Assembly: GCF_022539665.2 (NCBI RefSeq)
Contig: NC_081334.1
Span: 1,178,001 to 1,242,000, forward strand
DNA length: 64,000 nt
Origin: Daphnia carinata
Lineage: Eukaryota
Reading direction: 5' to 3'
This document shows positions 1 to 64,000 of the stretch, one piece after another (position 1 is the first letter of the stretch; the number at the start of each line of letters is the position of its first letter). The notes under the pieces were generated by a model that was given only the letters and a program-made list of their open reading frames with translations, ran no database searches and had not been told where the DNA came from. A program made the position numbers and the translations under genes.

Positions 1-12685: not shown

Positions 12686-15439
12686 TAGCAGAAAATTTTC
12701 TGCTTTCAAGGGATTCGAAGAGTTTGCAAAATATTATGTCACTAGGATTCCACAGTTTTACGTAATTCAATTGGCAAGAAATTTATACACTAATTCTTTT
12801 ATTTTTCTAAAGGCAGATTCGTAATTATAAAGAATTGGGAAAGAAAATTGACGGAGGCTCAGTGCCAAACAAATTATGGTAGTTGGAATGATTACCGAAG
12901 CTCTTCGGATTCGTTTATTTCACGCGTTATGGTATTTAAAGAAAATAAACGTGTACCTGGGCCCCTTTGTATCTGTGACCCGATTTCCTCTTCACTTGTG
13001 ATAATTCTGCAGCGGGTCATGCAGATACTGCGATCAGCAGAGAAGGTTAGAAGTGCGCTGCCCGGAAAGCAAATTTGGGGTAAAAGAAAAAAACTTATTC
13101 CAACTAGTAAGCCATTTCCAAATTCAACCAACAAAAAGGTACACACTGAGATTTGTTTAACAATTATGTTTCTTTAATTGATTTTAAAATTACGAAAAAG
13201 GTGGAAGGAAAAACTTTGTTCTCAGGTAGTTTTTTAGTTAAAATCCTTTTTGTGTTTATTCATTTTTGAAATTGTTTACTTCATTTTTGAATGGTTCCGT
13301 TCACATTTGTTGTTCATGTGAGATGTTATATTTACCAGTTACTGCATTATATTTACCACTATTGCAAGATGTTTGTTTAGGAATTACTACTGTTTTGTTT
13401 ATCTGGCATGTTGTGTGGGAGTCCATCTGGAATTGCTGGTCTGCAGTAAATTTGTCAGGTATATGTTGACTTTCATCAGCAAAATGTTTGGCACTATTGT
13501 GTTTGATATTCTTGGTATAGGCTAGGTGATGAAGATCAATGAATCAGAAAATGTTTTGCATGGGTGGTGAATGTTCTGACAGTTTTAACAGTTGTGAGGT
13601 GGTGTATTTCACTTCCACGCATCATGGTATTTCTATCTATCAGTTGACTTGTATGGTTAATTTTCTGTTCGTGTAACCTCATTTCCTCTTGACTCATCTA
13701 GTAGAAGTTGGTGACCTGATACAATGAACATGGAAAAATCACCTGCGCCCACGTTGACGATGATACCTGTACCGAAGTGCTGGAAACTAAAATTAATTTT
13801 CTTTACAATTTGGTTTCAGGCTATCTTTATAATTTCTTAATAGTTTTGCGTTTATTGATGAGTCCGCAAGCTCTTAGCTGATTTCCTCCTTTAGATACCG
13901 CCTGTCGACGATTGGACAGCCTCACACAATTAAAGAACGTATGCCAAAAAGTAATTGATTCAATCTAGTGTATGCAATGTATACTAATTACACCATTCAA
14001 ACAATATTGCAGGCCAAAGTGAGCTCTTCCGAGCAGAAAAGTGACGGCGTATCCATTTAATTGAAAATAGGCACAAGATAACGCACAATTAGCGTCCTTG
14101 TCTCAATGGAGAAATTTTGCCGTGGAACTTATAACCGAAATACCATTGCAGCTGTTCAAAAAAAGAAAAGTGTATTATCATACAGATGTTGACTAGCTAA
14201 CAATCCAGAGATACGTCAACTTGCGAAATTTCTAGATGTGTGTGAAGCGCAATCAGCATCCTTGTTGAACTATGAACCCAAATCATGTATTTTCCTAGAA
14301 ATATCTAGGTTTTTGGATAAATAAATAAATAACTGAAAAAATCGGGCTCAAAAACATGTTAAATCGCTATATTTTGAAAATGCCGTTCGTGGTTTTGGTC
14401 GCTGTATTTGTTAAAATAAAATTGAATGGTAGTAGCCAATATGGGGGTGGCGGGGGGGGGGGGGGGTTCACGCTCTTAAAGTATGTTTAAAGAGTTCACA
14501 TTCAGTGCAGTTCCCGTCTCAAAAAAGCAAGATTTTCAATTTTGATGAATTTTTTTGTTGTTAATTGGAAAACAAGATGACGCTGCTGTGCCACTATTTA
14601 CTTGCTGACTGTGTGGGAGCGGTGAAAGCTGTGTTCGAAAGTTTCTGTTAAATATGTCATATTCCAATGGAAAACTTAAGAAAATCTAATGGTGCTTCTG
14701 TACGTTTTCATCCCTGAGTGTGTTTTAGAAGTGAAGCCCACAGAATGCTTGGTGTTTATGGTACATGTCTTTTAATCACCTATGTCAGCTGACAAACCAA
14801 AAAACTATTAGCAACCAACTATGTTGCATCATCAAACTGTACGAGTGCTCATTGAGAGGTATAAGACTAATGTTTTGTTATCAGAATCTCATTGACGGAT
14901 TTTGCTTTTAAGGTTTAGCTCATGAAACTTCATTTGTAAAGAATACTTCCCGTTGAGGAATGTCACCAAAGATGCAAATCCTATGGGTAGGAATACCATA
15001 ATATCATTCTTCTACTCTTTAACCACTCATGGTCTCCTGTCAATCGTGATCTGAGTGGTGCACCATTCTTACTAAGATTTAGAAATTCTTCTCTCATATT
15101 CATCTTCGTTGCAGTGTCAACTGTAACAACAGTCATTTCGGCAGTTGTAATCTCTACTTAGCCTAGCAACAGACATAGACATGTACCTCAACACAATTTC
15201 TACTGGTATTTTAAATTTTTCATATGCCTCATATAGTTAGCTTTTTTATTTAAATTGAACATTCAACCATAGGACTGCCACCTCTTAGCCGTCTGCTGCC
15301 TATTTGCTGGCGCTACAGTTTTTCTAGCCATCGAACAGCAGAAGTAAGTCAAATTGCTTTCAACGTTTGGTTACAACAACAATCTTATATTTCCCACTAA
15401 CTAGTTCTTTTTCTTTACTTTTACGATTTAGAACAAAGC

Positions 15440-15742
15440 CTTCTTCGTCTTCGCCGCGCCCGTCGTCACTTTGCCCGTCATCCCGTCTTCGCTTCGGCCG
15501 TCGTCCCGTCTTCGCTTCGCCCGTCGTCCCCTTTGCATCGCCCGTCGTCCCGTCTTCGCATCGCCCGTCGTCCCGACTTCGCCTCGCCAGTCGCCCCGTC
15601 TTCGCCTCGTGGTCGCGCCGTCTTCACCTCGCCCGTCGCCCCTTCTTCGCCTCGCCCATCGCCCCATCTTCGCCTCGTGGCCACGCCCGTCTTCGCCTCC
15701 CCTATCGCCCCTTCGTCACCTCGTGGTCGCCTCGTCTTCGTG
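15440..15742 (+). repeat. GC-rich degenerate minisatellite, ~20-22-bp unit (ccgtcttcgc(c/t)tcgcccgtcg..)
   Basis: About 14 diverged tandem units are visible; they explain several overlapping spurious ORFs. Confidence 0.9.
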
Positions 15743-15789
15743 GTATGGTTGTGTTTTGTTTTATGTTGTGATTATGTCATGCAAATTAA

Positions 15790-16098
15790 CCCGTTGGCTG
15801 CCACCCACCCACTTTGATCCCCTTTTTTTTGTAGCTTGACAGGGACGGGCCGCGCTGTTCTGCTCCATGGTCTATCTGCCATGGGGTGGAGCAGCGCCAC
15901 TGCCCAAGATTGGCCGAATGGCCCCAAAGGCAATGCACCACAGGGAATCCCTTGATCGAGACGGCGATGCAGACCTGGGATGTGCATTTCCGTAAAGGTC
16001 TCATCGCCGTCTCAGCCCGGCCCACCCGGCCCCCTTGGTCGCTATCCCTTTGATAGCGACAGTAGCTATTGTAGATAGGTGGCGTGGCAGCCAACGGG
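15790..16098. mobile_element. piggyBac-like MITE (309 bp)
   Basis: TIRs cccgttggctgccac / gtggcagccaacggg, flanked by TTAA (15786-15789) and TTAG (16099-16102). CCC termini with a TTAA target are typical of piggyBac. Confidence 0.75.
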
Positions 16099-16247
16099 TT
16101 AGTTTTAAGTGTATTTGTGTATGTATTGTATGTTGTATACTGTATTTTGAAATGTATGTAAAAGTGGTGGATATGTGGGTGGAAGGAGGGACAATAAAAA
16201 CGATTTTACACTATTTACTTTCGTATTTATTATTTAGCTATACAGTT

Positions 16248-16319
16248 GCTGACATGGGGATCGAACCCTAGTATTTTAGCGTGACAACCACACGCTTTAC
16301 CATTATTCCAACCATCAAC
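16248..16319 (-). pseudogene. Degenerate tRNA-like module (GTC at the anticodon-like position)
   Basis: 72 nt; acceptor-like stem GTTGATG/TGTCAGC with wobbles, A-box-like TAATGGTAA, B-box GGTTCGATCCC; poor D and anticodon stems. Confidence 0.55.
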
Positions 16320-16397
16320 TTATGAACAACTAATGTGCATTCAATAATAAGCTAATGGGAATTGCAAATCTATATATGTATCACAATCCTAAACAAC

Positions 16398-16477
16398 GTT
16401 AACAAGAGCAGCTATGGCATAACAGAAGCATACTGGCCTGCGACACAAGAAGTCTGTGGTTCGATCCCCATGTCAAC
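16398..16477 (+). pseudogene. Second degenerate tRNA-like module, divergent from the first
   Basis: Acceptor-like GTTAACA/TGTCAAC and B-box GGTTCGATCCC; its 3' 18 nt are identical to those of the first module. Confidence 0.5.
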
Positions 16478-18582
16478 AAAAGACGAACTGAGCAAGCTAA
16501 ATAAAAAAAAAGTTGATAAACGTAATGTGTGAACACTGCGACAACAGAGAAACAAAGAAACAAATTTTGGGAAAAATATTTTATAAAACAAATTATATTG
16601 ACAATTCTCTGCACATTACAATTATTTTTGCAACTTTAAAAAGGCACAATAGCCCTTTCAAAAGTTGCCGTCAACCCAGGCAGGGGGAGACACTGCCTTG
16701 TTGACCCACCGGGGAGATTACCCGGTGATTGGCTAAGAGAAGCCGGAAGAAGAGCCGAAGATTTGGAACATTTTTACAGGAGCGATTAACCTTTAGTTCG
16801 GATTTGTGGATAGCCACGTCGCCCTCCGTGAACACATCATCGGACTAAGCGGACCCCCACGTCCCCTTTCCGGCCAGAGCCCTCCAAACCTCGGTATATG
16901 TTATTTTTATATATACCGTACAGTAGGGGCATGACCCCCTACGGGCTTATTACGAGTCAAGGGGAAACGGGGCTACGGAAAGGAAGGGAGCCCAGATATG
17001 CACTTCAATTTTTTAAATATAAAATACCGTCTCGGGAATCCGAATGAAGTATAGAAATATCATGTCATCCATCCAATCATTACAATTTATTCAGTGTCAT
17101 GCCCCAACCAAGAATTTTTTCAGATCCAATGTTACTATTAACCTACACTGAGAAAAGAAAAACAACACCATTAAGCATCTCAATTGTTGCTCATGTGACT
17201 TACATGACTCATAGATTCAACTTCTGACAGAAGCTTGGAAAAGGCCATACAAATTGTAGATGAAAATCATTGTAAAAGGCTCTTGAATGATAAAATAACA
17301 CCCGTAGAATGTTGCATTGTTGATAGTTGTGTTCCCAGTATACTAAAAATCCTTTCCTATTGGATAAATTTTTTTTTTTGTAGATGAGACATGGTTGAGA
17401 AAAAGGAGGAGAAAAGCTTCATCATAAATTCAAAAATTTTCAAGAAAATTCCTTTCATACCTAAAGAGTCCATGTATGATGTTCATCGCTGCAATGCCAG
17501 TGAAGTGAAACATCTTTAGGGCCATTTAAGTACCCAGCTTCACCAACACTGAGCGTAAAGGACAAGTTGTTCTTTAGCAAGGGAAGCAGACTTATTTGAG
17601 GCTTCTAGCTGTGACAGAACTATAAAGGATTGCTGTTATACAGGATTCATTCACACAAGATGGTACTTCTCATTAGACAATGTGCATACTCTATTACTTT
17701 ACCTCATACCTTAATGATAATGCACTCTCAGTGTTTTTTCAACTGTAGGCTGACTCTTCCATCCTGTAACACTTCCAGACTTGACTTGATCCCCTGCTAA
17801 AATTCTGTGAATGCAAAATAATAGCATTAAAAATACTTTTTCAATAGACAAAAAACCGAAAAGTACCTAATCAATGTTTTATGTTGAACTCGTGCCATAT
17901 CTCGGTTTCCGTACCACACCCATTTTCGGCCCAAATACGGTCCCACAATTGTTCAATTCCTTCGCTGCATGGACTTATTACTAACGATTCTTTTGGTGCA
18001 GCACTAACAGAATTTAAATTTAACACACTGTCAGGTGGTGGACTGAATAACTAAACAATAAATAATTGTTTGTTAAAATTCTATACTTATTTTGAATTCT
18101 TATTTGAAAAGTTTAGGTACCTGACTGTGTTCGCCTAATGCCAATTCATCCTCATGTTCAGTTAGGGATGAGTTTGGAAAAACCTCCTTCACTGTTTGGA
18201 AACTGTTCTGTTCCAATTTGTTCTTTTCCCTAGCTGAGCTTGTAGACTCAAAATTTGAGCTACAAAACACAAATGAATAAAAGCAAATAAATAGAATCAT
18301 TACATATTAGGCCTTACCATCCTTAGCTTTGCTGTTATCTAATATTTTGTGTTGTTCCAATAATTGGGCCTGCAGCTTCATAATTTGATCTAATAAACAA
18401 TAATTAATAATTGAAAACCAATATAATAATGTTTATACTTACCATCCTTTTGTTGTATTATCTTATCCATTTTTCAATTGTTCCTCCAGCCACGCGTTAT
18501 TCTCTCCATCCACGCTACTGAACTAACTGCGAATGGCATCCAATGGACTGAAATTGCCTACGCCAGTAATAACGAGTCTGAG

Positions 18583-18700
18583 CGGTAGATGGCTACGTGT
18601 CGGGAAAAAAGAAAAAAGTGTGATTTTTTTTTTTTTTTTGCGAAATTTTTTTTTTTTTTTTGTGTAAAACGGATTGCCATAGGTAAAACGGATTGCCATA
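18583..18700 (-). repeat. Inverted homolog of the 7391-7465 block, with tandem gtaaaacggattgccata x2
   Basis: Reverse complement reads tatggcaatccgttttac..A-runs..cttttttc..gccatctaccg, the same motif order as 7391-7462. Confidence 0.65.
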
Positions 18701-19678
18701 ATAGCCTTCCCACTTTTGTCAAAATTGGCGTAAATCAATATCTCTTGAAATTGGACAAAAATCACCCAGAATTACACGCTGATTCTAATTAAGTGATTTA
18801 TTTTCTCGTCAAACGAGCTGTTTTTGAAATAAACGGTAACAATGTGCTGTAGGTGCACCAACTTTATGTTATGGTTTTTTACGTTTATCTGAAAAATCAA
18901 TGGTGGATGCTTGGTCCAATAAAGTAAAATAATGGGATCAACTTCATAATTTAAAAATATTTTTAGGTAATTTTTCATTTTAATGCAAGCCGTTATTTCA
19001 CGTGAACGCCACCCACATTTTCTTCTTAAAACTGTTTTGGCTACCATGAACTTCACTAACATCCTAAGTCGTTTGATTAGCAGCACCGTGGCAAGTGACC
19101 GGGTAAAATTCACGTTTTTCAAACAAGGTTTTTTTAAACCAAATACCTCTCGAATAAAATCTAAGCCGCTATATATGACTTTTTTACGTAGAATAACATA
19201 GAAGTCAACGTCAACAGTACAAAACATATGCAAGAGCTCAAACCGTTTAGTCCTAGCCCAAGATTAATAATGTTAACAAGTGTTTGACTATTTGTTAGAA
19301 TTCACTATTTGCACTGCTTGCAACAATCTTAATTTCAACATGAAATGGAAAAACAAAAACAAACAAAAAACATGGCAAAAAGAACAAGTACTTGAAGATT
19401 TGGCGAATAATTCTAGTACTACGTTCTGGTCATGTTTTCTTTCACGTTTGTGTTTGTTGCTTTGTAAAAATAGAGCAAACTGAACATTCTTGTTGGCAGT
19501 TATACTATTTTGGCACAAAGAAAACCCCAGCAACAAACGTAATTTACCTATAAAAAGCGTTCACGACCAATCTTTTTCGCAAACCTATCGGGCTAGGAAG
19601 TATTATAGCAACAACACACATTTAGACAAACTAACTATAAAAACACGGTTGCATTGGGTGGCGTCCAGTAATTTCAGT

Positions 19679-22600
19679 CTAGGCATACCATGCCCACATA
19701 AAGGCAGACACCGACATGACTAATATGGCATTGGTGTTCACGAACCTAATGAAAATTTCCACATGCATACGATTAGGTTTTCATCATTACAAAACAATGT
19801 ACAATGACATAATTACCTAAACCATTTCGGGTCTTCTTTAATAAACTCACTAGCCATGAGGGCTTCTTGCTTGGGATCGATAACAGCAGTCACCACAGCG
19901 GTAGTATCCTGGGTTACTTTCTGAGTCTCGACGCCACAGAGGCAGTTAATGGCCTTCCTCCAGACAGGCAATTCAACTTTAATGTGCGTTGAATGAAAAA
20001 AAAAAAAAAATTAGTATTAATAATTATGTTACGTGACCATTACAGAAAGCGACAGGTTTCATAAACTGCTAAAATACCTGCATTGTCAACTATTGGCTGG
20101 GGTTCGTTGAGTTCGTTTACTGAGTCGTTGCTTGCTGTAGTCGAAGAATCGGCATTCATTATGGGTGTCGTCTCTTTTTGTGATTTATCAGAATTGTCAT
20201 TGTCTTCCAATATCGATCGAACTTGGGAGCTGTGACGGCTCCAAAATGTAAGACGGTACAACTGCGTTCAAGGCATTTTCATTAGTGCGGTCATCAAATA
20301 ATGACTAGCATTATTAGATTTCTTACATATTTTTCATCAATCGGTTCCGTGATAAGTGAAACGAGTACCGTTGTTACCAGCGATATGACGAACAGAATGC
20401 AACCAAAATGAAGATAGTGAACGTTTCCCACAATCTTCTTGATGACCTCTGGTCGAGGATCAGGCAGACCTAATAAGTGTTTACATCCGATATTAGATTA
20501 TAACAGAAAGCTTGTTGAATTGACGTTTCAATTTCACGTACCTGTGCCACATGGTGGAATAACGTAACCAAACTCCAAACCGAAGCGGATGAGTCCCACA
20601 ATCAATCCTACCATAAGGCCCCAGAAAGCTCCCTGAAAGAAAAAGCAAAAATCCAATTATTGCTGTACATGTGGCAAAACAAGACAACATTTCTGATTTA
20701 AAAAAATTTGTTTAGTATGGGAAATAAGGACTGGTACGAACACCTTTAGTAGCATAAGGCTGGGGAAAATTACAAAATGATAAATGGCAAAGGCTGATAT
20801 TAACACCAGCGTGGTTAGTGATTATAGATTTGCAGATACCTGAAGCGAAAGAAGAATTAATTATTACATAAACCAAAAGACGGTTGATTTTTCTGCAAAT
20901 AGGCCCATGTTTAGCTAAAGCAAACAGGCTGTTAAGTTAACCATTGAATGATTGATCTTATGCGTGCATTTACATCTCTGATATGCGTAATACTACTCAA
21001 AATTCTAAATGGTTCGAGGTTAAGGCTACTCTGTCGTAACTGCTACACGTAGATGATAACGTATCATTTTTTGATGAGACAATTTCGAATATCTACACGT
21101 ACTTAAACTTCAACCACTTAAAATAATGAGCGAAACAAATGCAAGGGACTCGCGCGTTACGTCGAACGTGTCACTCGCGGGTGGGTAATTTAAGTTAGCT
21201 TTAAGATCTATAATTGGCATAGAGGGGTGAATTCTAATTATGAAGAAACCTGTTCATTGGTGCGTGGGATGAAAAAGGCCAGTAAGTACACAGCGCAAAC
21301 GGGTGGTGCTAAATATGATGTAATATTTTGAATGTAGACGAAGAGTTGGCTTCCTTGAGATGCCTGAATCATCGGAATCCACAGGATACTGATGGCTACT
21401 AGGACCAGCACAAAGAGTCTGTAGAAATGATGGCAATAGAAAGTAAGGAAATGATCAGTTACTGCCCGTTTGGGGACTACTCACTTACAAATTAATATTC
21501 CTTAGACTTAGTATATACATATCTGGCATTCCGCAATGGACGTACTTCAATTACGGCGAACAGGAAGTTCAACGAATACCCAATACATCTTAGTATTACG
21601 GTGCGACGAAAGTAGTTGTTTAATGTAATTATTATAGCAATGAAAGAAGCATGAGGCAGAAAATCCATTACGTCTTTTGATATTAAAGCAAATGATTAAT
21701 TAAGCAAAGGACAATGGAGAAGCTGAATAAAACAATGAAGTTAGGTCGAAAGCTATCGGTAATCTAAGGTGGTGAGGAAAGGTAAGTTAGTTTTTCTCGG
21801 GTTTTCCTTTAGCATATAGGCAATTAGTTCCTCAGCTAACATCGGTTATTAATTTTGTTTGTTTGAAGATATTAATGCCTTACTGGTTCATTTGTTCGTG
21901 GCCAAAAGACGGCCAACAAAAACACCGCGCTGACGGGGGGTGATAAGATGTTTTGCACTTGTTGCATATAAGTAAATAATTGTGACCCGGCTACATTTTG
22001 GATGATTGGCACCCACAACACACCGATTGCCACCAGCAACAAGCAACTCACTCTAGGATCACAAGACATGACATTGAAATTACATTAAACAAACAATTCG
22101 TCGTCGCACCCCCGTTGCTTGGCTTTTTTGTCGTCACATAATTTCTTACCAAGTTACATAACCATGTTTATGGTATCATTATGGGCTAGTCTGCCGCGCC
22201 AGAAATCCGTGATCAACAAGATAAGAGTCAAACGAGGATTTTGTTATTTGATTAAACAATTTCTACGCTGACGAAACACTTAATGATCAGCTTTATCATC
22301 GAATGAATAAGCACTAAAATTTATGTAATTTCTCATACGTCGGTGACACTGCAAATTTTCTCTTCGCACCGTATGCATAACGATTAACCAAGTTAGCCAA
22401 AGGAGATGTTGATAACTTATTTTAATCCCTAATAAAATTACCTAATAGGTTTTCGCTTACGACCTAATAGTTCTCTACTTAAGATTTACATGATTACCTT
22501 CCGACGATGAGCAGCTCGATGTCAGAAGGATTTTTCCGAATCCGAGTCCAGATGTCCATAGTGAAAATAGTTGACGATGAGTTGAAAATCGAAGTCAAAG

Positions 22601-25145
22601 AACTCATTAAAGCTGCCAACATGACGGACAACATTAAACCAGTCAATCCTGCAGCATTGATAAAAGGTATAGTAGGCAATTCGCAGACGTAGATCAGTTG
22701 GAATTCAAAAAATTGCATACCTGGAGGTAATAAATTGATCACGAGCTCAGCGTAAGCGATATTAGTGCATCCGGCCTGACTTCCACAAATTTTTTCGCAC
22801 GCCTGTGGATCAGCACAGGCAACCCTATCAGTGTATAGCACTCGCGAAGCCATTCCGGGGAAAATGATGATAAACAACGGAAGGATTTTCAGAAAACTGG
22901 CCATGATACAGCCTCCTTTTGCGTGATTCATGCTTTTCGCTGCCAAAGTTCGTTGAACGATAACCTAAGTAAGCCAAAAAGCCATACGCAATTTTCAGTT
23001 AAAAAAAATAAATAAGAGGATGCGAAAAGGTATACACGCATTACCTGATCAGAGCACCAATACCAGATGGACGAGATGGTAACACCGAAAACGACGCCAG
23101 TCCACGGTAATTCAGGCGACGTGATGCTCTTGAAAAGGTGCATCGCATCGGGCGGAATGTTTGCGCACGATCTGTTGTTCAAATCATACGCGGTGTAGTT
23201 TTCACTCGGGTACGCCATGAAAAACTGGCGAATCAACTCGCTGTAACCACCGACTTTGACAAACGCTGTTGATAACGAACGAAAAAAAAAATGATTCGCA
23301 AATAGTTTTAACAATCAACCAAGATTCAATAAAACGTAATATGGTAAAGGTTATGTGTTACCCATGCCCATCAAAATGAAAGATCCAATCAACATAATGA
23401 TGGTCTGCACGAAATCTGTCCAAATAACAGCCGTCAATCCTCCGGTGATGGTAAAGAGTGCCGCAATACCTAGGAGGATCAAGATGGAAATATAAATCCC
23501 TGCGTCTCCTTCCAAACCCATTGCTTGTTGAATAAAAATAGCTCCGGAAAACAAATCAGCCTAAAAAAGGAATGTTGAAATAATTTTAACTTGTATCATT
23601 TTAAGTAATCATATAACCATATCGCACCGAGATTTTAGTGAACACGTAGAGAAGAAGGGCTAGCACGGAAAGGTAGACACGAATCCGCTGCCCACCAAAT
23701 CTGAGTCGTAGGTATTCCGGCATAGTGTAAACACCGCTGGCTGTTTGGCAAAACGCCAGTTAAAATTAAATTATTCAGACAACGTGTGATCATTTCGTCA
23801 ACCGGTCAACTTACCCATGTAGACAGGAACAAAGACGTAACCCAAAAGAATCAGAACAAACATGGCCTGCGGATGTGAAAACCCAATACGACACATTAAT
23901 CGTCGTTACACTGATCGAGTGAGGTTAGCTATTTCGAATAGAATCTTACGTTTAATTCGAATGCCGCATTGCCAATTCCGGAAGCCGCACCCGATCCGGA
24001 TAGTCCAACAAAATGTCCTGATCCGATGTTGCTAGCAAATAATGAAGCTCCTACCTAGTGAGTTTGACGTTTCAATTAATAATTCTTACATCCATTATGC
24101 AGAAACGAATAAAGTTTTAGTAAAAGCCAAATTACCGGAATCCAGTGCATATTTCTCGATGCAAGAAAATAGCCGCTAATGCTGTCTTGCTTATTAGAAC
24201 GGCCAGACTATCATTCAAAAACAAAATTATACAATCATAAACATTTATGAATAGGCTAATTCGCCGCGCAATTCACGGGGCATAAAATAACTCATTTATT
24301 ATTCACATATTTTGCAAGTTGCTCTCGAGCGTGGTCTACTGTTTACCTGTCGTGTGCAGTAAACATTGGTATCAGGGAAAGTACTACTTTAGCTTCCCCT
24401 GGATTAAACGGATTCGAGAAATCAACAATACGAAACCTGCTGATGACGACGCTCACTGATGTCGTTGCGTGGTTTTGATAACGGGGAACAAAAACAGCAC
24501 GTACGTAAATTGTACCATTAATCCCCCTTCCTTTCGTAACTTGACTTTTGAAGTTTCTGCTAACATGAAGGTAAACTTTAAAGGGGCTTTCCATTTTTTT
24601 TTTTCAAACAACAAATAGAAGATGTCGTGAGCTTAGAGGCAAAAGATAATGTGGTTACTAAACCAAACTGAAATGGAAGAGAGACTCTCTGGAAATAACC
24701 TGATTAACACACAATGCCAGTGCTGACAGGAGATACATAAATGCAAAAGAAAACCATGGCAAAGGGAAACAATCAGCGATTACTCATGTTCTTGGTCTTG
24801 CATTGTCGATGTTGATAATCAAACAACACTCCCGAACCGTGCGATTTGAAACAATAACTGAAATTCGACCCAAACGTATCGCAACTATTTGGCCTGTAAA
24901 TATTCGATGAACTAACTTTATGATGGGAAGGGGAAAAACCACGTAAAAACCCACTGCTTTCTTAAAAGGCAAAGAGCTCGTCTCAGCAAAAACAAGTGAC
25001 CTTTTCTCATTTTTCTTTTCTAATCAATGCCTTAAGTTAATTTTTTTTATATTGCATGAAAGAAACAAAATTTCGGTACTAAGAATTTAAAGAGCAAAAT
25101 ATTACCCACAGTCCTACGGCGAGAATGCCCACGAAATAGATAGCT

Positions 25146-25207
<62 letters not shown>

Positions 25208-25360
25208 AAATGAAGAAATTTATAATTAGCCTCCGGTTCATCGTTGAGCAATACAAAATAATAACGTTATTTAAAAAAAAATAAAATAGTTACCTATCAC
25301 AACATAATCCGGCCATTCTAGCGAAGATGAAACAGACAGAGTAGAATCCGCTTTGTCCAT
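19679..25360 (-). CDS. Sodium/sugar cotransporter, SLC5A (SGLT-like) family, multi-exon with a mutually exclusive exon pair
   Basis: ATG at 25360 (MDKADSTL..); [97 protein letters not shown]; ends FMWAWYA* at 19679. Confidence 0.95.
21250..21418 (-). CDS. SLC5A alternative exon B (169 nt)
   Basis: tttctacag|A CTC TTT..GAA CAG|gtttct; open frame encoding [57 protein letters not shown]; same length and phases as exon A. Confidence 0.9.
21884..22052 (-). CDS. SLC5A alternative exon A (169 nt)
   Basis: tag|A GTG AGT..GAA CCA|gtaagg; encodes [57 protein letters not shown]. Confidence 0.9.
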
Positions 25361-26317
25361 TATTCCGAATTGTCAATGGCACTTTCAGAATCAGCGACCT
25401 CGATCACGAACCCAATTTTTTACCTATAATTCTTATAAGGGAGCAAAGAGGACTGACAAAAAAAAAAAAAAAATTTTGAGAGACCGCGAAGCGACAAGTG
25501 AGTATTAGACGAGGACACAGCCCAACTGCACACGCGCGAACCAGACGTGCTGTATTATACTAGGGTCCGGTTGTTGCGTTTCTCAATCCGTTGGAAACCC
25601 ATGTTAGTCCATTACTGAAGTACAAAAATGGGTGGAGCGTATGAACATACCTGTTGCTGCAGGGGCTACGGGAACGTAAATCGAATTCGAACCATCGTGA
25701 AGGTCGGTTTAGTGTTTAAATAGGACCGACCTTGTCCCGACTATGCTTCGAGCACTGTGAACATCGCAAAAACGCAAATTGACGTTCGGTTACTTCATTT
25801 CCTCTTTTTTCTTCTCAACATTTTACGTTTTCAGGTACGCAGTCAAAAGACTGCACAGCACAAAGCGCAATTGCGCAAGTCTAGCCGATCACCGTTTGCA
25901 TAAAACAGGTGAAATGCCAATCGAGCCGAAATTCTAGTACCATTCCAAAGGTATAGAAAACATTTCTATGGGGAGAGACTTTGACCATATGTTATTGACC
26001 AATACACGTATGGTATTGGCTCCGGTCCCAGCTACGTTTCGTATAGAGATGTAGCCTTGGTGAAAGAACCAGAAAACAAAGCCTTAGAACAGACGTGGAA
26101 ATTTTTCGTTTCGCCAACTATTTTCTTTCATTTTGTTTTCAAACTATCTAGATTGATAGAATGAAATGAAATGCTTCATATTAGCTCCAATCGATCGTAC
26201 AGACATGCACTAATATGAGGCACTTCATCATGGAAATGAAATTAGTTGTACGAATTTCTCATCACGTCTGTTTTATTTACAAGGGTCGTGTGTGTACTAG
26301 GGAAACGCTTCAGATGA

Positions 26318-29300
26318 CTATACATTGCGCTGTCTGAACAGCTTTTGTTTGAGATAACTAGATTTGGCTTGGGTAGTGGAAAGGGCCAAAGAGTTCCAAT
26401 GGTGAAGTGGTATGCCAACAACTCTATAGCCAAGGATTTCTAGTTGTCGCTGACGAAGTAACGACAAGCCCATCAGGTAGCCATAATTGGCAGTGAATAA
26501 CGATGGTAATAAGGCCAAAATGGCAATCCTAGCACAGATCAGTTTTAGCTTCGGTGAACGATTGACAACCGCAAATCCCACTTACTTTTCTTCGCGGCCG
26601 TTGGACATCTTGGACTTGTTGATAGATGGAACAACGGGTTGCCCGTTTTCATTCAAATGCACCTCAAAGTCTATAAATGTAGAAAATCAAATTGCAATGT
26701 GAGACATAGCAGAAGGAAAGTAGTGAAGGCTTTGCAGTATACCTATAAGATGATAATATGGACTGTAGGTCCATCTTTCAATCAGATTACTGTTGCCCAA
26801 AATCTGCACCAAACAGTGGTGAATATCCACATGGAAATTCGTAGAGGTTGGAGCATCTGGTAAGCAGACAATTGAAAATAAACAGAGAAATAGTTTACAT
26901 TGAATTTTGAACTTTGCTAATTGGACAGTACACGTACTAGTATGCATTTGTTCTTGGCAATATTTTTCATGGAACCAGGGGACACCAGCTTCTGGCATGT
27001 CAATGCAAACACTGCGGTTTAGCTCCATTAACGTACGTCGAACCCGAGCTGGATAAGTGGCCTGTAAGGAAGAAAACAGAAACAAATCAATGAAATACTG
27101 AAATAGGTCAAAAGAGATGAGGAAATCTTAGGACATACTTTAGAGTAGCAAGCAGCTACTTCTAAATCCAGTTTGTCGAGAAACTGGACGGTGAAGATGT
27201 CATTGACTAGTTTAATCGACAAGCGATTAGTAAGCACCAAAGCCAAGGACGCCTCCAGGACAAAGAGTCCGAACATTCCATTTTCTTTCCTGCTCTCTCC
27301 AAAGAAAACGTAATACGTGATATAATGGCTCGCTATTTATATAGCCTGTAGCTTGTGCACGAATAGGCAGATACACTGCAAGATATCTTCCACGGAGAAA
27401 GAAGAATAAAAGAAAGAAAATAAAATTACGATTCGAGAGATTGGGAGGTGATAGGAGCTAGAAGTTCCAGGTTTTTGGTGCTGTAGCCTAAATTGAAACA
27501 AAGAACGAAGACATTGACGAGAAGCGATGGCCCCAGATGCTCGTGCTTTTTTAAGGCGTAGTCCACAATCGCGTCTATGATTGGGAATTGCAAATAACGG
27601 AATCGATCCAGGAAGAATACTAAATCTCGCGTTACTCTGGCCGTCAACTCGTTTAACTGCGTTTCACATTTACGCAAGCCTGCCTCGTTGAGCGGGAACA
27701 CATTCCTAGATAAAACGAATTAAGTAAGACCAAATAGTAGCAAATTGTTCATCAAATACCCATAGCTTTCGGCATTGCGATAAAGTGCACTATGTAAAAG
27801 GGTAGTCGTTAAACTCAATGTGGACGATGCTGGCGAGGACAAAAGAAATGCAGAACGCCGATCTAGCATCAACGTTAGGTCACCCATATCACGCTGGGAA
27901 TAATGCAGCTGTGGCCGTCTGAGCCAGTGCCGGCCCAGTTGGATCCCCCGGGATCTGTTTACCAGAAAACATACAATTAAAAACTGACTACACGTGTGAT
28001 ATACGTGTTCAATTGATGCCTTACATATAGAAGATGTCCTGGATTGTCAACTGGTCTTCTATGTCAACCAGCTTCTCTAACAAGCCGGTCGATGTTGGAT
28101 GACCTCCGTATGCTAACACAAAAGCTGACAGACGACAGAAGAAGCGAACATTTCGCACAGGTTGGCGCCAGTCGCCATTCATCATCTCCTTGATCCATTT
28201 TAAGACTTGATTTTCGAAGTTTGATGATCGGTAAGTTCCTCCAAGATTGTTGTTGAAGAACATGTACCATTGGGCCGCGTCGAGAAGGAGTGGAACAAAT
28301 TCTTCATTATTTCCTAGTCGCCTTGTCAAACTTTGCAGTACGCGGTTCCAATACAGGTCGACCAATCTGATGTCGGACATTTTTGATGAGCGAATGATGC
28401 GAAATATTTGCTTTAGATACGGTTCAATTGCAATTGGTTGTTCCTTCTCCATGATGCGCATTAGATGCCGCTCTAATTGTTTTTTGCGGTCAGACGACGC
28501 GTCTTGAATATGCGAGACGTGCGAAAGCAAATTGATATGCTCCGTTTGAATATTTATCTTCTCTAACCAGCTGCAAGCCATATTCTCCATTTTGCGGACC
28601 AAACCAATTGGCTCGTTAACTGCCTCCCAAGACTTGCGAATGGCATCGAAATAAACCATGGATGATGGACTATTCATCAAGTGAGAATCCTGTAGAATAT
28701 AGAGGATTCGTATTGTGGCACACGACGATGACGGGTTGCTTTTGGCCACCTGATATAGTGCACGCAACACCCCAACCAGTACGGCCAACGGAGTATCTTG
28801 GTTGAGCACATTTCTGTCTAATAGGTGACTGATTTGGTTGACGAACATACACGCTGTAGGCCCGTTTTTATCAACTATAGGAGCGATGGCGACGAAACAG
28901 ATTGATAGCAGCTCTAAATCTGTTAATGATTGACAATTTTTGGCATGTTGATGAAAAGCTGGCAGAGCTGCAGGAAGCATCAGTCGGCCACCATGGTTGG
29001 GCATAGAAGTGACAAGGCACCATTTAGCCAGCGAATCGAGGGAGAAAGCTTTGATACGAGTAAGTGAAGTGCACAACAATGTCTGAAAGCTGGGTTCCTT
29101 CATTGAGATCTGAAATTTTCTCAGATAGAGCAGCATGGAAGTGAGGATGTCATCTGACAAAAGGGATGCTGACTTTTGAACACAATCCACTGCTACCCAG
29201 AACTGTGGATGGCTTTTAACAACCTAAAATACAGAAATCATAAATTTAAATCCAAAAGACACATCAAATGCAAAGAAAGATACCTGAATAAAATTTCGAT

Positions 29301-29763
29301 TTGCAGATGAGGTATTTGATGTTACATTGTGGTAACCCTTCTTCAGGTCCCACAATGTAGCTATAGCTTGGCTAGCGTATTTAACATTGAGCGGCTCTTG
29401 TTTGATAAGGCCAAATACTTGTTCAATGGTTGAGGCTTTTACTAGGGTCTCAAGAAGATCATCATTGACTTGTATCATGGGGTAAAGTCTAGTGTGATCA
29501 TTTAAAGTTTCCTTATCAAAAGAATTATCATTAAATTCTTTAATCAAGTTGTCTTCTTTAAATCCATGTTTGTAAAAAAAATCTTCTGCCACGTTTGCAC
29601 TATTCCGAAACGAGGTGGTAAATTTTGGATTCCTCTCCTTAATCGACAACGTCCGATGGCACGTTTTAAGGGCGAACAAGTTACTCGGAAAACTTTGGGA
29701 TGTAGTTTTACTGAATATATTTTTTGTTTTCAACAACATACGATAAGGAACCCTATAACCCAT
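26318..29763 (-). CDS. FASTKD1: FAST kinase domain-containing mitochondrial protein with C-terminal RAP domain (FASTKD1-like)
   Basis: Basic presequence-like N-terminus; LMELNRSVCIDMPEAGVPWFHEKYC resembles FASTKD1; RAP-like GLSLLRQRQLEILGYRVVGIPLHHWNSL; consecutive spliced minus-strand exons. Confidence 0.82.
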
Positions 29764-32700
29764 TATTGTAAGATATTACTGCAGAACCAAGGAGCCCATT
29801 TATATGCAAAAACATTGATTCACAAAAGGGCCCAGCCGGCATGAAGTAACTAACACATGTGACAGCAGACGAATGAAGTAAACAGAGACGCGTTCGTAAC
29901 ATTCCTTCGATTCGATTCTACAATATTTTGTTTTTCAGTTTTTTGTTTTTCCCCTGTCTCTATAGTTTTTGCATCTTTTCCGTTTTTTTTAATAATCATG
30001 TTACTGTTGTGGGATTTCTTTTGTACATCGTACTATTGCCTTGGGATATCTTGCATGTAAGCAAGTTTATAGTTTAGCAATTCTGGCAAATCAAATTTAC
30101 GTGTACCATAGTGTATCCGTTATAGCCTACACCGACAATCACAGCTCAATAGACACCACAAACCACAATATACCCCCATCACCCCCGAAATTAAACAAAT
30201 CCATCATAATATGACAAAGGAAAAATTATGACGGACCCTCAGTAACGTTAACTAGAAGAGCAAGTGAACCGATGAGGAGAGACATCCATCTTTGATGCTT
30301 TAGCTAGTTACTGGTAAATTTCTTGCGTGATACTACCACGGCTATCCATGTAATTTGATAGCCAATTATTAGGTAATTAGAAACTTAGCGTCAGGTCATG
30401 TGGATAAATCTAAGCACTGGATTCAGGCGATCCATGTATCTTTTAGCAATATCGCATGACCCCTCACTTTATACGGCTGATATCAACTCCACAACGTACT
30501 CTCCTTAGCCTGATCATGTATTTCTTTTAACGGTAAAAGACCGAAATGTATTGTTCAGTTCTTGTGCAGACGCTCACCACGAAGCTACATACTAGGCTGC
30601 TTGAGTGTGGAAATAAACGTCACCCGGGGAGTATAGCATTGAAACTTTGTCCAATCAATGGCCGTGAAGAACAATCGGCAAATCATTTTGTACAGAAGCG
30701 ACAAAAGATTCAAGTTTCTCATTGGCGACATTAACGATCTTACTTTTCTCAGATGAAAGAACTGCGTACTCAAATTCTATACTACAGTTCCATCTTTAAT
30801 ACCATGATGGCTATAAGTGAAAAGTTCTTATCGTAGTAGCGCGCAGAGAGTGTACGGGCATTCTCTCCCTGTGCTTACAGCAATCAAATTGTCATTAGTC
30901 TTGGCAATCTACAGTTCTTGTTAAATTGATCAAAAGTATTGCAATTATAGGCTGTTCAGGCAAACCAATAAGGTTTTTAGTAAATGATTAAAGACTAGCA
31001 AGCTAAACTTTAAGTACTTTCTCAGTCGCTGTAGTTCGCTGTAGCTGTCACATCACGCACCACACTATCGTATAGTCATTGCAGCTGTGTGAACGAACGA
31101 ACTACACAACATTTTTATTGAATTCAACGATGTAGCACATCTGTACTTCCCGGAAGAATAAGAAGGGTACGAGGGAAAGGCAGCTGGTACTTCAAAGCCG
31201 ACGTCTGTTGCAAATTATCGATTCTCTCGAAAGGAATTGCACAATGATACCAGTAGTGGTGACATACCGTACCGAATTCGGTAAAAAATGGGCATTCTTG
31301 AAGAATCGCAATCCAGAATATCGAATCTTGCAGACCGGAAAACGTATAACAGAAATCTGTACGTATATATTTATGCCAGATGCTTGTTTATATATAACCT
31401 AGATAAGCTTTTTCACGCACTAGGATGTACATCAGTAGTATAAATGATACAGAATGATACATTTCAGTCATATGTGTGCGGCAGTATCGTCTTTTTTATT
31501 TCATTAATCGAATTCTGGGTTGCACAGTTCGAATTGCACTCGGGAAAGTTCACCCATCCGGTGTGCACATTCGTAAAGGTCCGAGTGAGTATTGACTTGT
31601 TGGAAATTAAGATGATTACAACCATGGCACTTCTGCCGAGCTGTCAACGAAACAAACACGACATGGTCATTCTACGTGGGGCCGTAAAGCGTACTACGTT
31701 TCCTCTTATGTGTTACTAATAATAGATGAGGAAAGTATAGTTTCATAACGCGACTCGGGTTGTGAAAATGTATTTTGTGTAGCATTCACCGAATGTCAAC
31801 AAATTTGAATTCTTACGATATGTGATATGGCACATAGTCCAGTAGTCTAAATTCAGCCGTATTGAAGCAATATGCTTATATGTATCGTTATTGCAGATCA
31901 CGCGAACCAGCCTTGACAAGTCCAGTGTTTTAAGGGACTGTTTTAAATTTGCCCTTTAATGGTGATTGAAACATTGCACAACCATAAACATGCAGGTAGA
32001 CAGGAATAACGAAATATAAATATCCAATACGCTTATTATTCTGCTGTGTTTTATAGCCTCTCGTTTGTTTGAAATAAAGCAACAATTCTGATATACAGAG
32101 TAGGTATATAGATCGATGCCTTTGCGTTAGATCTGTTTCCTGCCTGCCTCTCACTCGTCTATCTTTATTTTTTATTTTTATTAAACAGTGCAGAAGCTGT
32201 CTTTGCCCTATAGTGTACCGGATATTCGACCAAAAACAAACTCTGCGTCCCTAGATTGTGTGTGTATATTCAAGCAACGAGTACCAAATAGCACAGCTTT
32301 ATATATATATATATACACACTATATGTAAAGAATTTTTGTGCTCTATTCTATATAGATCAAGAAAAAAGGGAAAGAAAAGCGTCTATACAGAAAGCAGAA
32401 TGCGTTTAGAAGCGATAGGGAAATACATATAAGATCTCAAATGACTATATCTTTTTTAGAAGCAAGTTGATGTGGACTTTTTTTTTTTTGCTGCTCAAAG
32501 TATTTATGTGTAGGTCCTATTTGCCAGTTAACCATAATAATGCGCCGTTCCAGTATAAAACAGCTGAATCGAACGACACACTTTACTAATAAAAAAAAAT
32601 AGACATAGGCCCAGTCGATGGAACACCCGATCGATAAAACTCTTTACAACGAAGAAGACCCAAGGACGGAAACACGTATCATCGTTTCTTAACAAATACG

Positions 32701-35700
32701 CAGCACACAACGACGGCAAGCGGGGTTAACATGCTACGACCTATTGTCTATCTTTAAAAGTCTTATAAGATTCGATGCACGTATTCACATGAACATAAAG
32801 CTTGATAGTTTGGTTGCCATCTATACAAAAGATGAGCGCTATAGTTCTTTCCATTTGTTTTCTTTTGCTCCCAACGACCCGGCAGTCAAACGCAGCAAGT
32901 CAGCAGATTGACGGAGGAACCATCTAATGTTCATCGGCTTCCTTGCGCTTGCATTACACATTTTCGTGGAAAAAAAAAGAAGATTCGACAGAAAGGAAAT
33001 AGAAAAAAAAAAAATAAGAACTAAAAGCTTCATCTAAGTCTGTTTAGGATCTGATATATAAAAAAAAAAGTGCAACGACAAAATAAAAAAAAAAAACATG
33101 GCGATGGAGCGCACGAAAAGCGAATGCTAGCATGCATATATGAAGCAATCAATAATACGAGCTCGTTTACCCGTATATATAGCTCTCTCAGTTTTACAAG
33201 GTTGATGCATACGTAGACATTCCAGAATGCGTTCGAATTCTATCCGTTTCCCCTCTTCTTCTTTTTTTCTTTACGTTGTTTCCTATTCGCTGCTATACGA
33301 AAGAGGCAGGACAAAAAAAATGACTGAATTCTACTGCAAAAGCGAGAATAAAATGAGTCTTAAAATAGTTTGAAAAAGGGTCTTTTTTTTTATACGTAGT
33401 CAATTGTATGCATCGTAGAATCAGAGTGACTTTTCCTATAGACTAAAAGGAATATAACAAGTTGTCGCTCGTTATTTATATTCTTCTGGTTATTTTTTGT
33501 GTGTGTGTGTGTGTTACTCGCTCGCTTTCTCTCCCATTATTTCTTTGACACTTGGGAGCCATGCCAACGGAAATGAAGGGCGTGTTACGATTTTTTTTTT
33601 TTCACTGCGGATTTATACTGCACAATACAGTGTACATAAGAACCGGAGGAATGAGAGCGCATAAAAAATAAACCTGTCTTGTTGGGGAGCCGATGAGATC
33701 GGATAAGAACTCTTGTGATCTCAGTTCACCCAACGAAAATTTCGCAGATGAGACTTTTGAGAACGTTTCCTTATATTATGTAGAAATAAGCCTATTCGAA
33801 TGAGTTGTACATGTCGGTATATTTGGTTCGATTACGTGAAATGATCAGAAAAGCTGGGCATCGCGTAGCAAAAGACTTGTCGGATAAATAGCAAGGAGAT
33901 TGAATCGTAAATCGTTTTTCATTGCACTCAAATTGCAGCAAATGTACAAGAATAGAAAATGGCAATCCAACGATGAGTACAAAGTCGAAGCCGAAAGCCA
34001 TCGTAGGTACCACGGTTACAATTCGTAAATGTCGTTGACTCTCCATGTGACACCGTCTTTTAGCTATCGTCGATTATGGAAACCAAAAAAAAAAAAGGTG
34101 AGAAGAAATTGAAAATTGAAAGACTAGAAATCAGTGGATGACTGACCTGTCGATAGAGGCGTACCACAGCGCCAATAACGATCACCTAGCGACATATCAC
34201 GACGTCCAATTGCGTATAAATTAAAAAAAGGCGAAACATTAGGTCATTAAAAGAAATGTCTTTTTAAAAAGAGGGTTTTCGTGTATGAAGATAACGAATA
34301 CCCCCCCCGGTTAGACTTACGTTGACGAAAGTCTTTGATAGGAAGACGCCTACTTCAAAGTGGCACAACTGATCAAAACCCTGCAACACATCAACATCAA
34401 AGAAAATCAGCCGAAAATAACCGGATTTACCGTACAAGATTTTCGACGAGCCGCCTTTTTTTTTTTTTTGTACTTTAACTACATTGAGAAAGAGTTCTAC
34501 GCACAACAGTGTCTTATCCCCAACGATCCTCGGTGCACACTTTCAATCATTTGTAATTAGACAAGACACATTTAACTCATCGAAGTTTTAAGCCGGCATG
34601 CAAAAGCACATGTTGGTAAAGCCACTCTAATTTTTCCTATCGATTTTTGGAAAGCAACAAATGTATGACATACCTGATTGATATGGTCACGAAGAACATT
34701 TGAATAGACTATGGCTAGCGCTTCTAAGGAAATGGAACCTATGAAGCCCAACACCCACGGAACCATCAGCGAACAATTCTCCTGCATCCGTAAACATTTC
34801 AAAACAAAAAAAAAATATCTGCATTAATTTAAGCAATGCCACACGCTCACAACAGGAGACTTCAAATGTTTCGGATTGCGCATCATCTATTTGAAAACAA
34901 ATTAACGGAAAGCAACAAGCATTTAGCTGTACGTATACGTGAGCTTCATGAAACGCCACTGTGTCTACTTGAACGAGGGCCTACGATTACGAATGATGAC
35001 AAGGACGTGTAGTACAAAGACAGAACGCTATAACTTCGACGACAAGCAACACGGTCAGCTACAGAGTAGCCAGAAAACGAACAAATGCGAGTTAGTTTAT
35101 TGGCCCTATTAAGCGTGGAGCTGTCACATGAAAGAGCCTCGCCTAGGAAGAGGCATCTTAGTAGATGACGATTTAGGGAAGCACGTCTTTCATGCGCATT
35201 ATCACGTTGACTGAAGCCCTTTATTACAGCGCAAAGCGAGACAGTGGAAAAGAAATCTAACCATTGCAGAAATGTTGGCGTAGTGCGGCCAAAACGAGCC
35301 GCTTCCAAACGAATGAGCGAATCGGAGAAAGTAACCTAATATACGAGGGCCGTGTTAACAGACTTTGGCTTATACTATTCGCAAAGGATGTTGTTGTCTA
35401 ACCTCTTTGTTATTCTTTCTCTTTTTTGCTCGTGTCAAAACAACGTAATCAACACACAAAAAAAAACGAATGGGCACATAAGTGCGCAAAAAAAAAAACC
35501 CAAACTGCTTTTTTTTTTATTGCGGATTAGTTTTTCAAAATTGATGGATATTCTGTGCGCTAGTCGCAAAAAGAAAATCCTTGTTTACTCTGAAATTGGT
35601 TTTTTCATAGTATTTTCATCAAACAAGCGGCGGGTGACACACAATCAAGCGCACGCATTCGCTAGTTTACGCTTACGCACGCGAATTATGCACGCGAAGG

Positions 35701-38700
35701 AGATGTCTAGACAAGTCGAAGGATTTCAAGGGATGGGCTCTTTAATGAACTGGCCCGTTTAATTGACACGGTAGCACTCGAAATTGATTCTTATAGTACA
35801 TCTATACGGTACAGTTTGACTTTTTCATTACGAACGTTGTTTTTTGCGCGTTACCATTAGTTTCGTCACCTGTACGATCCCTATCAACTTGCTAGCGTGC
35901 ATCTTCTCATTATTCGGGAGTTGACATTATTGAGATTTAGAAAAAAAAAAAAAAAAAAAGTAGAGTTTGAGTTGATACGTAGTCCTTTCACAACAGAGCC
36001 TGTGCATTGCATAAGCTCATTTCTGCGCTTCAAAAAAAGAGGAAAGGTGTTTGTATTGATTTTTAGACATCTACTAACATGCGATGCGGCAGCTGAGCCA
36101 AACGAAGTTTATAATCGAATACGCTATTTCTTTTTTTTTTGTAATTTCTTATAAATTTTGATTGGCCATTTGACGTTCGTTTTTTATGATCCAGCGCTTT
36201 ATAGTTGCAGGAAAATTGAAGTATACCTTAAACGAGTGGTAGCAGAAAACGAATGGGATTCTTTTTATGTTTCCTAATTTTTAACAGTGCAAGACCCATT
36301 GTGCTGTTTCATTTGAAAGGACGTATAGAGGCCACTGACCTGATAAATGGCGATCAACAGAGTGGTGGAAAGACATAGCGACGTTAATTCCGCCATCATG
36401 ACGGCGGCGTATGAGGCTTGTACTCCTGCAAAAAATTAGAGAGATTCCAATTAACAGAGTACACGAGCGCACAGGAAATAACGAGCAGCTATAAAATAAA
36501 TAAAAAAAGGAGGCACTATTGGAAATGGTTTTCTTCTATTTTAAGAGACCACGGCCTTCAATATAGCCAATTGTTAAAGAACGAACGTCCGTGGCGTATA
36601 TAATCAACTCTAGATTGGCGCTACATCAAGTGAGCCCACGCGATTGGATCCTTTGATTGGTTCAGTATTTATTTTCTTTTTTTTTCTATTTTGGAACCTT
36701 CTGAAAAGGTCGTCGTATGAAAGAAATGTTTTTGCTCGTCGCGAACGAAAACGGACGGCAGCCAATCTTGAACTCTGCGTAGTTCGAAAAATGCGCTCAC
36801 TGTGCCGTACGCTTTTGTACTGTTCAAATCGAACTCTGCAAAAAAGCCTTTTCCATTTTCCCATAGTCGTTGTCAAATACGCAATTTCACTTTCATCTAT
36901 TTCTTTTTTTTTTTTTTCGTACACATTTTTGTACGTACAATTAGCGGGATAACAAATCTCGCAGGACTTCATTTGGCAAACGCATATGGCGAGACCTTCG
37001 TCCTTCACAGCGCTTCGTCAGCATAATGCCATGCTTATTTTATGTGTAAAGCTAACGAGAGCCAAACGATGAAGTGTCCACTGGTTTTTTTTTTTTTTTT
37101 TTACGATAAGAAAGGCAAAAGAATAAAAGGCGGATGGACATAAAAATGAAGAATAATGTGCTTACCCCAGTACACGTCGGCCATATGTTTGGCTTGATAA
37201 GACGTAGCGACGGCCAAAAAACAATAGCCGAAGAAGGTGATTGAGGACGCACACTGCAAAAAAAAAAAAAAAAAGAAATAAAATGAAAATAAACAACGTT
37301 AGAATTGCACTAGATAGAAAAAATCCTAAAGGAAAATCAAACAGGAAAGTGAGCATATGCGATAAATCGATAGGCGCGCAGGGGTGTATGTACACATATA
37401 AAACTTCATAAATAGGTCCTCGCATACATACAGCATTGCGCTAATCTCCTTCTAGTTGGAGAAACTTGACGCAAAAATCCCACCCACTGTACAAAAACAT
37501 TTCAGTTGATTTTTAAAGCGTGCTTTCAATCCAATAGCATTTTTGGCCTGATACGGCGGTTATCTACCAAGAGCATTATCAATATGCCACGCCTTTTTCA
37601 ATAAGCTATACAAGACCAACGTCAAGAGATAAAGGCAGCAAGCGTATCAGTGGTTCGTCCGCATGACGGGCTGTTGTTTCCCATTTATCATACGCTCTAT
37701 TGTTGTTGCCAATTGGACGATAAAAAAACAAGGCAGCGAAGATGAAAGAAAAAAAACTTTCGAAACAGATAAACACGGAAAAAGGAAAAACGCCAAAAAA
37801 TATGGCGCTCTTCATTCATTCACCACTCTTTTTTTTTTTTTTTTTTTTTTAAACAGTGTTATGGATTTGCGTGTCTATTCCTATAAGAGATATCACCCAT
37901 AGTCGCATACATTGTTTTCTAGCCTAATAGAATATAGATTCACTTTCCCAGTCTTTATAGTATTGTTTAAAGATTTAAAAATTTCATTCAATTTGCGATG
38001 GTCGCACTCGCTATACATCGCCTCGCACCTCGTTAATTTCAATCAGTGGGAGCGTGATGAATGCCTCAGTTTCACACGGAGGCTTCACGCAGAAAGGGGT
38101 TCTTCGCAGCGAAAATGTCGACAGTGATCGATGTATCCATTGGGCTATCATCGAGTTCTACGAATAATGGGATAATAGGACTATTCCGTTTTGATGTAAT
38201 AAAAGAAAAACGGGACGTGAAAGAAAAACGACAAAGTTATAGCCGATCGGGGCTTTTTCTGGTTAGAGAAAAAAAAAAATGTTAATTGAGAAAAAAAAAA
38301 AAAAGAAGAAGAAACTTGCTATTGCGTAAACGGCGGCGACAACGGCAGCTTGGCGATCGTTGAGAACGAATGGAGTGAAATGACAATTGTGTCTGCGAAA
38401 TGATCGGTCGTCGTATGTGCCCGAACCGAAATTGCTGCCTTCGATTAGGGGCTGATTGGCTGCCGTTGACGAATCCATTTGGCTGATTAATATACCTAGA
38501 TATATCGATCAAACGTGACTCCAATGGCTTTTTGACCTTTGAAACAATTTTTTAATCGAAAATGAAATCGAGGGGGGAAGAATGCAATCTCACAGGTCTT
38601 TCACGCGCACAAATTTCGTTTTGAAATGATCGGTGAACGTGCTGAATTGAGGAGCTCATCAGCAGCGCTTCCTCTATTAAACCAGAAGGGATTTTTTAGT

Positions 38701-41700
38701 TCCGGTGTTTGATAGGAAAAAAAAAGCACAACTAAGCGTTAATTGATGTCCAACTCGACTGAAATCGAAACATGTTTTCTGTGTTACATTGACCGTTTGT
38801 AGTTCGTTTAACAGGTAAACATAAACGTAGCCAATCGTGCAGGTAGACAACACGTCAGAACCCAACTAGCTGATTTGTATTTCCAGAAAACTGATCTCAA
38901 ACAGTTTCACGACGAAAGTAAGCTGTGCATAACGTTCGACACTCACGCGGACGACCCAACAAAAATGCGCACTACGCCCAATAAAATCTTTTAACGAAAA
39001 AAATAAGGAACAAAAACACCGGAGACTTTGGAGAAGTCAGGACGTGCACAACTGGATCGCTAGCTGGTACATACGTGACTGTTTGAAGAAGATAAAAAAA
39101 AAGATGCGAGTCCTCGACGTTGACCCAATGGGTTCACGATAGTGTGAAACCTCGTTGCTTCCTCTATTTGGTTTCGATCCTTCTGCGCAACCGCAGTCAG
39201 TCCTCAATCCAAATAGGGAGGGTCCATTTTTCTCTCTTTTCACGTTTGTTTACACTATGTTGCATACACCTGCTCAAGTGGAAAGTGAATGCCACATTGT
39301 TGTTGTGTATCTTCTTTCGTTAACGAGCAGCTTTTAACTTGGAGCGTAAACAATGTCAATGTTTGTTTTTTTTGGAGGAGGGGTGGGGATTAAATGCCCG
39401 TCTTCTGAATTTTTATGGAAATGAGAAATCGTTTTCTTGCTAATGACCTAGCAGGTGGTGGTGGTGGTGGTGGACGTGAAACGATGTATTGATTCTCTGC
39501 TTGTACGTAGCGGCTTTGATTTAAAGATCCCCATCAACAATGTGCTCCGCATTTTCAATAAATCATTGCGTCTTGTATTCAATGAATATCCAACGCATTT
39601 TTTTATTTCATACAAAATAAGTTTTTGAATTGGTTACAAGAAAAAAAAAAAAAAAAAGAAGAGGGAGGAGTAAATAAGAAAATCGTTGCACAATGAATAA
39701 GGATGAAGAACAGCGCGCGAGCCAATTAAGCCTACACGTCGTAGCTTGAGTGAATTATAGATTAGGTCTAACAACGTTGTGTCCCGTAACCTATTGTTGC
39801 CTTTTCCCATTTTTCTCACGATCTGTTTTCCTTTCTCTTATCCTATACGCACAAACGGTGCTATGTGTCGTTCGTGATTTCGACGTGCCGTGCTTTCACA
39901 GCCCAACCGGCAGTCGCCCATGACTTCCATCCGCAAACTGAATTTGTTTATGAAGAACGAAGCAGCTACATCAAATCGATAGATGAAAAAAAAAAAAAAA
40001 AGCTTGGGAGGAAAGAAAACTATTGATAAAGAGAAGGCGGGGGCATGCCCAGTATTCGAGTAGTACATGGCCAGTAAACTATAGGTCTATACAGCCTATA
40101 TATCCGATGAAGAAAAGAATCCCGTAAATTGGATCTGCCCTTTCCAAATAAGAAAAACAGAGGCGAACAAAAAAAAAAAAAAAAAAAAAAAAAAGAACCT
40201 ACGTAAGAGAAAAGGGAAAGGCGATAGAAAATTAATAAAAAAAAAAAAATAATAATAGTAATAACGTCGTAGCCTAGCAACTCTCAACTCCCATCCTTTT
40301 TTTTTTTTAGGGTAAGGGAATACAACTTCCTCTTTTTTTTTTCCAACGTTTCCAAAAGTCTTGTTGGTAACGTTCAATAAGTGAAATCCCATCTTTGGCG
40401 TGCATTAGAACTAATATAAGAACAGCAAACTCAAGGTATTATAGATGTTTGAAAGATCAGGATTTATTGGTAGTATTAATGAGCTTTCGTCGTATAGCCC
40501 AGATCTTATTGCTGTCTAACAGATTGGCCTTCTCCCTTCCGGCAAAAAAAAAAAATGAAAAAAAAAAAAGGAAAATGCCAAGAGCAAATCCGTGACAAAC
40601 GCCAACGCAGATAATATATGTTACAAAGCATTTTTAAGCCGATGCAAAGAAGAAAGTATATAATGTACAGCTAATGCAATACGCAGCCGCAGAACGGAAG
40701 CCTATCAAGAAAAGGATTGGGATAGAATTATAGCTAAAAAGAATAAACACGATCGGCTTTTTAAAAAAAAAAAAAAAATAGGATCTTCTATTTTAACACA
40801 GACTTAGCAGCCACGATATGAAGCTGATGAAACTAAATGTTTCGACGTTACTTTGTGGGATTAGACGAGTGTACAAAACTGTTTTGATCCGGAATTTTGA
40901 AATGAAATTTTAGCCAATGAATGCCCCGTATTTTGTTTCTTATTGTTTTTGCGCGTGGATTCATGCAACTTGCAATGTTCGCTCAATGACTTTGGAGTTC
41001 GGTGCAAACGCACGCGAACATTGTAACAACCAGCAAAGTTTTCGGCTGCTCAAATTGATTGACGCTACACAACCGACTTCAGATTGACTACTATGATTGC
41101 CTCATGATTACGTCGGATGCTTGTGTAGCCCGCTAAAAGTTGCGTGTTATTTCTTCGCTTCCGGCTAGATACATACTAAAGCGTCAGCTATGAGCCCTTG
41201 TGGGCAAACGGGGGGTTCTCCGATCGATTAAAATGCGATGACGGTCGGCCAATCGCCGTTGGTCCGTCTACTGTACTAGACTCGTGGCAACATTCTCTTT
41301 GATTTTCCCCATGCCAATTTCACGCTTCCATGATGAAATCGTGGTAAAGAGAAGAGTAACCGTGGCTCTCCATTCTATATGGTCATGACTTATGCAACGC
41401 ACAACTGGGTTCCAAACTACTTAAGCAACAGTTTCCTCCGGCCTATTGACACACGTATCAGACGAACTCAAGCAACTGGCAACTTGCAATCTGCCACAGT
41501 TAAAAAAAGCCTTTCAATCAATGCGTCTTTTGGTAAATCAAAAGAAACGCGATATCAAGAAGGGGGGGGGGGGGCACTGTGAACGATGTCTACAAAAAAA
41601 CAGTTGGCCGAACCCAAAGGCCTGCAATCACGACGATGAGCAAACATATAGGTTGCACCGCGCGCAAACAGTACGCAATGCAAACGATCGATGGTTGCAC

Positions 41701-44700
41701 AAACTTTGGCAGGCAAAGGGCGATTAGACAAAACACATCGTCTTATATGCAAGATAAAACTACACGCTCGAGTAAGTTTCATCGCTTAATGCTGCCTATA
41801 GTTGCGTGAATAAGCGAACGGGGGGGGGGGGGGTAAACAGCGTTAGTTTTAAACCTTCCGCCTTCACGTATCAAAACTATTTTGAAATGCGCCCCGTCTT
41901 GCGGGGAAACGGGTTGATTCTTATACCTCTCCACCAATCTCCGCATTTCGATGCTTGAGTTAGTTCGGGTTGAGCACAGAGTGTGTTAATGCTCCTTTAG
42001 TCTTTGTTTTTTGAAGGAGAGAGGCCCTAGTTTATTCAAACGACTTGTGGATTATCGCAAACGGTGGCAGCGGCACGTGCCCGGCTTTAAGCAAACTGAA
42101 ACGAAAAATACAAAATATTCTTCGTTTGCCTATAAACATTTGATCAAAAACTCTATGCATGCAAATTTTCATATTTATTTACGGTATCTATGCAGGCGTG
42201 TGTGCGATACCAAATTTTTAAAAAATGGTATTCCGCTTTTTCAAATTCGACTTTAGTGCGCTATATGCGCAAACTGTTTGTGCGTGAATGTTTATACAAG
42301 TAACGGTAATCGATCTTTGGCTGCTGTTGCTTTCCCCACTCCATCGCAAGTCAAACAAAGGAAGGCCTGGTTAAAATACGCGAGGCCAGCAGAGCCAATG
42401 ACGTTTACCAGCCTCGCATTAAACCATGATCGTTTAAAGGGAATTTTGAGCAGAATAAAGGATCACGCAGTATATTGGTCAAGAACGGTGGTCTCTCCTA
42501 CGATTCTATGTCGTAAAAGCCGGAAGTTCAATGTTACGCATTCAAGCATGCCACACCTGAGGGATGTGGAGTTAGCACGAACCTTTAAAAATGCACGAGA
42601 GATTTCAAGTTCGTTTGTTGGCCTAACGACAGTTGCGAAATGTGTGCAGTGAAAACACGTACACGCCTTTCGACATTGTAATCGTCAAATGTCACGCAAA
42701 CCGGTGCAGGTAGAAAAAAAAATAGCAATGAACACACCCAAAGTCATTGAGTAAATGACGTCAAACGTTCGTAGGGATCGAAATTCTAAAGGCAGGTGTT
42801 TCTACAACGTTGTGGGCGGATTTTGATGCCTTTCGAATGGGTACGTTGTTTGATTTCGTACCGCGGGAATATGTTTCGTATAGGTACAAATGTATAATCA
42901 AACGCGAAAGAACTCCACCCCCCCCCCCCCCAAAAAAAAAAAAGGCTGACTTGTAATGCAAAAAAACGTGAAAAGAAAACTTCCGATTGAACTTCCAACA
43001 ACATGTTTGATTAAAATGAGTCTTTCTTTCAAGAAAAAAAAAAAAAGATTCACCTCATCAGTTTCTACGGTACGCCTTACAAAGGATGAAGTTCCTCAAT
43101 AATTGAGATGCAAATCTAGTGCAGGTTTTCAAATGAAACGGAAATTAAAAGCAACCGAACCGATCTGTTGCCTTTGATTCAATCATAAAATAGAACGAAA
43201 AAAAAAAAGAAATCAAAAGCTATTGAAGCAACTTGATTGAAAAATAAAAATACGTCGCATTATCTACTACTCGCTCTCACATGCTGTACATAGTAGAGGG
43301 TTCAGGTTATCGAAGAGAAAGTGGTGATGAATGTTTTACCTGCATTTCTTTGGCCAGACCATTTTCATTGAAGACCGGACGAACTCGTTTGTCAGCAGTT
43401 GGCGGCACTCGTGTGGGGGTTTGCAAGTTATTTTGGTGCACACCTTTCCGGATTCTCACTCCCAGCGAACTATGTTGCACATGTCCGATTGATTGACACA
43501 GTTAATCTGATTTGAGATGGAAGAAACGCGAATGACGTTGTTTCCTGCGTTATGCACTTTCGTTGGGATCAGCCAGACCACACTCGAGAAAGCGAAAAAC
43601 ACGACTAGCTAAATTTTGTGTAGGGATGTGTGGCATTTGTCCCAATTAGGGGGTTGAGAGAGAAAGTGACGTAATGAAAGGTAGGGTGAACAAAATAGGT
43701 AAGAAAAATTGCGCTGTTGACAGATCACCGAATTTGTGACGTAATCATTTTTGAATAACTGTAAGTACAACAACATGAAATTTTATTAAGAAATAGGAAT
43801 GGTCCGTTTAAAAATTAGGTCAGCATTTCTATTCACGTTGAGGTATTTTTACTCACGCGACTTTGTGGCTTTGCGGTATAACGAAAATCGGACATCACCA
43901 CCAACAAGAACGATTCGGTTTCAGTCTGCGCGATAAAAGTTTTAAAGAAAAATTAGGTTAATTATTAAATCGTGCTTACCTGGGCGTACAACACCTGATG
44001 TAGCATTCGATCTCGTTTTCTTATGTTTGTGTGTTTCCATCCAGTTAAAAAAAAAATAACGGGGAATATCAACAGACGTCATCAAATAATTTCTCTTTGA
44101 ACTTTGCGTTTACTGAACATTTTCAAAAGTTTTAGATTCAACGGTGACGATAGACAAGATGAGAATTGCTTGGAATTTTCAAAAAAAATGAAAAGGAATA
44201 ACTATTTCTAACGCTGAAGTGGAATGGCTCAGTCATCATGGAAGGTATACGAACGGAAAAAGTGTGTCCCGCTCTCCGACTTCTTTCATTTCGATGGAAT
44301 GAAAAGATTGTGGAGCATCCCCCTCTTCACTATTTTCTTTGTCCGCTCCACCATTTCAAAGTGCTCGCTTTTCGCACTTCTTTAATCCGCTTTACATGAT
44401 GAGGAATCTACAGCATTTACGAACAAAGATAAATAAAGAATTTAAAATTTCAATACATGTTTCTTTTACGTCATCTATACGTACACGTTTAAGCTGATGG
44501 ATTCCAATTGCTTGCGTGGTTCAACATATCGGAGCACGTCACAACAGTCTGATGGCGAACCAAAGTAGAGCAACGTCATTTACTTTGACGTGAAAGAGAG
44601 CTGCTTTATAGAGCCTACCCTTTCTTCTCCTTTCCAGTATAATATTCTGCCTTTTGTGGTGGATGTGCTTTATCTCATCACGCTGCTCTTTAGCCCTCTT

Positions 44701-45043
44701 ATGGAACAATATGCCGTCTGCCTTTTCATACAGTTTTGTTGTTGCAGCACGCTGTCACGACACCTCCCGTTTTTCCTCCCCCCCCCATACACGAAACACA
44801 AATCCCTTCGTCATGTCTCTTCACAGCAAGATTATGAATTTCACTTCAATCAGCACGAGAGTGAGCTCTGCTTTTCATGTGCTATTCAGCTTATTTAGCT
44901 CTATCTTGAGTGCTGCCTGCGCCCTGCTTTTACAAGCATATCTATTTATATAGAAATTTCGACATAAGATATCGACCAGACGTCTGCATTTTTAAAGCGA
45001 TCAGCTACATCATAACGCAGACGTTGCGCTACACCAAAGCTGG

Positions 45044-45087
45044 GCTTTAAATAAATAAAAGCTGCGCTTTAAATAAATAAAAGCTGC
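45044..45087 (+). repeat. 22-bp perfect tandem duplication (gctttaaataaataaaagctgc x2)
   Basis: Directly visible in the sequence. Confidence 0.9.
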
Positions 45088-47585
45088 GCTAACGAGAAAC
45101 TCTTACGTGGTACATCGCAAAGTTTGCCGGTGATTCGACGTTTATTAATGAATAGTCACTCATAGTTTGGCTGCCAACAGTCTATTATTTACTATGGCCT
45201 ATCGCAGGATCTCGTAGAAGACACACGACGAGCAATAAATCCATCCATTGCTCTTTAAAAATGACGTATAAACTTTACATTAACTTGCAACATAGTTTCT
45301 GTTTAGCTTAGTTTCGATCACGGTTGCATCCAGAAAGTTTATCTTTGTGATAGAAGTTGAGGCCAGAGTGCTAACGTCTATCAAAGTTTTCACGTTATAT
45401 GTTTACACGAGTTTACAATTGGGCGCATCTGGCATAGTTATTACTTCAACTACAAGCATATAAAGTGCATTCCCCCTTTTTAAAATTGAAAAAAAAACAA
45501 GGATTCGTGTAAGTTGTCAACATCCATTGGCTCGGGACCGGATATCCTGTGTCGTGATAACGGCTCCTAATTAGAAGCACGTATAACTATATAGCCGTAT
45601 AGTTCCAAGGTCTGAAAAGATTTTCAAATATAATGCCGTCGTGTTTGCATTTAAAAAATGGCACAGGGATATGTCGTCGTGCCTTCTAGATTGCTGATGA
45701 CATTGCGATCCATTCTTCCAACGCACCGTAGATAAAAAAAATGGTAGAATGATGCAACGAGCCGTTATTGCGCGAAGGGCGAGATCGATCGAATCAAGGA
45801 TGAAACACAAAGCTCACGGTATAAAGTAATGAGAAAAAAAGAAGAAGCGAGGGAATGCAAAGTAGAACGAAAACGGGTATGAAATAGCTCATCATAGCAG
45901 ACAGTTGGCATTCAATATTGCCGCGCACAATGGCTGTTTTTGAATATCCAGATGGTGCCTTTTTTCTCTTCACGGGCATTCGTATCGCCTGCACAATCCG
46001 AATGTTCTGCCATTTCCATAAATCCAACGAGATGACATCGTGTTCAGCCGCAGAGTTGTTAGAAAAACGCAGTTTGGTTTGTCATTTCTTTTTTTCAACA
46101 ACAAACTTCTCGTACGATCATCGGAGCACGACAAAAGGCATATCGATCGAGCTCTTGTTTGCTCGTTACTTTGTGTTTGGCACGTGCACGATGTTGCCCT
46201 TTTTTCCCAATGATTTTGGTAGCGGTCCCATTACGCACTGTAATGAACAAACGAACGTATCGAAAAAAAAAATGGTTTGTTTCAATCTTAATCAGTTCTC
46301 AGGAAGAACGCGTACATTGACAAGCAACAAGCGAAAGCCACCGAACTGAATGCGAAATTTAATTAGTTCTAAAAAGCCATTCATTTGCGTTGAAACATTA
46401 AAGACGACGTACTCTCTGACTGTGTAATTGAACGATCGCGCAAACCGTTAGAATAGAATCGTGAGGCCGTTACCTTTGATATTTTTCGTTTTTAAAGGGG
46501 AGCGCTATGCGAGGCGGTGAGTTTTAATTGCAAGTTTACGGACGTGTGCAATTAGTGTAACATCCGCCCATTTTTTTTTCGGACAGTCACACTCTACTAG
46601 CCTGCGTATGTTGTAATAAGAGATCAGACAGAAATAGATAGAATGCTAGCCACTTACGCCCTGCTTTGTTCCTCGGCTCACTTGACGAGCAACCATGGCA
46701 TCATCGGATGAACTAGAAAACACTTTCAGCTGTTATGTTCGCTAAAGATAAGAGTCCCAAACAGGACAAGCTGGGAATAGACGATGGGCAAAAGAGATCG
46801 CATGTTTCGAGCTACGTGACTAAACGCGAATATCTGAAGCGACTGATGCATTTTGCAAAGCATGTTAAAGGAGATGTATCCACTCATATGTTATTCTTCT
46901 TAGAAGGCAACGAGACGATAAATGTTGTAAAAATTGTGTGTGTGTACGTAAAACAAGCGATCCCGGTTTCTCTCAGCTTGCTCAGTTAATCATAAAGGCC
47001 GGCACAATGGCGGGACCTTTCTATGTATGGACCGGTTTTTTTTTTCTTTTCTTTCTCCTTTTCTAAAAAAAAAATAAAATAATTTATTCAAAAGAGAGAA
47101 CTCGAGTGGGGGATCGACTCCTCCTACCGTACGATGTTGGCGGCAGGTATATGGACGCCAACAGTTTGAAAGACGGGGTCTTTTCCCATTCTTGAAAAGT
47201 GGGATTTTTTTTTTTTTCGAGATTGGGCCAATGCCATATACTATGTCGGGGCTTATAACGCACGCTATTATACAAGTATATACCGTCCCCCTTTTGTCTA
47301 GCGTCTAAAGCGCTAGCGTTCATTTTCGCGTTTTCACTTTCCTTCAAGACGAAACGAAGAAGAAGGAAAAAGGACGAACGCTACAGAGGAGACCTTCCGT
47401 CAGACAGTTGCGATCGCACTGGTCTGCTCGAGTGGTTGTCATTTTCAAGAGCTCTCTGGGTTTTTCTTTTTGTATTCATATTGCGGGACAAAATTTAAAA
47501 AAAAAAGTCTTAATTGATTTGAGGCTCCTAGAAGATTCAAACAATTTCATTTGCTAAACAAGCTGTGAAATACGGTGAGCAAGAA

Positions 47586-50500
47586 ATGGTTGCTCCGATG
47601 CTTCTCCTCGGATTCGTTTTGATTGCGTGCATCCGCGCCGGTAAGTTTGAATTATTTTTCCAGAGAATTTCATGTTTCGATCGCCCTGATTCATTTACCT
47701 TCCGCATTTGAATTTAGATTTTTGAACGAACGAGCATTTCATTCGAATTGCCGCGTTCCCCTTTTTCAATTCATTCGTTTTTTTTTTCGCGATGACGGTT
47801 CTCCCGATGAATTAAAACAGTCCCAAAAATTTGAAACTCTCAGTAATCGATGCGTGAAAAGCAACAGGTCTGATGTGTTGGAAAGTTTTCTCTTTCTATA
47901 TTTAACACCCGATCCCTATAAAAAAAAGGGACGCACAACAAGATCTAAATAAAAAAAACAAAATGTTGCACGTCACTTTTCAAGGGTTAGTTAACGATGG
48001 TGTTGGTTCGCTTAGCTCGAGGGCAGGGTGTTAGTCGAGATTCAATCCGTATGCTGATGACCATACATGGTAAGGTATTACCTTGAAAAAAAAAAAAGAG
48101 AGAAGATAACCTTCAACCTGGTTGTTTTTTAAGGGCGGGAGGAATGATAATTTCTCAACACGATGGGTGGTGACGTATCTGCGTTATTTTTCGAAATGGA
48201 CTTTAGCCGAGTGTTGCATACTTGGTGGTAGTGCCCAATTTCGTAAACTGGTTGAAATTGTCAAGCGACGTGTATGGTATTAAGCGTCAATGCGTAGCGA
48301 ATTGTACCGTCACGCTATTTCTTGAAAAAACACAGGCGAGTTGGCCAATGGATTTTCGGGCCTCCTTTTTAGTGTATAGTTACAAGGACTATCGTCTTTA
48401 TTTTTACTCGAGTGTTGCGCTCTTGCGAAAGATGATGAAACTTAATGGGCCACGGCGACCTGTTGAGCCCAAAACACACAAAATTGCCCAGTCCTGACGA
48501 AGGACTGCTGTATAACATCGGCCGTAAATGGAGTTAGGACCTTGAGATGGGGAATGTATAAATAATTTTTTCGAAAAAAAAATATATAGATTTATTTTAA
48601 AGACGTTTCGGAGGGGCGTAGGAGGTTCCAGCGTCCGGTGAAAATTGTCGGGCGTCGACTTCATCAATTTCAAGCGGATGGAATTTTTTTTTTAAGGGGG
48701 GAAGGGAATCTTTTTGTCTTTTCACGGTTTTCCTAACAAACCCCAATGTTTAAAAGATGAAACACAAAACCCAAGCGTGTTGAAATGACGCGTTCATTTG
48801 TTTTACAAAGACAGGACGCTTTGTCTTGGACTATGACGTCAGCAGTCACACGGGGCAAACGGGTATATGCCATTGGAATCGATCTTCAAACTGTTTCTTT
48901 AAAAAAAAAAGGGTTCCAACTTTCACTTGATAGTGTGTGGCCCACGGTCGTAGACACTATAAAACTGTTGACTCGGTTTCCAGTACACGAGAGAGTTTAT
49001 ACCATCAGAGAGAGGGGGGGGGGGCTGGTGACTGGCGCGAAACCAAAACGAATAAACTCGATAGTGATAACAACAAACGGACGAACATGGAGTTTATGGA
49101 TACTGGATAATTCACAAATAGTTTCAGCTATGTGCTCCTCAATATGGAATTGAATTCAATTATTTTTCGAAACGAAAAATGGCAATATTTTCCAATGGAT
49201 GGGGGCATCACTCAGGTTTTCAGCCGCAACCATTTGCTCGTGTGGGAAAAGAAATCGAGTGACCAGGAATTCGATTAGAAAAAAAAACAAAAAAAAAATC
49301 GGATAGAAAGAATTGAAAAATGTGATACATAAGAAGAAGAAGAAGAAAAACGTGACTGCGCGCATAAGGGCCCATCACAACAACTTTCTCTGCTTAGTTT
49401 GGAAAGACGGGAGAGAAAGTTGGATGGACTGTTAATAGCCGTCCTTTTTTTTTTTTTCTTAAAGAAACACGTACGGCACGCACGACGGGATTTGTTTTTT
49501 TCTTTCTTTTCTTTTCCTGTTTTGATTGTTATTTATATTTCTGATTGTCTTTTCTTTTGTGTGTGTGTTTTTTTATGGTTTTTTTTTTCTTTCTTTCTAT
49601 GGTTTCTTATTTGTATGGTGTAGCTGTTTCCGCCCCTGGAAATGTGTAGCAAAACAAAACTAATGATGATCATCAAAAGAAAGATCAGTTGGTTGTCCGC
49701 CTTTTTTTTGTTTTTGCTTTCCGAAAATGACTGAAGAACTTGTTTGGCGGTTTATCTGAGCGTCGCACGAAAAGATCTAGCGACTCATTAAATGCAATTC
49801 CTTTTTGTTTTCCTCTTCGTTGCAGCCGCTTCGTTGTTTCGAATTCAGCAACGCCCTTTGAATCTCAAAGATGTACGGCGTACGAATTTTTTTTTTTTTT
49901 CAAAATGCAGAAATGAAACGAAATCTCGAAAAATGCTCGATTGAAACACGGAAACGAACGTAAAAACTAGCAAAGTGTGAAATGTTTTGCCTTATTATTT
50001 GCGGGGTTAAGCAGGGGAAACACGAAACGATGACGACGTTATCGCGTGTTCAAGCGGACGAGAGAAACAAACGCAGGTGTACCTCGTCAGAAATGCGCAA
50101 GAACTCGCAGAAATCACGAAAGAAAAAAAGATATTCTTTTACATTTCAAACAGACTTCAAGAGGAATAAAAAAGGACTTGGAGCTTTGTGTGTTTCCTGT
50201 TGCGCATTGTGTGCGCGCACAACGACTCAAATCGTTTGCTTTTGTTGTCATAGCGTTGCACATCCGGCCTTTTTCGTCCAGAATGGCCGCTTTTTCAAAG
50301 AGCATAGGGGTTATGCAAAGTTAATGGACATCCGCTGTGTCAACAAAAGTTTTGCCCGAACATGATTTTCTTTTAACAACTGTCAACATGCCCATCTGAC
50401 TTTTTCCCTTTCGTTATTTATTGATGATGTCTTGCTTTTCCGCAGCTACCCTCGGAGACGGACGGACGAGTTTGATCGACGGAAGACCAATCGACTGTAA

Positions 50501-52511
50501 GTCGGCAAACATTTTGCAATGAAAGCAGTGATAGCCATAAGCATAACGCTTTTGTTTTGCATTCAACTATTCGTTTGATAGAAAACTAGTTTTTGATTTC
50601 TCTTGTTATTTTGTTTGTTTCCTTTTATTACATTAGAATACTTCAGGAAAACAAGAAAATAACAAACGAAATTGGCTTCTCCTGAACTGACAGCTATGCT
50701 ACTATAGAAAAACGTCATGCACAGATAACTAGATGTAGACCAGTATAACATTCTTCATAAGAGATATAAGTAGGCCGAACGGCTAGGGGTCCCCCATTGG
50801 CGCAGAGGCTTTACAAGCCCTAGCAGCACATCCGGTTATTACATACAATGAAGCATAGCGGACATTAAAGAATAAAAAAAAAAAAAAAAAAAAGGGACAG
50901 GATCGTTTGTTAGAAACAGGAGAAATAATAAGCCTTCTTATGATCGCATATACTACTGCCGTGCGCTAACGACATGTGTCACTGTTATTAGGTGCTTCTG
51001 TCTGTGTCACAAAATCTTTATTTTCCTATTCTTGTTTTCGTTTTTTTTTTTTGTTTACTTTAATCAAACAGATCGATCGTCCGGCAGTTGCATCGTAGGA
51101 GGCAAAACGTATTTGTCGGAAACTTCTGTGCCACGTGACCATCCTTGTCATTACTGCATCTGTTACGGCGGCAAGATTGACTGCTTCTGGAAACAGTGCG
51201 CCCACATTCCAGACGGATGTCAAGTGATGGCCTTCCAAGACACCTGCAACCCTTCGCTTTACATATGCGGTACGAACGCCAATTGAAACTTTCACAATTG
51301 ATCAATTTCGTCAATTGAAAACAGACTGCCAAAAAAAAAAACTGGTTACGTGACGCTAACGATGGCCCATTGATTTTCATTCAAATTTCGACCGCGTTTC
51401 TTAAATAGATATTCCCGAGAAGGCTCGTGAAGCCCCGATCTACGCACCGCCTCTAGCCGTTCGCCAACAACCGACGTTGCAATCGTTGCCATCAACGAAA
51501 ATCTACACGACAACGAGCCTGTCCACGACGACATCATCACCGCGGCCACGATTAACTCAGCCATCGACAATTGTGCAAACATACGCAAAGCCGGAGGTGG
51601 TTCCCCCTTCGCGGCATCTCGTCCCGCCGGAACGCCAACCGATTGAACCGCCATCCCGTCATTTAACTCCACCCCTGCCATCGGCTGTTGTCCCGCAAAA
51701 GAAATCCATTTCTATTTCGCCCCAACGACGGCCCGTTGTTGAAGTTACAAACAAACAGCCTGCGCAATTCGGGTTAGGAATGAAGAATAAAATGCGTTTC
51801 AGTCGGTCACTGGCCGATGTTAGCTCCGTCCTCGAAACGATGTTACCGCATAACATCCAAGAAGAATTCCCGTTGAACTTCGACCAAGAATTCGTGATTC
51901 GTTTGGTCGAAAGGCAAATCCGCTCAAAGCGATCGATCAACGACGTGGCAAGTGGCAATCATCACCACCATCACCACGACCACCACGAAGAAGAGGATCG
52001 CGGCTGCACCATTCTTGGCATTCATTATCAACTCGGCGAAGTAATCGGTGAGTTTGCGGTCGGTAAGGCAACTCTCACAAGATAAATAGACGGGTACTTC
52101 CAAAACATTTCGCGTCGCAAAAAAGAAAAGAAAAGAAAAGAAAAGGAAAGTTTTGAACGAAAGTCGTCCTTGTGGTCGTCTTTAAATTATTTATGAGGCC
52201 GTAAACAGATGGTTTCTGATGGAGGTGGTCGATTCTAAAAAGATTTGCAGATGAGGCGTGAAACGGTGAAATGCATTTTAGTTGCGTGCTAACGAAGTTT
52301 GAATTGCCGGTTAACAGGTGTGGCCACCGACGTTTGCCGCGAATGCCGATGCGCAGCACAGTCTCTCTTTTGTTCGCCAAAGTGCTGCTTCAAACCGGCG
52401 CCACTTCAGCAGGTGACGGGAGATTTCGTTCGCGTCTTGGAGCAGAGCTCCGCACCAGCCTCGGGATTAGAAGCTCCGCGGCATCCACTTCATTACATCA
52501 AGAGCGAGTGA
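47586..52511 (+). CDS. Secreted protein (~378 aa) with two VWC-like Cys-rich domains; exons 47586-47640, 50446-50496, 51072-51269, 51409-52047, 52318-52511
   Basis: Signal peptide MVAPMLLLGFVLIACIRA; all introns are GT-AG phase 1 and the frame stays open; C..Y...CxxCxC..G...C motif in exon 3 and GCTILGIHYQLGE..CRECRC..FCSPKCC across exons 4-5. Confidence 0.8.
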
Positions 52512-53404
52512 GTTTCAGAATGCTGACGCAATTATTTCTCCACGCTTATACAGGATAAGGGCAAGCCCCAGGCCGCTTAAAAGAGAGACCATTAATGTGA
52601 TTGAAGCCTTATCCACTTACGTGCTAATCAATAGCAAAAAAAAAAAAAATGTTGCCCTTTCCCCTACCGAGCGCAAAGATGGCTGTTTGGCTAAGACGTT
52701 TCAAGCGGTGAACGCAAGAGAAACTATGAAAAAAACGGATGTATTATAAGATCATTTAGGAATGAGTAAGAATGAATGTAAGATAGTTATCACACAAAAC
52801 TAGTATTTTTGAGGCAAAGATCGGGAAAACAATGTAACCATAATGGTCATCACAAATGGAAAGATCCCGAACAGTCACGTAGTTACGACTCAGATCCTTA
52901 ATGTTAATTTTGAACAGAATTGAAATTGGGCAGACATGGGGGGAAGAAAATTTTTCAGATTTTGGATTGAGTATTGATAAGAAAACGCTTCGCAATCTTA
53001 ATCCTTCCATCGATCTTAAAAACTATAGGTTCGCTTAAATTGCTGCGGTGAAAAAAAAAAAAAAAAAAGTGTCTCAAGAGTCATCTAGTGGCAACAATGC
53101 ACAACGACAACGTGAACGGGAATCTCGGGATTTCGCAGCGACGATGCACAGCGGGAACGCGTTAACGTCCCCAAAATCGTTAGTTTCAATGTACCAATAT
53201 GTTAAACTGTCCTTCTTTCTACTCTATTTTTTTTTCGTTGTGCGAACAACGTTGCTGTCTCGTGCCATTCAATTATTTTGCGAAAAACAAAACGCGACAT
53301 CGGAAAAATCGAATTCATTGGATACGTGTTTGAAAGTTGTAACAATAAACGATTTATAATGAAAAATGGGGTGACTTCTTTGATTGTTTTTTGAGCGCGT
53401 TATT

Positions 53405-56400
53405 TCAATGTTGCGATAGTTGATGGAGAATGTATAGGATACCAGAGTCGGACACGGTGACGAGAGCACGGCCGTCACACGAAACGAAAAGTTTGGAGGC
53501 GTAGCGACCTCTGGTTTGAAATTCCACCGTCTGAACTAAGCCATCGAAGTGCGATGATTGCGTGGTGCCAGTGCTAATGAAACGTGAGGAAGAAAAGGAA
53601 GACGTGGAAGAGAAAGAGGAGCCCGGAGTAATGGGCGTTAAAGGGAAGCCCATACCTCCAGCCAAATGGTTGCTCCTGTTGGAGTGCGTCGGGTTACGTA
53701 CACTAGAGGTAGACGTTCCAAAACGAGACGAACTGAAGTCCCACCACGCGATGCGGTCACCCAAAGACACTAGTTGGAAGAACGGAGAGTTTTGACACCA
53801 TTGCAGATCACGAACCCATGACTGATGCGCTTCCAGCGTAGCTTGTAATGTGTTGCGCAGGTAATCAAAAATCTGTTGCACGAGAAACGTAAGATGTTAG
53901 TCCAACCTGACTGAGGAGATAAAAAGGGAAATGTACATACTTCGATTATTCCGTTGTCGTAGCCAATCGCTATTAATTGAACATGATTGGCGAAGCGACA
54001 TACTCGCACTGGCACAAGCTGATGTCCAAGCCGATTTGGATGCCGAAAACCTTTGTTATTTTTTACAGGTTTACTGGAGCGCTATAAAATCATGCAAAAA
54101 TACAAGAAATTAAGCCTCATTCTGGATGGAATAATTCGTTTTAGAATAATAGAAAATTACCGGCTCTGCATCCAAAGGAATGTGTACGATGCGAACTCCT
54201 TCAGTGATGGTTCCCTGGGCCAACCACTGTCGATTGTAGGCACGGTCGACGCAGGTCAAGTTCAAACCAGCATTGTCCAAGATTAGGCTGATTGGATGGC
54301 CATTGTCGATGCTCCACAGTCTTATGCTTCCATCAGCTCCACACACCATAAGTGTTTTTTCGTCAGACTCGATAAAAAAACAATCAGTGACGCCTTTTCG
54401 AGGACCCGTAATAGTAAAAGTCTCATTCTTCGGTTTCCAGATCTAAATAATCAATCGTCAGGAAAAAATACAAACAAGTTTTTACACGGAAATATATAAG
54501 AGATATTTTCAATCCATACCTTAATACAGCCCTCAGAACTGACCGTCAAAAGCAGAATATCAGACGGACTGAATTTCAGCAACGTCACTCTGGCGTCGGA
54601 GTGATGCCCGAGTGTTTTAACTTCTTTCTTGTCAAGCGACATCAGCTTCACTAAACCACTTAAAGTGGACCAGGCCATCATGGAAGCTCTGTGTGATAAC
54701 ACGCACATTTCTACTTGATCCTTACTCGACTCTACATCATTCGTAGTGAGCAATGTTTCACAACTCGATCCACTCACAACCTAAGATACAAGAATTGAAA
54801 TTACTCTGAAGAAAGTAGTAGAGCATGTTGTATTTTTAAAGACATACCTGAATGTGGTTATCCGATCCAACAGTGGCAATCAGAAAGTCACTTGATTGAT
54901 CTGGAGGACACACTGCATGGAAGGCAGTGCACGATAAAGAGCATTCAACTCTTTCAACGTCTGCGACATTCCACACTTTCAGAGTTTTGTCAGCAGAGCC
55001 AGAGAGCAACCATTTCGGTGGCTCATCATTGTTTGTGCTGGGAGAGAAATGTAGAGTATTGACAGTTCTACAAAGCAGAAAGAATAATATTCATTAAAAC
55101 TGCATGAAGTTTCGCTAACGAGATCAAATATTTACCCAGTATGTCCAACATATTCGAAGATCTGTTCAGTTGAATCGATGTTGTAAAGAAGTATGTTATC
55201 TTTGGACGTTGACACAGCTAAGAGCTGTCTGTCATCACTTACGGTGGCGCAGTTATAACAGCAATTGCTATTGGCATTGGCAAGAGAGTTGGTGACGTAG
55301 CCAAAGGAATCAGACTCTCCCTCTTCGTCTGAGGATAATGTCCAGTCAAACCGTAGAATTTCCGTATCCGAAACAGAGAGCAATGATGTATCTGCAATCA
55401 CATAAGTTGAACGATGATATATGACCATAGATATTAAAAGCCTATGGGGATATTTACCTGACAAGAAAGAAATAAACAGAATTCTGGAGCTGGAATTTTG
55501 TGTGTGGAAGGACGCCACGCACGTATACAAAGACACATTTCCGTTCCACAGACGAATGGTTGAATCAGTGCATCCTGTGGCAACAAAAAACCCACAGTCT
55601 GAAAAGCAACACGTGGTGACCGGTTCGGGATGATCCAATACGCCGAGCTCCATACACGCGGTACTGAGCCATATCTACATAATGATGGAAAACAAACAAT
55701 TATTACTTGATGTACAAAAAAATGGAGAAATAGCGAAGCGAATGCTTACGCGCGCTGTGTTATCTAGACCGCAAGAAACTACTAGTGCACCATTTTCAGA
55801 AAATCTCGCTCCCAAAACCTCGTTTGTATGTCCTGTATAGGTCTTCAAACTGTTATCATTCACGAGGCGATCACCGACATCGAACATGTTGTGCCAACTG
55901 TAGAAAATAAAACGATATTAGGAAACGAATACGTGAAATGAAACCAAAAGTTAAAAAATATCAATTGCGTACCTATCCTGTCGCATCCGTGGCGACGGTG
56001 TTTTGTTGGGACGATGCTCAATTTCTGTAAGAAAAATCAAAAGTGCATTCAGGTTTTCATTGAAATCAATTACGATTCCCAACAGCCACCACTAGGAGTT
56101 ATCTAGAGCTCATCACAGTTTTTTACGGTGAAGATTGAATTAGCCAAGCATATTAATGTTTCCGCAGAATGGCAAAAGCAAATATTAGCTATGTTATAGA
56201 ACTTACGCACAATGGCATAAAGAGTTAAGCTAGCGTGCGAAAACGTAAGACTATGGGGGTAAAACAAAGACATTTGAAGTGGGACGGGCTACAACTTAGC
56301 ATTCTCATTCGGGGATCCATTGTGTTTGAAACCCAGAAAAGATCGGCGGAGGGGCAGATCAGAAGCAGCTCTTACCACCGGCAACCAATGTATGAGAACC

Positions 56401-59227
56401 CATGACTATTGTGCATGGAGGGTGAAAGGGTGGTGAAGATGGATGGTCAAGTGGGGTACCGTCCAGTTTGCTGATGACAGCCGAGAGATCCCAGACCTTC
56501 ACCGATCCGTCAGCCGACGACGAGACGAAACGTTTGGCATCCCTGCTCAGTGACAGCTGGTGAATGCTGCCGTTATGTCCCACGAAACGGTGGAGTTCCT
56601 TTCCTGAATCAACGTCCCACATCTAGAAAAGGAAACAAAATATATATTTATATAACACAAATTGTGATATGTGTAACACGAGCAGTCTGCAAAATAAATA
56701 GAAGCTTACGCGAATTTGTCCATCGTCGACTGCGCTGAGCAAACGTTGCCCATCCTGCGTAAAGCAAGCTGCGGTGACGTGACCATAATTTAGTATGGTA
56801 CTACGGAGAACTTGATCCATGCTTTCTTTTGTTTGGCTGCCGACTGAGCGGCTAAATCGGTAAGAACAAAAAATATACAAGAATGATTGAGAGCCAGTAC
56901 AAAATAAAGATTATGAATTACCATTCCAAATAGAATCTGTCCTTGGACAATTTTGCTATTTCTAGGGCATCGTTGTATACGCAGCTGTTCTTCGGCTGCT
57001 GAAGAGCAAGTTGAATGATATCTAAATGACGGCATTGAACCACAATGTGTCCACAGGTTCGAATAAAATGCGTATAGTCTTCGACTCGTTGACTGTTTCT
57101 TCCACTCTGTTTAAAGCAAAGAAGGTTAAGTAAATTCAAACGTAGCATAAAGGGCAATCTCACTTACAGTTTCAGATATGTAATCCTTGTACTTGCGGAA
57201 GTCGTTAAGCAGATCACTGGGTCCAGTAGCACGCAATTTGGCAGATATAAAAGAGAGGTTGAGGTAGACGTGTGGAAAAAGCTCAGTATACTCGGCTTTA
57301 TACAAGTGGTAACCCAAAAACCAAAAAAAATAATTATCATCTGGTAGGGCACCGAAATAATGGTTGCACTCGGCGAAATATGAATCAATAAGCTTGCGAT
57401 GGGCGTCACGCTGTTCTTCAGCGGTCAGATGTGATTTGAGGTAGTCCAACAGAAGATCGTGAATGCCGTACAAAACAACACAATTTGATGACTGTTCCTG
57501 GAAGTGTTGGGCTATCAGCGAATTTGCCACTAAAAGACTAATTCGTTCTTCCATCTCATAGCGGCTACAATTCCATAGAACTTGCAGCACCTGTCAAGAA
57601 ATTTTTTTTTATAATATCTTGGACGTTTTGCAAGATTTAATAATTTACCGGAGCTGGAATGTTGACATCGTCTAAGAAAATAACAAAATCATTCAACGAA
57701 CGCCTGGTCTCCTGATCAAGGTGATCAAAACTTATGGCAATGGCTTCATTAATGGTTTCGTAGTTGTAGGAACCATGCCGCTTCAATTGAGTATATCTCC
57801 TGTCGCGTAATTTTCCCAAGTAGTGATCCCATCTGTGGGCATCGATACGCTGATATTCTCCGCGATCGGCTAAAAGCGGAGCTAGGAGCGAAAGCACCAT
57901 TGGAGAACCTGTTGTAACCAAGCCAACACGTGACGAAGAAGTCTTGACAACATGGTTTTAAATTTATGCTATTTAATACCTTTGCTTTCCAAATAAATAT
58001 CATTTGCCTGTTCTGGCAATTCCTGTGCCGAGATATTAAAGCAATTCGCCAAATAAGACATGGACTCCTCCTGAGTGAAGCCGTCTTGAACTTTCACCAG
58101 CAATACACGTCCGTGAACAACGTCTGTCACGGAAGCATCTCGGGTGGTCATCACTTCACAAAAGCAAATAATTGATTTCATGCTTAGCAAGTTGATAGAT
58201 GTACTTTTCTTACATATCCGGCATCCGAAATCAAAGGCACGGACCACTTCACCTCTCCAAACATCGTCCAGTATTATCAAACTGTTTTTCCGACTAGGAT
58301 CAGTCATAAGGCGGCGAAGACGTTCCGTGGCTTGGTCAACGCTCAGTGGAGGTAGAACGGTGTGGTCAAGTCTCTCGCACAATGCCTACACTCGATATTA
58401 TACAAAACCAATGAACGTAAGACTTTCCAAACGAATCTGCCACGTAGTTTCAATAAACATAAAATATTATTAATTTGTACCTGCATTTTGGTAAGTAAAG
58501 TATCTGTGCCTGTTTGGCCAACTGTCAACCAGTAGACATTATTCCCAAAGGTATTAATCATTAGGTCCATATCTCTCATGGATTCCGCAGCCAAAACTGA
58601 TTTTCCAGCTCCTGCCATACCATGAATGACCACAAATTGACCTTGCGTCATTGCTTTAAGACATTCTCTGATCTGTGCAACCTATCGTCAATTAAAACAT
58701 CTATCAACTGTTGAACACATGATTTAAAGAAAGCTAAACACACTTTTGTGTGACGAGGTATGAGATGTGGTGGCGGGAATGGGATCCCACATTGAATTAG
58801 TGAGTGCTGCAAGCTGTCCGGAGCAGCAAATGGATCACTGTTCAAGTGACTTGCCGCATCTGGACTGTCCCGGTTGTTACACTCACTTAATCTTTCAGCT
58901 ATCCAATCATAGTCTTCTTCCAAAATTTTAACAAAAGTTATAAAGGTCTCTTTCACCCCTATTTCAGGTAGAATATCCAACAATCTACGCACTTTGGCTG
59001 ATTTAGTTTTCTATATGACATGATTGCAAAGTTAGGAATGCTTCAATATTACAGTTAACAAAATGAATTAAAATTGAAATAGTCCATACCTCACAATCTA
59101 CATCTTGCACCTCTTGGACACTTAGTACTCCATAAGCCAAAAGTTTATCTTTTATATAAGTGAAGTCAACATTTTGAACAATGGCATCCCGATTTCTAAG
59201 TAAAGCAGCCTTTTCAACAGTATTCAT
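53405..59227 (-). CDS. APAF1: Apoptotic protease-activating factor 1 (CARD, NB-ARC, helical domain, WD40 repeats)
   Basis: CARD-like N-terminus (LLRNRDAIV..); Walker A HGMAGAGKSVLA; Walker B LIILDDVW; TTRD; GIHDL; multiple WD40 repeats; C-terminal VTVSDSGILYIL resembles vertebrate Apaf-1. Confidence 0.95.
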
Positions 59228-61415
59228 CGTCGGTGTTAACGTATTAGACTAAATTCAAATGTGCCCAGCTTCAAAGGATAAAGAGCATGTTTAGCTATTT
59301 CTCCTAAAATACGGCAAATAGGCTGCGCAATCCTACAGTTCCTCAAAGTTGTTTCAACTGTCAGGGATAACAAAATCTGAAATCATAGTAATAAGCTTAC
59401 TGTAGTTGAGCTACTACAAGAGAATTATGCATCTAAACAAATGAAAAACGGGAACTGGCAAAACTTTCCTATGTTTCCCTATGGCCTAGCCTCCCACCAC
59501 CCTTTAACTACCGATCGATTGATCTATATCTTTTGTACAAACAAACTTAAGAAATACAGAAGCTACACAAATAAAACGGGTTCAAAGCAATCTACGTTGA
59601 TCAGATTCTGCTGGTTCGAGAGAGTGTTCAGTTAAAGGGATGTTTTACGACATAATCTTCGTTATAAGCCATCGCGGTGGTTTCACTTTAGCCTTTTCTT
59701 TATTAAAACGCAAAAAAAAAAATGTAAATGCTCTTTCGCGGATAAGTGTTTACTGTCAATATTACTGGCATTATCTTCGCGTCATCTGGTTTTGGTCAGT
59801 GTTTTTCAGCCAAAACTTACAAGCACAAATACTTTCGTAAGCAAGTACCAGTTAATAAAGTGTGTGACGTAAATGTTGCCAACTATGATTCGCGAGTCTT
59901 TTATTGCGAGTGCTCGCAATACGTTCGCGTTAGTTTTTGCACGAACTACATAAAGAAATAAAACACGACTTGTTAGGAACACGCCTCATAATTAATATAA
60001 GTATTTTTGTTTGATAGGCGTTTTCGTGTACAACGACCTTTTTCGTCACTGCCAATTCTGCTTACAATAGTTGATGGTTGTCGACGCTGTGATCATACAT
60101 CAAAGAGGTAATTTTATTTATGTTGTTTATTCATCGAAGAACAAATGGGTATATAACTTATGTCCCCACAAAATGTCATGTGGCAGTCTGATCCATCTTC
60201 ATCCAGCATAGGTCTTATTGTAGGAGATACAGCAAAAAAAAAATGTTACTACAGAATAAACTCTCATAGTCTCACCCCTTTCAGTTATAGAGCAGGGTAC
60301 TTGAAGCATAATTAAATATGGTTATGATTATTTTTTTTACTATAATGGAATGCTCGGGAAAAATAAACGATAGTTTGATGTGCAACGTTGCTTTTCAACC
60401 GTATTACGCGCTTTCGGAGCTCACCCTAGTACAAACGTAATCTTCCTAGCCCACACTGTCATATTCAATCGATCGAAAAGTCGATGCAGGCTTATTTATC
60501 TCAGCATTGTGCATTTTTATATGTTTGCCAAAGCTTATATAACCGAGCTATCCCAGCAGACATCTCTCGTGTTCGGACACGTATCAGTCATATATTCCTA
60601 AAAGATTTTTTATAGCTACACATAAAATACAGTACATATACTGAACGATATCTAGAATTTTTTTTGTTTCCCAATAACCCCGTGAACTTTACCATCTGGA
60701 GTACTGTGTTTAAGTTTTTATTTTACTTCCTGATGTTTGTTCATGTACTATAGCACCGATGAGACCCACAGGTATATCAGGTCAATCGCCTTTGTTGTTG
60801 TTTTTTTTCTGAGGACAGCTTTTTATTTTCATTCACGAGTACAGTAAAAAAAAATGTTCATACTCATTTTTAAAAAACGGCACAGGATTAGGTTAAAAAG
60901 AAGGCTTCTTGTGCTCGTGATGGAACAATTTGTTGTCCTGCTGGTCGTTTTCGACAGACGAGAGCCTATGGGGGCAAATTGGACATGGTGTATGAACATC
61001 ACGATGAACAGGTAAATATAGTGAACTGCCATTGCGATTCAAACAGGCATAATGGAGCAATATACGTCAAAAAATCCAAATATAAAATTTTCTTGGCAAA
61101 AATGATCCAATCCATATTCACATGACTATATGAATGGCAACCAAAAAAACGACATTAGCATGTGGTGCAATTTCATAAGAATCAGAAAATAATCCGAAAT
61201 GGACGTCGGTGGGTAGACGAGAAAACACATTTTTCATGGTATGTACAATGATGGGTCTTCGAACAAAGAATTGTATAACCCACTCTTTGGAGGATAGAGT
61301 GGGAACGAAGAGACAGTCCATTCCAATTGGCTACAAGCGATTTGGAACTCCATCAATCAAAATTGAAAATCGATTTAGATTAAATGTGCATTATCACGAA
61401 CAAGCTAATCTTAAA

Positions 61416-64000
61416 TTAAGACAGCCTCCTTGTGTTTTGAACGAACGTATCACGGACTGCGGCGGAGATGGGATCGTCTTCGTGAGCGATGTTAGTTGTG
61501 GGCTCGATTAACGAGCTCATTTTGAAATCGGTGAGAAGCGGATGGCCTTCGGTAGGGGCGTCGCTAGGCATAGTGGCTACAGGTGGCTGATGCTGTTCAT
61601 TGGCGACCCCAGGTGTCGGTTGCATTCGGCTGGTCTCGCTGGCTCTGCGCACTAGCTGACTCGATTTTAGACACAAGGGCGTACATCCGGCTGGCAAGTT
61701 AGCAACTCCGCCATTAGTGGCTTTCGGCTAAACGGAAAATATATACGAATAAGGTCAAACAGTTAATGGGCTTCGAAATCGATGGAGAAATCAATTCACA
61801 ATAAGGATGTAACATCAATTAGAATAAGCTAAATCATCCCAACCCGCGATTCACGAAACTCAAATTCAATTAGTCCACGCTGTGTTCAGTGAGTTAACGA
61901 TGTCATTTACTAACTGGTTAACACAAGCCAGCAGGAATAATTAAACCAATTTTTTCAATGAGATGGAAATCGATAAAATTAGGATGGAATCATTTGAAGG
62001 ACGTTACTTTATTGAACGTCAGCAGGACATTCCTCCTGTCACCAATTTTGTTGATTTATTTATATTTTTCAATTCGATCGTAGTGGTGCAAATCGTTTGA
62101 TGTTCAACCGTATCTAGCAAACAACAAAACGCACAAACGAACGGTACGATCGTTTATCGTTCGCCGCGTTCGGTGCAAATTGGAGTTGGCGTTTAAAGTC
62201 ATGCAACTTCAAACCTTCGTACGCTGCATCGATCATCGGATGATTCACGCGTGACCGTGTAACGTTCGTGATGTGACATTTTCGTAATGGGCGTTCACGG
62301 TTTGGCGTGGTGATTGAACGCGTAATGTACAATACTGCGATTCGAGCTGTAACGAGTTACCTATTTGCGATTGCGTTCTAAGCAAATCTACCTAGAATAA
62401 AAAAAAAAAATCCTTTTGTTTTTCGAATCATCTCAAAAGTTACTTCGTATCGCCCCTTTAACAATCTTTTATTCAGAGTAGCACGAAGGCGTTTGATGGC
62501 ACCGTCTACGTGACTCCTGAGGCTCATCAAGGCTTCAGCGAAGGCAAAAACGAATAGGAAACAAAGAAAGGGAAGTAACGCAACTATAGAATAGCCGAGC
62601 ACAGAAGAAATCAAAGAAAATTTCGTCTCCTATTTATGTTTTGCATAGAATGGGGCCCATAGAACTGCATAGGTTTTGATGTGGTGTATGGACGCAAAGG
62701 TCAATTTAAAGATCTAATTGAAAGCGGATTGTAAAGAGAACAAACAGACAATGAAACAAACGTTTAATGGAAGCATCCCTCGTGAAGTTGACCAATCCCG
62801 ATTGAGGTAATAGAAAATCCCAACCGCAAATGAGACTAATTTTCTAGACGGGTCTATACTAACATTTATGGCTGCCTGCTTAAACCAAGGGCACAAGTTA
62901 TCTGACCGTCTCCTTTTCATCTATAACATTTCTTATTGTGCGTCGTAGGGACATACATAGCTACACATAATTCGTATATAGAAGAGAGAGTCAGCCATTA
63001 AAAAAAAAACGTAGTAGGCCCTACGCATTTGCTGGGTTCGGATCAAGCCACGAATCATTAGGATACGGCTATCTCACTTTAACCGTCACGTTGATATTCT
63101 TCGTGCGTCCTGGACATGCGTCATGAATAACTTACAAGTCAAACGAAGAATACGGCAAGCAACTAGCATGATTGCCATCTGATACCAACATTTCGATATC
63201 ATTTCTTTAACAAGAAAAGGCGGAGTGCGTAACTATGCCAATGAATTACTGCACTATTACATAGGGTGGTTATGCCATTGCAATAGCCTGTTATGTTTTA
63301 TCTTATTTTTTTAAATAGAAAATTTAATCTAATCATTAAATTAACGACGTGTGTGGACAACAGTTAGTTAGCCTTACATTTTGGAAGTTATCCAGCAAGC
63401 TAACGGACGAAGCGCTAAGACACCACGTCCGCTTCTTACAACATCATTTTACTTTCATACAATTAAATCTAAAATATAAAGAAATATCTATTGGATATTG
63501 CAGCTGTACTGCAGTTCGAAGAAATATTCAAATTTAGGCATGTCTGAGTGATCATTACGTTTAATCAGTTCCTTCCTTGCGGCACAACTCTGCCTGCACC
63601 GCTTGGATTATTATGAGCTCTGTAAATTGCCTGCCACTGATAACGTCTACATTGTCTAAAGTTTGCCCGGGTTGTACACTCATTACATGTAATTAGTAAC
63701 CGTACCTTGACGTGGGCCAAACGAACTCGCCACTCAGCCGGTTTGGTAGTGCGATGATGTAATCCGACATCGGACGAACACGGTGGATGTTGCTTGCCGA
63801 TCGCAACGGCTGTATTAGATGGCGTAGTAGCAGGAATGCTATTGACAACAGCATCGTCCTGCATCACGAACCCGATGCGGAGAGGGGCATTTGCCAGTGA
63901 GGGCACCATTTTCATGCTGTCGTCCAGCTCAATATCAACATTGGTGGTCTTCTCTTCAGCGATAAGTGTCTCTTTGACAGCCCCATTTTGCGGTGCTGGG
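61416..64000 (-). CDS. 3' end of an unidentified gene; exons >64000-63706 and 61727-61416
   Basis: Open frame from the window edge to AAG|gtacgg at 63706, phase-0 joined to tttag|CCG at 61727, and open to a stop at 61416. Low-complexity peptide with no recognisable domain. Confidence 0.6.

What the first reader, a model, noticed from the sequence alone, without database searches (positions are those of the whole stretch)
21250..22052. Mutually exclusive duplicated exons swap the sugar-binding helix of an SGLT-type transporter
Seen: two homologous exons, each exactly 169 nt, phase 2 in and phase 0 out, with canonical AG/GT and open frames; 33 of 57 aa are identical by hand alignment. They lie between constitutive exons ending at 22498 and starting at 20632. 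Because 169 is not a multiple of 3, including both or neither shifts the frame. Known: this segment corresponds to human SGLT1 GQLFDYIQSITSYL, which carries gate F453 and sugar-contacting Q457/T460; residue 457 distinguishes transport from sensing in SGLT3. Exon B is canonical ([13 protein letters not shown]); exon A reads [13 protein letters not shown], with the T460 equivalent changed to Q. Inference: one gene yields two transporters with different substrate specificity or kinetics. I do not know of this being described for SLC5A.
Basis: partly seen in the sequence, partly recalled or inferred. Interest (0 to 1): 0.9.

Follow-up and report, generated by a model that had tools for sequence, protein, structure and literature searches.

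The report
Swappable sugar-pocket exon in SGLT transporter
A water-flea gene for a sodium-driven sugar transporter carries two conserved copies of the exon that builds one wall of the sugar pocket, only one copy at a time keeps the reading frame, and springtails have a pair at the same exon, so one gene likely makes two transporters that would differ in sugar preference or affinity.

Summary
Observation confirmed. A Daphnia SGLT gene (identical to D. carinata RefSeq X1/X2) has two homologous 169-nt exons. Either gives an open 691-aa protein; both or neither give an early stop. RefSeq annotates both isoforms in four Daphnia species. Exon A is under purifying selection (19 silent, 0 replacement changes against a pulex-like contig).

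Added here: springtails duplicate the same exon, in the same order (Folsomia X1/X2; contig L004). Their A copies group with Daphnia A, so one old origin is favoured but not settled (AU p 0.005-0.10 against two origins). Decapods duplicate a different pocket exon (TM6).

Correction: F453 and Q457 are identical in both copies, so the SGLT3 sensor analogy fails. The pocket change is T460Q, beside the sugar's C6, and springtail A keeps S460.

No reads were available. B is seen in intronless records; A rests on annotation and conservation. Changed sugar handling is inferred, untested. No SGLT case turned up in ten literature searches or in the scan's notes, which hold like cases in other transporter families. 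A new member of a known kind (NKCC2-like).

The parts
21884..22052 (-). Exon 11A, 169 nt, residues 422-477 (human 428-483; TM9-TM10). The divergent copy: S429, Q458, Q460, N461, I462 in human numbering
   Evidence: the spliced product equals P0004 = XP_059351175.1; 19 silent and 0 replacement changes against L001
21250..21418 (-). Exon 11B, 169 nt, canonical SGLT-type copy (T460, S461, Y462), with a non-consensus donor GTTTCT
   Evidence: the spliced product equals P0010 = XP_057374560.1; 165 of 169 nt identical to L010
22498..22648 (-). Constitutive exon 10 (TM8, sodium-site serines), ends in phase 2
20542..20632 (-). Constitutive exon 12, starts in phase 0
19679..25360 (-). Whole coding span of the SLC5A/SGLT gene: 16 coding exons per isoform, 691 aa
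   Evidence: family
22078..22111 (-). Element E1, 26-59 nt upstream of the exon A acceptor; predicted 5' arm of a stem that would loop out exon A (candidate, seen in this species only)
   Evidence: not conserved in L001
21599..21631 (-). Element E2 in the A-B intron; predicted 3' arm pairing with E1 (15 + 10 bp perfect, about -34 kcal/mol)
   Evidence: (0 of 30 shuffles as strong)

Best explanation
The gene encodes a sodium-coupled sugar transporter of the SGLT type and holds two tandem, conserved copies of the exon for helices TM9-TM10, of which only one at a time keeps the frame, so it likely makes two full-length transporters: a common canonical form (B) and a likely minor form (A) predicted to handle sugar differently. 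Shown: anatomy, frame logic, conservation of both copies, B in spliced records, and a pair at the same exon in springtails. Inferred: (1) The spliceosome picks one copy, and messages with both or neither carry early stops upstream of several junctions and would be removed by nonsense-mediated decay. In this species a stem around exon A may help repress it. (2) Form A still transports (Q457, F453 and the sodium sites are kept), but Q in place of T at 460, with changes at 458, 461 and 462, would crowd or rewire the site that holds the sugar's C6 hydroxymethyl. That would lower glucose affinity or favour sugars and polyols without that group (pentoses, 6-deoxy sugars, inositol). (3) The duplication likely predates the split of water fleas and springtails.
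For: Frame logic. Both isoforms are in RefSeq for D. carinata, pulicaria, pulex and magna, with differences confined to residues 422-477; two further D. magna annotations also use A (P0006, P0015). Exon A peptide is identical in carinata, pulex and pulicaria and 53 of 56 in magna. Window against L001: 19 silent, 0 replacement changes in A, Fisher p 2e-14. Further A-type single-exon ORFs with Q460 and N461 from unnamed records: P0008, P0276, P0277, P0283. Folsomia candida X1 and X2 differ only at residues 431-486, the same exon. Contig L004 has both copies, 169 nt each, AG/GT, A before B. A copies form one clade, support 99/89 with 47 rows and 81/78 with 56 rows. Residue 460 hydrogen-bonds the sugar's C6-OH in SGLT2 (PMC12322204, passage) and contacts the C5 substituent of inhibitors in SGLT1 (PMC9616851, passages). 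It is T or S in 270 of 301 distinct segments and Q in 18. TM10 moves in gating (PMC10203128, passages).
Against: No reads: the one run search listed none, so no junction was counted. In the D. magna B-form cluster, 9 of the 15 members cover the exon and all 9 carry B, including all 7 Logan-only ones on 1.2-2.6 kb contigs. The two searches with A returned no intronless full-length Daphnia A record from Logan or JGI. RefSeq isoforms are predictions whose RNA support I could not see. Springtail A copies keep S460, so T460Q is not the shared ancient feature; the shared ones are S429, Q458 and N461, whose role is unknown, and S429 with Q458 also occurs in unrelated ORFs (P0279, P0284, P0330). A survey of human duplicated exons found most changes conservative (PMC9741552, passages). 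The stem is not conserved in L001. Two separate origins were rejected in two of four joint AU runs and in neither single-constraint test.
Confidence: 0.6

Rival explanations
1. Both isoforms are real, but they differ in gating, turnover, sodium coupling, water leak or membrane packing rather than in which sugar they take; glucose remains the main substrate of both.
For: 20 or so of the 24 differences lie away from the known sugar contacts. F453 and Q457 are kept, and the constant pocket (N78, H83, E102, S287, Y290, W291, K321) is shared. TM9-TM10 rotate in closing the outer gate (PMC10203128). Springtail A keeps S460.
Against: Q460 is fixed in all branchiopod-type A copies seen and is rare elsewhere (18 of 301 segments), at a residue that binds the C6-OH.
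Confidence: 0.25
2. Water fleas and springtails duplicated this exon independently and the A copies converged; the Daphnia pair is real but younger. This concerns history only and is compatible with the main mechanism.
For: AU tests did not reject separate origins (p 0.23; p 0.15; p 0.10; mtZOA, p 0.07). The exon gives only 56 columns. A-clade support fell to 81/78 with controls added. The cladoceran and springtail genes were not sisters in the tree of the constant part. Decapods show that SGLT pocket exons duplicate repeatedly, and convergence of such events is documented (PMC9741552).
Against: The best trees always join the A copies. Separate origins cost 26-40 log-likelihood units and were rejected at p 0.038 (LG+G4) and p 0.005. 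The order A then B is the same in L004, L001 and the window, which is a one-in-two coincidence.
Confidence: 0.3
3. Exon A is a decaying or non-productive copy: a pseudo-exon, a poison exon for regulated decay, or the start of a truncated 276-aa product from an in-frame ATG just upstream.
For: All spliced Logan records of the cluster carry B. An in-frame ATG lies 6 codons upstream of A, and one D. magna annotation starts there (P0006). A+B inclusion gives an early stop.
Against: 0 replacement against 19 silent changes and a peptide conserved across species cannot be kept without translation in this frame. P0006 sits on a 4.5 kb contig, so its start may reflect a broken assembly. Springtail annotations use the A type in full-length proteins (P0031, P0032, P0034).
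Confidence: 0.07
4. Isoform A is a sugar sensor like human SGLT3 rather than a transporter.
For: The segment holds residue 457, whose E-to-Q change turns SGLT3 into a transporter (PMC2857651, abstract).
Against: Both copies have Q457.
Confidence: 0.05

Closest known systems
SLC12A1 (NKCC2) exon 4 variants
   Same: Tandem duplicated, mutually exclusive exons that swap an ion-binding transmembrane helix of a solute carrier and change affinities (PMC6873903, passage citing a review; PMC8373072 supplement, passages).
   Different: Another family and substrate, three copies, vertebrate, and measured in function. Here a sugar pocket, two copies, arthropods, function untested.
Tandem duplicated exon substitution events (human and Drosophila catalogue, PMC9741552, PMC8373072)
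   Same: Homologous internal exons of equal length; old; enriched in channels and transporters; convergent across phyla (passages).
   Different: The string SLC5A occurs 0 times in the held supplement of either paper, and SGLT 0 times in the main text of PMC9741552. The supplements held may not include every table.
RefSeq isoform pairs of this gene: D. carinata XP_059351175.1/XP_057374560.1, D. pulex, D. pulicaria, D. magna, and Folsomia candida XP_021966846.1/XP_035701108.1
   Same: These are the same two products.
   Different: Automatic annotation only; names differ by isoform (SGLT1-like, SGLT4-like). No paper discussing them was found.
Human SGLT1 and SGLT2 (PDB 7wmv, 7vsi, 8hg7)
   Same: Same fold (TM-score by target up to 0.95); sugar and sodium site residues kept.
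   Different: Vertebrates vary the pocket by separate genes (SGLT1-6; PMC12605011, passages). Position 460 is T or S in the solved chains, Q in exon A.
Drosophila serpent exon 4 bidirectional RNA pairing (PMC4691838, abstract and section 5)
   Same: A stem from the upstream intron to the middle intron that encloses the first copy and would favour the second.
   Different: serpent has two stems conserved across species. Here one stem is seen, in one species; the second pairing is weak (-9.2) and conservation failed in L001.

Membership tests
SLC5A SGLT-type sodium/sugar symporters | Sodium:solute symporter domain | tested here: met
   TIGR00813 461 and 467 bits against cut-off 184; PF00474
SLC5A SGLT-type sodium/sugar symporters | SGLT fold | tested here: met
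   Model of isoform A, pLDDT 81.9; the first 15 Foldseek hits are human SGLT1/2
SLC5A SGLT-type sodium/sugar symporters | Sugar contacts N78, H83, E102, Y290, W291, K321, Q457 and gate F453 | tested here: met
   All present in both isoforms; contact list from PMC9616851 and PMC12322204 passages
SLC5A SGLT-type sodium/sugar symporters | Sodium-site residues S77, D204, S392, S393, T395, S396 | tested here: met
   Present; their assignment to the Na2 and Na3 sites is recalled, not read in a call
SLC5A SGLT-type sodium/sugar symporters | Sodium-coupled sugar transport | not testable with these tools
   Needs expression and uptake assay
Homologous mutually exclusive exons (tandem duplicated exon substitution) | Two homologous exons in tandem, same length and phase, canonical splice sites | tested here: met
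Homologous mutually exclusive exons (tandem duplicated exon substitution) | Each alone gives a full frame; both or neither do not | tested here: met
Homologous mutually exclusive exons (tandem duplicated exon substitution) | Both copies conserved under selection in relatives | tested here: met
Homologous mutually exclusive exons (tandem duplicated exon substitution) | Each copy seen in spliced RNA | tested here: inconclusive
   B: intronless Logan records. A: RefSeq and GenBank models only; no run could be laid
Homologous mutually exclusive exons (tandem duplicated exon substitution) | Copies not found together in mature mRNA | not testable with these tools
   Needs junction or long reads; no record in the proteins fetched held both Daphnia copies
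Exon choice by competing RNA structures (serpent/Dscam type) | Complementary intronic elements conserved across species | tested here: not met
   Window stem -33.5, 0 of 30 shuffles; L001 best -24.7, 8 of 30 shuffles; homologous L001 element -19.5 against null -17.1 +/- 2.4. Only one relative's introns were available
Exon choice by competing RNA structures (serpent/Dscam type) | A second, competing pairing that encloses the other copy | tested here: not met
   E2 with the element behind B -9.2; best pairing between those two introns reached by 12 of 30 shuffles
SGLT3-type sugar sensors | Glutamate at 457 | tested here: not met
   Q in both copies; PMC2857651 abstract

The most novel reading that the evidence does not exclude
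An exon switch older than the split of water fleas and springtails lets one SGLT gene encode two sugar pockets, with form A taking a substrate class other than glucose (pentoses or inositol-like polyols). Decapods reached the same solution independently on the opposite pocket helix (TM6, positions 283-287). Pancrustaceans would thus diversify sodium-sugar transport by splicing where vertebrates use separate genes, and the isoform pairs would be natural chimeras for testing the rules of SGLT sugar selectivity.
Probability: 0.35. Interest if true: 0.78.

Novelty: new member of a known kind. Interest (0 to 1): 0.6.

Why it matters
What sets sugar selectivity among SGLTs is still partly open: swapping SGLT1 residues into SGLT2 was tried as a way to explain galactose transport (PMC12322204, passage cut mid-sentence). 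Here two proteins are identical except for 24 residues in TM9-TM10, both kept by selection, and one has Q at a C6-binding position that is T or S in 270 of 301 segments. That is a ready-made experiment. It also extends the NKCC2 principle to SLC5, suggests a splice event shared by branchiopods and basal hexapods, and means gene-level expression counts for this Daphnia transporter may hide two activities. The kind of event is well known and both isoforms are already in RefSeq, which limits the surprise.

Tried and rejected
RNA: no RNA holder was listed for window 19000-24500, so no reads were laid; this is no evidence either way. No whole genome is held. Supplements of three Daphnia splicing papers gave 0 hits for 'glucose cotransporter' or SLC5A (PMC11061156; PMC11282837; PMC7318467); these tables may list only subsets of genes.

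Competing-structure model with E2 pairing on either side: rejected, the downstream pairing is weak. Conservation of the E1:E2 stem: not found in L001. In L004 the inter-intron pairings were reached by 2, 1 and 4 of 30 shuffles, not compelling. Steric exclusion: unlikely, the A-B intron is 465 nt here, 625 in L001 and 181 in L004, and the AG-free stretch before B is only 43 nt. A hidden third copy or remnant in the introns of the window, L001 or L010: none above shuffles. A double-stranded partner for exon B that would support RNA editing: none found (z 0.70). SGLT3-type sensor: rejected. Whether Q460 marks inositol transporters: the Atlas search with P0412 and the NCBIfam scan gave no substrate information.

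Literature: one Nature paper was not held; a DOI recalled for Lam et al. 2021 returned an unrelated paper, so Lam et al. is known to me only through PMC9741552. One AU script timed out; its finished parts were read.

Full report
1. Observation. The two exons are as described. On the minus strand, 22052-21884 (A) and 21418-21250 (B) are each 169 nt with AG/GT ends. I rebuilt the gene: 16 coding exons from 25360 to 19679. With A or with B it reads 691 aa; with both it stops at codon 532, with neither at codon 429. Both early stops lie upstream of at least four later junctions, so decay of such messages is expected from general knowledge, not shown. A and B share 32 of 56 full codons and 94 of 169 bases, only 19 of 56 at third positions. 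No third copy is in the window.

2. Identity. The two products match P0004 and P0010 letter for letter, RefSeq isoforms X2 and X1 of Daphnia carinata. The protein is an SGLT: family score far above cut-off, human SGLT1/2 as best sequence and fold matches, sugar and sodium residues kept. The exon equals human residues 428-483, TM9 and TM10. In 114 of 145 new single-exon ORFs from the representative search the segment is followed by Val, as expected from reading into a GT donor, so the 3' boundary is widely shared.

3. Are both copies used? RefSeq has an A and a B isoform in D. carinata, pulicaria, pulex and magna, differing only in residues 422-477. The A peptide is identical in three of the four species and 53 of 56 in magna. 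Against the pulex-like contig L001, exon A has 19 silent and 0 replacement changes (p 2e-14), while the nine constitutive exons placed (exon 1 did not pass the cut-off; exon 8 is misaligned by a gap) have pS 0.61. That is strong evidence for translation of A. Against this, all 9 members of the 15-member magna cluster that cover the exon carry B, 7 of them Logan-only records on contigs too short to hold the introns, and no intronless full-length Daphnia A record came up. Assemblies drop minor forms, so I read B as common and A as minor or tissue-restricted. No reads could be examined.

4. Beyond Daphnia. Folsomia candida X1 and X2 differ only at residues 431-486, exactly this exon. Of 18 metagenome loci, L004 holds exon 10, an A-type copy, a B-type copy and exon 12, both copies 169 nt with AG/GT; L002 ends after an A-type copy; L001 holds Daphnia A and part of B; L010 holds B onward; the other 14 show a single copy, most with other intron positions. 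Orchesella and Allacma models use the A type. Four unnamed ORFs carry a branchiopod-like A with Q460 and N461 (P0008, P0276, P0277, P0283).

5. One origin or two? In exon trees the Daphnia-type and springtail A copies form one clade: 99/89 with 47 rows, 81/78 with 56 rows after adding 14 rows, 7 of them controls, and dropping 5 near-duplicates. Forcing each lineage's copies together costs 26-40 log-likelihood units; AU p was 0.038 and 0.072, 0.10 and 0.005. Single constraints under the mixture model were not rejected (p 0.23, 0.15). The alignment has 56 columns, P0277 and P0283 are of unknown taxon, convergence can mimic kinship, and the constant parts of the two genes were not sisters in a quick tree. 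I put one origin at about 0.7.

6. What the swap changes. F453, Q457 and P465 are the same in A and B; 454 (T/V), 458 (Q/N), 460 (Q/T), 461 (N/S) and 462 (I/Y) differ. Residue 460 hydrogen-bonds the C6-OH of the bound sugar in SGLT2 (PMC12322204, passage) and touches the C5 substituent of inhibitors in SGLT1 (PMC9616851, passages). Among 301 distinct segments from 389 of 419 proteins fetched, 460 is T in 189, S in 81 and Q in 18; the set is biased by my queries. A longer side chain there would be expected to crowd or rewire the C6 site, hence my prediction of lower glucose affinity or a shift toward sugars lacking the hydroxymethyl group. This is inference; no docking or assay was possible. 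Springtail A keeps S460 and shares S429, Q458 and N461 instead, so the ancient difference may concern helix packing or gating (TM9 and TM10a rotate on closure; PMC10203128, passages). The SGLT3 analogy fails because 457 is Q in both (PMC2857651, abstract).

7. How exclusion may work. A 15 + 10 bp stem joins 22111-22078, just before the A acceptor, to 21631-21599 in the A-B intron. None of 30 shuffles matched it. Of 124 control window pairs, 3 had as long a perfect match, all poly-A/T runs. It would hide A and favour B. But L001 shows no significant equivalent and no second stem encloses B, so it fails the serpent/Dscam test (PMC4691838, abstract and section 5). Frame-shift decay is the only safeguard supported in all species seen.

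8. A second event. Penaeus chinensis X3/X4 and Portunus X1/X2 differ only in exon 8, which ends in TM6 and changes positions 283, 286 and 287. Models from Chionoecetes and Petrolisthes contain both copies in tandem. Position 287 is a known selectivity site (PMC11061222 and PMC12605011, passages). This repeat on the other pocket wall supports a role in tuning substrate handling.

9. Unexplained. Exon B is 165 of 169 nt identical to L010, a more distant daphniid, with pS 0.07 against 0.66 in three constitutive exons (p 6e-10). The differences are skewed to A>G: 6 of 11 against L001 and 3 of 4 against L010, versus 11 of 151 and 3 of 63 in constitutive exons (noticed after the fact). magna, pulex, pulicaria and galeata share V and G where carinata, L010 and P0313 keep M and S, against the species tree. 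Edited adenosines fixed in parallel would fit, but no pairing partner was found.

10. Prior knowledge. Ten literature searches (listings and abstract starts seen), six of them aimed at this event, showed no paper on duplicated exons in an SGLT. SLC5A is absent from the held supplements of two catalogues. Subscription journals and unheld supplements were not seen. The closest precedent is NKCC2 exon 4. The scan's notes hold no SGLT case but several like cases in SLC13, SLC6, ABC and ammonium transporters, unchecked here.

11. Verdict. A real, conserved mutually exclusive pair (about 0.9), a new member of a known kind, with likely deep ancestry and a parallel event in decapods. A functional difference of some kind is likely (about 0.85); a difference in sugar handling through the C6 site about 0.6. 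Interest 0.6.

Noticed in passing
P0033/P0159, P0045/P0168, P0037, P0107 (equivalent of window exon 23265-23045): Decapod SGLT genes carry a tandem duplicated exon 8 (extracellular loop plus TM6a), used one at a time in RefSeq isoforms and changing pocket positions 283, 286 and 287.
   Followed up: partly
window 21250-21418; L010 150-318; L001 4514-4619: Exon B is almost frozen at silent sites between the window and a distant daphniid, differences are skewed to A>G, and its tree conflicts with the species tree. Possible editing signature or splicing constraint; no pairing partner found.
   Followed up: partly
P0009/P0026 (Owenia fusiformis): Two models on one contig share the C-terminal part but differ in the exon 8 segment, hinting at a duplicated exon 8 in an annelid too.
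   Followed up: no
P0074, P0086, P0117, P0132: Unnamed full-length SGLTs with A-like N461 and an unusual Q in place of the second Pro of the TM10 kink; P0074 is sister to the springtail gene in the tree of the constant part.
   Followed up: partly
window 22071-22053: In-frame ATG six codons before exon A, also used as a start by one D. magna model (P0006).
   Followed up: partly
P0170: Unnamed 103-aa springtail-like ORF in which exon 10 runs directly into an A-type exon and then appears to read into the next intron: a partly spliced RNA or a lost intron.
   Followed up: no
P0145/P0027 residue 617; P0050/P0160 residue 619 (window acceptor at 19976): One-residue isoform differences at the exon 14/15 junction in D. 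magna and at a similar position in Tachypleus, likely tandem acceptors.
   Followed up: no
window 25150-25200: A run of about 50 T in intron 1, just before the exon 2 acceptor.
   Followed up: no
L012: Two SGLT genes in tandem on one metagenome contig.
   Followed up: no

What the first reader, a model, noticed from the sequence alone, without database searches (positions are those of the whole stretch)
21597..22110. Long-range intronic stem that loops out exon A and masks its branch-point region
Seen: 22078-22092 (aattacattaaacaa) is the perfect reverse complement of 21616-21630, and 22101-22110 (tcgtcgcacc) of 21600-21609. This gives a 15+10 bp stem with an internal loop that spans exon A. 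The upstream arm lies 26-58 nt before exon A's acceptor, where the branch point is expected. Known: docking/selector RNA pairing controls mutually exclusive exons in arthropod genes such as Dscam1, 14-3-3zeta and srp. Inference: this stem silences exon A and selects exon B.
Basis: partly seen in the sequence, partly recalled or inferred. Interest (0 to 1): 0.85.

Follow-up and report, generated by a model that had tools for sequence, protein, structure and literature searches.

The report
Young stem over alternative transporter exon
In a water-flea sugar-transporter gene, two intron segments on either side of one of two either-or exons are perfectly complementary and are predicted to pair and hide that exon's likely branch point, but the downstream segment was not found in related water fleas, so it is likely a recent dampener rather than the conserved switch first proposed.

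Summary
The window is a Daphnia carinata SLC5 (SGLT-like) gene on the minus strand, with duplicated 169-nt exons A (22052-21884) and B (21418-21250).

The 15+10 bp stem is the strongest duplex between the two introns flanking A (-34.6 kcal/mol; 0 of 398 shuffles). It is predicted to form with probability above 0.9 and covers exon A's only YTRAY branch-point motif.

The upstream arm is kept in other Daphnia. The downstream arm has no counterpart in the one orthologous intron read in full, and aligns in 0 of 4 relatives' contigs that span it. No covariation and no convincing competing stem around B were found.

The A/B pair is older than the stem appears to be. Including both exons or neither causes a frameshift to a premature stop. 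Best reading: a lineage-restricted, ATE1-R1R3/srp-stem-I-like dampener of exon A (0.5).

Side finding: the window's exons A and B are letter-identical to another species' exons, while a same-species mRNA contig differs at 14 of 170 letters of B. This suggests a chimeric assembly.

The parts
22498..22648 (-). Constitutive exon upstream of the pair (ends ...IELLIVG-R, phase 2)
   Evidence: spliced joint 21418/22498 in X1 record 3
22358..22373 (-). U1: second upstream segment complementary to the 3' half of the downstream arm; would still loop exon A but leave its branch point free
   Evidence: -23.6 kcal/mol, 3 of 300 shuffles; pairing probability 0.03 free, 0.57 when U2 is blocked; not aligned in X6 record 17
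22077..22113 (-). U2: upstream arm (10-bp GC-rich helix 22110-22101, 15-bp helix 22092-22078)
   Evidence: best local match to ortholog L001 intron (score 31); aligned in X4 record 2 (to 22096) and X6 records 16, 17
22084..22088 (-). Likely branch-point motif TTAAT of exon A (A at about -33), inside the 15-bp helix
   Evidence: only YTRAY match within 60 nt; 12 of 14 acceptors of this gene have such a motif; branch use not shown
21884..22052 (-). Exon A, 169 nt (3n+1), SSF domain segment matching hSGLT1 428-483; Gln at the T460 position
21764..21805 (-). Branch-point-like CTAAC, pyrimidine tract and AG about 97 nt after exon A's donor (cryptic acceptor or distant branch point)
   Evidence: 21767-21805 aligned with 1 difference in X4 record 2
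21650..21681 (-). Candidate 5' arm of a weaker stem II around exon B
   Evidence: -29 kcal/mol, 7 of 453 shuffles; 12 of 91 GC-matched background pairs as strong; pairing probability 0-0.12
21597..21631 (-). M: downstream arm, 253 nt after exon A's donor and 179 nt before exon B
   Evidence: letters confirmed in X1 record 4; no counterpart in L001; 21603-21638 unaligned in all spanning contigs of relatives
21250..21418 (-). Exon B, 169 nt, 56% nt and 33 of 57 aa identical to A; Thr at the T460 position; the exon used in the mRNA contig seen
20873..20911 (-). Candidate 3' arm of stem II
   Evidence: not aligned in the deep X4 record
20542..20632 (-). Constitutive exon downstream of the pair (GAFWGLMV...)
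   Evidence: joints in X1

Best explanation
The two intron arms are complementary over 15+10 bp across exon A of a Daphnia carinata SLC5 transporter gene and are predicted to pair in the pre-mRNA and hide exon A's likely branch point, which would bias splicing toward exon B as a likely recent, lineage-restricted dampener. Shown: the complementarity, its rarity, the either-or exon pair, the frameshift when both or neither exon is used, one B-only mRNA contig, conservation of the upstream arm, and failure to find the downstream arm in relatives. Inferred: the downstream arm arose as an inverted copy of the older branch-point element. About 450 nt are transcribed between the arms, so exon A could still be chosen when it is committed before the downstream arm emerges, or when U1 captures that arm. 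Exclusivity itself is likely kept by older means, with nonsense-mediated decay removing double-inclusion and skipping products.
For: Exact complementarity; 0 of 398 and 0 of 300 shuffles. The stem is in the MFE and centroid of an 841-nt fold, with pair probabilities 0.92 and 0.95. The branch motif is 0.02 unpaired with the stem and 0.80 without it. The differences between the arms cluster in the spacer (rough p = 0.02 under uniform decay). X1 mRNA joins upstream exon, B and downstream exon. The stretch 21603-21638, most of M, is the only part of the A-B intron left unaligned in both X6 lineages, which otherwise align. Same geometry as ATE1 R1R3 and srp stem I, where disruption raises use of the looped exon (PMC7797038, PMC4691838).
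Against: No covariation or conservation of the pair. In L001 the U2 homolog's best partner is at chance level (-20.2, 74 of 300; intron pair 50 of 141). B also appears dominant in D. magna (7 of 7 Logan-only members with the segment are B), so B bias may not need this stem. About 1 in 90 GC-matched background pairs gives a duplex as strong. The whole 841-nt region folds no better than shuffles (z -1.04). No read-level A/B ratio and no structure probing were available. The window's exon letters may not be the native ones.
Confidence: 0.5

Rival explanations
1. The downstream arm is a neutral inverted copy or chance match. Exon A is spliced or rejected before the arm is transcribed, U2 is conserved as a branch point and protein-binding element, and the A/B choice depends on splice-site strength, regulators and decay.
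For: U2 is conserved without M. M lies in the least alignable patch of the intron. Other strong duplexes occur in the window. Frameshifts allow decay to enforce exclusivity. B dominance is seen in D. magna too.
Against: 25 of 25 perfect pairs with differences confined to the spacer. The helix lands on the sole branch motif, and the ensemble predicts it above 0.9.
Confidence: 0.3
2. It is one half of a conserved srp/ATE1-type dual-pairing switch. Stem I silences A, stem II (21681-21650 with 20911-20873) silences B, and the partner sequences turn over between species.
For: Interleaved layout like srp and ATE1. Stem II is -29 kcal/mol, 7 of 453 shuffles. The read aligner may miss short conserved blocks. 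Only one orthologous intron pair was read in full, and it lacks the intron after B.
Against: Stem II is matched by 12 of 91 background pairs and has probability 0-0.12. X6 record 14 has 3 changes among the 11 paired bases of its outer helix, partner unseen. There is no R4-like partner before B (318 of 400 and 67 of 400). L001 has no significant stem around A.
Confidence: 0.15
3. Exclusivity comes from the conserved branch-point-like element close behind exon A's donor (21805-21764), acting as a distant branch point or decoy acceptor, and the stem is secondary.
For: CTAAC plus 17 of 21 pyrimidines plus AG; 38 of 39 letters kept in X4 record 2. A distant-branch-point mechanism is reported for OGDH exons 4a/4b (PMC7969005, start of abstract only).
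Against: It lies 97 nt from the donor, beyond the roughly 50-nt steric limit (recalled). Several AGs lie between it and exon B. It is not among the top local matches to L001.
Confidence: 0.05

Closest known systems
Human ATE1 exons 7a/7b, R1R3 helix (Kalinina et al., PMC7797038; passages read)
   Same: An element at the first duplicated exon pairs with an element in the middle intron. In ATE1 this hinders one 3' splice site, and disrupting it raises use of the first exon.
   Different: ATE1 has R4, similar to R1, competing for R3, plus R2R5, all conserved across vertebrates and tested by mutation. Here no R4-like partner was found and M was not found in relatives.
Drosophila srp exon 4.1/4.2 bidirectional pairing, stem I (Yue et al., PMC4691838; passages and sections 5 and 8 read)
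   Same: An upstream-intron to middle-intron stem loops out the first exon and favours the second; skipping causes a frameshift.
   Different: srp has four conserved elements and two tested stems. Here only stem I is strong, and conservation is one-sided.
Dscam1 / 14-3-3zeta docking-selector competition (as summarised in Ivanov and Pervouchine, PMC6071210; part 1 of 5 read)
   Same: Long-range intronic pairing at tandem duplicated exons in an arthropod gene.
   Different: No single docking site with one selector per exon. U1 and U2 both compete for M, but both pairings loop the same exon.
SLC5 sodium/glucose cotransporters (PF00474; hSGLT1 structures 7wmv, 7sl8)
   Same: Full-length homolog. 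The swapped exon covers the positions of F453, Q457 and T460, which form the outer gate and sugar site (PMC9616851, passages).
   Different: Exon A puts Gln at position 460, where 101 of 104 located homolog segments have Thr or Ser. The 3 exceptions are Daphnia A isoforms.

Membership tests
Tandem duplicated mutually exclusive exons | Two adjacent homologous exons of equal length and phase, each giving an open frame alone | tested here: met
   169 nt each, 33 of 57 aa identical; both exceed the PF00474 cut-off
Tandem duplicated mutually exclusive exons | Each isoform expressed, both exons never together | tested here: inconclusive
   B junctions seen in one contig; A and B isoforms annotated in D. 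carinata, magna, pulex, pulicaria; exon A has 19 nt changes and 0 aa changes against L001; no A junction seen directly
Docking/selector competing pairing (Dscam1, 14-3-3zeta) | One docking site complementary to a selector for each exon | tested here: not met
   M with the intron after B: 39 of 300; M with sequence before B: 318 of 400 and 67 of 400
Docking/selector competing pairing (Dscam1, 14-3-3zeta) | Both arms conserved or covarying across species | tested here: not met
   U2 kept, M not found in L001; M unaligned in 4 of 4 spanning contigs, though their letters there could not be read
Docking/selector competing pairing (Dscam1, 14-3-3zeta) | Disruptive and compensatory mutations switch and restore splicing | not testable with these tools
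   needs a minigene or antisense experiment
srp-type bidirectional dual stems | Stem I around the first exon | tested here: met
srp-type bidirectional dual stems | Stem II around the second exon | tested here: inconclusive
   7 of 453 shuffles, but 12 of 91 background pairs and probability 0-0.12
srp-type bidirectional dual stems | Four conserved intronic elements | tested here: not met
   of the four candidate arms only U2 shows conservation
ATE1-type R1R3/R3R4 | Element before the first exon's acceptor pairs with a middle-intron element | tested here: met
ATE1-type R1R3/R3R4 | R1-like element before the second exon competes for the same partner | tested here: not met
   best U2 to pre-B match is 6 nt; duplexes at chance level
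Decay-enforced exclusive exons | Double inclusion and skipping both give premature stops | tested here: met
Decay-enforced exclusive exons | Aberrant products accumulate when decay is blocked | not testable with these tools
   needs Upf1 knockdown RNA-seq
SLC5/SSF transporter | PF00474 above cut-off; full-length SGLT homology | tested here: met

The most novel reading that the evidence does not exclude
A splicing switch caught at birth. An inverted copy of a conserved branch-point element landed in the next intron of one Daphnia lineage and was retained. It put an old either-or exon pair, which swaps a sugar-site residue (Thr/Gln at SGLT1 position 460), under new RNA-structure control that sister species lack.
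Probability: 0.3. Interest if true: 0.65.

Novelty: new member of a known kind. Interest (0 to 1): 0.4.

Why it matters
Known structure-controlled exclusive exons are mostly old and conserved. A strong stem present in one Daphnia lineage and absent from relatives would allow a direct test of how such control is added to an existing exon pair, by cross-species minigenes. The exon pair also matters in itself: it swaps the gate and sugar-site helices of an SGLT-like transporter, with an unusual Gln at position 460 in isoform A, so the isoforms likely differ in substrate or function. Separately, if the window's exons A and B are foreign letters, the reference annotation for this species is wrong at this gene and possibly at other conserved exons.

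Tried and rejected
No whole genome is held for the window.

Run search: no holder on record as RNA. X1 nevertheless gave spliced contigs. Contigs cannot give A/B ratios, and the lack of an A junction is not evidence of silence.

Ortholog searches: 5 metagenome loci, of which L001 is the ortholog. L002 is an intronless copy and L003 has a single exon copy up to the contig end. L004 and L005 were not read. Genome contigs gave one bacterial locus and viral contigs none.

Partners of M rejected: 20876-20858 (-9.2 kcal/mol; M with that intron 39 of 300) and an R4-like partner before B.

L001 features rejected: a 13-bp match between its introns is at chance level (35 of 2000 shuffles reach 13 or more). 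An apparent G/A versus C/T covariation between U2 and an A-rich patch after the donor was rejected because it is low-complexity and not colinear.

RNA editing as the cause of X1's 14 differences in exon B was rejected. The changes are of mixed kinds, and the two recoded residues (Val, Gly) are genomic in L001.

Rfam: only a sub-threshold lncRNA hit. Earlier scan notes: nothing relevant. A protein-level search for read-throughs of the M region could not be run, so it remains untested.

Literature: no paper on this gene's exon pair turned up. PMC3228551 and PMC9741552 passages do not cover it. No supplements were opened; exon catalogues in supplements could list it.

Full report
Locus. The window encodes a minus-strand SLC5/SSF transporter (PF00474). 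Eleven constitutive exons translate to 547 of 547 residues identical to the annotated Daphnia carinata protein XP_059351175.1, against 514 for D. magna and 463-467 for D. pulex, D. pulicaria and D. galeata. Exon A (22052-21884) and exon B (21418-21250) are both 169 nt, 56% identical in DNA and 33 of 57 in protein. Each gives an open frame alone; both together or neither gives a premature stop. Isoform pairs differing only in this segment are annotated in D. carinata, magna, pulex, pulicaria and Folsomia candida. A 56-column tree of 39 segments, chosen from the fetched proteins, groups Daphnia A with collembolan segments at only 82/81 support, so a shared origin is possible but not shown. A contig of run X1 splices the upstream exon to B and B to the downstream exon. 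All 7 Logan-only members of the D. magna cluster that hold the segment carry B; contigs drop minor forms, so this is weak evidence.

Observation. Both complementarities are exact and each word is unique in the window. The duplex is the best between the two introns. A perfect 15-mer arose in 3 of 2000 shuffles, and 0 of 300 and 0 of 398 shuffles reached its energy. Real sequence is a harsher control: 6 of 116 segment pairs reach it, and 2 of 91 GC-matched pairs do, one being this stem. The 841-nt region is not unusually stable overall (z -1.04), but the stem is in both the MFE and the centroid. In the 1079-nt ensemble the helices have probabilities 0.92 and 0.95. The TTAAT at about -33 is the only YTRAY within 60 nt of A's acceptor, and 12 of 14 acceptors of this gene have one. 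It is 0.02 unpaired with the stem and 0.80 when M is blocked (that script took an AG 2 nt off for exon A, which shifts the printed offset only). YTRAY as branch consensus is recalled knowledge.

Competitors. A second upstream segment, U1 (22373-22358), pairs with M's 3' half (-23.6, 3 of 300) and reaches 0.57 when U2 is blocked. It loops the same exon but would free the branch point. M has no significant partner after B (39 of 300) or before B (318 of 400; 67 of 400). A separate stem II around B (21681-21650 with 20911-20873) is interleaved with stem I, as in srp and ATE1. It scores -29 (0 of 33; 7 of 453), but 12 of 91 background pairs match it and it barely forms (0-0.12).

Conservation. One orthologous locus was readable in full: L001, whose partial exon B matches the D. 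galeata residues. Its best intron match upstream of A is U2, GC-rich part included. Its U2 homolog has no partner beyond chance (-20.2, 74 of 300; intron pair -23.4, 50 of 141). Among contigs of relatives laid at 80%, three extend into U2: X4 record 2 to 22096, X6 record 16 to 22169, and X6 record 17 to 22109, the edge of the GC-rich helix. Of four contigs spanning M (X3 record 1, X4 record 2, X6 records 13 and 14), none aligns over 21603-21638, although the X6 records align most of the rest of that intron and pieces as short as 22-25 nt were reported elsewhere. I could not read their letters there, so compensated or split arms are not excluded. Read-through ORFs also show U2-like residues upstream of exon A in other Daphnia (P0161, P0163). 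U2's constraint therefore does not appear to depend on M. The differences between U2 and the complement of M cluster in the spacer (rough p = 0.02), which fits selection on the helices or a single event.

Mechanism. Shown: complementarity, position over the likely branch motif, the frameshift logic, and one-sided conservation. Inferred: M is a young inverted copy of U2; pairing hides A's branch point and brings the upstream donor nearer B; A is used when it is committed before M is made or when U1 holds M; decay and older factors keep exclusivity. I give this 0.5, a neutral copy 0.3, a conserved dual switch 0.15 and a distant-branch-point mechanism 0.05.

Comparison. It works like ATE1 R1R3 (PMC7797038, passages) and srp stem I (PMC4691838, passages and sections 5 and 8). 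It fails the membership tests for competing docking/selector systems as described in PMC6071210 (part 1 of 5). The swapped segment matches hSGLT1 428-483 and includes the positions of F453, Q457 and T460 of the gate and sugar site (PMC9616851, passages). Isoform A has Gln at 460, where 101 of the 104 segments located among 120 homologs have Thr or Ser. Searches found no paper on this exon pair.

Caveat on the exon letters. X1 matches the window in introns (577 and 297 letters, 0 differences) and in flanking exons (1 of 150, 0 of 81), yet its mRNA differs at 14 of 170 letters of exon B. Conversely, organism B (runs X2 and X3, one study) has exons A and B identical to the window (0 of 181 and 0 of 178), while its upstream exon differs at 26 of 157 and the introns around A and B do not align. 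Contigs in two metagenome studies show 0-1 differences too. X6, whose introns align, differs at 22 of 164 in exon A. All 3 carinata-unique residues in exon B match outgroup states, against 1 clearly, and up to 3 partly, of the 9 elsewhere. The window's two exons thus look foreign. An assembly or polishing chimera is the likeliest cause (my estimate about 0.85); exon-limited transfer is not excluded. M's letters are confirmed by X1; U2 is covered only by relatives.

Verdict. The feature is real and the pairing is plausible, but its function is unproven and it is probably lineage-restricted. It is a new member of a known kind; interest 0.4.

Noticed in passing
window 21875-22055 and 21244-21421: Both alternative exons are letter-identical to those of another species (runs X2, X3; 0-1 differences in X4 and X5 contigs), while a same-species mRNA contig differs at 14 of 170 letters of exon B and closer relatives differ by about 13% in exon A. 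Likely an assembly chimera; exon-limited cross-species transfer is not excluded.
   Followed up: partly
window 21764-21805 (-): CTAAC, pyrimidine tract and AG about 97 nt after exon A's donor, kept at 38 of 39 letters in an X4 contig. Possible cryptic acceptor, terminal exon or distant branch point.
   Followed up: partly
window 20822-20863 (-): Acceptor-like sequence in the intron after exon B, followed in frame by five codons and a stop; aligned in the deep X4 contig. Possible poison or terminal exon.
   Followed up: partly
window exon A, codon 33 (about 21953-21955, -): Gln at the hSGLT1 T460 position, found only in Daphnia A isoforms among 104 located segments. Isoform A may have a different substrate or function.
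   Followed up: partly
P0027 / P0028 (Folsomia candida): An isoform pair differing at the same segment with identical flanks, so the either-or exon may be very old or may have arisen twice.
   Followed up: partly
window 15787-16101 and 16250-16475: Two perfect 18-bp inverted repeats beside a GC-rich repetitive stretch, probably mobile-element remnants.
   Followed up: no
window 1-1079, 40701-42000, 50601-51679: Other strong long-range duplexes (-37 to -43 kcal/mol) found as background; not examined.
   Followed up: no
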